Part shown: positions 1 through 25,634 of the stretch, piece by piece
How positions within the stretch are numbered: the first letter of the stretch is position 1
How the letters are laid out: each line of letters begins with the position of its first letter
Assembly (NCBI GenBank): GCA_013297745.1
Contig: JAAFIM010000007.1
Location: 64,747-90,380 of the forward strand
Reading direction: 5' to 3'
Source: Chitinophagales bacterium
Lineage (GTDB): Bacteria; Bacteroidota; Bacteroidia; Chitinophagales; Saprospiraceae
Length of the DNA: 25,634 nt
Program-made: the position numbers and the translations under genes
Notes under the pieces: generated by a model
What the model was told of the DNA's origin: nothing
The model's input: only the letters and a program-made list of their open reading frames with translations
Database searches by the model: none

Positions 1-27
1 TTTTCTGCTGCCTATAGACTTGAAAAA

Positions 28-453
28 ATGCAAGAGGCAGGCAAGACGACATGGGACTTCCCATTTTATAGCGTGGACAGACCCAGCATAAAAGAGTGTC
101 CTGTGCCTATGCCTCAAAAGCCTATGGTAGATGATTTTTCGGGTACAGATTTATATTTTTTGTTGCGCGATACAGATTTACGCATAGATTTTCAGCCTTT
201 GTTAGATAAGTTTGTGAATCACTATTTTAAAGACAAAATAGAAGAAATGGGCGGTAACGATATTATGTTCGTTGTTGGAAATCAGCCTATTGACGGTCCT
301 ATTTTGAACGAGCTTGTGCCTATGTGGGTGTTAGCCTATTACGAGACTATGTACCCAAGTATGCTATTTGAGTTTGGGGCTTTATACAGCAAGTTTATAG
401 ACGAAAAAAGAAAAGAAATACCAGATTTATTTCAGGTGCGCCAGTATGATTAA
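28..453 (+). CDS. hypothetical protein (141 aa). The reading frame is open back to window position 1, so the true start may lie upstream of the window.
   Basis: ORF track; no recognisable motifs. Followed 8 nt downstream by a repeated 26-nt motif. Confidence 0.35.
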   Translation: MQEAGKTTWDFPFYSVDRPSIKECPVPMPQKPMVDDFSGTDLYFLLRDTDLRIDFQPLLDKFVNHYFKDKIEEMGGNDIMFVVGNQPIDGPILNELVPMWVLAYYETMYPSMLFEFGALYSKFIDEKRKEIPDLFQVRQYD

Positions 454-460
454 ACTGCGC

Positions 461-487
461 TGCAGCCAAATTCACAACAAACTGACC
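461..487. repeat. 26-nt motif gca[g/a]CCAAATTCACAACAAAC..accc, copy 1
   Basis: Near-identical to 1689-1714. Both copies sit just downstream of stop codons of small hypothetical ORFs. Confidence 0.6.
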
Positions 488-679
488 CAGTTATCCGCGA
501 TATTGATGCTTGGTTCACAAAGTATTCTGCACGAATAGATAATTTTTCTTTAATCAACACCGTAGGTTTATAATTGAACAAGGCAAAGCTTAAATTCAAC
601 CTGTTTAGTAACTGACCTTTCGCAGTATATTTTTCATTTTTTTTTACAATTAGATTTTTGCAGTTAAATTTTCCTATAT

Positions 680-716
680 GCGCTCAATAGCGTGGGGTTT
701 TATACCCCGCGCGCTG
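680..716 (+). repeat. 35-bp palindromic unit GCGCTCAATAGCGTGGGGTTTTATACCCC(G/A)CGC, copy A
   Basis: Contains internal hairpin GCGTGGGGT-tttat-ACCCCgCGC. Repeated inverted at 766-800 and direct at 25561-25594. Confidence 0.7.
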
Positions 717-765
717 ATAAATATTCTATAAAAAAATAGAAAATATAACATTTTTTACCATTTTT

Positions 766-800
766 GTGCGTGGGGTATAAAACCCCACGCTATTGAGCGC
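766..800 (-). repeat. 35-bp palindromic unit, copy B (inverted orientation)
   Basis: Reverse complement is GCGCTCAATAGCGTGGGGTTTTATACCCCACGCAC. Perfect 8-bp hairpin CGTGGGGT/ACCCCACG. Confidence 0.7.
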
Positions 801-862
801 ACACTGTTATTTTTTTCAATCCACCAAATTTTTTTAACTGCGAAAGGTCAGTTAGTAAAACG

Positions 863-1147
863 GTGGAATATCCTTTTGGCTGGTTGTTTTTTTTTGATAC
901 AATTTTATCAGAAGAAGAACAAGAAAAAATAGGATTGATTTATTTTGCATTATCAAATAAATATCCAACTCTAATAGATAAGCACACAGGTTCTCTGGAG
1001 TCTTTTAATGTCTATTATGAGCCGCCTTATCATTCCAATAAACATATTAAGGAACACGCACTTAAAAATGGTTACGAATGGAAAACAGCGTGGGAAGTGG
1101 AGTTTGATATGAACGATAAAAGCGTCTCATATTTAAAATTTGAATGA
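863..1147 (+). CDS. hypothetical small protein (94 aa, GTG start immediately after the right arm of the palindromic element)
   Basis: ORF track. There is no internal ATG until near the C-terminus, so the GTG start is required. No recognisable motifs. Confidence 0.3.
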   Translation: MEYPFGWLFFFDTILSEEEQEKIGLIYFALSNKYPTLIDKHTGSLESFNVYYEPPYHSNKHIKEHALKNGYEWKTAWEVEFDMNDKSVSYLKFE

Positions 1148-1154
1148 TTATATT

Positions 1155-1658
1155 ATGCAGCCCAAAATAAACGCCGAAAATTTGCTACAGCTTATGCAAA
1201 ATGATGATTGGCGCAAAGAACTGAAAAAAGGTTATGAAGAGAATGAGCCTTATTATGAGTTTGGGATATTGCCGCTTACACTTCCGTACCAAAGCGAACA
1301 AGGTTTTTTATTGTTGCTTAATCACCATTTGGAAATTTATTTTACGTCAGTACCTATCAATAAAGGCGATATGTTGGTTTGTCCCAATGATAATAAAGTA
1401 GGTAAAAAAGAAGAAATTATAACTACAAAAAGCCGTCCAATTACGATTTATTATCTTTCCCAACAAGAATGGCAAATTTGTTGCGCTGAAGCCGCCCAAA
1501 TACGGAAAGATTATGAACAAATTAGAGATGGTTTCTTTCTGAGTATTCCAAATAAATGGTATGAACAGACTTTTATTATCAATTTTGTTAATGAACATTT
1601 TGATGTTATACCAAGACCAGTAAAAAGTCATTTTCCTTATGGCTCAATGGAAAATTGA
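1155..1658 (+). CDS. hypothetical protein (~167 aa from ATG 1155; the ORF track begins at TTG 1140)
   Basis: ORF track. Closely follows 863..1147, suggesting co-transcription. No recognisable motifs. Confidence 0.35.
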   Translation: MQPKINAENLLQLMQNDDWRKELKKGYEENEPYYEFGILPLTLPYQSEQGFLLLLNHHLEIYFTSVPINKGDMLVCPNDNKVGKKEEIITTKSRPITIYYLSQQEWQICCAEAAQIRKDYEQIRDGFFLSIPNKWYEQTFIINFVNEHFDVIPRPVKSHFPYGSMEN

Positions 1659-1688
1659 TTATCAAATGCCATTTACTAAGTGGGCTTT

Positions 1689-1714
1689 TGCAACCAAATT
1701 CACAACAAACAACC
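1689..1714. repeat. 26-nt motif gcaaCCAAATTCACAACAAACaaccc, copy 2
   Basis: Matches 461-487 at 21 of 22 core positions. Lies 31 nt after the stop of the 1155..1658 ORF. Confidence 0.6.
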
Positions 1715-1748
1715 CTTTTCATATTTTAAATAAATAAAACAGCTTACA

Positions 1749-3443
1749 ATGGAAAAAATTTGGCTTAAAAGTTATCCCGATGCTGTGCCTGCTGAGATAG
1801 ATTTTGGCAATCGGCAGTCGCTTATCAACGAAATTGATGTATATTTGAAAAAATATGCCAATTTGCCCGCTTACGAGTGTATGGGTAAAACGTTGACTTA
1901 TAAAGAAGTAGATGAAAAATCTATGCACTTTGCCGCTTATTTGCAATCTCGCGGGCTAAAAACAGGCGACCGCGTGGCGATTATGTCCATCAACATTTTG
2001 CAATATCCTATCGCTCTGTTCGGTATTCTCCGCGCTGGGCTGATAGTGGTCAATACTAATCCATTATACACAGCCCGTGAGATTGAACACCAGTTCAAAG
2101 ATGCTGGAGTGAAAGCGGTTTTGGTGTTGGAAAATTTCGCTGCTGAGTTGGAAAAAGCGCTGCAACACTGCAAAGTGGATTTTGTGATGCTGACTTCTAT
2201 AGGCGAAATGTTGGGATTTCTAAAAGGTATGATAACCAATTTTGTCGTCCGCACGGTCAAAAAAATGGTTCCAGCCTACAAGTTATCCAACACGGTAACT
2301 TTTTCTCAAGCACTCGCTGCTGGTAGCAAATTAAAAGCCAAAGTTCACACCACAGGGCAATTAGATGATACGATTTGCATCCAATACACAGGCGGCACTA
2401 CAGGCGTAGCCAAAGGGGCAGAATTGACCAATCGCAATCTTATCGCCAATATGTTGCAGGTGTCGGCTTGGTTGGGTTCTTCTGGTATGATACAAATGGG
2501 AAAAGAGCGGATGCTAACCCCGTTGCCTATGTACCATATTTTCTCTTTCACGGTTAATTGTTTATGTATGGCGAGTTTTGGGGCTAAAAGTATCTTAGTG
2601 CCTAATCCCCGCGACCAAAAAGCCTTAGTGGGCTTTATCCGCAATTGCCAGCCAACGCTGATGACGGGCGTTAATACCTTGTTTAAAGCTTTGTTGGATA
2701 ATCCCGAATTTACCGCTTTGGATTTTAAATCTATGGGGCTGAAAATGGCTGTAGGTGGTGCTATGGCTATCCAAAAACCTGTAGCTGAACGTTGGAAACA
2801 GGTTGTGGGCATTCCCCTAACTGAAGGTTTTGGTATGACTGAATCTTCTCCTGTGGCTTGTGTCAATCGCTTGGATACGCCCCAAATTGGTACTATAGGT
2901 TTGCCTGTGCCTTCTACTTTGGTGCGGATTATGGATATTGATACAGACCAAGAAGTGCCTTTCGGAGAGCGGGGAGAAATCCAAATTTTTGGACCACAAG
3001 TGATGAAAGGTTATTACAACCGCCCCGATGAAACCGCCAAAACTATCACAGCAGACGGTTGGTTGCGCACGGGCGATATTGGTATAATGAACGAACAGGG
3101 CTTTACGAGCATCGTGGATAGGCTTAAAAATATGATTTTAGTTTCTGGGTTTAATGTTTATCCCAACGAAATTGAAGATGTTTTGGCGGCTCACCCCAAA
3201 ATAGCTGAAGCTGCTGCTATAGGCGTTCCCGACGAAAAATCGGGCGAGGCGATTAAAATTTTTGTGGTGAAAAAAGACCCCAGCCTAACCGAAGAAGAGG
3301 TCAAAGCTTTCGCAGCCGAACACCTCACAGGCTACAAAAAACCGCGCTACATAGAGTTTAGAACAGAAGTTCCCAAAACCCCAGTGGGCAAAATTCTACA
3401 CCGCCAGTTGAGAGACGAAGAGATGGCGAAAAGGAATAAATAA
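1749..3443 (+). CDS. fadD: long-chain fatty-acid--CoA ligase (AMP-binding adenylate-forming enzyme)
   Basis: AMP-binding signature YTGGTTGVAKGAELTNRN, downstream LRTGDIG and PKTPVGKILHRQL motifs. Length 564 aa is typical. Confidence 0.9.
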   Translation: MEKIWLKSYPDAVPAEIDFGNRQSLINEIDVYLKKYANLPAYECMGKTLTYKEVDEKSMHFAAYLQSRGLKTGDRVAIMSINILQYPIALFGILRAGLIVVNTNPLYTAREIEHQFKDAGVKAVLVLENFAAELEKALQHCKVDFVMLTSIGEMLGFLKGMITNFVVRTVKKMVPAYKLSNTVTFSQALAAGSKLKAKVHTTGQLDDTICIQYTGGTTGVAKGAELTNRNLIANMLQVSAWLGSSGMIQMGKERMLTPLPMYHIFSFTVNCLCMASFGAKSILVPNPRDQKALVGFIRNCQPTLMTGVNTLFKALLDNPEFTALDFKSMGLKMAVGGAMAIQKPVAERWKQVVGIPLTEGFGMTESSPVACVNRLDTPQIGTIGLPVPSTLVRIMDIDTDQEVPFGERGEIQIFGPQVMKGYYNRPDETAKTITADGWLRTGDIGIMNEQGFTSIVDRLKNMILVSGFNVYPNEIEDVLAAHPKIAEAAAIGVPDEKSGEAIKIFVVKKDPSLTEEEVKAFAAEHLTGYKKPRYIEFRTEVPKTPVGKILHRQLRDEEMAKRNK

Positions 3444-3455
3444 ACTTTTACAACT

Positions 3456-3500
3456 TTATCAAGAACTGCATTCTACAAAGGGTGCAGTTTTTGTTTTTAA
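3456..3500 (+). terminator. rho-independent terminator after fadD
   Basis: Hairpin AACTGCA-(12-nt loop)-TGCAGTT at 3464-3489, followed by TTTTTGTTTTT. Confidence 0.5.
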
Positions 3501-3529
3501 AAACAAACTTTCATCAATATAAATATCTT

Positions 3530-4069
3530 ATGGAATACTACGACAGAGAAAAAGTGCTATATCTAGCTGACCCTTTTAGACGTTGCGGCGTGGATGCCAT
3601 AAAAGAGCATAATCTAAAAGCAAAATTGTTACCAGAAACAGAGGCTGCATCGCTAATACAGGAGATAATCCTTAAATTTACTGATAAGAAACACTACCCC
3701 TCGCTACTTTGGGAACAAATTTGCCGTAGCCAATTATGGTGTCAAGACCCTAACAAAGCTTATGCTAAAAACATAACATTTGATGAGGTATTCAACATTA
3801 ATGAATATGAATGGTTGGCTTCATTTTATGCGGAACCTCCTTTTATTTTATGGTCATCATATAATTGGATTAAGACAGTATTTGTTTGTGAAGATGTATT
3901 TTTTTTGATAAAAATAATGGAAGCAACTTGCACAAGTGAGCTTTATATTAGTAATTACAACACTGACTTTATTATTACTTTGCACGATAAGAGATACCTA
4001 AGTGCTTACGGGCAAGTAGCTATTGATTGGTTGCAAGGCCACATAGACGAATACAACAAGACAAAATAA
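3530..4069 (+). CDS. hypothetical protein (~179 aa from ATG 3530; the ORF-track GTG start at 3482 overlaps the fadD terminator and is less likely)
   Basis: ORF track. Trp/Tyr-rich. No recognisable family motif. Confidence 0.4.
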   Translation: MEYYDREKVLYLADPFRRCGVDAIKEHNLKAKLLPETEAASLIQEIILKFTDKKHYPSLLWEQICRSQLWCQDPNKAYAKNITFDEVFNINEYEWLASFYAEPPFILWSSYNWIKTVFVCEDVFFLIKIMEATCTSELYISNYNTDFIITLHDKRYLSAYGQVAIDWLQGHIDEYNKTK

Positions 4070-4156
4070 GTATTTCATCATTTTAGCCGTTAAAGTTGCG
4101 CATACAAGAATAAACTTTTGCCTATTTTGCTTGTTTTGATAGAAATTGTAAAAAAA

Positions 4157-4606
4157 ATGAGAACATTTAGTATTGTTACTGAAGTAGAGCAGGATTTTGA
4201 AACCGTCTTTGCGGGCTTTACCCAAGAATTATTTTTGAAACTTGCGCCCCCGCTCACTCAAGTGCGTTTGCAGCGTTTTGACGGCTGTGCTGTGGGCGAT
4301 AGGGTAGAGTTGGAGTTGAAAATGTTATTTTTTATCCGTCAGCGTTGGAATAGCTTAATCACCGATTTTCACCAGAGCGAGGAAATGATTTATTTTATAG
4401 ATGAAGCGGAGGGGAAAGATTTGCCTTTTTTCTTATCCAAGTGGAGACATAAACACCACATCGTTAAAACCGATAACGGGGCAAAAATTATAGATGAAAT
4501 TAGCTACAAAGCACCTTTTGGGCTGAATTTATTATTATATCCCGTGTTGTATGCTCAATTTTTGTACAGACGACCCATTTATAAACAAACTTTTAGCAAA
4601 AAATGA
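4157..4606 (+). CDS. hypothetical protein (~149 aa from ATG 4157; ORF-track TTG start at 4118). Its stop overlaps the aroC start (ATGA).
   Basis: ORF track. The ATGA overlap with aroC suggests translational coupling. No confident family assignment. Confidence 0.45.
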
Positions 4607-5718
4607 ACCACACAGGGCAATTGTTTAGAGTTTCCACCTTTGGCGAATCGCACGGGGCTGGCATTGGTGCTTTAGTCGATGGTTTGCCCGCTGGGGTTTT
4701 TATAGATTTGGAATTTATCCGCCAAGAGATGCAAAGGCGCAAACCTGGCCAATCGGCTATTGTTACCCAAAGAACCGAAGAGGACGAAGTGCAGATTTTA
4801 TCTGGAGTTTTTGAACAATACAGCACGGGCGCGCCTATAGCTTTGTGGATAGCCAACCAAGACGCCAAGTCAAAAGATTACAGCCATTTGAAAGATACTT
4901 TTAGACCCTCGCACGCGGATTTTACCTATCATCAAAAATACAAAGGTTTTCGCGATTATCAAGGCGGCGGGCGAGCATCTGCGCGAGAGACGGCGGCGCG
5001 GGTTGCAGCAGGGGCTTTGGCTAAGTTGTGGCTTAATCAATTCGGGGTACAAATCAAGGCTTATACCTCGCAAATTGGGCATATTGGATTAACTTATCCC
5101 TGCCCTGAAGCGGAGGCGTTATTATTCGCTGCTGGCTATCAAGAACACATAACTCGTTGCCCAATTGCAGAAAAAGGGGATGAGATGGAACTTTTTATCA
5201 AAAAAATTCGTAAAGAGGGCGACACTGTGGGCGGGTTGATAACTTGTGTGGTCAAAAATGTGCCTGTAGGTTGGGGCGAACCCGTTTTTGGCAAATTACA
5301 CGCCGAGTTGGGCAAGGCGATTTTAAACATTCACGCCTGCAAAGGGTTTGAATACGGTAGCGGTTTTGCTGGAGTAGCAATGCGCGGAAGCCAACACAAC
5401 GATATTCTAACCACCCAAAGTGGAAAAATTAGCACCCAAACCAACCATTCGGGCGGTATTCAGGGGGGAATTAGCAACGGCGAGGATATTTATTTTAGGG
5501 CGGCGTTCAAACCCGTAGCGACTATTCTACAACCGCAAAATTCTATCAATACCCAATCTCAACCCGTAACTGTAGCGGGCAAAGGGCGACACGACCCCTG
5601 CGTAATTCCCCGCGCTGTGCCTATAGTGGAAGCGGCGACAGCTATGGTTTTGGCGGATATGAGCCTACTTTTTTTGTCCCAACAACAGCATTTTTATCCC
5701 AATAAAGCAACTAATTAG
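4603..5718 (+). CDS. aroC: chorismate synthase
   Basis: N-terminus [24 protein letters not shown] and downstream [25 protein letters not shown] and GRHDPCV motifs are characteristic of AroC. Confidence 0.93.
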
Positions 5719-5784
5719 CTAAAAAAGACTACTTTTGCCCCGTTTATACCAAAATAATCAAAAACAATACTTTTTTATACCAAA

Positions 5785-6918
5785 ATGGCCAACAATAATA
5801 AACCAAAACACAATTATATTTTTTACGGAACTCGCACCAACGCCTCCGAAGTGGAGAAAATGCTCGCGCACGTGTTCCAATCTAACGAAACTGCCATATC
5901 CAAAGGGCTAAAACAAACCCCCGTTTGTATTTGGGGGAGACACGGTATAGGAAAAACCGATTTGGTGGAGAAATTTGCTATCGAAAACGGTTATAAATGG
6001 GAATATATTGCCCCTGCTCAGTTTGAAGAAATGGGCGACTTGGTGGGTATGCCTCAAGTTACGAAAGATGAAGAGGGCAACACCATCACCCGCTTTATGC
6101 CCCCGTCTTGGGTGCCTACTGAAGAAGCGAAAGGGATTTTGTTGATAGACGACGTCAATCGCGCTGATGACCGCATCTTGCGCGGGATTATGCAATTGAT
6201 ACAAAATTATGAGCTGGTGAGTTGGTCTTTACCCAAAGGCTGGCAGATTATCCTGACCGCTAACCCCGACGGCGGCGACTATTCGGTTACGCCTATGGAC
6301 GATGCGATGCTGACCCGTATGATGCACGTAACGATGGAATTTGATGTCAAAGAGTGGGCAAAATGGGCTGAGCGCAAAAATATAGACCAACGCGGTATCA
6401 ACTTTGTGCTGACTTATCCCGAAGTGGTAACGGGCGACCGCACCACCCCGCGCACATTGACCCAATTTTTCAACGCCATCGCTTCTATCAAAGATTTGGA
6501 AAAAGAGTTGGGCTTGGTGCAATTATTGGGCGATTCTTGCTTGGACACTAGCACAGTTACGGCTTTTATCAACTTTGTGAATAGCAATTTGAACAAATTG
6601 ATTGCACCTGAAGAGATTGTAAACGCTAAAGATTTCAAAGCGCAGGTTTTTGAGCCGCTCAAAACGATGGCACAGCGCGGTTCTACCCTCCGAGTGGATA
6701 TTTTGGCTACACTTTGCACCCGTTTGGTCAATTATTTGGTGGTTAATAACATCAAACCGGATAAAGAGCAGATTCAAAACATCAAATCTTTTATCAAAAT
6801 AGACTTTTTACCCAACGATATTCGCTTGGCTATGGCTCAAGATATAGTTTCTAGTAGCAATCTAAAGTTAATTATGGCAGACCCAGAAATTGGCAAATTA
6901 TTGTTGAACAGAATGTAA
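5785..6918 (+). CDS. AAA+ ATPase, AAA_5/MoxR-like subfamily
   Basis: Walker A GRHGIGKTDL. Walker B plus downstream region ILLIDDVNRADDRILRGIMQLIQNYEL resembles the MoxR/CbbQ pattern (LLxDEINRA...). Sensor-like QIILTANP. The ~180-aa C-terminal extension was not recognised. Confidence 0.6.
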   Translation: MANNNKPKHNYIFYGTRTNASEVEKMLAHVFQSNETAISKGLKQTPVCIWGRHGIGKTDLVEKFAIENGYKWEYIAPAQFEEMGDLVGMPQVTKDEEGNTITRFMPPSWVPTEEAKGILLIDDVNRADDRILRGIMQLIQNYELVSWSLPKGWQIILTANPDGGDYSVTPMDDAMLTRMMHVTMEFDVKEWAKWAERKNIDQRGINFVLTYPEVVTGDRTTPRTLTQFFNAIASIKDLEKELGLVQLLGDSCLDTSTVTAFINFVNSNLNKLIAPEEIVNAKDFKAQVFEPLKTMAQRGSTLRVDILATLCTRLVNYLVVNNIKPDKEQIQNIKSFIKIDFLPNDIRLAMAQDIVSSSNLKLIMADPEIGKLLLNRM

Positions 6919-6977
6919 ATATGGTAAAAAAAAGCCCTGTAGTTGTTTTCTTATAATTTCTAAACTTTTTTTGTTCT

Positions 6978-7748
6978 ATGCATTTAACCCATTTTGTAAA
7001 ATTAACTGCTTTAAGTTTGTTAATTGTTGCCTGTCAATCTAAAAACAACAACAATAATCCTAATCCCAGCAGCAATTCCAACGTTTCGACCGCGCCCGCG
7101 CCTACAGTAGCTGCTGCCGCCATTACGTTTAAAACGCAAAAATTTACCGCCAAAAAGAAAGAAAATACAGCAGATTACGAAGTTGATTTGGTGAATGAAA
7201 GCCACGAGTTGGGCAAATTTATCAACCAAACCATTTGCAAAACCCTCAGCGCGGATAAAATGAATTGCGATTATCAAAAATTAGCCAACGAGTACGTAAA
7301 AGGCGATAACGAGGGGTTTAGAATGGAAACTATGCAAACGGCTAAAATTGCTTTCGCGGGCAAACGGATAATTAGCATAGCCACTACTTGGTGGGAATAC
7401 GCGGGCGGCGCGCACGGGATGGGTTCAGGCGGACATATTAATATAGACGGGGTTAATCTCAAAGTTTTGGGGATAAAAGATATGGTTAAAGATATGGAGG
7501 GGCTGAAAAAATTAATCTATCCCGAACTGAAAAAAGCATACACGGCAGAAATTGGGGGCGAGTTGGATATGCCAATAAACGATGTGGGCGAATTTGACGA
7601 TATTAGCCTCGATAAAACTTCAGTTTCTTTCAATTATAGCAGTTTGGCGCAACTTCTTGGGGGCGGAAATATGGATATACAGCAAGATTTGTGGGTAAGT
7701 TTGCCCATAGCCACAGCGCAGCCATTTTTTAACCTGCCTTTGGAATAG
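6978..7748 (+). CDS. lipoprotein, probable DUF3298/DUF4163 (RsiV-like) domain protein
   Basis: Lipoprotein signal with lipobox LIVAC. Low-complexity N/S/A linker. The WWEYAGGAHGMGSGG motif resembles the conserved GGAHG of DUF3298. Confidence 0.5.
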   Translation: MHLTHFVKLTALSLLIVACQSKNNNNNPNPSSNSNVSTAPAPTVAAAAITFKTQKFTAKKKENTADYEVDLVNESHELGKFINQTICKTLSADKMNCDYQKLANEYVKGDNEGFRMETMQTAKIAFAGKRIISIATTWWEYAGGAHGMGSGGHINIDGVNLKVLGIKDMVKDMEGLKKLIYPELKKAYTAEIGGELDMPINDVGEFDDISLDKTSVSFNYSSLAQLLGGGNMDIQQDLWVSLPIATAQPFFNLPLE

Positions 7749-7799
7749 CTAAAAATAAGCATAAAAAAACCAGCTTTGCGTGTTGCAGAGCTGGTTTTT
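7746..7799. repeat. direct repeat copy A (54 nt) spanning the stop codon of the DUF3298-like gene and its terminator hairpin
   Basis: TAGCTAAAAATAAGCATAAAAAAACCAGCTTTGCGTGTTGCAGAGCTGGTTTTT is near-identical to 9798-9853 (2 substitutions, 2 single-nt indels). Confidence 0.8.
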
Positions 7800-7810
7800 G
7801 TGTTTTTATT
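7764..7810 (+). terminator. rho-independent terminator (hairpin CCAGCTTTGCG/TGTTGCAGAGCTGG followed by a T-run)
   Basis: GC-rich stem with one G-U wobble, A-run before and TTTTTGTGTTTTT after. Confidence 0.7.
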
Positions 7811-7881
7811 CGTGTTTAAAATATCGTTGCTATCTTTTTTCTTATCTTTGCGCCAATTTCTAATTCAAGACTATATTTTTT

Positions 7882-9204
7882 ATGAAAATAACTAAAATTC
7901 ATCTGCAAAACATAGGCGTTTTTGAAGATACGACTATAGAATTTCCCAGCCACCACGAGGGCGAAAATGGTACGGATATTCATATTTTTACGGGCGAAAA
8001 TGGTAGCGGGAAAAGTACGCTATTGTTGGCGTTGATAAGTAGTTTTTTGCCAAATCACTTATCCTTTAACAATAGTCAACCGCCTAATAATACAACTTTA
8101 TATTTTTTGCAGCAAAGATTAAGGGTAAGTGGTGATAAAATAATAAATAAGATAAAAACTACTTTTAGTGTTGATGATAGAGAAGAGTTGAATAGTTTTG
8201 AAGGACAGTCAAACTCTAAAACTTTTATTAATAATAACGACTTGCCAAAACTTAAGTTGTACCACAAAATAAACAGTGGGTCTAGTATTCTAGATGAAAA
8301 TTTAATGTATGCGGTCTTTATTTACTCTGGACATAGAGCGATAATTGATTATAATTTTAATCCAAATATTGAGCTACATCCATTACACAACGGCACCAAT
8401 CTAATCAAACAAACTACTGCTAAACAATTCTTTAAGTTTGTAAAAGAGCAGATAGTAAAATCGCTTTGGGCAGAAAGAAAGGGAGATGTGCAGCGCGTAG
8501 AGAGTGTAAATTTGGCACTTAACGCAGTAAAGGAATTTATAAAAGAGGTTACTAATTTAAGTGTAGAGTTTGAATTGGATGCGGATGATACGGAAAAGGT
8601 ATTGCTGTTGGTGTCTGGGCAAGTAGTAAATTACGATGCTTTGCCTGACGGGTTGCGCTCGTTGATGAGTTGGATAGCTGACTTATTATGGCGTTTGGAT
8701 AGGTGCAAGTGGGAAAATAATACGCCATTATTGGAGCGTAGAGTGTTATTGTTTTTGGATGAAATAGAAGTGCATTTACACCCAAGTTGGCAGCGTAAAG
8801 TATTGCCTGCGGTGAAAAAATTGTTTAAAAATGCTCAAGTGTTTATCTCTACGCACTCGCCTTTTGTGGTTAATTCTATAGATGGGGCTTTTGTGCATAG
8901 GATAGAATTGGAGGGAAAAAATGCCAAAGTCTTGCCCGCTGTGCAGTCGAATAATGCTACCAATATACAAACTGTGTTGAGGGAAATTTTTGGCGTTTCT
9001 GAAGAGTTTGGATTAGAAGTTAGCGAAAAGCTTAACAAATTTATTCAGATTAAAAACGACATTTTCGCTAAAAAAGAGTATGATAAACCTTATTTTTTGG
9101 AATTAGCCAAATCTTTAATAAAAGAAGGCGAAGAATTAGAGTTAATCGTTGCGTTTGAATTGCGACAATTGAGTAAAGTGCTTAAAGAAGATTTTGCGCT
9201 ATGA
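7882..9204 (+). CDS. ptuA: ABC/SMC-like ATPase (AAA_15/AAA_21 type), Septu PtuA-like
   Basis: N-terminal IHLQNIGVF...IFTGENGSGKSTLLLAL (Walker A). C-terminal LLFLDEIEVHLHP (Walker B/D-loop) and ISTHSPFVV (H-loop). Stop overlaps the start of the HNH gene (ATGA). Confidence 0.6.
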   Translation: MKITKIHLQNIGVFEDTTIEFPSHHEGENGTDIHIFTGENGSGKSTLLLALISSFLPNHLSFNNSQPPNNTTLYFLQQRLRVSGDKIINKIKTTFSVDDREELNSFEGQSNSKTFINNNDLPKLKLYHKINSGSSILDENLMYAVFIYSGHRAIIDYNFNPNIELHPLHNGTNLIKQTTAKQFFKFVKEQIVKSLWAERKGDVQRVESVNLALNAVKEFIKEVTNLSVEFELDADDTEKVLLLVSGQVVNYDALPDGLRSLMSWIADLLWRLDRCKWENNTPLLERRVLLFLDEIEVHLHPSWQRKVLPAVKKLFKNAQVFISTHSPFVVNSIDGAFVHRIELEGKNAKVLPAVQSNNATNIQTVLREIFGVSEEFGLEVSEKLNKFIQIKNDIFAKKEYDKPYFLELAKSLIKEGEELELIVAFELRQLSKVLKEDFAL

Positions 9205-9800
9205 AAAAACAAATTAGACCAGCACAACCACAATGGTTAGCCGATAATTATAAAAAATGGGCTACAGCTTGGGCAAAATTACAAAAGAAAGGGGGGACTT
9301 TTCAGTGGGCTTGGCATCCTATTCACAAAGTTGAACGAGTGAATAAAGAAATCACTAAAATACTTTTAGATGGAATGACTCAAGGGCATTGCTCATTTTG
9401 CGATGCTTTCCCGATAGAAACAACAGGCGTAACGTTGGAACATTTTAAGCCTAAAAGCAAATATCCTTTGTTGGCTTATACGTGGAATAATTTATATCCT
9501 TGTTGTAACAAATGCCAAGAGAAAGGAGATTTTTACAGTTGGTTATTAATAAATCCCGATAATCCAAGATACGATTTTTGGGATTATTTTATTTATGAAG
9601 CATCAAGCGGGATGATTTTAGTAAATGAAGCTGAAGATAAATCTCATTTAGACCGTGCGCGTGCTTTTGCAACGATTAAAATTTACGGGTTGAATGACCA
9701 CAGCCGCCCAGAAATGCGAAAAAGAATTTACAAGCAACTACTAAAAGCTGACCCTGCGGATTATAAGGACTACGCGTATCGGTTTCTAATGGATTTCTAA
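9201..9800 (+). CDS. ptuB: HNH endonuclease, Septu PtuB-like
   Basis: HNH signature HCSFCDAF...TLEHFKPKS...WNNLYPCCNKCQEKG (C..C, EH..P, N, CC.KC). Length ~199 aa. Translationally coupled to the upstream ATPase. Confidence 0.6.
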   Translation: MKKQIRPAQPQWLADNYKKWATAWAKLQKKGGTFQWAWHPIHKVERVNKEITKILLDGMTQGHCSFCDAFPIETTGVTLEHFKPKSKYPLLAYTWNNLYPCCNKCQEKGDFYSWLLINPDNPRYDFWDYFIYEASSGMILVNEAEDKSHLDRARAFATIKIYGLNDHSRPEMRKRIYKQLLKADPADYKDYAYRFLMDF

Positions 9801-9853
9801 GCTAAAAATGAGCATAAAAAAAACCAGCTTTGCGCGTTGCAGAGCTGGTTTTT
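9798..9853. repeat. direct repeat copy B (56 nt) spanning the ptuB-like stop codon and the shared bidirectional terminator
   Basis: TAAGCTAAAAATGAGCATAAAAAAAACCAGCTTTGCGCGTTGCAGAGCTGGTTTTT. See copy A at 7746-7799. Confidence 0.8.
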
Positions 9854-9858
9854 TATTG
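9816..9858. terminator. bidirectional rho-independent terminator shared by the ptuB-like gene (+) and the convergent outer-membrane-protein gene (-)
   Basis: Hairpin CCAGCTTTGCG-CGTTGCAGAGCTGG flanked by an A-run (5') and a T-run (3'). Confidence 0.7.
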
Positions 9859-9872
9859 GTAGAAATCCCGTT

Positions 9873-10520
9873 TTATTTGTTGCCAAAAAAATAATAGAAA
9901 CCGGTTTGAAAACCAGCGTTTAGGAGATTAAGCCGTAAATCGTGATAATAAACACTTCTATTAGGATTATAATCTATACTGTAATTTAATAAAGACAGTT
10001 GAAAATCTAAAGCAAATTTATCAGAAAAACGATACATAAGACCAGCATTTACGCCTAGATTTACATTTCCAAAGTTATTTTTAAATGTGCCTCCTGGAAT
10101 GGTAGTTCCTGAATTTATTTGTATGCTTCGGGTGTAACCGCCGCCAATTTGAAATTGGGAATAAGCAAAAAGTTTATTTTCAGACAAATTAAACCAACGC
10201 CGCAAACCATAACTGGTCGTATAATTGTGGCTTTGACGATTTACCTTCCCAAAACCAACACTTTGAGGGGGGAGACCATTTGTAAATATATTTTGCGAAT
10301 AACCATAGCCTAAACTAAAGTGATGAGACCAACGCGAATTTTGCCAATAGGAAAAAGTAGGCGATAGCGAACTGCTAAACTCATAACCAGCATTAAAACC
10401 ATTTGGATTAGTTGCTCTTAAAAATAAATTGCCGCCCAAAGCCTTAGTTTTTGGTTCAAATTGGGCTTGAGAAGTGAGCGCGAAGCTCATAAAAATGAAG
10501 AAAATGAATAAACGTTTCAT
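9873..10520 (-). CDS. outer-membrane beta-barrel protein (small OmpA-like/OmpW-like barrel), paralog 1
   Basis: Signal peptide MKRLFIFFIFMSFALTSQAQ. Alternating hydrophobic/aromatic beta-strand pattern. C-terminal YYFFGNK with terminal aromatic. Paralogous to 10579..11226. Confidence 0.55.
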   Translation of the reverse strand: MKRLFIFFIFMSFALTSQAQFEPKTKALGGNLFLRATNPNGFNAGYEFSSSLSPTFSYWQNSRWSHHFSLGYGYSQNIFTNGLPPQSVGFGKVNRQSHNYTTSYGLRRWFNLSENKLFAYSQFQIGGGYTRSIQINSGTTIPGGTFKNNFGNVNLGVNAGLMYRFSDKFALDFQLSLLNYSIDYNPNRSVYYHDLRLNLLNAGFQTGFYYFFGNK

Positions 10521-10578
10521 ATTTTTACAAAAAAAATTAATAAAAAAAACTTAAAAAAATAGCTGATAAAAAATCATT

Positions 10579-11226
10579 TTATTTGTTGCCCAAAAAATAA
10601 TAGAGACCTACTTGAAAACCAGCGTTTAGGGGTTTAGATTGAAAACCGTGATAATAAATACCAGTAGCACTGCTATGATTTATACTATAATTTAATAAAG
10701 ATGCTTGGACATCTAAAGCAAATTTATTGGAAAATCTATACATAAGACCAGCATTTGCGCCTATATTCACACTCCTAAAATTAGGGCTAAAAGTACCTCT
10801 TGGTCTCATATTTCCTGAATTTACTTGTGAGCTTTGGCTATAACCGCCGCCAATTTGAAATTGAGGATAAGCAAAAAGTTTGTTTTTATACAAATTGAAC
10901 CAACGCCGCAAACCATAACTGGTCAGATAATTGTGAGATTGATAACTCATTTTAGCAAAATTAGGACTTTGAGTACTTGCACCGTTGCTAACCACACCTT
11001 GCGAATAGCCATAACCTAAACTAAAATGGTGAGACCAACGCGAGTTTTGCCAGTGCGAAAAAGTGGGCGAAATAGAACCGCTAAAATTGTAACCCAAATA
11101 ATCTCTATTAGGGTTGTTTACGTTTAAAAAAAAATTGCCGCCCAAAGCTTTAGTTTTTGGTTCAAATTGGGCTTGCAAGGTGAGCGCGAAGCTCAAAAAA
11201 ATCAATAGAATGGGTAAAAGTTTCAT
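10579..11226 (-). CDS. outer-membrane beta-barrel protein, paralog 2 (start taken at MKLLPIL, ATG 11226; the ORF-track extension to 11292 is unlikely)
   Basis: Signal peptide MKLLPILLIFLSFALTLQAQ followed by FEPKTKALGGN, almost identical to paralog 1. C-terminal YYFLGNK. Confidence 0.55.
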   Translation of the reverse strand: MKLLPILLIFLSFALTLQAQFEPKTKALGGNFFLNVNNPNRDYLGYNFSGSISPTFSHWQNSRWSHHFSLGYGYSQGVVSNGASTQSPNFAKMSYQSHNYLTSYGLRRWFNLYKNKLFAYPQFQIGGGYSQSSQVNSGNMRPRGTFSPNFRSVNIGANAGLMYRFSNKFALDVQASLLNYSINHSSATGIYYHGFQSKPLNAGFQVGLYYFLGNK

Positions 11227-11264
11227 ATTTTTACAAAAAAATTTTAATAAAAAAATAATAGGTA

Positions 11265-11306
11265 TAAAAAAAACCGTCTTGTTTGCTAACAAAACGGTTT
11301 TGTATT
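11265..11306. terminator. rho-independent terminator downstream of sodA (minus strand), bidirectional architecture
   Basis: Hairpin AACCGTCTTG-tttgctaa-CAAAACGGTT (one mismatch) flanked by A-run and T-run. Confidence 0.55.
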
Positions 11307-11350
11307 TTAAATGGTTTGGTGAAAAGTAAAAAAAATTATTTTTAACCTTT

Positions 11351-11965
11351 CTACTTGTTGGCAGCGAATAATTCGGCTACTTTAGCCCAATTAGCTACAC
11401 TGAAGAAAGCGTTGATATAATCAGCGCGGCGGTTTTGATAGTTGAGGTAATAAGCGTGTTCCCATACATCAATACCGAAAATGGGGAAGCCGCCACAGCC
11501 TTTGCTATCTACATCCATAAGCGGATTGTCTTGATTGGGGGTAGAACAAACCTCTACTTTGCCCCCTTTATGCACACACAACCAAGCCCAACCAGAACCG
11601 AAACGGGTCATAGCAGCAGCAGCAAATTTTTCTTTGAACGCTGCAAAACCACCCAAATCGCGGTTGATAGCTTCTGCCAATTCACCTGTGGGTTCGCCGC
11701 CACCATTGGGAGACATTACTTCCCAAAATAGGTTGTGGTTGTAGAAACCGCCCCCATTGTTGCGCACTGCTGGGCTGGCTTTGGAGATATTCGCTAAAAT
11801 TTGTTCGATGGTTTGATTTTCCAACTCTGTGCCTGCTATGGCTTTATTCAAGTTGTCGGTATAAGCGGCGTGGTGTTTGCTGTGGTGAATTTCCATAGTG
11901 CGCGCATCAATATGGGGCTGTAGTGCGTCGTAAGCGTACGCCAATTTGGGAAGTACAAATGCCAT
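11351..11965 (-). CDS. sodA: Fe/Mn superoxide dismutase
   Basis: [28 protein letters not shown], metal ligands, and [19 protein letters not shown] signature. Confidence 0.93.
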
Positions 11966-12071
11966 TTTTTGTAGTGAAAATTATAAGGATGAAGTTAAAA
12001 ATTATACTTGAAACTCAAATAATAACAAGATTAGTCTCCAATTGTTCATCATAATGGCAAAAAATTAGCTT

Positions 12072-12947
12072 TTATTCTAAAACTACATCTATTTTTTCCC
12101 GCGTAAAGCCTACCGTTGCTAAAGTATTGGCTAATAAAGCCCAAAAATCGGCTAATTCGTAAGGGAAATTTTCAATTTGGTATAAATCGCTGTAGGTATC
12201 GTTTCCATACAAATAACTATTATTGCGCCAATACATCCAACTCTTTTCAATATCTTCGTTAATAAACAAACGGTTAAAATTATATTCAAAAAACAACTCA
12301 AGCCAATCATTGTGAAGGTCAGAAGCTTTTGTTTCTGCTATTAGGTAATTTAGGGTTTCGGTGACTAATTTTTCATCTTTTGCGCCCACTTTATGGAGTA
12401 GCAAGTATAAATCTACAGAGTCTTTTATACGCGGTTGGGTTATGGATTGGTGTATTTTCCAAGATAATTGAATGGGCAAAGGGGCAGCTTTGGGGATGAT
12501 AAATTTAGCACCTTGCGCGGGTTGGTATTCTATAGTTACGGGTTCAAAAGGCACAGGCCAATTAAAGCTAATTTCTATATTTAAGGAAATTTTTTCATCC
12601 CCGATAAAGGCCTTAATTTCCGTATTGACGGTGGCAAAATGGTTATACATTGCATAATCGGAATTTTCCCAATAGATATTGTCGCTATCCAATCGCTTAA
12701 ATCGTACGCCATCTTTCAAGTCGCTGTGGCAAACAGTCATCAGCCAGATGTTGAAAATTTTTTCCGCGTCTTCCATATCCCCAAAGGTTTGGCTGCAATA
12801 CCAATCCAAATCGGCTGGTAGGCGGTTGGCAGGATTAGCACAAAATTGGCGGGTTAAAAAGCTGCCTTTGAGTACAAAAGGGCTGTTGAAACTAGCAGCG
12901 CGGGCGATAAAACCCTCATAAGCGCGCATTTCTAATTCAGAAATCAT
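12072..12947 (-). CDS. AbiEii/DUF1814-like nucleotidyltransferase (pol-beta superfamily), paralog A
   Basis: NTase motif FVLKGSFLTRQF...LPADLDWY (hG[GS]...DhD). C-terminal R-x-KDxVDLxLLL motif resembling the conserved KDLYDL of DUF1814. ~290 aa, typical size. Confidence 0.45.
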   Translation of the reverse strand: MISELEMRAYEGFIARAASFNSPFVLKGSFLTRQFCANPANRLPADLDWYCSQTFGDMEDAEKIFNIWLMTVCHSDLKDGVRFKRLDSDNIYWENSDYAMYNHFATVNTEIKAFIGDEKISLNIEISFNWPVPFEPVTIEYQPAQGAKFIIPKAAPLPIQLSWKIHQSITQPRIKDSVDLYLLLHKVGAKDEKLVTETLNYLIAETKASDLHNDWLELFFEYNFNRLFINEDIEKSWMYWRNNSYLYGNDTYSDLYQIENFPYELADFWALLANTLATVGFTREKIDVVLE

Positions 12948-13034
12948 AGTTATTTGGTAAAGTTTGAGAATTATAAAAAATGGTTTAGAGTGTTGCTAAT
13001 AACGGGCAGAATTAGCGCAGTTTTTTTATTTTAA

Positions 13035-13913
13035 TCAATCCCAATCGTCATAATTTGGTCTTGGGTCAAAACCCGCTTTTTCAAAAATTGTGGTTAAGTA
13101 TTCGTAAAAATCATCTAATTTTTCTGGAACTTGATAGCTGCCATAAAAATCTGAATAGGTGTTTGTATCCCAAAAATGCTTAAAATCATAATATTTCTCC
13201 TTGTTATCCATACGCCAATACTCCCAACGGCTCTCTGATATGACTTCGTCCTCGTCAAAGTTATATTCAAAAAACTCATCTGCAAATACGCCACTCATTA
13301 TAGCTTCTTCCTCGGCTGTTTCTTTTATTAGCGCAATCATTTCATTATCAATACTTTGATGTTGCAATAATAAAGATAAATCCACAAAATCTTTCATACG
13401 CGGTTCTATGATACACTGGTGAATTTTCCAAGCGATTTGTAAGTATAAAGGTATGGTTTTGGATAGATTAAACTGCTCGTTATTGCTATTTTTGTACAAA
13501 ATTGGTTTTGGGGTAAAATGTATTGGCCAATTATAACTAATTTCAATATAAAATCGAATAGTTTGACCTTTTACAGTAGCTTCTAATACAGTACCAATAG
13601 TGGTAAATTCTTGATAATCAGCATAATCGGTATTTTCCCAATTAATGTTGCCTGCTACTAGCGGATTAAATTCTACCCCGTCGTTTAGTTTGGTATTGAC
13701 TACAGTCATTAGCCAAATGTTAAAAAAAATCATAGCATTATCCACCATACTTAGTTTTTGCAAACAATACCAATCCAAATCTGCTGGGATTCGGTCGCTT
13801 AAGCTGGGGCAAAATTGGCGGGTCAAAAAGCTACCTTTCAATACAAAAGGGCTATCAAAGGTTGCAGCGCGCTGGATAAATGATTCGCAAGCGAGTAAAG
13901 CTAAATTATTCAT
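13035..13913 (-). CDS. AbiEii/DUF1814-like nucleotidyltransferase, paralog B
   Basis: Same motifs as paralog A (FVLKGSFLTRQF, PADLDWY, PRMKDFVDLSLLL). Collinear similarity across the full length. Confidence 0.45.
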   Translation of the reverse strand: MNNLALLACESFIQRAATFDSPFVLKGSFLTRQFCPSLSDRIPADLDWYCLQKLSMVDNAMIFFNIWLMTVVNTKLNDGVEFNPLVAGNINWENTDYADYQEFTTIGTVLEATVKGQTIRFYIEISYNWPIHFTPKPILYKNSNNEQFNLSKTIPLYLQIAWKIHQCIIEPRMKDFVDLSLLLQHQSIDNEMIALIKETAEEEAIMSGVFADEFFEYNFDEDEVISESRWEYWRMDNKEKYYDFKHFWDTNTYSDFYGSYQVPEKLDDFYEYLTTIFEKAGFDPRPNYDDWD

Positions 13914-13937
13914 TTTTTATCAATAAATTATTCATTT

Positions 13938-14540
13938 TTATGGAATAAGCCAACCATTATCCAAATCTACGTTGCTGTCGTACAAACAAAATTCTGCTTG
14001 TTCTTTGCCAATTATCCAAGTATTTTGGGTTAATTCTGCTTTTAAGTTTGCAACTCGCTGCTCAAAATCGGCTCGATTGCCATAATGGCGCAGGGTGATA
14101 AATCGCTGACTTTCGTTGTTTTTTAGACTGTTTTTGGATAAGTGGGTTTGGTGTTCTTGGCAGATTTGGGTTAATAATTCCACCTGTTTATACTCAATTT
14201 TAGCGTGCCATTCAAAATAGTTTTTGCTGTTATTCAACTCATTTTCAAACAGATGCGCGCAGTAGGCGGGAATTTCTATCTTTATCCGATTAGGGTTAAA
14301 GTTGAGCTGTTTTAACTCCAAAGCTAATAAGTTGGCTTTATCTATAACCGTTTCCAACCCATTTTCGTAAAAAACTTTGGTCAGCATCGGCTGTTGTTGA
14401 TGTGCGCCCCGCGCCAAGTGGATAAGAATGGCTTTGCTTTGCAGGTTTTGGCAAATGGTGGCAAATTCCGTTTCGCGCTCGTTGTGGATAGCATCGACGG
14501 TCAAATGCAGTTCGAAGGGTAAATTTTCTATGTTTTTCAT
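13938..14540 (-). CDS. hypothetical protein (~200 aa from ATG 14540; the ORF-track start at 14609 runs into a terminator hairpin). First gene of an apparent three-gene unit with the two NTase paralogs.
   Basis: ORF track. Same strand, 25-nt gap to paralog B. No recognisable HTH or other motif. Confidence 0.4.
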   Translation of the reverse strand: MKNIENLPFELHLTVDAIHNERETEFATICQNLQSKAILIHLARGAHQQQPMLTKVFYENGLETVIDKANLLALELKQLNFNPNRIKIEIPAYCAHLFENELNNSKNYFEWHAKIEYKQVELLTQICQEHQTHLSKNSLKNNESQRFITLRHYGNRADFEQRVANLKAELTQNTWIIGKEQAEFCLYDSNVDLDNGWLIP

Positions 14541-14582
14541 AACGCTATTATACGATTTTTGCACAAAGATAGTTCCTTTTAT

Positions 14583-14616
14583 ACAAAAAAAACAGCTTGC
14601 TGTGGGCAAACTGTTT
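14583..14616. terminator. bidirectional rho-independent terminator downstream of argD
   Basis: AAAAAAAACAGCTTGC-tgtgg-GCAAACTGTTTT hairpin (one mismatch) flanked by A-run and T-run. Confidence 0.55.
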
Positions 14617-14755
14617 TATAAATAAGAAATAAAATGTTAAGATATATGTTTAGGAAAAAGACGGCTTGTTTTCCCAAACAAGCAGGTGAATGGATAAAAT
14701 TTGGCTCATTTAGAATAAGAAGGCATGGTATTAAAAAAGCAGAACAAACTGATAA

Positions 14756-15898
14756 CTAAGCATTTACAGCTTCTTGTTGCATCACTTCAGCAAAAGCGGA
14801 TAAAAATATATCGGCTTCTTTTATAGTCAAGTTAAGCGCAGGCAACAAACGTATCACGTTTTTGTTAGAAGAGGAGCCAGTAAAAATTTTATATTCAAAA
14901 AGTAACTTTTTCCGAAGTTGGTCGGCAGGATGATGGAGTTCAACCCCTATCATTAGCCCTTGACCGCGCACTTCTTTCAACTGTGGATATTGGCGCAAAG
15001 CAGCAAGCAGATAGTTGCCCACTTTTTCCGAATTGGGTATAAGTTGCTCATTTTCAATGGTTTCCAACACAGCAATAGCGGCAGCACAAGCTAAATAATT
15101 GCCACCAAAAGTAGTGCCCAACATACCATATTTGGCTTTAAACTCAGGGGAGATTAAAACGCCTGCTACAGGAAAGCCGTTTCCCATACCTTTGGCTATG
15201 CTGATAATGTCCGCTTTTATCTCTGAATGTTGATGTGCGAAGAATTTTCCACTGCGCCCATAACCTGATTGAATTTCGTCCAAAATCAACACAATGCCAT
15301 TTTTTTTGCACAATTCGCTGATTTTTTGCAGAAAACTAACCGTTGGGATTTGCACCCCGCCCACGCCTTGGATACCTTCTATAATCACCGCAGCTACTTG
15401 ATTATCAAGGTGTTGTGTTAAAGATTCCTCGTCGTTAAAGGGTAAAAATTGTATATTTTCGGTTTCGTTGACAGGAGCAACTATTTTTTTATCATCAGTA
15501 GCCGCCACTGCCAAAGAGGTTCTGCCGTGAAAAGAGCCGCTAAAAGCGATAATTTTTTTCCTGCCGTTGTGGAAAGATGCCAACTTCATCGCGTTTTCGT
15601 TCGCTTCTGCTCCCGAATTGCATAGAAACAGCTTATAATCTTCATAACCAGATAATTTGGTTAATTTTTCGGCTAACTCTTGCTGCAAGGGAATTTGTAT
15701 GGCGTTGGAATAAAAACCAATCTTATTTAATTGATTAGTAAGGGTTTGTACATAATGCGGGTGGCTGTGTCCTATAGAAATTACCGCGTGCCCGCCGTAC
15801 AAATCCAAGTATTTTTGCCCGTTTTCATCCCAAAGGTAAGAACCTTCAGCGCGCACGGGGCAAATATCATAAAGGGGATAAACATCAAAAGTTTTCAT
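14756..15898 (-). CDS. argD: acetylornithine aminotransferase (class III PLP aminotransferase)
   Basis: Class-III aminotransferase features (PLP region LILDEIQSGYGRSGKFFA, lysine in ISIAKGMGNGFP). Adjacent to argC. Confidence 0.8.
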   Translation of the reverse strand: MKTFDVYPLYDICPVRAEGSYLWDENGQKYLDLYGGHAVISIGHSHPHYVQTLTNQLNKIGFYSNAIQIPLQQELAEKLTKLSGYEDYKLFLCNSGAEANENAMKLASFHNGRKKIIAFSGSFHGRTSLAVAATDDKKIVAPVNETENIQFLPFNDEESLTQHLDNQVAAVIIEGIQGVGGVQIPTVSFLQKISELCKKNGIVLILDEIQSGYGRSGKFFAHQHSEIKADIISIAKGMGNGFPVAGVLISPEFKAKYGMLGTTFGGNYLACAAAIAVLETIENEQLIPNSEKVGNYLLAALRQYPQLKEVRGQGLMIGVELHHPADQLRKKLLFEYKIFTGSSSNKNVIRLLPALNLTIKEADIFLSAFAEVMQQEAVNA

Positions 15899-15952
15899 CT
15901 GTATAAGGCAATTTGCCCAAATTTTAAGTGGATTTTTTAAAACAAAATTTTA

Positions 15953-16933
15953 CTAAAAAAAGGCTGCTTTTAGCCTCAATCCTGCCGTTTCGGGCAAACC
16001 GAACATTAAATTCATATTCTGAACCGCTTGTCCAGACGCACCTTTTAACAAGTTATCGATTACGGAGGTGATTAAAACCATATTATCGTGTTTTTCTACC
16101 TGCAAAAAGCATTTATTGGTGTTTACAACCTGTTTTAAATCAACGTTTTGCGCGGATACAAAAGTGAAAGCTGCATCTTGGTAGAAGTTTTGGTATAAAC
16201 TCGTAATGTCAACCAAAGGCAAATTAATTTCTGTGTAAACTGTAGCTAAAATTCCACGGGTGAAGTTGCCCCGTTGGGGGATAAAATGAATCGCCGCATC
16301 AAAATCGGGTTGCAATTGTTGTATGTTCGCGCCTATTTCGCGCAAATGTTGATGTTCAAAAGCCTTATAAATGGAAAGGTTTTGACTACGCCAGCTAAAA
16401 TGTGAAGTCGTACTTAACGATTGACCCGCGCCCGTGCTGCCTGTGGTGGCGTTGATATGTACATCTGACTGTAGCAATTTGTGCGCGGCCAAAGGTAGTA
16501 AAGCCAACTGAATACAGGTTGCAAAACAGCCGGGATTGGCTACAAATTGGGCTTTGTCCAATTTCTTTTTCCAAACTTCGGGCAAGCCATAGATGAATTT
16601 TTGGTTAAATTCGCCGTTGGGAATGGGGCGGAAATCTTGGCTTAAATCAATAATTTTTATTTGGGGGTTGAGTTGATTTTCCAACAAAAATTTGGAAGAT
16701 TCATTATGCCCCATACACAAAAAAATAGCGTCGATGTCTTGGCTAATTTCATCGCAAAAATGCAAGTTTGTATCGCCAAACAAATCGCTATGTACTGCCC
16801 AAACTGCTTTGCCTGCGTTGCTTTTGCTGTGAGCGAATACAATTTCTACTTGAGGATGAAAAACCAAAATTCTAAGCAATTCTCCTCCAGTATAGCCAGC
16901 CGCGCCTGCAACTGCTACTCTAATTTTTTTCAT
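15953..16933 (-). CDS. argC: N-acetyl-gamma-glutamyl-phosphate reductase
   Basis: N-terminal Rossmann motif VAVAGAAGYTGGELLRIL and active-site region PGCFATC, typical of ArgC. Confidence 0.85.
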   Translation of the reverse strand: MKKIRVAVAGAAGYTGGELLRILVFHPQVEIVFAHSKSNAGKAVWAVHSDLFGDTNLHFCDEISQDIDAIFLCMGHNESSKFLLENQLNPQIKIIDLSQDFRPIPNGEFNQKFIYGLPEVWKKKLDKAQFVANPGCFATCIQLALLPLAAHKLLQSDVHINATTGSTGAGQSLSTTSHFSWRSQNLSIYKAFEHQHLREIGANIQQLQPDFDAAIHFIPQRGNFTRGILATVYTEINLPLVDITSLYQNFYQDAAFTFVSAQNVDLKQVVNTNKCFLQVEKHDNMVLITSVIDNLLKGASGQAVQNMNLMFGLPETAGLRLKAAFF

Positions 16934-16987
16934 ATAAAAATTTTGTTTTTGGCTAAAAAAACAAGATGAAATTTGGTTACGCTGCTA

Positions 16988-17680
16988 CTATGGATAAGTT
17001 TGGCGGCGTTGGCTTTGGCGCAATTCTACCGCTTTTTTGGCTTTGCGTAGATTGCAAAAATGAGCTTTCAAACGCTCCGTTTGCTCTTGGTGGCGAACCA
17101 TACCCACGAGGTCGGTTTGGTGCTGTTGCTCTTTCAATTCTGGGTCATACAACATAGCCGTGCAAAGGCAGTTTTTACGCCCTTTTAATTTTAAAATATC
17201 AAAATTTACACAGCTTTGGCAGCCAGCCCAAAAGGTTTCATCTTGGCTAATTTCCGAATAAGTTACGGGTTCAAACCCCAAATCGGAGTTGATTTTCATC
17301 ACAGCTAAGCCTGTAGTTAGCCCAAAAATTTTGGCTTGGGGGAATTTATTGCGGCAAAGTTCAAAGATTTTTTCTTTGATGCGTTTGGCTAAGCCATATT
17401 TGCGGAATTTTGGGGACACAATAAGCCCAGAGTTGGACACAAATTGTCCATCGCTCCAAGTTTCGGCATAGCAAAAGCCAGCCCATTCGCCAGTTTCGCA
17501 GCAAAAAGCAACAACAGCTTTGCCTGCAAGAATTTTCTCGTTGAGCATATCAGGGCTGCGGCGGGCTATACCCGTGCCGCGAGCTTGGGCAGAGGCGAAC
17601 ATTTCGTCGCAAATTTCGGCAGAGAAAGGGAAATCTTGTACGTTGGCAATACGTACAACAAAAGAGAGGTTAGTTTCCAT
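16988..17680 (-). CDS. GNAT-family N-acetyltransferase, likely the arg-operon acetyltransferase of Bacteroidetes
   Basis: GNAT acetyl-CoA binding pattern (..VSPKFRKYGLAKRI..). Position immediately upstream of argC on the same strand. Confidence 0.55.
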   Translation of the reverse strand: METNLSFVVRIANVQDFPFSAEICDEMFASAQARGTGIARRSPDMLNEKILAGKAVVAFCCETGEWAGFCYAETWSDGQFVSNSGLIVSPKFRKYGLAKRIKEKIFELCRNKFPQAKIFGLTTGLAVMKINSDLGFEPVTYSEISQDETFWAGCQSCVNFDILKLKGRKNCLCTAMLYDPELKEQQHQTDLVGMVRHQEQTERLKAHFCNLRKAKKAVELRQSQRRQTYP

Positions 17681-18166
17681 TTAAGGTTGAAAAATCGCTA
17701 ATAGGTTGATAGACAGCACTTTGTGATTGGGTTAAACAAAGACTGCATAAAAAAAATTAATACCAAAAAAATTCAAATTAAATTGCCAATCCAACAGGGG
17801 GGCTGTTGGAGATTGAACCTAATTTGGTAGTATTAGCGACGTAAAAAATAGAAACGGGGAGTAGCGCAAAAAACTGTGCTAATGGCAGCAGCAAAAAACA
17901 TAGACACCTTGTTGGCGATTGTTACCAAGGGATTAAGACCGTTGAAGTAAGCGTTTTTTTTCATTGACTTTTTAGATAGAGATAATGGGTGTTGTTATTA
18001 TAAATTATTTTGAAGGTATGTATCATTTTTATACTAAAATGGACTGCAAACTTAATGCCAATTTTTCTAATTGAAAAAATTTTTTTTAAAAAAAATCATT
18101 TTTTAGCCCTTTTTAGCCGCTTTTTATGCAATTATTTTAATAATGTCTTATTTTTAGGGTAAAAAA

Positions 18167-18679
18167 TTAGAATTTTTCAATCAATAATACCTCATAATCG
18201 TCAGCAGAAGGACCATAAGTCGCTGGTATGGGTATTCCCAAAATTCTTAGATAAACCCCCAATTGGGCGCGGTGATGGATGAGATGATTCATACAAAAAA
18301 CGCGAAGTACTTGCCATTTTGGGAGGCTAAAATGGGTTGTTTCGCCGTCTGTCATTTCCCAATGTTGGGTTAGGAGTGCAGGGTTGGCGTTGAGAATAGA
18401 CTGTTCAGCACTATTGCGGAGTTGGTCAAAGTAGGCGAGAAGTTCTTCAGTATTCTGGATATCGCAGCGCACAAAATGCTTGAAATCTAAGCTATCGTGT
18501 TCTATACAAGATGTCCACCAGCCCACAATTTCGGCAACGTGTACGGCTAGAGTGATTAGATTCTCGGAGTTGGGATGTGGTTTAAAACTACGTTGTCCAA
18601 AAGGCACGACAGCCAAAAAGCGGCGAGTAACGGACAATTCTTGTCTAAATTCAGCCAAAAGTTGGTTTAAATCGTTCAT
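18167..18679 (-). CDS. DinB/YfiT-like (DinB_2) metal-dependent protein
   Basis: Four-helix-bundle size (~170 aa) and His motifs (HVAEIVGWW, HLIHHRAQL) typical of DinB_2. Confidence 0.55.
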   Translation of the reverse strand: MNDLNQLLAEFRQELSVTRRFLAVVPFGQRSFKPHPNSENLITLAVHVAEIVGWWTSCIEHDSLDFKHFVRCDIQNTEELLAYFDQLRNSAEQSILNANPALLTQHWEMTDGETTHFSLPKWQVLRVFCMNHLIHHRAQLGVYLRILGIPIPATYGPSADDYEVLLIEKF

Positions 18680-18685
18680 AATGTC

Positions 18686-19360
18686 TTATTTTTTTATAAA
18701 TTTTTGGGTAAAACCTGCTAAATTTTGTGGGTTGGGGAAAATAGGAGCGGGGCGGAAATCGGCAAAGTCAACCTCGTAAGTGTCTTCTGTGAAAGTGAAT
18801 TGGCTACCATTTCCGCGCGTGCGGCTGCTGTTTTTGGGGTATAAAATGCCAATTTTTCCTGTCAAAATCTCCTGTTTTTCTACCCAACCCAAAAACGAGG
18901 CGATATAATTTTCTTGTTCGTTCTGGTGCAAGCTAATATGGAAATAACAATCGGTGAGCGAGTTGGGTTTTTGCAGTTGTCGAGCGGGGATGTTCAGCAC
19001 ATAATCAGCGCGAAAATAATCGCTTTTGCGCCGCATCGTTTTTATATCAATTTTTTTCAAAACCCCATCCACCAACAGTTCAAAATCTTTGCCAAAGTCT
19101 TGCCCGTCGTCAGCCCCAAAAGAGCGCAAAGGGCGCGGCAGTTGATAAGCATCAGCAAACACTATTTCGCCCAAAGTGCCTGTAAAACGTAGCTCTTCGG
19201 TTGCGTTTCGGTTGTTTTTGCCGTCCCAAATGTTGGGTATTTTGTGCGCAGCGAGTGAGTGATTGACCAACTCTTGGGCATATTTTACCTGTTCGTTATT
19301 GATAGGAAGTTGAAAAAAAAGTTGGGCAATTGATTTCATACTGTTGCGTTGATAATCCAA
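18686..19360 (-). CDS. hypothetical protein (224 aa) with a possible PD-(D/E)xK-like acidic motif
   Basis: ORF track. GADDGQDF...LLVDGVLKKIDIKT could be a D...(D/E)xK nuclease core; this is weak. Lies 6 nt upstream of the DinB-like gene and 9 nt downstream of the DUF1569-like gene. Confidence 0.35.
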   Translation of the reverse strand: MDYQRNSMKSIAQLFFQLPINNEQVKYAQELVNHSLAAHKIPNIWDGKNNRNATEELRFTGTLGEIVFADAYQLPRPLRSFGADDGQDFGKDFELLVDGVLKKIDIKTMRRKSDYFRADYVLNIPARQLQKPNSLTDCYFHISLHQNEQENYIASFLGWVEKQEILTGKIGILYPKNSSRTRGNGSQFTFTEDTYEVDFADFRPAPIFPNPQNLAGFTQKFIKK

Positions 19361-19369
19361 AACTAAAAT

Positions 19370-19831
19370 TTAAGCCCCAAATTGCTGCAAATGATGTTCT
19401 AAGTGTTTGTACATTAGATTATTCCACTCTGTTTTGCTCAAAATTCCAAAACCCAAGGATTCTTTTTTATCAAAAAAACTTTCGCCCATTTGTTGTGTTT
19501 TGCGGATAAAATCAATCAGCCGCGTTTTTTCCACTTCAAAATCTTTTTCTGAGCTCATCACAAACTCAGGAGCTGTGGGTGAATTTTTGGCTAGGGCTAG
19601 CGTATCATTGGTGACCGATTTTTTGACAAACCATTTGAGTATCAAGCGCATAAAAAAGTTTGGTTTTTTGTGCTTGTTTTCATAAATCATCTCATAAGTA
19701 ACGCAGCAATGCGCTAGCATTTGAGACACGTTCATTTTTCCCCATTTGGCTGGGCTGTTGGGATGGAGAGATGCAATGCGGGCGATGACAGCTTCCGATA
19801 CATTGAGGTCAAATATATTAGGTAAAGGCAT
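19370..19831 (-). CDS. DUF1569-like (DinB/YfiT superfamily) protein
   Basis: ~150 aa with the WGKMNVSQMLAHC motif that I associate with DUF1569. Confidence 0.4.
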   Translation of the reverse strand: MPLPNIFDLNVSEAVIARIASLHPNSPAKWGKMNVSQMLAHCCVTYEMIYENKHKKPNFFMRLILKWFVKKSVTNDTLALAKNSPTAPEFVMSSEKDFEVEKTRLIDFIRKTQQMGESFFDKKESLGFGILSKTEWNNLMYKHLEHHLQQFGA

Positions 19832-19869
19832 AATATGAATAGTTTTTTTAATTGGTTTGTATGTGTTGA

Positions 19870-19977
19870 AAATAATCCTTTATTTGTTCCAAATCAGAAC
19901 GGTCAGCGATAAGCCGAGAAATCGGCCAACGCTGGTTATTGACATATAAATTATACCCATCAAAGCGAATTTGTTGG
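19870..19977. repeat. 108-bp direct repeat, copy 1. It is an orphan duplicate of the 3' end of the PH-domain protein gene. The final 18 nt also encode the C-terminus and stop of the HEPN-like gene.
   Basis: Identical to 23024-23131 except one substitution (agcGataag vs agcAataag), plus a 1-nt A-run difference at the 5' edge. Confidence 0.85.
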
Positions 19978-20715
19978 AATTAGGTAGTTTTCATTATCAA
20001 TGTAAGTTTTTATCTGATTGAGAAACTCGCCAACATAAGCAAAAATTTCTTTTTTTGCCGTTAAAATATCTTGGCTGGTATCTTGAGCGGCGCATTCTAC
20101 AAAGCTAATTCTTCCGTGCGCTAAATTGTTTCTATTGTCTTTTATTGTGGTAAGAAATTTATTAGCACTTCTATAATTTTCGTTGAAGGGCGGTATTGCA
20201 AATCCATAACATTCTGCACAATGTTTAATTGTTTTAGCGTCAATGTTTCCTGCGGGCTGAAACTCAGATAATTTTATAGCTCTTTTGGCTGTAAAAACAG
20301 AAAGAAAGGTTTGGAAAATATAATTTTCTCTTGCTGTTATTGCTGCTTTCATAATAGCGTCTATTTGCTCTTTTCTCCAAAGTTTCTGCAAAGCTTCGTT
20401 CAAATTGTCTAGGAGATTGTTTTCTTCATTTGGTAGATTACCCACAGTTTCGATAATGTGAGATATTCCTTTGCGAACAAATTTTTCTACCATAGCATAA
20501 AGCAGAAGATAAGAATTTGATAATAATATCTGCCTTAATTCTGGTGGATTGTGGTAGTTCTTTTGTTGCTTTGCTTTTTTGGAGAGTTTTACATTGAGTA
20601 ATTTATGGGTTGGAAACCTTCTCTTTTTTTCAATTTTTTCAAATTTATGCACAAAAGAAAAATAAATATCCAGTTCATTTTTTTCAGCTTCAAAAGCTTC
20701 AAGAATTTCATCCAT
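19960..20715 (-). CDS. HEPN-motif protein (Rx4H), possibly a MAE_28990-like HEPN nuclease
   Basis: R-NNLA-H in TIKDNRNNLAHGRISF fits the HEPN Rx4-6H motif. ~250 aa alpha-helical composition. Confidence 0.4.
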   Translation of the reverse strand: MDEILEAFEAEKNELDIYFSFVHKFEKIEKKRRFPTHKLLNVKLSKKAKQQKNYHNPPELRQILLSNSYLLLYAMVEKFVRKGISHIIETVGNLPNEENNLLDNLNEALQKLWRKEQIDAIMKAAITARENYIFQTFLSVFTAKRAIKLSEFQPAGNIDAKTIKHCAECYGFAIPPFNENYRSANKFLTTIKDNRNNLAHGRISFVECAAQDTSQDILTAKKEIFAYVGEFLNQIKTYIDNENYLIPTNSL

Positions 20716-20723
20716 ATTTTGCT

Positions 20724-21941
20724 TTAAAAAAGTTGTGGATTATTATTTTGTGGTTTGTCTAAATTCTGAAAAATAAATGTTTTAGGGTCTCCACCCAATA
20801 GGCAATGTTTCGTAAAATCAACCCTTTCCTTTAGCCTGCCTGGGTTGTTGCTGCTGTCAGAAGTTGTTACTTTTTTAAATTCTTCGGAATTTAGCCACTC
20901 TACATTAGTAACTGTTAGATTTGGATTTTCCAAAAGCGCGAAATGCACACCTAAAGCGATAGCTTCAAATCTTACCCTTGGCACAGAATTAGCCGTACTT
21001 GTTTTTCTAAAGCCTAAAGGGAAGTAGCTTTTGACAAAATTTAGTGCATCAGTAAAGTACTTTTCCAACGTCTCTTTGTTCCATCCGTTTATTGAGCCGT
21101 CATTATTTGTTTTTTGTGATAAGTACTCATCTAGAAAAGGTTTACCCCGTTTTGGATTATCTGTGCCTTTTTCTGTATAAGCAAAAAACCTAAGTAAAAG
21201 TTCTGTAGCTTCGCCTTGTTTTTGGTTATGTGGACTAATGGGGCAAAGTTGTAGAAATAAATTATTTTTACTCATAGTCTCAATAAAGCTAAAAAAACCT
21301 TCGTGTGCATCTATACCTTTACGAATTTGACTATCTGACAGTTTTTTGCCAGAGGTATTAAGTCGGTCAAAAATATCTTTCCTAATTTCAATAGTTGCAG
21401 ATTCGTTTATACTGTGCATCCGCATAGGGCGAGCTATGAAGTTATTTCGACGAGGTTTGGATAAATCGCTAAAACTAATGCCATTTAACGACGTAATTTT
21501 TTTTAAGTTTTGTAACTTAATTTCGTCATTGACAAACATTCTTAAAGCTCTAATACGTTGAGAACCATCAATTATTTCAAGTAATCCGTCTTCTTCAAGT
21601 TGCGCTACAAAAATAGGCTGCACGGGCATACCCAAAAATAAAGATTCTACAAATCGAGATATTTCGTCGGTATTCCAAACAAATTCACGTTGATATTGCG
21701 GGATGAATAAGCATAGTGTGCCTTTTTCATCGTTTTCATCATCTATATCAATTGCAGCAGTTTCATTAAATTCAAGTTGTTCGTGCAGTTTTTCGCCTTT
21801 TGTATAGAGTTTTACCAACTCGTATATGGTAAAATCAAAGGTATTATATTTATAAGGAATGGAAAAAGATTTAATTTCATTTTCAATTTCCAATTGCTTC
21901 TCTTTATCAAGAGGGATATGTATTTTGGTTTGTTTGTTCAT
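20724..21941 (-). CDS. DUF262 (ParB/Srx-fold, GmrS-like N-terminal domain) protein; no DUF1524/HNH C-terminal domain recognised
   Basis: Signature motifs IPQYQREFVW and IIDGSQRIRAL (DUF262 consensus IPxYQRxYxW ... DGQQR). Confidence 0.6.
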   Translation of the reverse strand: MNKQTKIHIPLDKEKQLEIENEIKSFSIPYKYNTFDFTIYELVKLYTKGEKLHEQLEFNETAAIDIDDENDEKGTLCLFIPQYQREFVWNTDEISRFVESLFLGMPVQPIFVAQLEEDGLLEIIDGSQRIRALRMFVNDEIKLQNLKKITSLNGISFSDLSKPRRNNFIARPMRMHSINESATIEIRKDIFDRLNTSGKKLSDSQIRKGIDAHEGFFSFIETMSKNNLFLQLCPISPHNQKQGEATELLLRFFAYTEKGTDNPKRGKPFLDEYLSQKTNNDGSINGWNKETLEKYFTDALNFVKSYFPLGFRKTSTANSVPRVRFEAIALGVHFALLENPNLTVTNVEWLNSEEFKKVTTSDSSNNPGRLKERVDFTKHCLLGGDPKTFIFQNLDKPQNNNPQLF

Positions 21942-21945
21942 AAGA

Positions 21946-22995
21946 TTAGAAGTGTTTGTTTAAATGTTGTTTGATACTTTGACCAATGACTTCGCCTAGC
22001 TTGACAGGCACAGCGTTGCCAATATGTTTTTGTAACGCTGTAGTGCTATTTGCTGTGTTTACAAAATAGTCTTCAGGAAAAGTTTGAAAAATTGCAGCCT
22101 CAAGAAGCGTTATAGCGCGGTCTTGTTCAGGGTGGCCAAATCGCCCATTACCAAAACCAATACAATGGGTTGTCATTGTGGGGGCTGGTTCATCCCATAA
22201 CATTCTACCGTAGACATCTCCAAATGTTTTGCCAGTCAATTTTTTGTGGCAATCATTTATTAACTCAGTTGGTAAATGTTTCCAACTTTGTCCTTGTTTG
22301 ATGTATTTTATGCGCAACTTATTTGTTGCAGATAGCTTTTGTGCTCTATGTAGGGGATTGTAGGGAGAGGTTACCCCGTCAGCAACGGAAGGTAGATGGC
22401 CTATAGCTGTTTTTACGGTTTGTTTATTGTTGGTATGGGTTGGGGGAATAACTTCAATTTCTCCAAATTTAGAAGCCAACAAAACTAATCTTTTTCTGCT
22501 TTGGGGTATTCCATATTCAACACAATTGATAATTTTTTCTGTATTGGAAACAAAGTAACCGTTTTTTTTAAGTGTATTTATAAAGTTTTGATAGACAGCA
22601 TATTTATCAATTTTAGCTAATTGGGGAACATTCTCCATAGAGATAATTTCAGGTTGTGTAGCCTCAATGATTTTGCCAAAATAGTTGAGTAATCCCCATT
22701 TTTCCTCTTCATTTTTATTCTTCAATCCTGATGTGTATCGGGAGAATGGTTGGCAAGGAGCGCAGCCAACTAAAATTTTTATTTTATTAGGCGAATAGAG
22801 ATTTTGAATAAATTTTGGGTCTAATGCTTTAATATCAGCATTGATAAATTTTGCCTTATGATTTTTTTCATAAGCCACTTGGCACGTTTTATCGCAATCA
22901 ATACCAGCGATAACCTCAAAGCCTTGCTTCTGTAGCCCAAACGATAAGCCTCCAACCCCACAAAATAAATCTACAACTTCAACTTCCATAGACAA
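21946..22995 (-). CDS. dcm: C5-cytosine-specific DNA methyltransferase
   Basis: Motif I DLFCGVGG, motif IV GCAPCQPFS, motif VI SMENVPQL, motif VIII GIPQSRKRLVLLA. Confidence 0.85.
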   Translation of the reverse strand: MSMEVEVVDLFCGVGGLSFGLQKQGFEVIAGIDCDKTCQVAYEKNHKAKFINADIKALDPKFIQNLYSPNKIKILVGCAPCQPFSRYTSGLKNKNEEEKWGLLNYFGKIIEATQPEIISMENVPQLAKIDKYAVYQNFINTLKKNGYFVSNTEKIINCVEYGIPQSRKRLVLLASKFGEIEVIPPTHTNNKQTVKTAIGHLPSVADGVTSPYNPLHRAQKLSATNKLRIKYIKQGQSWKHLPTELINDCHKKLTGKTFGDVYGRMLWDEPAPTMTTHCIGFGNGRFGHPEQDRAITLLEAAIFQTFPEDYFVNTANSTTALQKHIGNAVPVKLGEVIGQSIKQHLNKHF

Positions 22996-23001
22996 AGTAT
23001 T

Positions 23002-23373
23002 TTAATTATTATCCAATTGTTCGAAATAATCCTTTATTTGTTCCAAATCAGAACGGTCAGCAATAAGCCGAGAAATCGGCCAACGCTGGTTATTGACATA
23101 TAAATTATACCCATCAAAGCGAATTTGTTGGGGCAAATAAGTGGTTTTGCGCAGGGTCATACCCAACCCGTTGCGAAGTTCTAATTCTGTCTTAGTAACG
23201 ATTAAAATAGGATTTTTGAAGAAACAAAGCCCTAAAATCAACAGCACAAAGCCCATAAATAGTTCTAACATTTCCCACAACCAAAAGCCCATTACCAGCG
23301 ATAAAACGCTGATAATGAGCATAGAAATAGACCAAATTCTGTTGTGGCGTACAGCAAAAGGGAAGTTAAGCAT
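23002..23373 (-). CDS. small membrane protein with bacterial PH-like (bPH_2/YdbT-like) domain. Its start overlaps the ftsZ stop by 1 nt (TAATG).
   Basis: Two N-terminal hydrophobic helices followed by a ~70-aa soluble domain. The 3' end is duplicated at 19870-19977. Confidence 0.45.
   Translation of the reverse strand: MLNFPFAVRHNRIWSISMLIISVLSLVMGFWLWEMLELFMGFVLLILGLCFFKNPILIVTKTELELRNGLGMTLRKTTYLPQQIRFDGYNLYVNNQRWPISRLIADRSDLEQIKDYFEQLDNN
23024..23131. repeat. 108-bp direct repeat, copy 2 (inside the 3' end of the PH-domain protein gene)
   Basis: See copy 1. Confidence 0.85.
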
Positions 23374-24830
23374 TAGTCTATATTATCGTGTAAAAAAGAA
23401 TTGTTGTCGCGTAGCTCGGGCTCATTATCGTCGTTGATGGTCAGTCTGGACAAATTGGGTTCGGACGAGTTGGGCAAATCTTCTAATTTTATCCCTTTGC
23501 GCAAAAATGCGGGTTTATTTTCCAACTCATTTACTGCTTCTGGGCTGTTGAGTTTTACGCTCAAATTTTTAAGCCTTTCGCGGCGTTCGTCTGCGGATTC
23601 TATTTTTTTGTGGGTAGAATTATCCTTGGCAGGCGGTATATTTTGTTTGAAAGGCTCTTTTTCTTTTCTAACGGGTTCGATAGGCTCTATAGAGTATCTA
23701 GTTTCTTTTTTTTTAAAATCGTCGTCTTCCAAATAATAAGATTTTTTGCCGCTATTTTGAGGTTTGTCATCATCATCATCTAGCGCAATGCGGGTTTTAT
23801 TATTGGTGGTTGTTTGTATAGGGTTGACTTTTTGGGGAGTTTGGTTGGTATTGGGGCGGGCTTGTTCTTTGCCTTTGCCTGTTTCGAATCCTGTAGCGAT
23901 AACAGTAACTGTCAATTTTTCGCCAAGAGATTCATCGTAGCAGTTACCCCAAATCAAATCCGTGCCATAACCAGCCGCTTCTTGTACAAATTCGGTGATT
24001 TCAAACACTTCATCCATCGTCACTTCTTGAGTACCCGAAGTGATATTCAATAGTATGTGCTGAGCGCCTTTGATGTCGTTGTCTTCCAATAATGGAGATT
24101 GCAAAGCCGCTTCTACCGCTCTTCGCGCGCGTCCTTCGCCTGACATAGAAGCCGTGCCCATAACCGCAACCCCAGAGTCGCGCATAACGGTGTTGACGTC
24201 CTCAAAATCCACGTTTACATAGCCAGGAACGGTGATAATTTCCGCTATACCTTTGGCTGCTGTGGTTAATATATCGTCTGCTTTGGCGAAAGCTTCTCCC
24301 AAAGACAAATTGCCGTATATTTTCCGCAATTTATCATTAGAGATAACGATAAGTGTATCCACATTTTTTTTCAATTCAGCTATCCCTTCTTCAGCCTGTT
24401 TCATACGGCGACGACCTTCAAAGGTAAAAGGGGTCGTAACGATGCCTACAGTCAAAATATCCATTTCTCGAGCTGCTTTGGCTATCACTGGAGCCGCGCC
24501 CGTGCCTGTACCCCCGCCCATACCTGCGGTTACGAACAACATTTTGGTGGTGGCGAAGTACTGTTTGATGTCTTCAATGGACTCAATACAAGCCTCTTTT
24601 CCTACTATAGGTTTGGAGCCTGCGCCTCGCCCTTCGGTGAGTTCTGGCCCCAACTGAATTTTGTGCGGAACTGTGCTAATGTTCATCGCTTGATTATCTG
24701 TGTTGCAGATGGCAAAATCTACCCCTATTATCCCTTGTTGGAACATATAAGATACAGCATTGCTACCGCCGCCACCTACGCCGATAACTTTGATTATAGT
24801 TTGCGAGTCGTCTGGTATATTGAAGTGCAT
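23373..24830 (-). CDS. ftsZ: cell division protein FtsZ
   Basis: Tubulin signature GVGGGGSNAV, T7 loop NVDFEDV, long disordered C-terminal tail with acidic run. 485 aa. Confidence 0.93.
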   Translation of the reverse strand: MHFNIPDDSQTIIKVIGVGGGGSNAVSYMFQQGIIGVDFAICNTDNQAMNISTVPHKIQLGPELTEGRGAGSKPIVGKEACIESIEDIKQYFATTKMLFVTAGMGGGTGTGAAPVIAKAAREMDILTVGIVTTPFTFEGRRRMKQAEEGIAELKKNVDTLIVISNDKLRKIYGNLSLGEAFAKADDILTTAAKGIAEIITVPGYVNVDFEDVNTVMRDSGVAVMGTASMSGEGRARRAVEAALQSPLLEDNDIKGAQHILLNITSGTQEVTMDEVFEITEFVQEAAGYGTDLIWGNCYDESLGEKLTVTVIATGFETGKGKEQARPNTNQTPQKVNPIQTTTNNKTRIALDDDDDKPQNSGKKSYYLEDDDFKKKETRYSIEPIEPVRKEKEPFKQNIPPAKDNSTHKKIESADERRERLKNLSVKLNSPEAVNELENKPAFLRKGIKLEDLPNSSEPNLSRLTINDDNEPELRDNNSFLHDNID

Positions 24831-24901
24831 ATTTCTAATGGTTATACCGTTTTTACGAAATTTTTTATAATATTAAAATATCAATGTTTTTTTAACAAAA
24901 T

Positions 24902-25339
24902 TTATTCTTCCCATTTTTGGAATTCATAATATGTTTTTTGCATGTTGCTACTATCCAAAAAATGATAGCGAAGCGTATTTTTGCTTAATTTATCCAAATG
25001 GAAAGCAACCCCATTGCGCTCAAAAAAATCATTATCTGCGCTAAATCGGTATTGAAAGTTGTTGGTATAAACCAACTCTTTGTTTGTATTGTATTGATTT
25101 TCAACCCCTTCGCAAAAACTAACAGAGTCTAAATCGCAACTTTCAAACTGCCAACGCCATTCGCCATCGCGGAAAAAATGCGCCTGAACCAAATCGCCAG
25201 CTTCGTCTTCTGTGCTGATGTGGTTGAGTTGCCAACTGCCTGCTATTTTGGATAAATTTTGTTCTGTTTGCCAATGCTCGTATTTGCGGCAACTGCTCAG
25301 GGCTAAGAAAAGGGTTAGTAGAAAAAATGTAGTTTTCAT
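24902..25339 (-). CDS. hypothetical lipoprotein (145 aa)
   Basis: Signal peptide with lipobox LSSC. No other motifs. Confidence 0.45.
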   Translation of the reverse strand: MKTTFFLLTLFLALSSCRKYEHWQTEQNLSKIAGSWQLNHISTEDEAGDLVQAHFFRDGEWRWQFESCDLDSVSFCEGVENQYNTNKELVYTNNFQYRFSADNDFFERNGVAFHLDKLSKNTLRYHFLDSSNMQKTYYEFQKWEE

Positions 25340-25560
25340 CGTATAGGGGTATTAAATAACTAATTAATATGAATACCAAATTTAGGGGGAATTATCACCT
25401 CAATATCTAATAATTCGGCTCTGTTGTCTTTATCAAAATTAAAATAATAAAACACAAAATAATAATACCATTCGTTGGGGCTGCCGTTGTGGTACTTTTT
25501 AAAATAGAAATGTGTTTAGTAAGGTTTTACAAGGTAAAACAAGCAGCAATAATATAAGGC

Positions 25561-25594
25561 GCGCTCAATAGCGTGGGGTTTTACACCCCACGCG
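25561..25594 (+). repeat. 35-bp palindromic unit, copy C. It is preceded at 25514-25523 by TGTTTAGTAA, which resembles the outer arm of the 604-860 element.
   Basis: GCGCTCAATAGCGTGGGGTTTTACACCCCACGCG with perfect hairpin CGTGGGGT/ACCCCACG. Likely the left part of a second MITE-like copy running off the window end. Confidence 0.65.
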
Positions 25595-25634
25595 GCAATA
25601 AAAATTTTATCAAAATATATCATTTTTTTATTTG

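What the first reader, a model, noticed from the sequence alone, without database searches (positions are those of the whole stretch)
604..860. Nested-palindrome MITE-like element built around a 35-bp hairpin unit that recurs at the window end
Seen: a 257-bp non-coding region has 17-22-bp terminal inverted arms (TAACTGACCTTTCGCAG / CTGCGAAAGGTCAGTTA). Inside it, two inverted copies of a 35-bp unit (GCGCTCAATAGCGTGGGGTTTTATACCCC(G/A)CGC) each contain a perfect short hairpin. A third copy of the 35-bp unit sits at 25561-25594, with the arm-like fragment TGTTTAGTAA nearby at 25514-25523. This suggests a second, partial element at the window edge. The element could be a MITE, a REP/BIME-like structure affecting mRNA stability, or a recombination hotspot. 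It abuts the GTG start of a small ORF at 863.
Basis: seen in the sequence. Interest (0 to 1): 0.5.

Follow-up and report, generated by a model that had tools for sequence, protein, structure and literature searches.

The report
Strain-specific REP-like nested palindrome
The nested palindrome is real: it is an inverted pair of a small GC-rich hairpin repeat of the known REP/REPIN kind, sitting in DNA that a sister strain lacks and that replaced part of a small gene cassette, so it is a fairly ordinary miniature repeat element, not a new kind of system.

Summary
The outer inverted arms are 594-626/837-869 (29/33, with a perfect 17-nt core). The inner inverted 34-nt units are 679-712/768-801 (33/34), and a third unit lies at 25561-25593. 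None of these is expected by chance.

Comparative data change the picture. A sister strain (L017) has a promoter region, an Imm35-like gene and the 5' end of a second one where the window has 597-855. The palindrome is therefore strain-specific DNA, and ORF 863-1147 is a truncated gene. The whole segment 483-1689 is a cassette flanked by 21-nt direct repeats and is absent from another relative (L015).

The third unit also lies in strain-variable DNA. It is collinear with unit plus spacer (64/75) up to the window end, so the repeated entity is the unit-spacer-unit dimer. The outer arms occur only once.

The hairpin core (N)TAG-CGTGGGGT...ACCCCACG recurs in other genomes in REP-typical settings: just 3' of genes, as long "double-foot" palindromes, and on both sides of an IS200-type Y1 transposase gene.

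The best reading is a REP/REPIN-like non-autonomous element moved by a Y1 transposase encoded elsewhere. A strict TIR-plus-duplication MITE is not supported. Genome-wide copy number and the transposase could not be tested. I rate it a new member of a known kind, of modest interest.

The parts
597..855 (.). Strain-specific palindromic DNA, 259 nt. This is the element proper. Sister strain L017 has 509 nt of other sequence here: a promoter region, gene A and the 5' end of gene B.
   Evidence: blastn of L017 against the window: L017 1-238 = window 359-596 (98.7%) and L017 748-1480 = window 856-1588 (92.9%). Sequences read. Alignment of the right border.
594..626 (+). Left outer arm. The perfect core is 609-625 (TAACTGACCTTTCGCAG). 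Bases 594-596 are ancestral DNA shared with L017.
837..869 (-). Right outer arm. The perfect core is 838-854. Bases 856-869 are ancestral coding sequence of gene B (...KTVEY).
679..712 (+). Unit copy 1: tail TGCGCTCAATA, then hairpin GCGTGGGGT-TTTAT-ACCCCGCGC at 690-712.
713..767 (.). AT-rich 55-nt spacer between the two inverted units. It contains a small hairpin of its own.
   Evidence: It is collinear with 25594-25634.
768..801 (-). Unit copy 2, inverted, with the hairpin at 768-790. Together with copy 1 it forms a head-to-head, REPIN-like dimer with the tails on the outside.
25560..25634 (+). Third unit (25561-25593, hairpin 25571-25593) plus a spacer homologue. This is the left part of a second dimer, cut off by the window end.
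   Evidence: 64/75 identity to 679-766
25470..25634 (.). DNA that contig L001 lacks at this position. L001 comes from the same sample as L017. Contig L002, from another sample, matches the window as far as 25537.
   Evidence: window sequence
863..1147 (+). The 3' 94 codons of an Imm35-like gene (gene B). Homologues carry 6-29 more N-terminal residues. The frame is open upstream only to the TGA at 794-796, with no start codon in between.
   Evidence: (Imm35 hits below threshold)
1140..1658 (+). Second cassette gene, 167-172 aa, function unknown. A copy at 85% nucleotide identity lies next to scpB in L016.
462..482 (+). Left copy of the 21-nt direct repeat (GCAGCCAAATTCACAACAAAC) that bounds the 1.2-kb cassette 483-1689.
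   Evidence: L015 has a single copy and no cassette.
1690..1710 (+). Right copy of the 21-nt direct repeat (GCAACCAAATTCACAACAAAC).

Best explanation
Bases 597-855 are a non-autonomous palindromic repeat element of the REP/REPIN type.

**Building block**
- The unit is 33-34 nt: a single-stranded 'foot' (GCGCTCAATAG) followed by a 9-bp GC-rich hairpin (GCGTGGGGT / ACCCCRCGC).
- Two units in head-to-head orientation, 55 nt apart, form a dimer. This dimer is the entity that recurs at the window end.
- At this locus the dimer sits between a second, locus-specific pair of 17-33-nt inverted arms.

**Inferred mechanism**
- On single-stranded DNA (lagging-strand template or repair intermediates) the hairpin plus foot is recognised, cut and rejoined by a Y1 HUH transposase (TnpA_REP/RAYT or IS200-like) encoded elsewhere in the genome.
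- This would spread the dimer without terminal inverted repeats or target duplications.

**Shown**
- The anatomy of the element.
- Its absence from a sister strain at both loci.
- The loss of 509 nt, including a gene start, at this locus.
- Relatives of the hairpin in REP-like settings, one of them flanking a Y1 transposase gene.

**Inferred**
- Dependence on a Y1 enzyme in this genome.
- Multi-copy status genome-wide.
- Any secondary role as a transcript-end or stability hairpin.
For: 1. Anatomy. Foot plus stable stem-loop units form an inverted dimer with a 55-nt spacer. This matches the head-to-head REP dimers / REPINs with 20-100-bp spacers described in PMC3733652. That paper also reports REP dimers nested inside longer palindromes in Anabaena variabilis and Halothiobacillus neapolitanus.
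2. The dimer recurs. 679-766 aligns with 25560-25634 at 64/75. The outer arm does not recur.
3. Strain polymorphism at both loci. L017 carries other DNA in place of 597-855. L001 diverges from the window at 25469/25470.
4. Relatives of the core.
   - Metagenome contig L003, which has T9SS genes, carries 3 copies in 13 kb. They are 'double-foot' palindromes, GTAG...CTAC.
   - The genome scan found 10 stretches. In 7 of 11 independent non-window loci (these 10 plus L003), TA precedes the core, giving (N)TAG. My estimate of the chance of 7 or more of 11 is about 1e-6.
   - These copies lie just 3' of genes or between convergent genes, and once the TAG is the stop codon.
   - L011 has a second unit with the same tail (GCGCCTAATAG) and a C:G to G:C compensatory change in the stem.
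5. In L008 the core hairpin closes a three-hairpin module present on both sides of a Y1_Tnp gene (Pfam E 1.7e-23; NCBIfam IS200/IS605, 81 bits).
6. Literature. TnpA_REP subclass 2.4 is abundant in Bacteroidetes and patchy across phyla. Its REPs have three G-C pairs at the stem base or a double foot, and in-frame intragenic copies occur (PMC6006769).
Against: - The foot in the window is ATAG, not the canonical GT[AG]G.
- Only two loci (three units) are seen in 25.6 kb. There are none in about 37 kb from close relatives.
- No species-representative genome holds many copies of the exact core. The scan gave 10 stretches in total, at most 3 per genome.
- No Y1 transposase gene is present in the window. 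The source genome could not be retrieved.
- The only Y1 gene seen next to the core is IS200-type, not RAYT-type (RayT model 20.6 bits against a cut-off of 80). It is in a different phylum, where only the 23-nt core is shared.
- The flanks of the dimer differ between the two loci. The dimer may therefore have arrived inside larger imported DNA, not by precise transposition.
- Hairpins with GC-rich stems are common. Some cross-phylum hits (L006, L010, L014) are probably coincidental.
Confidence: 0.5

Rival explanations
1. A classical MITE. The 259-nt AT-rich element carries 17-18-nt terminal inverted repeats and is mobilised by a DDE transposase. The hairpin dimer is internal cargo or a nested second insertion.
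For: - Perfect 17-nt inverted arms, with the right arm ending exactly at the border of the strain-specific DNA at 855.
- Size and AT-richness are typical of MITEs.
- The element is absent from sister strain L017.
Against: - There is no direct-repeat target duplication at 596|597 and 855|856.
- The left arm starts 12 nt inside the border.
- The arm sequence occurs nowhere else in the window and not in viral contigs.
- The second locus shares the inner dimer, not the arms.
- Arrival is coupled to a 509-nt loss, not a clean insertion.
- No transposase is present in the window.
Confidence: 0.12
2. A recombination or repair product with no dedicated mobility. The palindromic DNA arose by inverted duplication or fold-back repair, or was imported by homologous recombination from a divergent strain. 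The hairpin unit would then be a common intergenic motif such as a structural or terminator-like hairpin.
For: - Arm similarity beyond the perfect core (594-608 against 855-869, 11/15) runs into ancestral DNA on both sides. Part of the left arm is therefore an inverted copy of gene-B sequence.
- An 8-nt microhomology TTATAAAA is seen at both edges of the 509-nt segment in L017 (read).
- Flank identities are mosaic, 93-99%.
- The window has several other strain-variable junctions.
Against: - The unit-spacer module recurs at a second, unrelated locus with 85% identity.
- The same tail plus hairpin is found in other organisms. A purely local origin does not explain this.
Confidence: 0.2
3. An invertible DNA switch (inverton). 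The outer arms are recombinase sites flanking a 211-bp segment directly upstream of the ORF863/ORF1140 operon, and inversion turns expression on or off.
For: - Inverted repeats of 17-33 nt flank about 210 bp next to a gene start.
- This architecture is common in Bacteroidota (my own knowledge; not tested here).
Against: - There is no TAnnTTTG -7 box on either strand in 483-900, although the window has 56 of them.
- The interior is itself nearly palindromic, so inversion would change little.
- The downstream gene is a truncated remnant.
- No recombinase gene is present in the window.
- This reading does not explain the second copy of the dimer.
Confidence: 0.06
4. Primarily a cis-acting RNA element. 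A transcribed long hairpin would terminate or insulate read-through from the upstream gene, or stabilise the mRNA 3' end.
For: - The predicted structure is very stable on both strands, z about -13.6.
- Relatives of the hairpin lie just 3' of genes.
- REPs are known to have such effects (PMC3733652).
Against: - No T-tract follows the main hairpins (sequence). The only terminator-like calls are the small tail hairpin followed by the T-rich loop of the main hairpin.
- No Rfam family reaches its threshold.
- Canonical bidirectional terminators in this window look different, for example 7763-7799.
- The element is absent from sister strains, so it is not a conserved regulator of this locus.
Confidence: 0.1

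Closest known systems
REP sequences / REPINs (head-to-head REP dimers) mobilised by REP-associated tyrosine transposases, especially the REP types cognate to TnpA_REP subclass 2.4 (RAYT group 4), as described in PMC6006769, PMC3733652 and PMC3116915
   Same: - The unit is a short foot followed by a stable stem-loop whose base is three G-C pairs.
- Units pair as an inverted dimer with the feet outside and a conserved spacer of 55 nt, within the 20-100 nt range.
- The dimer can fold into one long hairpin.
- It is nested inside a longer palindrome, as reported for some REP dimers.
- Relatives occur as 'double-foot' palindromes (GTAG...CTAC), just 3' of genes, and inside an ORF in frame.
- The family is spread patchily across phyla.
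   Different: - The foot here is ATAG, not GT[AG]G.
- Multi-copy status and a cognate RAYT are not shown for this genome.
- The only adjacent Y1 gene found (L008) is IS200-type and sits in an Anaerolineae genome.
- This particular sequence is not in the supplementary tables of either survey.
IS200/IS605-derived palindrome-associated elements (subterminal hairpins recognised by TnpA Y1)
   Same: - Hairpin-based, with no terminal inverted repeats or target duplications required.
- In L008 the core hairpin lies in direct-repeat modules on both sides of an IS200-type tnpA.
   Different: - Left and right ends of such elements are distinct and in the same orientation.
- Here the repeated entity is a symmetric inverted dimer.
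- No tnpA or tnpB remnant is present.
MITEs such as Correia/NEMIS, RUP and ERIC (TIR-bounded miniature elements)
   Same: - About 260 nt, AT-rich and non-coding.
- Inverted arms, folds into a long hairpin, and present or absent between strains.
   Different: - No target-site duplication.
- The arms are not found at any other locus examined.
- The left arm is not terminal.
- The second copy shares only the inner dimer.
Rickettsia palindromic elements and intragenic REPs
   Same: A relative of the unit (L003 2463-2502) lies in frame inside a T9SS C-terminal sorting domain.
   Different: - The window copies are intergenic.
- The L003 domain is not lengthened by the palindrome (75 residues against 73 profile positions).

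Membership tests
REP / REPIN (RAYT-associated) | Short (20-40 nt) imperfect palindrome that forms a stable stem-loop | tested here: met
   A 9-bp stem with a 5-nt loop in all three copies. DNA fold energies are -10 to -12 kcal/mol, z -2.6 to -4.6.
REP / REPIN (RAYT-associated) | Conserved 5' tetranucleotide foot GT[AG]G at the base of the stem | tested here: not met
   All three window copies have ATAG. Relatives L003 and L009 have GTAG. (N)TAG occurs in 7 of 11 independent non-window loci. PMC6006769 notes that subclasses 2.6 and 3 also lack GT[AG]G.
REP / REPIN (RAYT-associated) | Two units in inverted orientation separated by a short, conserved spacer (REPIN / head-to-head dimer) | tested here: met
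   Units at 679-712 and 768-801, 55 nt apart, with the tails outside. The spacer is conserved at the second locus.
REP / REPIN (RAYT-associated) | Tens to hundreds of copies dispersed in the genome | not testable with these tools
   The source genome (an NCBI contig of 90,380 nt) is not retrievable. There are two loci in 25.6 kb, none in about 37 kb of relatives, and 3 copies in 13 kb in L003.
REP / REPIN (RAYT-associated) | A cognate Y1 transposase gene flanked by the same repeats (REPtron) | tested here: inconclusive
   There is none in the window. In L008 an IS200-type Y1 gene is bracketed by modules ending in the core hairpin, but this is a different phylum and shares only the core.
TIR-bounded MITE | Terminal inverted repeats at the exact ends of the inserted DNA | tested here: inconclusive
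   The right arm ends at the border (855). The left perfect arm starts at 609, 12 nt inside the border at 597.
TIR-bounded MITE | Target-site duplication flanking the element | tested here: not met
   The flanks are ...CTTAAATT | element | TAAAACGG..., which share no direct repeat. The 21-nt direct repeats belong to the larger cassette 483-1689.
TIR-bounded MITE | Several copies sharing the same ends | tested here: not met
   Within the sequence available, the arm TAACTGACCTTTCGCAG occurs only at 609 and 838, even with up to 3 mismatches allowed. It is absent from viral contigs. A genome-wide count is not testable.
Invertible promoter (inverton) | A promoter inside an IR-flanked segment, with both orientations present in the population | tested here: not met
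   There is no TAnnTTTG box in 483-900 on either strand. The orientation polymorphism is not testable without reads.
Integron attC site | R''/R' core sites (RYYYAAC ... GTTRRRY) at the palindrome ends, next to a cassette boundary, with an intI nearby | tested here: not met
   The arms read ...TAGTAAC... and GTTAGTA, which do not fit either core. The palindrome is 114 nt inside the cassette boundary. No integrase is present in the window.
Intrinsic terminator | A GC-rich hairpin immediately followed by a T-tract | tested here: not met
   The main hairpins are followed by GCTGATAAAT, TATTGAGCGC and GGCAATAAAA. The scan flags only the small tail hairpin.
Any Rfam RNA family | Score at or above the family's gathering threshold | tested here: not met
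   There are no hits at gathering thresholds in the window or in 11 related loci. The best permissive hits are far below threshold.

The most novel reading that the evidence does not exclude
The foot-plus-hairpin module is a low-copy element that travels horizontally across phyla and marks sites of cassette exchange. It would act as a single-strand recombination site, loosely analogous to an integron attC. Through it, small immunity or defence cassettes in Bacteroidota would be swapped, truncated or replaced, which is different from the selfish, vertically inherited behaviour of a REPIN. Three things are compatible with this reading. Both copies lie in strain-variable DNA next to small cassette genes. 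The element arrived together with loss of a gene start. No high-copy genome was found for this core.
Probability: 0.07. Interest if true: 0.7.

Novelty: new member of a known kind. Interest (0 to 1): 0.3.

Why it matters
If the REP/REPIN reading holds, this is one more hairpin-repeat family in Bacteroidota, a phylum where such elements are less well catalogued than in Proteobacteria and Cyanobacteria. It comes with a clear before/after example: the sister strain keeps an intact pair of Imm35-like genes, while this strain has the palindrome and a truncated gene. The case shows how a miniature palindromic repeat can remodel a small accessory cassette. The near-identical foot plus hairpin in organisms of 38%, 44% and 53% GC gives a concrete sequence for finding the cognate Y1 transposase. 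It does not open a new class of system.

Tried and rejected
**Sequence-library searches**
- Rfam at gathering thresholds on the window and on 11 related loci found nothing. Permissive hits (MIR2606, AEV_CRE, BTnc060) are far below threshold and reflect only the long hairpin.
- The species-genome scan with the full 33-nt structural pattern gave 0 hits. The metagenome scan gave one contig, L003.
- The core-only genome scan gave 10 stretches. L006, L010 and the viral hit L014 (inside a coding region) look coincidental.
- The arm sequence is absent from viral contigs.
- blastn of the element or of an idealised 43-nt palindrome against plasmids and phages gave only AT-rich or insignificant matches.
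- A literal search of papers for the core found only unrelated primers. The core is not in the supplements of the two REP surveys.

**Attempts to fetch the source contig**
- Look-ups with four exact proteins all returned nothing. The cluster look-up shows only that the contig is an NCBI contig of 90,380 nt.
- I checked whether L012 (Bernardetiaceae MAG) is the source genome. It shares no similarity with the window beyond the hairpin.

**Protein annotation**
- Pfam, NCBIfam and PADLOC gave nothing for the cassette ORFs at E of 0.01 or better. The full-length homologues gave only sub-threshold Imm35 hits.

**Readings considered and rejected**
- CRISPR repeat: the copies are inverted and do not form a regular array.
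- Integron attC: the core sites do not fit, the palindrome is not at the cassette boundary, and there is no integrase.
- Intrinsic terminator: no T-tract follows the hairpins.
- Assembly artefact: the arms are imperfect and the connectors are asymmetric (53 and 36 nt).

Full report
**1. The observation**

The sequence is as described.
- The repeat finder gives an inner inverted repeat at 679-712 / 768-801 (34 nt, 97%, 55 nt apart). It also gives an outer one at 594-626 / 837-869 (33 nt, 88%).
- The 33-nt unit matches three times, at 680-712 (+), 768-800 (-) and 25561-25593 (+). Dinucleotide shuffles expect 0.
- The 17-nt arm core matches only at 609-625 and 838-854, against 0.02 expected.
- In 300 shuffles of 483-900 the longest perfect inverted repeat was 12 nt or less.
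- Each unit forms a 9-bp GC-rich stem with a 5-nt loop.
- The whole region folds at about -114 kcal/mol on either strand, z about -13.6.

There are three minor corrections.
- The unit is 33-34 nt long.
- The 10-mer TGTTTAGTAA is at 25513-25522 and is weak on its own.
- The third copy resembles copy 1 far beyond the unit. 679-766 aligns with 25560-25634 at 64/75, right to the last base of the window.

The third locus is therefore a second unit-spacer(-unit) dimer cut by the window end. The repeated entity is the dimer, not the outer arms.

**2. Context from close relatives**

The window has about 38% GC. Related contigs carry T9SS sorting-domain genes, which points to Bacteroidota. Three alleles of this locus were recovered.

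(a) L015 has no cassette.
- L015 comes from JGI sample 3300021167 and is 93-97% identical to the window.
- In it the upstream gene is followed after 67 nt by the acyl-CoA ligase gene.
- Relative to L015, window 483-1689 is an insertion bounded by a 21-nt direct repeat at 462-482 and 1690-1710. L015 has one copy of that repeat.

(b) L017 has an intact cassette.
- L017 comes from JGI sample 3300083026.
- It shares the left junction and the leader up to window 596 (98.7%), and resumes at window 856 (92.9%).
- Between these points it has 509 nt, where the window has 597-855. The 509 nt are a promoter region, a 124-aa gene and the first 80 nt of a 123-aa gene.

(c) The window has the cassette with the palindrome.

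Homologues of ORF 863-1147 are 100-123 aa long and carry 6-29 extra N-terminal residues. The window frame has no start codon between the TGA at 794-796 and position 863. The ORF that the palindrome 'abuts' is therefore a 5'-truncated gene. Its full-length relatives give weak, sub-threshold Imm35 matches.

The palindrome is thus strain-specific DNA with borders at 596|597 and 855|856. Its arrival went with the loss of one gene and the start of another.
- No direct repeat flanks it.
- The right arm ends at the border, while the left perfect arm starts 12 nt inside.
- The weaker arm similarity outside the perfect core (11/15) extends into ancestral DNA on both sides.

At the other locus, contig L001 (same sample as L017) diverges from the window at 25469/25470. 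L002, from another sample, matches the window as far as 25537. Both places that carry the unit are therefore polymorphic between close strains.

**3. Relatives of the unit elsewhere**

A structural pattern of the full unit found nothing in the species-genome collection and one metagenome contig, L003.
- L003 is 53% GC and has T9SS genes. It holds three copies in 13 kb.
- Each copy is the centre of a long perfect palindrome with GTAG...CTAC feet.
- One copy lies 60 nt after a stop codon.
- One lies inside a Por_Secre_tail domain without lengthening it.

The 23-nt core alone found 10 stretches in the genome collection.
- In 7 of the 11 independent non-window loci (these 10 plus L003), TA precedes the core, giving (N)TAG. 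I estimate the chance of 7 or more of 11 at about 1e-6.
- Three organisms (the window, L011 and L012) share the 12-bp stem ATAGCGTGGGGT.
- L011 also has a second unit with the same tail (GCGCCTAATAG) and a compensatory C:G to G:C change.
- These copies sit just 3' of genes or between convergent genes. In L009 the TAG is the stop codon.
- In L008, a complete Anaerolineae chromosome, a three-hairpin module ending in the core lies on both sides of a gene. That gene's product matches Y1_Tnp (E 1.7e-23) and the NCBIfam IS200/IS605 model (81 bits), but not the RayT model (20.6 bits against a cut-off of 80).

No genome in the collection has many copies of the exact core, and some hits (L006, L010, L014) look coincidental. 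No unit-like sequence occurs in about 37 kb from close relatives of the window organism.

**4. What it most likely is**

The anatomy matches published descriptions of REPs and their dimers.
- Head-to-head REP dimers have 20-100-bp spacers that are conserved.
- Such dimers can be nested within longer palindromes.
- Intragenic in-frame copies occur, and the TAG of the foot can supply a stop codon (PMC3733652).
[quoted passage not shown] Its REPs have three G-C pairs at the stem base or a 'double foot' (PMC6006769).
- The L003, L011 and L012 palindromes are of the double-foot type. The window units are single-foot units arranged as a head-to-head dimer.

I therefore read 597-855 as a REP/REPIN-like non-autonomous element, probably handled as single-stranded DNA by a Y1 HUH transposase encoded elsewhere.

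*Shown:* the anatomy, the recurrence of the dimer, the strain polymorphism at two loci, the REP-like contexts of relatives, and one adjacency to a Y1 gene.

*Inferred:* the enzyme, the multi-copy status, and any RNA-level effect.

*Weak points:*
- The foot is ATAG, not GT[AG]G.
- Copy number and a cognate transposase are untested because the source genome could not be fetched.
- The flanks of the dimer differ at the two loci, so it may have come in with larger pieces of imported DNA.

**5. Rivals**

- *Classical MITE.* This is not supported. There is no target duplication, the left arm is not terminal, and the arms are unique to this locus.
- *Inverton.* This is unlikely. No Bacteroidetes -7 box lies in or near the element, the interior is nearly symmetric, the downstream gene is a remnant, and no recombinase is present in the window.
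- *Terminator or regulatory RNA.* No T-tract follows the hairpins, no Rfam family matches, and sister strains lack the element.
- *Local recombination or repair origin.* This remains a serious alternative for the outer arms. Part of the left arm mirrors ancestral gene sequence, and TTATAAAA microhomology lies at both edges of the lost segment. It does not explain the second dimer or the relatives in other organisms.

**6. Verdict**

It is wrong as a TIR-plus-duplication MITE.

The new information comes from comparison with relatives.
- The element is strain-specific.
- It replaced 509 nt and truncated an Imm35-like gene.
- It lies inside a 1.2-kb cassette with 21-nt direct repeats.

I rate it a new member of a known kind, of modest interest.

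Noticed in passing
window 462-1710: A 1.2-kb accessory cassette (483-1689) is bounded by a 21-nt direct repeat at 462-482 and 1690-1710, with one mismatch. Relative L015 lacks the cassette and has a single copy of the 21-mer between the same two genes. L017 has the cassette. A 21-nt repeat is long for a transposase duplication and looks more like an att-type core. No integrase is present in the window.
   Followed up: partly
window 1147-1656 and L016 9994-10502: The second cassette gene (167 aa, function unknown) has a copy at 85% nucleotide identity in a different genomic context, between scpB and a pseudouridine synthase gene. That contig comes from the same sample as L015. Only the ORF is similar, not its flanks.
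   Followed up: partly
L017 285-659 and 668-1039; window 863-1147: The cassette originally held two tandem paralogous small genes sharing an EYPFGW motif. They give weak, sub-threshold Imm35 (immunity protein 35) matches. This is possibly an orphan immunity-gene pair.
   Followed up: partly
window 7763-7799 and 9817-9853: A second palindromic repeat, AAAAAAACCAGCTTTGCG(T/C)GTTGCAGAGCTGGTTTTT (37 nt, 97%), has the form of a bidirectional terminator. Its two copies bracket a two-gene module: an AAA_15/AAA_21 ATPase at 7882-9204 and an unknown 199-aa protein at 9201-9800.
   Followed up: no
window about 6947 onward, against L015 10560 onward: Synteny with L015 ends right after the AAA_5 gene. L015 continues with an unrelated minus-strand gene that has no homologue in the window. 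This is another strain-variable junction, in a window that mixes housekeeping genes with defence-type genes (AbiEii twice, GmrSD_N plus HEPN plus Dcm).
   Followed up: partly
window 19846-19977 and 23000-23131: A 132-nt direct repeat (92%) lies 3.1 kb apart. It flanks the HEPN / GmrSD_N / Dcm methylase block.
   Followed up: no
window 9871-11255 and 12072-13913: Two pairs of tandem paralogous genes lie on the minus strand at about 75-80% nucleotide identity. One pair is of unknown function; at least one gene of the other pair is AbiEii-like.
   Followed up: no
window 480-487, 610-617, 846-853: The octamer AACTGACC of the outer arms also occurs exactly at the left junction of the 1.2-kb cassette (CAAAC|TGACC). 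These are the only three occurrences in the window. This may be chance (roughly 0.04 expected in the cassette).
   Followed up: no
L008 5956-6068 and 6573-6683: In an Anaerolineae chromosome, an IS200-type tnpA (6103-6501, minus strand) is bracketed by two direct copies of a three-hairpin module. The first 76 nt are nearly identical between the copies. About 12 nt before the last hairpin differ completely, and the last hairpin is degenerate in the second copy.
   Followed up: partly
L003 2463-2502: A 39-nt perfect palindrome of the same family lies in frame inside the T9SS C-terminal sorting domain of a 556-aa protein. It does not lengthen the domain. An identical copy lies about 60 nt after the stop codon of the same gene.
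   Followed up: partly
L013 1674-1848 and 1938-2112: A Fibrobacteres MAG has a 175-nt segment holding four different hairpins, the last being the core. The segment is duplicated 264 nt apart (97%) between convergent genes.
   Followed up: no
L011 6798-6827 and 6861-6891: A MAG binned as Candidatus Uhrbacteria has two units 35 nt apart just after an HU gene. One shares 32 of 33 bases with an idealised window palindrome. The other has the same tail and a compensatory stem change. This is either cross-phylum spread or a mis-binned contig.
   Followed up: partly

Follow-up and report, generated by a model that had tools for sequence, protein, structure and literature searches.

A pair of overlapping genes for an ABC-type ATPase and an HNH nuclease lies between two near-identical, terminator-bearing repeats of about 53-55 nt (copies A and B) in the 25,634-nt stretch of DNA analysed here (the window), which belongs to an uncultured lineage of Bacteroidota that shares no more than 64% AroC identity with any GTDB species representative. 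This arrangement raises the question which system the pair encodes and by which route it came to be bracketed by two copies of one terminator. We propose that the genes form a Septu system, that they are part of a gained segment, and that copy B was brought in by recombination at the resident terminator; taken as a whole, we consider this explanation moderately probable.

[quoted passage not shown] Both proteins match the type I Septu profiles of PADLOC over their full length, PtuA with PDLC00281 (2e-116; residues 1-438 on profile positions 4-446 of 448) and PtuB with PDLC00351 (2.2e-48; residues 1-198 on positions 1-194 of 195), and this coverage extends to both C-termini. [quoted passage not shown] The PDB matches of both proteins are to PtuA and PtuB chains only, including those of the stand-alone Septu structure 8EE4. 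PtuA also matches Pfam AAA_15 (9.8e-20) and AAA_21 (4.9e-18) and has intact Walker A (GENGSGKST, residues 38-46), Walker B (LLFLDEIE, 289-296) and H-loop (THSP, 324-327) motifs next to a signature-like LPDGLRS. PtuB has no Pfam match and carries the motifs HCSFCD (C64/C67), LEHFKP, WNNLYP and CCNKCQ (C101/C102/C105), with H81 and N96/N97. The initial annotation had already read the pair as Septu-like, and its gene coordinates, the ATGA overlap and the ATPase and HNH motifs were all reproduced from the open reading frames and translations; the TIGR02646 model that it named for the HNH protein scores 50.1 bits, slightly below the curated cutoff of 52.15.

Type I stand-alone Septu was reportedly described by Doron and colleagues in 2018, and its structure (8EE4/8EE7) is said to have been solved by Li and colleagues in 2024. 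The window pair resembles this type in its two adjacent, co-oriented genes, its combination of an ABC ATPase with a TIGR02646-type HNH protein and its full-length PADLOC PtuA1/PtuB1 matches, but it is divergent, the database homologues of PtuA being about 40% identical or less except for one at 73%, and it resides in an uncultured Bacteroidota host. The neighbours of that nearest homologue are unrelated to those in the window; the context look-up returned no record of the exact PtuA protein, and no PtuA relative was found in viral contigs. The PtuAB module of type I-A retrons (Ec78/Eco7, Ec83) has a homologous ATPase and HNH protein, which are the best PDB sequence matches, but membership of this class was rejected: no reverse transcriptase or msr/msd RNA stands beside the window pair, which is flanked by genes for a lipoprotein and an OMP, Rfam gives no match in the window at gathering thresholds, and the NCBIfam retron-type models score far below their cutoffs (PtuA 123.7 bits against 500, PtuB 48.7 against 150). 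Retron PtuA chains in the PDB are moreover about 540-550 aa long, compared to 440 aa in the window, and retron-associated PtuA is described as having a specific N-terminal extension and a helical flap (PMC12819146).

The co-oriented genes, with their 4-nt overlap, form a two-gene operon that probably has a promoter of its own and ends at terminator copy B. The candidate promoter, TATCTTTG (7843-7850, plus strand), lies 32 nt upstream of the PtuA ATG and matches TAnnTTTG, the Bacteroidota -7 motif as it occurs in Bacteroides promoters. Apart from a T-run at the ATG, TATCTTTG lies within the sole upstream stretch that is conserved in the closest Septu homologue. In the Septu systems that have been characterised, oligomers of PtuA keep PtuB dimers inhibited in a complex until phage infection frees the nuclease, which then nicks DNA and/or cleaves tRNA-Tyr so that phage growth is not supported (PMC12819146, PMC13096335). 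By homology, the PtuAB of the window would act in the same way.

Table 1. Features of the Septu locus (positions in the window)
Feature	Position	Strand	Description	Basis
Lipoprotein gene	6978-7748	+	lipobox LIVAC, PdaC domain; resident host gene; 3' end bears the terminator	
Terminator copy A	7746/7747-7799 (hairpin 7765-7799)	+	resident; fold -25.8 kcal/mol	
Copy A with 9-nt tail GTGTTTTTA	7747-7808	+	colinear with L082/L083 empty sites to ~7808	blastn ends 7806/7808
Accessory segment	7809-11350	.	3,542 bp; absent from L082/L093/L094 and L083 empty sites	blastn break points
ptuA	7882-9204	+	ABC-type (AAA_15/AAA_21) ATPase, 440 aa	PADLOC, Pfam, PDB
ptuB	9201-9800	+	HNH nuclease, 199 aa	PADLOC, TIGR02646, PDB
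Terminator copy B	9798/9799-9853 (hairpin 9818-9854)	.	paralogous to the resident terminator; common to ptuB and the convergent OMP1	
OMP1	9873-10520	-	215 aa, signal peptide; putative small outer-membrane beta-barrel; lineage-specific	
OMP2	10579-11226	-	tandem paralog of OMP1; 706-nt period, 79-80% nt and 68% aa identity	
Third terminator (T3)	11270-11301	-	serves SOD in this lineage	
Fe/Mn superoxide dismutase (SOD) gene	11351-11965	-	right-hand resident neighbour	Pfam

Counted from the stop codons, copies A and B differ in four places (TAG versus TAAG, A/G at 7757 versus 9810, an A-run longer by one A, and T/C in the loop), and the stop codon of ptuB overlaps the initial one or two bases of copy B. 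Both contain the hairpin CCAGCTTTGCG-YGT-TGCAGAGCTGG; a search of the window that tolerated up to 3 mismatches found it exactly two times (0.00 expected from 100 shuffles). The predicted folds of both copies are strong, at -25 to -26 kcal/mol with z-scores around -4.5 to -5. On the minus strand copy B is likewise predicted to fold (-21.6 kcal/mol), followed by a U-run, so that it should be able to terminate in both directions. For the terminator, blastn-short found no copy elsewhere in ~52 kb of close relatives or in the 1.3 Mb of all loci, a scan of JGI metagenomes gave one match, at the orthologous site, and viral contigs held no copy of the hairpin; throughout the window, the relatives' contigs and the JGI and viral scans, the terminator was seen only at the 3' end of the lipoprotein gene and as copy B. 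The bracketing repeats with their four differences were borne out as initially annotated, the predicted folds agree with a bidirectional copy B, and in the sequence sampled the repeat is not a dispersed one. The genome does have a genuine dispersed hairpin repeat, GCGTGGGGTATAAAACCCCACGC.

The initial annotation also took the four differences as an argument that the event is not very recent. However, copy B of the sister strain L085 matches the terminator of L082, a more distant lineage, at 53 of 53 positions, which makes the differences a poor clock, and at the sites where A and B differ copy B carries the L082 allele. From these sequences, copies A and B may derive from two different alleles instead of having diverged in place. 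T3 has a build like that of copies A and B, but its similarity is only ~65-68% in a count by eye, which argues that it is not a recent copy, and its A-run and T-run also occur in the unrelated terminator at 3460-3493. T3 as a diverged ortholog of the ancestral terminator was rejected, because the SOD gene is 97-98% identical to that of relatives as far as its stop codon in a sliding comparison, whereas the T3 region reaches only ~65-68%.

The genes on either side are resident. The lipoprotein, which had been labelled DUF3298-like, matches Pfam PdaC (PF13739) at 30.2 bits against a cutoff of 29.1, with DUF3298 undetected in the profile search even at E<=10, and it is conserved at 84-100% aa identity in L001 and L082-L084. 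Two related lineages, L082 (the same as L093 and L094) and L083, have a single-terminator empty site, in which the lipoprotein gene converges on SOD across an 82-nt gap with one bidirectional terminator. These sites lack both OMP genes as well as Septu, so the extra DNA amounts to 3.54 kb (7809-11350) and not to the ~2.05-kb cassette first assumed; it holds Septu, copy B, the two OMP paralogs and the dissimilar T3. An empty site with one terminator, as initially suggested, thus occurs in two lineages, with SOD and not an OMP gene as the convergent partner. Only strains that share 98-100% identity with the window showed the filled arrangement: L001 and L084 run from the lipoprotein gene through copy A into the beginning of PtuA, and L085 and L095 span PtuB, copy B and OMP1. 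As these contigs were assembled independently from other samples, neither junction is an assembly artefact. A scan of GTDB genomes with the lipoprotein found no relative, and AroC recovered 80 loci, all at <=64% identity and mostly from Saprospiraceae and related MAGs, none of which has counterparts of the genes around aroC in the window close to its own aroC; they offer no usable synteny.

Relative to the empty sites, segment 7809-11350 was very probably gained. This rests on the empty sites, the filled state in near-identical strains, a low GC3 (0.27-0.35, compared to 0.39-0.52 in host genes; the GC content of the segment is 34.5%) and the unrelated context of the nearest PtuA. A homologue search with OMP1, which bears a faint or weak OmpA_like mark in precomputed matches, found only itself and its tandem neighbour.

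For the origin of copy B we lean slightly towards recombination in which the resident terminator would have served as a homology anchor, giving the order anchor (copy A), insert (Septu), anchor (copy B) and further DNA (the OMP genes). Either a circular DNA with one anchor copy and Septu would have integrated by a single crossover, or two different alleles of the lipoprotein-SOD spot would have been joined unequally. On this reading the immediate recipient probably had OMP genes beside the terminator, as initially proposed, and such a lipoprotein/terminator/OMP precursor is a possible intermediate, unobserved so far. This route is supported by the confinement of the terminator, in the sequence sampled, to the lipoprotein 3' end and copy B, by the sites at which the two copies differ, copy B having the L082 allele, by the empty-site tail that follows A only, and by a second block described below. 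Against it, the origin of T3 and of the OMP genes is not explained by it; neither a circular intermediate nor any recombination machinery came to light, and among the alleles found at this spot none had the OMP genes only or Septu only, which leaves the order and number of events unproven.

The second defence block, at 19978-22999, encodes a methylase, a DUF262 protein and a HEPN protein and is flanked by a duplication of 108-132 nt. It has an empty site in the 98%-identical strain L091 and a donor-like allele in L090, and the tail of its proximal copy is of the L090 type and that of its distal copy of the L091 type, which fits the prediction for a single crossover. The block sits in the 3' end of a gene (orf123), to which it supplies a replacement 3' end, with the displaced copy distal. 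In L090 its HEPN-proximal end is attached at another host position than in the window, and in both contexts the flank supplies the final 5-6 codons of HEPN. Septu and this block are both laid out as anchor, insert, anchor and host. The two AbiEii genes were considered as a third such case and rejected, as AbiEii-2 is a divergent paralog with 64% nt identity to the L083 gene.

The history first proposed, in which convergent lipoprotein and OMP genes shared one terminator and a ~2.0-kb Septu cassette entered with a target-site-type duplication of 54 nt, seems to us unlikely, if still the best competitor to anchor recombination. The near-identical copies do bracket precisely the two Septu genes, with the PtuB stop abutting copy B, and the layout is compatible with a recipient in which OMP genes lay beside the terminator. 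Yet every observed empty site joins lipoprotein to SOD without OMP genes. Moreover, homology to the empty sites runs 9 nt (GTGTTTTTA) past copy A but does not continue past copy B, so that the insertion point does not match the duplicated unit in the way expected of a target-site duplication, and a simple duplication of the 54 nt at the target does not account for this. A duplication of 54 nt is far longer than those made by transposases. Transposition was rejected accordingly, the pre-insertion sequence following the proximal copy A and not B, with no transposase and no terminal inverted repeats.

Site-specific recombination would give the layout that homologous recombination predicts, and the terminator copies might be read as attL, an internal att and attR of small integrase-less elements that accreted in tandem and were mobilized in trans by an integrase encoded elsewhere, as in the concept of cis-mobilizable elements (CIMEs; PMC5704250). 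The locus shares with Campbell-type integration and CIMEs an insert between direct repeats of host sequence, found around each block, and tails that are donor-type proximally and host-type distally, directly in the second block and compatibly for Septu; the replacement 3' end with a displaced distal copy is a classical island signature, and the same HEPN-proximal block end occurs at two host positions. We nevertheless judge this reading distinctly improbable. The window has no integrase or recombinase gene, the sole hint, a Phage_integrase match on 13941-14609 (E=0.027), being rejected because that gene is AbiEi (PADLOC 5.7e-66); there is no evidence of excision; the blocks measure merely 2-3.5 kb; and no common core is apparent between the two anchors (the terminator and the 3' end of orf123), the Septu anchor being an intrinsic terminator where a CIME-type anchor is a tRNA or gene 3' end. 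Less probable again is a lineage in which defence cassettes are stacked recurrently and without integrase at convergent-gene or 3'-end spots. Each event may then double a 50-130-nt upstream anchor and fuse the last gene of the cassette directly to the anchor copy, a reading drawn from the PtuB stop overlapping copy B and from the HEPN codons taken from the flank in two contexts.

It is very improbable that the filled state is ancestral and that deletion between terminator copies removed Septu and the OMP genes from the L082 and L083 lineages. Direct repeats favour such deletions and defence genes are frequently lost, but two independent losses or a different tree would be needed, and the low GC3 of the segment points to a foreign origin. 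In addition, the 27-nt tail between terminator and SOD in the empty sites is absent from the window, where T3 and its tail reach a similarity of only ~65-68%; simple recombination between the window copies would thus not yield the empty sites. That a dispersed REP- or MITE-like repeat bearing a terminator lies on both sides of Septu by chance is, on the sequence sampled, the least credible reading of all, for although the genome has one dispersed hairpin repeat and T3 is of loosely similar build, the likeness of T3 is limited to its A-run and T-run, and the terminator has two copies in 25.6 kb with the lone outside match at the orthologous site. An integron cassette was dismissed, as RYYYAAC/GTTRRRY core sites of attC are absent by inspection and the window has no integrase, while the Septu cassette has its own promoter box and the adjoining OMP genes are oppositely oriented.

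The locus is a clear-cut but unremarkable example of how a defence system is gained, in which a known system arrived in a strain-specific, foreign 3.5-kb stretch between housekeeping genes. What is known of how Septu works is left unchanged by these findings, which contribute a divergent pair of Septu genes from a Bacteroidota lineage that has been poorly sampled and a well-documented example of defence-gene turnover among near-identical strains, in which both filled and empty sites are seen and the junctions were assembled independently. Recurrent stacking, if true, would imply mobile units with a defined end and a mechanism so far undescribed. The presence of two repeat-flanked defence blocks within 25 kb suggests that anchor-duplicating recombination is a regular route of defence gain in this lineage, in which case flanking duplications could be used to spot recent acquisitions in metagenome-assembled genomes.

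The two overlapping genes (ATGA) between terminator copies A and B had been described as Septu-like in the initial annotation, and their identity as Septu was confirmed by end-to-end matches of both products to PADLOC profiles, PtuA (440 aa) to PDLC00281 (2e-116) and PtuB (199 aa) to PDLC00351 (2.2e-48). The ATPase carries Pfam AAA_15 and AAA_21 domains, PtuB scored 50.1 bits against NCBIfam TIGR02646 (slightly below the cutoff of 52.15), and scores against the NCBIfam equivalogs of retron-type PtuA and PtuB were far under their cutoffs. The only solved structures matched by sequence were PtuA/PtuB chains, from retron I-A systems and from the stand-alone Septu 8EE4. The retron I-A PtuAB module is thus homologous, but it differs from the window pair, near which no reverse transcriptase was found. 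A search of the window against Rfam gave no match. PtuA has intact Walker A (GENGSGKST, 38-46), Walker B (LLFLDEIE, 289-296), signature-like LPDGLRS and THSP motifs, and the HNH core of PtuB (His81/Asn96-97, cysteines included) is intact as well. Judged by these profile, structure and motif matches and the lack of a nearby reverse transcriptase, the gene pair belongs to stand-alone type I Septu rather than to a retron effector module.

The pair is a new, fairly divergent type I member. The nearest PtuA (73%) was found in L087-L089, three contigs including MAG GCA_043764605.1, where the neighbouring genes are unrelated. Upstream of PtuA, TATCTTTG (7843-7850) agrees with TAnnTTTG, the consensus of the Bacteroidota -7 promoter box, and lies within the sole upstream stretch conserved with this homologue, the T-run right before the ATG excepted. 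The homologue's PtuB is broken after residue 130 by GGGGTATAAAACCCC-type elements (L088 6005-6136; also L087 and L089), at which all three contigs end; these are related to a dispersed REP-like hairpin repeat, GCGTGGGGT(A/T)TAAAACCCCACGC, present at three window sites. Two of these sites form a pair enclosed by a 33-nt inverted repeat (88% complementary), and together they possibly make up a MITE-like unit of about 276 nt. In characterised systems, the two proteins assemble into an ATPase-nuclease complex, and defence depends on its Walker and HNH residues. Once activated, Septu nicks DNA and cleaves tRNA-Tyr, and the outcome resembles abortive infection (PMC12819146, PMC13096335); the window Septu presumably acts in the same way.

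Features of the window discussed in the text (window positions)
Feature	Position	Strand	Remark
Inverted repeat	594-626 / 837-869		possible MITE-like unit 594-869
REP-like hairpin repeat	679-712, 768-801, 25561-25593
AAA_5 ATPase gene	5785-6918		dynein/McrB-like
Lipoprotein gene	6978-7748		stop TAG, then directly CTAAAAATAAGCATAAAAAAACCAGCTTTGCGTGTTGCAGAGCTGGTTTTT
Copy A	7747-7799
PtuA gene	7882-9204		extra segment
PtuB gene	9201-9800		extra segment; stop TAA, then GCTAAAAATGAGCATAAAAAAAACCAGCTTTGCGCGTTGCAGAGCTGGTTTTT
Copy B	9799-9853		extra segment
OMP1/OMP2 tandem duplication	9871-11282
OMP1	9873-10520		extra segment
OMP2	10579-11226		extra segment
Third terminator	11270-11301		extra segment
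SOD gene	11351-11965
AbiE locus	12072-14609
AbiEii-2	13035-13913
AbiEi	13938-14609
Direct repeat	19846-19977 / 23000-23131		flanks second block
Second block	19978-22999
HEPN protein (HEPN_MAE_28990)	19960-20715	minus
DUF262/GmrSD_N protein	20724-21941	minus	PADLOC NsnA-like, 9e-45
C5 DNA methylase	21946-22989	minus

The two terminator-bearing copies bracketing the gene pair are as initially described. Counted from the stop codons, they differ at four places (2 single-base indels and 2 transitions), and a scan of the window for their 25-nt hairpin, with up to 3 mismatches permitted, gave just these two occurrences, against 0.00 expected from shuffles. Folding predicted strong hairpins (-25 to -26 kcal/mol, z about -4.5 to -5), and because an A-run precedes and a T-run follows each hairpin, both copies are classed as bidirectional intrinsic terminators; on the minus strand, copy B, downstream of the convergent OMP1, folds at -21.6 kcal/mol and is followed by a U-run. 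An assembly artefact was ruled out as the source of the duplication, as both junctions are crossed by contigs of other samples that match the window at 98-100% identity: L001 and L084 span the lipoprotein gene, copy A and the PtuA start, and L085 and L095 span PtuB, copy B and OMP1 (L085 also OMP2). Nor does the sequence look like a dispersed repeat in the DNA sampled. A blastn-short search of 95 loci plus the window (1.3 Mb, about 52 kb of it from close relatives) found no site besides copies A and B other than the orthologous lipoprotein 3' end in relatives, a pattern scan of JGI metagenomes gave one match (the L082 contig), and a scan of viral contigs gave none; in the sequence searched, no copies were thus found at unrelated terminators.

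Among GTDB species representatives, AroC identity was at most 64%, with best matches mostly in Saprospiraceae and other Bacteroidota MAGs, and the window's neighbouring genes were not found at any of those AroC loci; by this measure the window lineage has no close GTDB species representative. Useful relatives were metagenome contigs reached via the lipoprotein, SOD, FtsZ and DUF1569 protein clusters. The insertion is absent from two of these lineages, L082 (identical to L093 and L094, one strain in three samples; about 85-90% nucleotide identity to the window) and L083 (about 88-94%). Both have the lipoprotein gene, a single terminator copy and then, convergently, the counterpart of the window gene for Fe/Mn superoxide dismutase (SOD), with 82 nt from stop to stop. 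Since homology to these empty sites ends at 7806-7808 and restarts at 11351, the window carries 3,542 bp extra, of GC3 0.27-0.35 compared to 0.39-0.52 in flanking and other host genes. Simple deletion from the window arrangement would not yield the empty sites, because SOD shows 97-98% identity across the three lineages as far as its stop codon while the third terminator region shows only about 65-68% similarity to the resident terminator, and the 27-nt tail of the empty sites is missing from the window. The economical reading is a gain of the segment in the window lineage, and the acquired cassette proposed initially is borne out to that extent.

Synteny with L082 (1-169) and L083 (1-2011) is likewise lost immediately upstream of the lipoprotein promoter (window about 6919-6951), so that the lipoprotein gene and its terminator make up an island of about 860 nt whose neighbours vary on either side. 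Upstream of it lie the AAA_5 ATPase gene in the window lineage, TPR and diacylglycerol-kinase genes in L083 and another gene end in L082; the ATPase has a weak Pfam match, no match in a PADLOC search, and occurs only in window-type strains. On the other side, an AbiE toxin-antitoxin/defence locus beside SOD comprises AbiEi, which proved to be the source of a weak integrase match, and two AbiEii genes. AbiEii-2 (GC3 0.32) shows 30-65% amino acid identity to AbiEii-1 in 50-residue blocks, lowest near the C-terminus, and is missing in L083, where AbiEii is single. With Septu, AbiE with its two toxin paralogs, and a methylase/DUF262/HEPN block, the window is rich in defence genes.

The duplication of the terminator is real, but a simple target-site duplication of a 54-nt unit does not fit. 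Past copy A the empty-site sequence goes on for another 9 nt (GTGTTTTTA), and past copy B it does not, so copy A with its tail is the resident terminator. In the sister strain L085, copy B matches the L082 terminator at every position (53/53), and copy A has one A in common with L083 plus a loop T of its own; the copies may stem from two alleles rather than from divergence in place. The first one or two bases of copy B already belong to the PtuB stop codon, and the match to the PtuB profile extends to the last residues, so the cassette finishes precisely where the gene does. The order is anchor (repeated resident sequence), insert, anchor, further DNA, as would arise if a circular DNA with Septu and one anchor copy joined the chromosome by a single crossover; an unequal join of two different alleles at this spot would have the same outcome. 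Under this logic the donor would carry Septu after the terminator and its tail, and the recipient the OMP genes beside the terminator; neither allele was seen among the relatives compared. The insertion history is in part as initially proposed: once-convergent lipoprotein and OMP genes would agree with the anchor logic, which also places the recipient's OMPs beside the terminator, but the only empty sites seen are lipoprotein/SOD and the OMPs are themselves accessory. OMP1 and OMP2, with a 706-nt period (79-80% nucleotide, 68% amino acid identity), both have signal peptides and very low GC3 (0.27-0.30), and a search of 5.8 billion proteins returned no homologues beyond each other.

The main support for the anchor model at Septu comes, by analogy, from the second block (GC3 0.25-0.30). 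Its flanking direct repeat, with a core of about 108 nt and 1 mismatch, duplicates the 3' end of orf123. In L091 (from the sample of L084/L085; 97.5-98.6% identical) the site is empty, orf123 being followed directly by the DUF1569 gene, and in L090 (L083 sample, about 90% identity) orf123 is followed by the block and then by orf214, both the duplication and DUF1569 being absent; block, duplication and DUF1569 occur together in the window. The window repeat copy beside orf123 has the L090-type tail, and the distal copy has the HEPN end before it and the L091-type tail, a distribution that reads exactly as a single crossover predicts. In both alleles the last 5-6 codons and stop of HEPN are supplied by the flank, the common sequence ending ...AACTACCTAA. 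The parallel layout of this block would also suit att-site integration of integrase-less elements akin to cis-mobilizable elements (PMC5704250), a less likely reading; the window holds no recombinase gene. The Septu insertion is well documented and of an expected kind, and two anchor-duplicating insertions in one window raise the possibility of a specific mechanism.

Follow-up and report, generated by a model that had tools for sequence, protein, structure and literature searches.

The window, a 25,634-nucleotide stretch of a Chitinophagales bacterium contig, contains a three-gene operon on the minus strand, in the order X, NT-A, and NT-B. X (13938..14540), the first gene, encodes 200 aa from its ATG; NT-A (13035..13913; 292 aa), whose start lies 24 nt beyond the stop of X, encodes a DUF1814/AbiEii-family nucleotidyltransferase (NTase); and NT-B (12072..12947; 291 aa) encodes a paralogue of NT-A. 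All three open reading frames, from which an earlier, sequence-only reading had proposed a divergent AbiE-like module, were recovered. An alternative X frame, starting at a TTG and extending to 14609, overlaps a terminator, and the X homologues begin at the ATG. Just 5′ of the X start (14547..14571, minus strand) are two candidate promoter elements, both pattern matches only: (i) TATCTTTG (14571-14564), which fits TAnnTTTG, the consensus of the Bacteroidota-type −7 box, and (ii) TATAAT (14552-14547).

The 5′ boundary of the module is a terminator-like hairpin (14589..14617, minus strand; 12-bp stem and T run) at the end of the upstream argD transcription unit, and a second one (11270..11301, minus strand; 14-bp stem and T run) lies 3′ of sodA (11351-11965). 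Both of these hairpins had been described from sequence as bounding the unit, and both were found, but the position of the second places sodA inside the interval. Zero terminators are predicted in the gap between NT-B and sodA; downstream of NT-B, the 11270..11301 hairpin is the earliest one predicted, and transcription of the module could therefore continue into sodA. The total of terminator-like sites in the region does not exceed the shuffle expectation. The window also carries a Septu defence system, 2.3 kb from the module, and contains no tRNA gene that could mark an integration site.

NT-A and NT-B are collinear and share 43% identity over 291 aa (E 2e-77), in line with their earlier description as ~290-aa paralogues, and the motifs VLKGSFLTRQF...R(L/I)PADLDWY and PR(I/M)KD(S/F)VDL(Y/S)LLL are common to both. 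The DUF1814 assignment was likewise borne out, with both proteins scoring above the gathering score of the Pfam AbiEii model (PF08843; NT-B 29.8 bits and NT-A 24.0 bits, against 22.5) and matching the PADLOC AbiEii model PDLC02308 (4.5e-72 and 7.8e-62, respectively). Dy et al. (2014; PMC3985639) describe four DUF1814 motifs, namely I, hG[GS]; II, R-x3-D-h-D; III, a Lys; and IV, +DxxD. In NT-B, the corresponding residues are K27-G28-S29, R42-L-P44-A-D46-L-D48, K164, and K175-D176-x-x-D179, and motifs I-IV are present in NT-A too. Among 39 aligned family sequences, G28, S29, R42, D46, D48, K175, D176, and D179 are invariant, and K164 is found in at least 90%. Further, a profile of the NTase family finds the solved AbiEii chain 9hlo_B as its best PDB sequence match (E 2.5e-9), and the NTases also match solved MenT structures. 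By these sequence features, NT-A and NT-B are genuine members of the DUF1814/AbiEii NTase family, and their catalytic motifs are intact. Tandem duplication of the NTase is rare and mosaic.

AbiEii, previously taken as a GTP-specific NTase in the sequence-only reading, is now reported to be a pyrimidine-specific tRNA 3′-end NTase, which is neutralised through antitoxin-induced auto-phosphorylation at T65 (bioRxiv 10.64898/2026.01.19.700257). Our HMM alignment places AbiEii R-S-T65-V-D-I-D opposite R42-L-P44-A-D46-L-D48. The T65-equivalent residue is a proline in NT-A, in NT-B, and in the majority of the 39 family sequences aligned, with exceptions that include a Thr (locus L020) and a Ser (locus L045); the equivalent acceptors in MenT proteins are T39 of MenT1 and S78 of MenT3. 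A proline at this position excludes antitoxin-induced auto-phosphorylation there in the window NTases.

X has no sequence match in Pfam, NCBIfam, or the PDB. Searches with 78 X family members, at E up to 1, produced no match to a Pfam HTH or AbiEi_* model, and a profile of the X family has no hit in the PDB, even though the PDB includes AbiEi (6Y8Q) and the partner chain of 9hlo_B. Homology of X to the C-terminal neutralising domain of AbiEi/Rv2827c was also not found. The AlphaFold model of X is confident (pLDDT 92), begins with a beta strand, is all alpha+beta, and contains no winged HTH (wHTH). The earlier impression of an upstream protein with neither an HTH nor a canonical AbiEi identity thus holds, and the search for AbiEi in it that had been proposed came back negative in Pfam. 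The predicted structure comprises two ferredoxin-like beta-alpha-beta-beta-alpha-beta units, for which Foldseek comparison gave no close solved relative and no functional match. These two units are structural only, as an internal sequence duplication was rejected (hhalign of the N-terminal against the C-terminal half, probability 4.8%), and a 2H phosphoesterase fold (two H-x-T/S motifs in a LigT-like bilobed fold) was sought in X and not found.

Across bacteria, phages, and eukaryote sequence collections, X retains the same polar residues (E10, H12, T14, R85, K87, E89, Y108, E110, H112, N137, T149, R151, E183, D188, N190, D194, and W197). These invariant positions, ~20 in all and charged or polar, alternate on the beta strands and include two E-x-H motifs and an R-x-K-x-E motif. 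The family comprises ~1,800 clusters at 50% identity with no Pfam, NCBIfam, or structural annotation. X is thus a member of a large, uncharacterised family of enzyme-like character, and its role is probably new biochemistry.

Both in the window and across homologous loci, the X gene immediately precedes the NTase gene on the same strand. Seeding from X, an NTase is downstream or fused in 42 of the 45 informative genome loci, which span Bacteroidota, Acidobacteriota, Burkholderiales, Planctomycetota, and Deinococcales; seeding from the NTase, X is present in 75 of 77 loci (66 upstream and 9 fused). The stop and start codons of the two genes often overlap or sit within ~20 bp. Pairing between X and the NTases of this clade is near-obligate. 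In a rare partner swap (L139 and L140), the upstream slot is taken by a different, 280-aa protein. The X-NTase fusions retain both sets of conserved residues, a feature as compatible with cooperation as with antagonism, or more so. The same can be said of the linkage to an RNA ligase (PF09414, or a gene that PGAP annotates as 'RNA ligase family protein') in four Deinococcales loci (L046, L047, L048, and L151), where the ligase gene lies between or beside X and the NTase.

X-NTase loci share no conserved neighbours, which indicates that the two genes form a self-contained module found in variable genomic settings and agrees with its earlier portrayal as an accessory unit. Among 131 flanking proteins there is no enrichment of integrases, transposases, or PADLOC families, and the flanks of 44 loci likewise show none for defence or mobile-element genes, a result that speaks against a toxin-antitoxin reading. 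A defence-island or mobile-element setting for the homologous loci was accordingly rejected; Septu is nearby only in the window itself. In the window and its closest relative, the NTases are mosaic and diverge fast, whereas X, ArgC, and ArgD retain 93-97% identity (against locus L049, X 93% and the NTases 45-77%). As a family-wide statement, greater conservation of X than of the NTase is false (median identity 44% for X vs 49% for the NTase).

X also occurs outside NTase contexts. Thirteen phage genomes and 13 viral contigs carry it alone, with zero NTases within 4 kb, and a scan of viral contigs with a single peptide pattern found no NTase relatives. An X-only viral family, phrog_25995, matches the window X at 1.9e-5, and phage RP13 carries X in a region with tRNA genes. 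Stand-alone X genes with no adjacent effector are present in phages and some bacteria. Moreover, X is joined at either terminus to unrelated catalytic domains: (i) MazG-like pyrophosphatases in phages, where X makes up the C-terminal ~200 residues of many phrog_1247 members; (ii) Ham1/ITPase in eukaryote sequence collections; and (iii) a different Pol-beta NTase family. That X is fused to two NTP pyrophosphatases whose folds are unrelated (MazG-like and Ham1), as well as to another Pol-beta NTase, shows that it has a role apart from AbiEii-type toxins. The X domain is not apparent in the accessible part of a jumbo-phage survey (PMC7824862), and literature searches for AbiEii, MazG, and Ham1 yielded nothing relevant.

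We consider the operon, at a probability of about one half, a non-canonical AbiE/MenAT-like toxin-antitoxin or abortive-infection module, in which the NTases modify tRNA 3′ ends and are countered by an upstream neutraliser that may act enzymatically. NT-A and NT-B would most likely add nucleotides to RNA, probably to tRNA 3′ ends by homology to MenT1, MenT3, MenT4, and AbiEii, and, left unchecked, would stop translation. Co-transcribed X would most likely be their neutraliser. Because X has no DNA-binding domain, auto-repression in the AbiEi style is impossible. Even homologues from phages and eukaryote collections without an NTase partner keep its polar residues unchanged, from which we infer an enzyme or a tight binder of nucleotides or RNA ends. 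X might counteract the NTase chemically, with the modification reversed or pre-empted according to a DarG-like logic, or it might occlude the NTase active site. The NTase is almost never without X and X can be solo, an asymmetry typical of toxin-antitoxin pairs; hallmarks of such systems seen here are a candidate toxin rarely without its partner, a partner that can be solo, partner swap, and variable context. The nearby Septu system and the fast, mosaic divergence of the window NTases also speak for this reading. X alone in phages would be the pattern expected of phage-borne counter-defence. Since X is widespread, enzyme-like, and also found without the NTase, both an enzymatic antitoxin and the 'different NTase-based system' raised in the sequence-only reading are serious options. 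A bolder proposal, which we offer tentatively, is that X represents the first of a new family of enzymes, built on a scaffold of tandem ferredoxin-like units with the two E-x-H motifs and R-x-K-x-E, that reverses the chemistry of Pol-beta-fold NTase toxins and serves as an enzymatic antitoxin in bacteria, as broad-spectrum counter-defence in phages (MazG-X), and as an acquired ITPase-X in eukaryotes. Such an enzyme would act on nucleotidylated RNA ends or nucleotides; for example, X might strip nucleotides added to tRNA 3′ ends, with the attached NTP pyrophosphatase pulling the reaction forward.

The main rival to the toxin-antitoxin reading is a cooperative system of RNA-end repair or maintenance, in which X heals damaged 3′ ends of RNA or tRNA (for instance, through metal-independent phosphoesterase chemistry at its two invariant histidines), after which the NTase re-extends them and, in Deinococcales, the RNA ligase seals the break; in phages, MazG-X would mend tRNAs hit by host nucleases. 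The four ligase-linked loci, the fusions with both residue sets intact, the tRNA genes around X in RP13, and flanks that are not defence islands all favour repair, and RNA-ligase-associated Pol-beta NTases of the RlaP type provide precedent (PMC12776372). However, every characterised DUF1814 NTase is a growth-inhibiting toxin, the ligase association is limited to one lineage with no conserved kinase or other end-healing partner, and the 2H phosphoesterase fold was not found in X. The dependence of the NTase on X but not of X on the NTase, together with the rare partner swap, is also more typical of toxin-antitoxin systems, and we regard repair as possible but doubtful. We think it unlikely that X is instead an ACT-like nucleotide-sensing regulatory domain, neither an enzyme nor a classical antitoxin, that gates the AbiEii NTase, the MazG-like or Ham1 pyrophosphatase, and the other Pol-beta NTase. 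The Foldseek matches to X do include tandem ACT regulatory subunits, X is a constant module on several unrelated catalytic domains at either terminus, and CapRel, a fused toxin-sensor protein, offers a precedent. Yet TM-scores between X and ACT proteins are only ~0.3, the ~20 invariant polar residues with their two E-x-H motifs and R-x-K-x-E resemble an active site more than an ACT-type pocket, and solo X genes would have no adjacent effector to gate.

The roles could also be reversed as in HEPN/MNT (HepT/MntA) systems, where the Pol-beta NTase MntA neutralises HepT through AMPylation (PMC7641770); X would then be the harmful component (e.g., a metal-independent RNase), kept in check through nucleotidylation by the NTases, which would act as antitoxins. 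While the invariant His, Tyr, and Thr residues of X could be catalytic or acceptor sites, the occurrence of X alone in phages, eukaryote collections, and some bacteria, set against an NTase almost never without X, is the opposite of what this arrangement predicts; moreover, X-first gene order is the usual antitoxin position, and the DUF1814 members characterised so far are toxins, which makes role reversal very improbable. Least plausible of all is an ordinary, canonical AbiE system in which X is merely a divergent AbiEi (COG5340). X does occupy the upstream position and matches two PADLOC models named AbiEi (PDLC02279, 4e-66; PDLC02277, 5e-42), and an automated defence annotator would therefore probably call the locus AbiE. 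That label comes from PADLOC only, and because no other library or structure ties X to AbiEi, as the Pfam, NCBIfam, and PDB results above indicate, the name cannot count as evidence of homology; fusion of X homologues to pyrophosphatases in phages and eukaryote collections likewise argues against a divergent AbiEi. In practice, the label masks the lack of relation between the two proteins.

DUF1814 NTase toxins (AbiEii and MenT) are a widespread means of translation shutdown, and current models of their control invoke COG5340-type antitoxins and induced auto-phosphorylation, neither of which this clade has. If X undoes or pre-empts nucleotidylation, it would constitute (i) a second example of a modification-reversing antitoxin, following the DarG logic, (ii) a candidate phage anti-defence activity, and (iii) a function for the C-terminal half, so far unexplained, of numerous phage 'MazG-like' proteins.

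Among known systems, AbiE (Streptococcus agalactiae and Lactococcus lactis) resembles the window module in its compact operon with the partner gene first and a downstream DUF1814 (PF08843) NTase with motifs I-IV, AbiEii also being the best PDB match (9hlo_B). The window module differs in that X is unrelated to AbiEi and lacks both the wHTH and the COG5340 C-terminal domain, a proline replaces T65, the NTase is duplicated, and the partner family also occurs outside NTase contexts. Similarly, X resembles no MenA protein of the Mycobacterium tuberculosis MenAT systems (MenT1, MenT3/TglT, and MenT4), and the window NTases lack the Ser/Thr acceptor of MenT1 and MenT3. RNA repair cassettes (RlaP-ligase and Pnkp/Hen1) share the pairing of NTase and ligase, a known RNA repair theme, with the Deinococcales loci, where X, the RNA ligase, and the NTase are adjacent; unlike in these cassettes, the NTase here is AbiEii-type rather than RlaP (PF10127), there is no kinase or phosphatase partner, and the ligase is missing from the window and most lineages. 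Phage MazG-like pyrophosphatases of phrog_1247 share the X domain itself, although the window X lacks the MazG-like domain and the phage proteins lack an NTase partner. With DarTG, there is no relation of sequence or fold to X, and its chemistry is ADP-ribosylation of DNA; the analogy is one of logic only, in that X, through putative catalysis, may undo toxin chemistry as the DarG macrodomain antitoxin does, and DarG-type domains, like X, also have relatives beyond toxin-antitoxin contexts.

The interval 12072-14540 comprises three genes, all transcribed from the minus strand, the first of which encodes a protein of 200 aa from its ATG (13938-14540; hereafter X), followed after 24 nt by the nucleotidyltransferase (NTase) gene NT-A (13035-13913; 292 aa) and, after a further 87 nt, by its paralogue NT-B (12072-12947; 291 aa). 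The sequence-only reading had recognized two collinear NTase paralogues here, and they are indeed 43% identical over their full length (E = 2e-77), with the motifs it quoted common to both. A longer, TTG-initiated X ORF was rejected, as it overlaps the upstream terminator and the N-termini of homologues give it no support. Immediately 5' of the X start codon lie a TATCTTTG box and a TATAAT hexamer, which are candidate elements identified as pattern matches only. The unit had also been described as terminator-bounded: both minus-strand terminator-like hairpins are real (14617-14589, upstream of X, and 11301-11270), but the second follows sodA (11351-11965), which therefore falls inside the interval. 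On the far side of sodA, a complete Septu defence system occupies 7882-9800 of the plus strand, 2.3 kb from the NTase module, with the PtuA ATPase (7882-9204; PADLOC PDLC00281, 2e-116) and the PtuB HNH nuclease (9201-9800; PDLC00351, 2e-48) overlapping by 4 nt. Between Septu and sodA lie two minus-strand tandem paralogues (9873-10520 and 10579-11292; ~215-237 aa), to which we assigned, by eye, signal-peptide-like N-termini and a beta-barrel outer-membrane-protein-like sequence (QFEPKTKALGGN...GFYYF).

Both NT-A and NT-B exceed the gathering score of Pfam AbiEii (PF08843), in agreement with the DUF1814 identity proposed earlier, and a single PADLOC AbiEii model covers the two end to end (4.5e-72 and 7.8e-62). 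We examined the four DUF1814 motifs, as defined by Dy et al. 2014 (PMC3985639), in an alignment of 39 NTases taken from homologous loci (NT-B numbering). Gly28 and Ser29 of motif I; Arg42, Asp46, and Asp48 of motif II; and Lys175, Asp176, and Asp179 (K-D-x-x-D) of motif IV are invariant, and Lys164 of motif III is retained in at least 90% of the sequences. Given the family match and the conserved motifs, the two proteins are genuine AbiEii/MenT family members and apparently catalytically competent; the family has been shown to extend tRNA 3' ends with added nucleotides and to block translation (PMC7450476, PMC10435456, bioRxiv 10.64898/2026.01.19.700257).

Only two of ~130 loci have tandem NTases: the window and its closest relative, a metagenome contig (L049) with the same gene order, argC-argD-X-NTase-NTase. 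Between the two, identity is 97% for ArgC and 93% for both ArgD and X, whereas the NTases (L049 5823-7706 versus window 12072-13913) are a mosaic of 45-77% identity, which suggests recombination or diversifying selection. NT-B matches the first L049 NTase at 90-100% over residues 1-120 and at 93% in the last alignment window, but at only 36-56% across residues 150-270, a pattern that fits a duplication after which the C-terminal helical region recombined and diversified. Over the family as a whole, conservation of X does not exceed that of the NTase, so the contrast is confined to the window/L049 lineage.

X itself matches no Pfam or NCBIfam model, nor does any of the 78 family members scanned, and PDB searches with the single sequence or the family profile returned nothing significant. 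Its confident AlphaFold model (pLDDT 92, pTM 0.87) predicts two beta-alpha-beta-beta-alpha-beta units and no helix-turn-helix, in line with the earlier description of a partner without a recognizable HTH; an internal duplication has no support at the sequence level. Foldseek retrieved chlorite-dismutase-like and tandem-ACT proteins at TM-scores of ~0.3, and AbiEi, Rv2827c, and 2H phosphoesterases are missing from both fold-match lists. Two PADLOC models named 'AbiEi' do match X (4e-66 and 5e-42); since Pfam, NCBIfam, PDB, and fold searches revealed no other link to AbiEi, we do not take this label as evidence of homology, and we regard canonical AbiE as essentially excluded.

The X-NTase pairing is widespread. 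In 39 of the 48 genome loci recovered with X, a same-clade AbiEii NTase lies directly downstream or is fused; the others comprise three with a divergent downstream AbiEii NTase (410-444 aa), three interrupted by contig ends, and three with X alone. Distant X genes from other phyla are likewise paired, with overlapping stop and start codons. Conversely, 66 of the 80 metagenome loci recovered with the NTase carry a separate upstream X and nine encode X-NTase fusions; at three the upstream gene would not fit, and at two, identical in sequence (L139 and L140), an unrelated 280-aa protein (2099-2941, plus strand) replaces X in an overlapping slot upstream of a same-clade NTase. A 759-aa triple fusion (P0158; L036 7209-9488, plus strand) joins a SAM-dependent methyltransferase domain to X and an AbiEii NTase. 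Flanking genes are neither conserved between loci nor enriched for defence or mobile-element functions, so the pair behaves as a self-contained unit, moving from one context to another.

X also occurs away from AbiEii NTases. Homologues are present in 13 phage genomes, including the Aeromonas phages LAh_6, LAh_8, LAh_9, and 4_4572 and the jumbo phages Xoo-sp13, XacN1, CM1, RAS14, and RP13, and in 13 IMG/VR contigs. None of these phages and contigs (among them L055 4980-5606; L056 4710-5615; L057 4989-5618; L058-L070) has an NTase within 4 kb of X. In Ralstonia phage RP13 (L057 1769-3016, 5001-5618), tRNA-Leu and tRNA-Arg genes lie ~2-3 kb from X, and in LAh_9 a 403-aa AAA/STAND-like ATPase (L055 5812-7023) is encoded two genes past it. 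Most viral X proteins have an N-terminal MazG-like NTP pyrophosphohydrolase domain of ~100 residues (PDB 5ie9, E = 0.0012; 2gta, 0.0066; phrog_1247, 1.3e-79); in many phrog_1247 'MazG-like pyrophosphatase' proteins, therefore, the X domain makes up the C-terminal half, and the viral family phrog_25995 consists of X only. Other partners are (i) Ham1/ITPase, fused to X in EukProt, MMETSP, and a Physarum transcript (P0250, P0219, P0269, P0212, P0305); (ii) NTP_transf_2, a different Pol-beta NTase family, joined to an X-homologous region in a protein of the rotifer Didymodactylos carnosus (P0317), contamination being possible in these eukaryote collections, above all in the transcriptomes; and (iii) an RNA ligase (PF09414 / PGAP 'RNA ligase family protein'), always between or beside X and the AbiEii NTase at four Deinococcales loci (L046 8582-9268; L047 282-986; L048 8515-9366; L151 3110-3856), one of them on a plasmid of Deinococcus sp. 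QL22. Each of these partners splits NTPs at the alpha-beta phosphate linkage, which points to a role for X in nucleotide or RNA-end chemistry.

When 1.84 billion cluster representatives were searched with a profile, 1,790 X relatives emerged at E <=0.001, 1,149 of them at E <=1e-10. In bacteria (at least five phyla), phages, and eukaryote collections alike, Glu10, His12, Thr14, Met52, Arg85, Lys87, Glu89, Tyr108, Phe109, Glu110, His112, Leu123, Asn137, Thr149, Arg151, Glu183, Asp188, Asn190, Asp194, and Trp197 are invariant. Their alternation along beta strands (E-x-H-x-T, R-x-K-x-E, Y-x-E-x-H, T-x-R) suggests that they line one sheet face, and, judged from sequence, the arrangement resembles an active site or a pocket for a phosphate-rich ligand rather than a surface tuned to a single protein partner. 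X is a member of a large, unannotated, enzyme-like family.

What, then, does the module do? The earlier proposal, an AbiE-like module with a duplicated toxin and a novel antitoxin or else another NTase system, was right in its observations, namely AbiEii-family NTases and a non-AbiEi partner, and is borne out in part as an interpretation, its toxin-antitoxin component being the best-supported option. We give roughly even odds (about 0.5) to a toxin-antitoxin or abortive-infection module that resembles AbiE/MenAT but has a non-homologous neutralizer, because (i) the NTases are homologous to proven toxins; (ii) X is upstream and tightly coupled; (iii) the NTase almost never occurs without X, whereas X can stand alone; (iv) the partner is, rarely, swapped; (v) solo X genes reside on phages, as expected of counter-defence; and (vi) Septu is nearby. 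The main rival, which we consider unlikely, is that X and the NTase cooperate in repairing or maintaining RNA ends; it draws on the X-NTase fusions and the RNA ligase link. X as a nucleotide-sensing regulatory domain, or roles reversed as in HepT/MntA, are lesser options.

Under the toxin-antitoxin reading, X would neutralize the NTases by a route other than that of AbiEi or MenA1/3. AbiEii (bioRxiv 10.64898/2026.01.19.700257), MenT1, and MenT3 are neutralized through antitoxin-induced auto-phosphorylation of a Ser/Thr beside motif II, Thr65 in AbiEii. In contrast, our HMM alignment places AbiEii R63-S-T65-V-D67-I-D69 opposite R42-L-P44-A-D46-L-D48, with a proline at the acceptor position in NT-A, NT-B, and most of the 39 aligned NTases, so that this mechanism cannot operate at that site. 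As X also lacks a DNA-binding domain, neutralization would have to differ from both precedents, and its invariant polar constellation suggests an enzymatic or nucleotide-dependent mode. On this reading, the locus is a variant of the AbiE/MenAT kind whose partner protein comes from the unannotated X family.

Follow-up and report, generated by a model that had tools for sequence, protein, structure and literature searches.

A methyltransferase, DUF262 and HEPN gene cassette occupies a variable slot behind ftsZ and a small adjoining gene in a Saprospiraceae bacterium

The stretch of DNA analysed here (the window, 25,634 nt) comes from a Saprospiraceae bacterium and has, just behind ftsZ and a small gene next to it, a variable slot that is occupied by a cassette of three minus-strand genes encoding a C5 cytosine DNA methyltransferase (21946-22995), an NsnA-like, stand-alone DUF262 protein (ParB/Srx-like NTPase) with a helical domain at its C-terminus (20724-21941), and a MAE_28990-family HEPN protein (19960-20715). 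The open reading frame (ORF) list places all three at the coordinates given by the first-pass annotation, tightly spaced with gaps of 4-8 nt, and Pfam upheld its assignments of their products (PF00145, 2.8e-63; PF03235 (GmrSD_N/DUF262), 4.2e-26; PF18737, 6.4e-20). On one side of the cassette lies a small membrane protein gene of 123 aa on the same strand (23002-23373; ORF list and translation), whose start overlaps the ftsZ stop, and on the other a minus-strand DUF1569 gene (19370-19831; PF07606, 2.7e-10), which natively follows the small gene. The PH-domain identity earlier proposed for the small protein could not be confirmed: it has no Pfam match even at E=10, and its AF2 model (pLDDT 66; a TM hairpin, six strands and a C-terminal helix) has PH/PTB-like top Foldseek matches, but only at E values of at least 0.7.

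The methyltransferase is further matched by TIGR00675 (dcm, 3e-45) and PADLOC MTase_II (3.7e-92), probably starts at the ATG at 22989, and has all of its catalytic motifs (FCGVGG at 11, PCQ at 80, ENV at 121, QSRKR at 165 and GNAV at 326), with Cys81 within PCQ as the catalytic residue. The DUF262 protein contains the motifs QREFVW (84), DGSQR (125) and FDRLN (191), and its PADLOC match to NsnA (9e-45) spans both domains, aligning residues 80-360 to profile positions 68-359 of 385; PD-T4-2_A scores below this (4.8e-23), and a weak match to REase_II (PDLC03418) was seen at 1e-6 (6e-12 for the E. coli plasmid homologue). Pfam and fold searches found no DUF1524/HNH, PD-(D/E)XK or other nuclease domain in this protein. 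The HEPN protein covers positions 3-211 of the 211-position PF18737 (HEPN_MAE_28990) profile at 72.7 bits against a cut-off of 26.8, and also passes the Pfam cut-off of PF18735 (5e-9; 36.8 bits against 28.4). Its RNNLAH motif is intact at 195-200 (R195 codon 20131-20133, H200 codon 20116-20118), and R195, N196, H200 and G201 are invariant across 10 HEPN partners of DUF262 genes. No PADLOC model, PD-T4-2_B included, matched the HEPN protein at E≤10, and the trio receives no call from the standard defence-finder models used in this analysis.

Flanking the cassette are minus-strand direct repeats of 108 nt, 19870-19977 and 23024-23131, which agree at 107 of 108 positions, far beyond chance within 25.6 kb; the single substitution that had been reported between them is at 19908/23062. 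A weaker likeness continues for another 24 nt (132 nt at 92%), where the divergent last codons and stop of the small gene read DYFQHIQTN* in the orphan copy and DYFEQLDNN* in the intact gene. The copy at 23024-23131 is inside the intact 123-aa gene, whereas the orphan at 19870-19977 is followed on the minus strand by the native tail and stop of the small gene (QHIQTN*, 19846-19869), which by translation equals the C-terminus of P0124, a protein encoded on L102, a metagenome contig of the same species.

L102 is an empty site, with ftsZ, the small gene, DUF1569 and one copy of the 108-nt sequence, such as the first-pass annotation had proposed to look for. Identity between its flanks and the window is 99.6-100% (the left flank differs at 3 of 829 nt, the right at none of the first 272 nt), and the window departs from it exactly at 23023. 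Because these near-identical flanks enclose a single repeat copy and no cassette, the cassette is a strain-level insertion of 3046 nt (19978-23023, minus strand, delimited by blastn and alignment against L102), which provides the small gene with a new 3' tail and carries the methyltransferase, DUF262 and HEPN genes, and which has a GC content of 34.3% against 38.5% for the window. The view that the cassette had been inserted behind a conserved gene is thereby confirmed, as is the identification of the orphan repeat with the 3' end of that gene: the orphan is the displaced native 3' part, identical to L102 at 108 of 108 positions, and the copy in the intact gene is identical to L102 except at 23062. 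The related genome L001 has the cassette at the same site in the order small gene, cassette, 224-aa gene, with no DUF1569 gene and no duplication, and the 108-nt repeat is therefore no inherent feature of the cassette. Comparison of the window with L001 gives a dS of 0.08 for the methyltransferase, whereas ftsZ, the small gene and the 224-aa gene have values of 0.64-0.74.

At the left boundary the insert coincides with the end of small-gene homology. The last 22 nt of the small gene (23002-23023, tail EQLDNN*) came in with the cassette; the cassette-bearing L001 has a small-gene tail of the same type (NYFEQLNNN*). At the right-hand junction (19978-19991, minus strand) the 3' end of HEPN (AAAACTACCTAA) shows imperfect microhomology to that part of the small gene which is immediately upstream of the repeat (AAAACCACTTAT). 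The HEPN ORF extends 18 nt into the orphan repeat, such that its native last three codons and stop are replaced by six codons (IPTNSL) and a stop, of which five codons (PTNSL) and the stop are repeat sequence read out of frame.

These junctions fit delivery by recombination as earlier suggested, with a homology end on the left and a microhomology on the right. In the scenario that we infer, donor DNA from a relative already bearing the small gene and cassette would have recombined into an L102-like site, with the left crossover at the last homologous bases of the small gene and the HEPN 3' end joined illegitimately at a 12-nt imperfect microhomology located 108 nt further upstream in the small gene. 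Two such staggered joins would duplicate 108 nt, leaving the small gene intact with the donor tail and its old 3' end as an orphan before DUF1569. Integrase islands, too, feature direct repeats copying the 3' end of the target gene; here the repeats measure 108 nt, judged against the empty site L102. However, a domain scan of nearly all window ORFs of at least 90 aa detected no integrase, transposase or recombinase domain, in agreement with the first-pass annotation, and the insert consists of the three genes only. With no recombinase domain in the ORFs scanned, and with a right junction that cuts the HEPN coding sequence at a microhomology, unlike an att site, the insert does not fit the pattern of an integrase-driven island.

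The order of events is not unique, since a rival order exists. A cassette-bearing, L001-like strain could later have gained the segment comprising the small-gene 3' end and DUF1569 from a cassette-free conspecific, with homology on the side of the 224-aa gene and an illegitimate join at the HEPN end, in which case the duplication would mark the arrival of DUF1569. The same final structure and the same junction would result, and L001 indeed has the cassette at the site without DUF1569 or duplication. We nevertheless consider this order rather unlikely: it needs two events where one suffices, both window flanks are L102-like right up to the junctions, and the DUF1569 arrangement looks ancestral, because the gene follows the small gene directly in L102 and with one extra gene between them in the more distant L097-L100. 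That the duplication is an assembly artefact of this metagenome-assembled genome, made by fusing two co-occurring alleles, is very improbable, even though both alleles (tail A with cassette, tail B with DUF1569) are found in nature and a 108-nt repeat is a typical branch point for assemblers. The junction between HEPN end and repeat is a sequence present in neither allele, yet the independent Logan contig L002 crosses it at 100% identity before stopping 30 nt into the repeat.

The trio recurs as a unit. Seven independent genomes (L001, Hymenobacter, Prevotella bivia, Capnocytophaga, Ignavibacteriae and two metagenome contigs, with different housekeeping flanks in each) all have the methyltransferase first, DUF262 second and HEPN last, the genes overlapping or nearly abutting. 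Of 23 close viral clusters in IMG/VR, 22 have the trio; 22 have HEPN directly downstream of DUF262, and 22 a neighbouring C5 methyltransferase, which is upstream in 15 clusters, convergent in 4 and downstream in 3. Co-occurrence thus supports the three-gene unit proposed from the window. Searches with the DUF262 protein gave about 2000 matches and those with HEPN 684 representatives of 50%-identity clusters, and module members were found in Bacteroidota and on enterobacterial plasmids, with a DUF262-HEPN pair and truncated methylase in a P2-like coliphage and on many viral contigs. In that coliphage, P2_4B2, the pair and the truncated C5 methyltransferase beside it adjoin replication gene A, a site within a P2 defence hotspot. 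The methyltransferase is not obligatory for the DUF262 and HEPN pair, because pairs exist without one, both on an E. coli IncF plasmid (a related pair) and in PD-T4-2 as described.

The novelty that the first-pass annotation had implied does not hold, since the trio belongs to an already catalogued class, the MAE_28990 HEPN / ParB-like / DNA methylase operons in Table 1 of Anantharaman, Makarova, Burroughs, Koonin and Aravind (2013; PMC3710099), and its pair has the PD-T4-2 architecture. With this class the cassette shares the HEPN family PF18737, the conserved Rx4H (here RNNLAH, within the Rx4-6H motif of the class) and a same-strand operon with ParB-fold (DUF262) and DNA methylase genes. The class is unnamed and known as a computational gene-neighbourhood note only; in the present case the partner is an NsnA-like protein of DUF262 and helical domains, and the methylase belongs to the C5 type. 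Among validated systems the closest relative is PD-T4-2 from E. coli ECOR65 (Vassallo et al. 2022), a DUF262 and HEPN pair that confers T4 protection in its own host as well as after transfer (PMC9519451, PMC10952713). The two-gene architecture is shared, and the window HEPN protein passes the PF18735 cut-off; on the other hand the window DUF262 protein, although it hits PD-T4-2_A, scores better on NsnA, PD-T4-2 as described is without a methyltransferase, and the window HEPN fails the PD-T4-2_B model even at E=10, leaving PF18735 as the only common domain on that side.

Other systems share single parts. Menshen NsnA (Millman 2022; Li et al. 2025, PMC12065111) has the same ParB-DUF262 and C-terminal helical domain (ParBDB) layout and a proposed sensor role, but the cassette is without the NsnB ABC-ATPase and the NsnC inPIN-nuclease effector and instead has a HEPN effector and a methyltransferase; Septu PtuA, ~11 kb from the cassette, is the window's sole ABC-type ATPase. 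GmrSD, BrxU and SspE share the DUF262 NTPase domain with its DGxQR motif. Those enzymes target modified DNA; the cassette lacks a DUF1524 His-Me nuclease, and its effector is a separate RNase-type protein. The first gene of the two-gene system Dazbog (DzbAB) likewise carries DUF262, and its abortive phenotype is tied to the m5C state of DNA; it is, however, triggered by methylation and encodes no methyltransferase. No window protein matched the Dazbog models, and only a Prevotella HEPN homologue weakly touched DzbB (1e-4). As in type II restriction-modification systems, the cassette has a methyltransferase with its catalytic motifs present.

On the basis of family knowledge and conserved synteny, the most likely function of the cassette would be methylation-gated DNA sensing that licenses an RNase. 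The methyltransferase would mark host DNA at its target sites, and the DUF262 protein, built like the sensors NsnA, GmrS and SspE, would bind DNA, read its modification state and hydrolyse NTP; an NTP-driven sensor function of DUF262 is described for GmrSD, SspE and NsnA (PMC12065111). On DNA without the host mark it would license the HEPN RNase to cut cellular or phage RNA, and infection may then be stopped by growth arrest or abortive infection. The mechanism suggested earlier, in which the methyltransferase protects self and DUF262 plus HEPN restrict or abort, is a reasonable hypothesis. We tentatively put forward the possibility of a restriction-modification system whose restriction arm is a HEPN RNase, switched on by a ParB/DUF262 NTPase when its own m5C mark is missing, with no cutting of DNA.

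What speaks against this polarity is that the characterised DUF262 sensors (GmrSD, BrxU and probably Dazbog) respond to modified DNA, the opposite arrangement. The DUF262 protein might accordingly fire in a type IV-like manner on foreign DNA that bears modifications (hmC, glucosyl-hmC or foreign m5C patterns) and activate HEPN, the methyltransferase being functionally separate, either orphan/epigenetic or a guard against other restriction systems. GmrSD and BrxU act on modified cytosines; a phage m5C methylase sets off the abortive response of Dazbog; the phage on which PD-T4-2 was selected, T4, has glucosyl-hmC DNA; and pairs without a methyltransferase exist. We still regard this as rather unlikely: the adjacency of a C5 methyltransferase in nearly all clusters and every genome above, in three gene orders, argues for a functional link and not chance, and an m5C-triggered sensor would be dangerous beside an m5C methyltransferase. 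Less likely again is a classical restriction-modification system with an add-on, where the DUF262/ParB-like protein is a DNase on unmethylated DNA and HEPN a second-line suicide RNase. The 2013 survey did call the partner a ParB nuclease (PMC3710099), some PDB ParB-fold chains are named nucleases and the weak REase_II matches point the same way, yet the searches detected no nuclease domain in the DUF262 protein, and the characterised proteins of the GmrSD family have DUF262 as NTPase/sensor, with the nuclease in a domain of its own. Improbable, finally, is a selfish addiction module with little anti-phage role, in which methyltransferase and toxin form a self-stabilising post-segregational killing unit. 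Restriction-modification-like and HEPN toxin modules can act as addiction modules, and the cassette occurs on plasmids and phages; but the related PD-T4-2 protects its native strain measurably against phage, the location beside replication gene A in a P2-like phage fits defence cargo, and addiction and defence roles are not mutually exclusive.

Taken as a whole, the explanation combining a three-gene defence module, arrival by recombination and methylation-gated sensing is in our judgement a probable one. The module is widespread, and by itself the locus adds one more instance of a catalogued gene neighbourhood. It is also a worked example of how a defence cassette without mobility genes moves between relatives, by one homologous and one illegitimate crossover, and the window together with L102 forms a clean natural before/after pair, in which cassette-plus and cassette-minus strains of one species could serve as an isogenic test bed. 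If it is true that the methyltransferase gates the RNase through a DNA sensor, then epigenetic self-marking would be linked to RNA-level abortive defence.

The cassette sits in a run of minus-strand genes behind ftsZ (23373-24830, by ORF calling and profile search), whose stop is overlapped by the start of a small gene of 123 aa (23002-23373). Only 6 nt separate the stop of the small gene from the start of a C5 methyltransferase gene (21946-22995; PF00145, 2.8e-63), which is followed by the genes for a DUF262 protein (20724-21941; PF03235, 4.2e-26) and a HEPN protein (19960-20715; PF18737 HEPN_MAE_28990, 6.4e-20; PF18735, 5e-9), and then by DUF1569 (19370-19831), a 224-aa protein without a family (18686-19360), DinB (18167-18679) and a GNAT protein (16988-17680). 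The three cassette genes are spaced by 4-8 nt, and a promoter and terminator scan found no signal inside the cassette exceeding the shuffled background. Profile searches together with intact catalytic motifs in all three proteins bear out the family assignments made in the first-pass annotation; its ‘PH domain’ label for the 123-aa small protein found no confirmation in sequence or structure tests. Further upstream in the cell-division cluster a predicted lipoprotein of 145 aa (24902-25339, minus strand), with a weak lipocalin-like match (E 0.09), lies between ftsA and ftsZ; it is also present in the related genome L001, and contig L097 has an ftsA-ftsZ gap of 369 nt without a called gene.

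The 108-nt direct repeats reported around the cassette (19870-19977 and 23024-23131) are real and differ at a single position (19908/23062), with similarity extending 24 nt further at lower identity. The orphan copy, which is the displaced native 3' end of the small gene, can be read in frame as far as a stop at the corresponding position, with the tail DYFQHIQTN-stop versus DYFEQLDNN-stop, and the stop of the HEPN ORF falls within it in another frame. Among the five versions of the small protein recovered by protein-level searches is P0124, which is encoded on L102, a cassette-free metagenome contig of the same species (JGI 3300083026), is 95% identical to the window protein, and has a C-terminus (QHIQTN) that is exactly that of the orphan tail. 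The gene order of L102 is ftsZ, small gene, DUF1569 and a 217-aa gene. Compared with the window it has 3 mismatches from 23852 to 23024 (829 nt) and none from 19977 to 19706, it contains the 108 nt once, and its divergence from the window starts exactly at 23023. Given this flank identity and the single 108-nt copy, the window corresponds to L102 with 3046 nt (19978-23023) and a further copy of the 108 nt added, and L102 is an empty site that bears out the earlier view of the cassette as an insertion.

Other alleles of this slot were found in related contigs. In L001, which carries the cassette at the same site, the small gene is followed by the methyltransferase, DUF262, HEPN and a 214-aa gene, and both the duplication and DUF1569 are absent; in L003 the small gene is followed directly by a 216-aa gene, with cassette and DUF1569 absent; and in L097-L100 it is followed by PRiA4_ORF3, DUF1569 and DUF2306. 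From these alleles it follows that the repeat is neither generic nor a property of the cassette. A generic intergenic repeat, which the first-pass annotation had set against an insertion scar, is rejected, as the sequence is present in single copy in L001, L003, L097-L101 and L102; the 108-nt repeat is a scar left by a single particular event. The constant right flank of the variable slot is a protein of 214-224 aa (window 18686-19360, minus strand; L001 10735-11379; L003 354-1004; L102 1360-2013) with no match in Pfam, NCBIfam or PADLOC. Every allele has its own version of the first ~6-30 residues, since the 5' end of the gene was rewritten with each insertion, and its D...IDIK pattern may be reminiscent of PD-(D/E)XK nucleases.

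The left boundary of the insert is the point where the two small-gene alleles cease to be alike, and L001 shares the new small-gene tail as well as the 6 nt that separate it from the methyltransferase gene. On the right, the three codons and stop that end the native HEPN gene (NYLKQC-stop in L001) are missing, and the gene runs straight into the beginning of the repeat; its end, AAAACTACCTAA, lies over an imperfect match within the small gene, AAAACCACTTAT. The simplest history would be a single event combining a homologous crossover in the small gene with an illegitimate join at a microhomology. The same product would result if a circular intermediate integrated by a single crossover. Alternatively, the cassette could have arrived first and DUF1569 with the old 3' end afterwards, but DUF1569 behind the small gene appears to be the ancestral arrangement (L097-L100, L102), which makes this two-step history less parsimonious.

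No integrase or transposase domain was found in the window. An integrase-mediated island is rejected, there being no integrase and a junction inside coding sequence, as is a transposon target-site duplication, given that such duplications are far shorter than 108 nt and that terminal inverted repeats are absent. That the duplication is an assembly chimera or artefact is unlikely, since the novel HEPN/repeat junction is reproduced in an independent Logan contig, L002 (SRR9948925_410078, 958 nt), which corresponds to window 19948-20905 and has its end exactly 30 nt inside the orphan repeat. An assembler working at k=31 is expected to stop 30 nt into a repeat, at the repeat branch. L002 thus confirms the HEPN/repeat junction.

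The insert has a GC content of 34.3% versus 38.5% for the window. Between the window and L001, dS is lowest for the methyltransferase (0.08), intermediate for DUF262 and HEPN (about 0.33) and highest for ftsZ, the small gene and the 224-aa gene (0.64-0.74), and nucleotide identity is 97-100% in the methyltransferase region (21946-22995 versus L001 7742-8764) and 78-95% in the flanks. These contrasts in GC, dS and identity point to horizontal exchange, and the low dS of the cassette relative to core genes indicates that the cassette, above all its methyltransferase, was exchanged between these lineages after their core genes had diverged. The corresponding dN/dS values are ~0.22 for DUF262 and HEPN, 0.045 for the methyltransferase and 0.05-0.11 for core genes. 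On these sequence comparisons the cassette is a mosaic, with a recombination breakpoint near the methyltransferase/DUF262 boundary. Two patches are hypervariable relative to L001: window 21667-21966, covering the first ~90 DUF262 residues (49-88% nucleotide identity, with indels), which includes an acidic insertion of ~28 residues missing from most homologues, and window 20167-20266, HEPN around residues 150-183 (69%). Both could be contact surfaces under diversifying pressure.

The lineage of the window is poorly sampled. Among 185,579 species representatives none exceeds 70% identity to its FtsZ, and the best matches are Saprospiraceae MAGs (Aureispira, Saprospira), with an Aureispira MAG at the top (70%). 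The 80 Saprospiraceae ftsZ loci returned all lack the small gene, DUF1569 and the cassette in the vicinity of ftsZ, so there is no species-level reference among the genome representatives searched, and a small-protein search of genome contigs found no relative.

About 2000 homologues of the DUF262 protein are detectable, mostly stand-alone and about 350-370 aa in length. The gene order C5 methyltransferase, DUF262, HEPN (PF18737/PF18735) recurs in all contexts inspected (Hymenobacter, Prevotella bivia, Capnocytophaga, an Ignavibacteriae MAG and two further contigs), with the genes overlapping or near-abutting and the housekeeping flanks unrelated among contexts. In IMG/VR, 43 loci were recovered, grouped into 33 clusters, of which 23 form the close subfamily; HEPN lies directly downstream of DUF262 in 22 of these 23, and a C5 methyltransferase is likewise adjacent in 22 (15 upstream, 4 convergent, 3 downstream). 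The more distant IMG/VR DUF262 proteins have neither partner. The trio is therefore a unit, conserved as such in the inspected contexts and the close IMG/VR clusters, in line with the earlier treatment of the three genes as one module. The DUF262-HEPN pair is also carried by an E. coli IncF plasmid without a methyltransferase, and by a Klebsiella plasmid with a convergent one. The P2-like coliphage Peduovirus P2_4B2 (NC_049387.1, 29078-31979) encodes DUF262 (gp44), HEPN_MAE_28990 (gp43) and a convergent C5 methyltransferase (gp41) that is truncated, its 234 aa not extending beyond the N-terminal half of the Pfam model. Its DUF262 and HEPN proteins are 43% and 33% identical to those of the window, and PADLOC has no name for gp43 or for the pair. 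The pair and methyltransferase adjoin replication gene A, a region known as a P2 defence hotspot. Upstream of the trio in Prevotella bivia (L085/L087 versus L086/L088) is a second R-M-like block, consisting of a methylase of 851 aa that carries Eco57I-type domains and an ORF of 397 aa. What comes after the trio differs among strains, being a tyrosine integrase with additional defence genes in some of them and housekeeping genes in the rest; these strain-variable downstream genes place the trio at the border of a variable island in Prevotella.

In the RNxLAHG motif, R, N, H and G are invariant among the HEPN partners, which also share a GNxD motif. A word-indexed search with the HEPN protein returned only itself and one 89% relative; the family became visible by full HMMER search, with 684 representatives of 50%-identity clusters, the nearest outside its own species being 36% identical. 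No PADLOC model matches the HEPN protein, NCBIfam has no model for it or for the DUF262 protein, and PDB sequence searches gave no match for the DUF262 protein or the HEPN profile. The DUF262 protein matches PADLOC NsnA over both domains (9e-45) and PD-T4-2_A more weakly. Its AF2 model (pLDDT 84) lies closest to BrxU, SspE, ParB-N, PadC and a DUF262-domain chain of a DndBCDE-DndI entry, and no nuclease fold is seen in that model. NsnA has been described as a sensor made of ParB-DUF262 and a DNA-binding ‘ParBDB’ domain (PMC12065111), and the architecture of the DUF262 protein fits this description.

Elsewhere the window is defence-rich between 7.9 and 14.6 kb, with Septu and AbiE. The Septu system is complete, its overlapping plus-strand genes being PtuA (7882-9204; PADLOC 2e-116) and PtuB (9201-9800; 2e-48). 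Beside them are a plus-strand AAA_5 (dynein/McrB-like) ATPase (5785-6918) and a 256-aa protein with a weak PdaC match (to 7748), neither with a PADLOC match. The AbiE pair, AbiEi (13938-14609; 6e-66) and AbiEii (13035-13913; 8e-62), is on the minus strand, as is a second AbiEii (12072-12947; 4.5e-72) without its own AbiEi, whose neighbour is an Fe/Mn superoxide dismutase (11351-11965).

The novelty of the trio implied by the first-pass annotation was overstated, since the same trio was catalogued in 2013 as a HEPN/ParB/methylase neighbourhood class (PMC3710099), every feature of which is present in the cassette. That paper alone was returned by a literature search on MAE_28990/PF18737, and searches on DUF262, HEPN and methyltransferase returned no named trio. 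PD-T4-2 is an experimentally validated pair of DUF262 and HEPN (PF18735) (PMC9519451, PMC10952713), but the cassette is not PD-T4-2 in the strict sense, having no PD-T4-2_B match and an extra methyltransferase. Menshen was rejected for want of NsnB and NsnC, and a GmrSD-type enzyme for want of DUF1524.

The domains, motifs, conserved synteny and mobility of the cassette are established. As to how it might work, the methyltransferase would mark self DNA, the DUF262 NTPase would read the modification state of DNA and might also cut it, and the HEPN protein would act as an RNA-cutting effector. The response could be to unmodified DNA, with self-marking by the methyltransferase, as suggested by the tight linkage of DUF262-HEPN to this gene; Li et al. 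2025 propose that ParB-DUF262 proteins beside solitary methylases may target non-modified DNA (PMC12065111). It could instead be to foreign-modified DNA, consistent with DUF262-HEPN pairs that have no methyltransferase and with the behaviour of GmrSD and Dazbog, the latter illustrating that a DUF262-led system can be abortive and keyed to m5C methylation. A role as a putative defence module is well supported by conservation, and the cassette is a further member of a catalogued, unnamed three-gene class, with a natural plus/minus pair.
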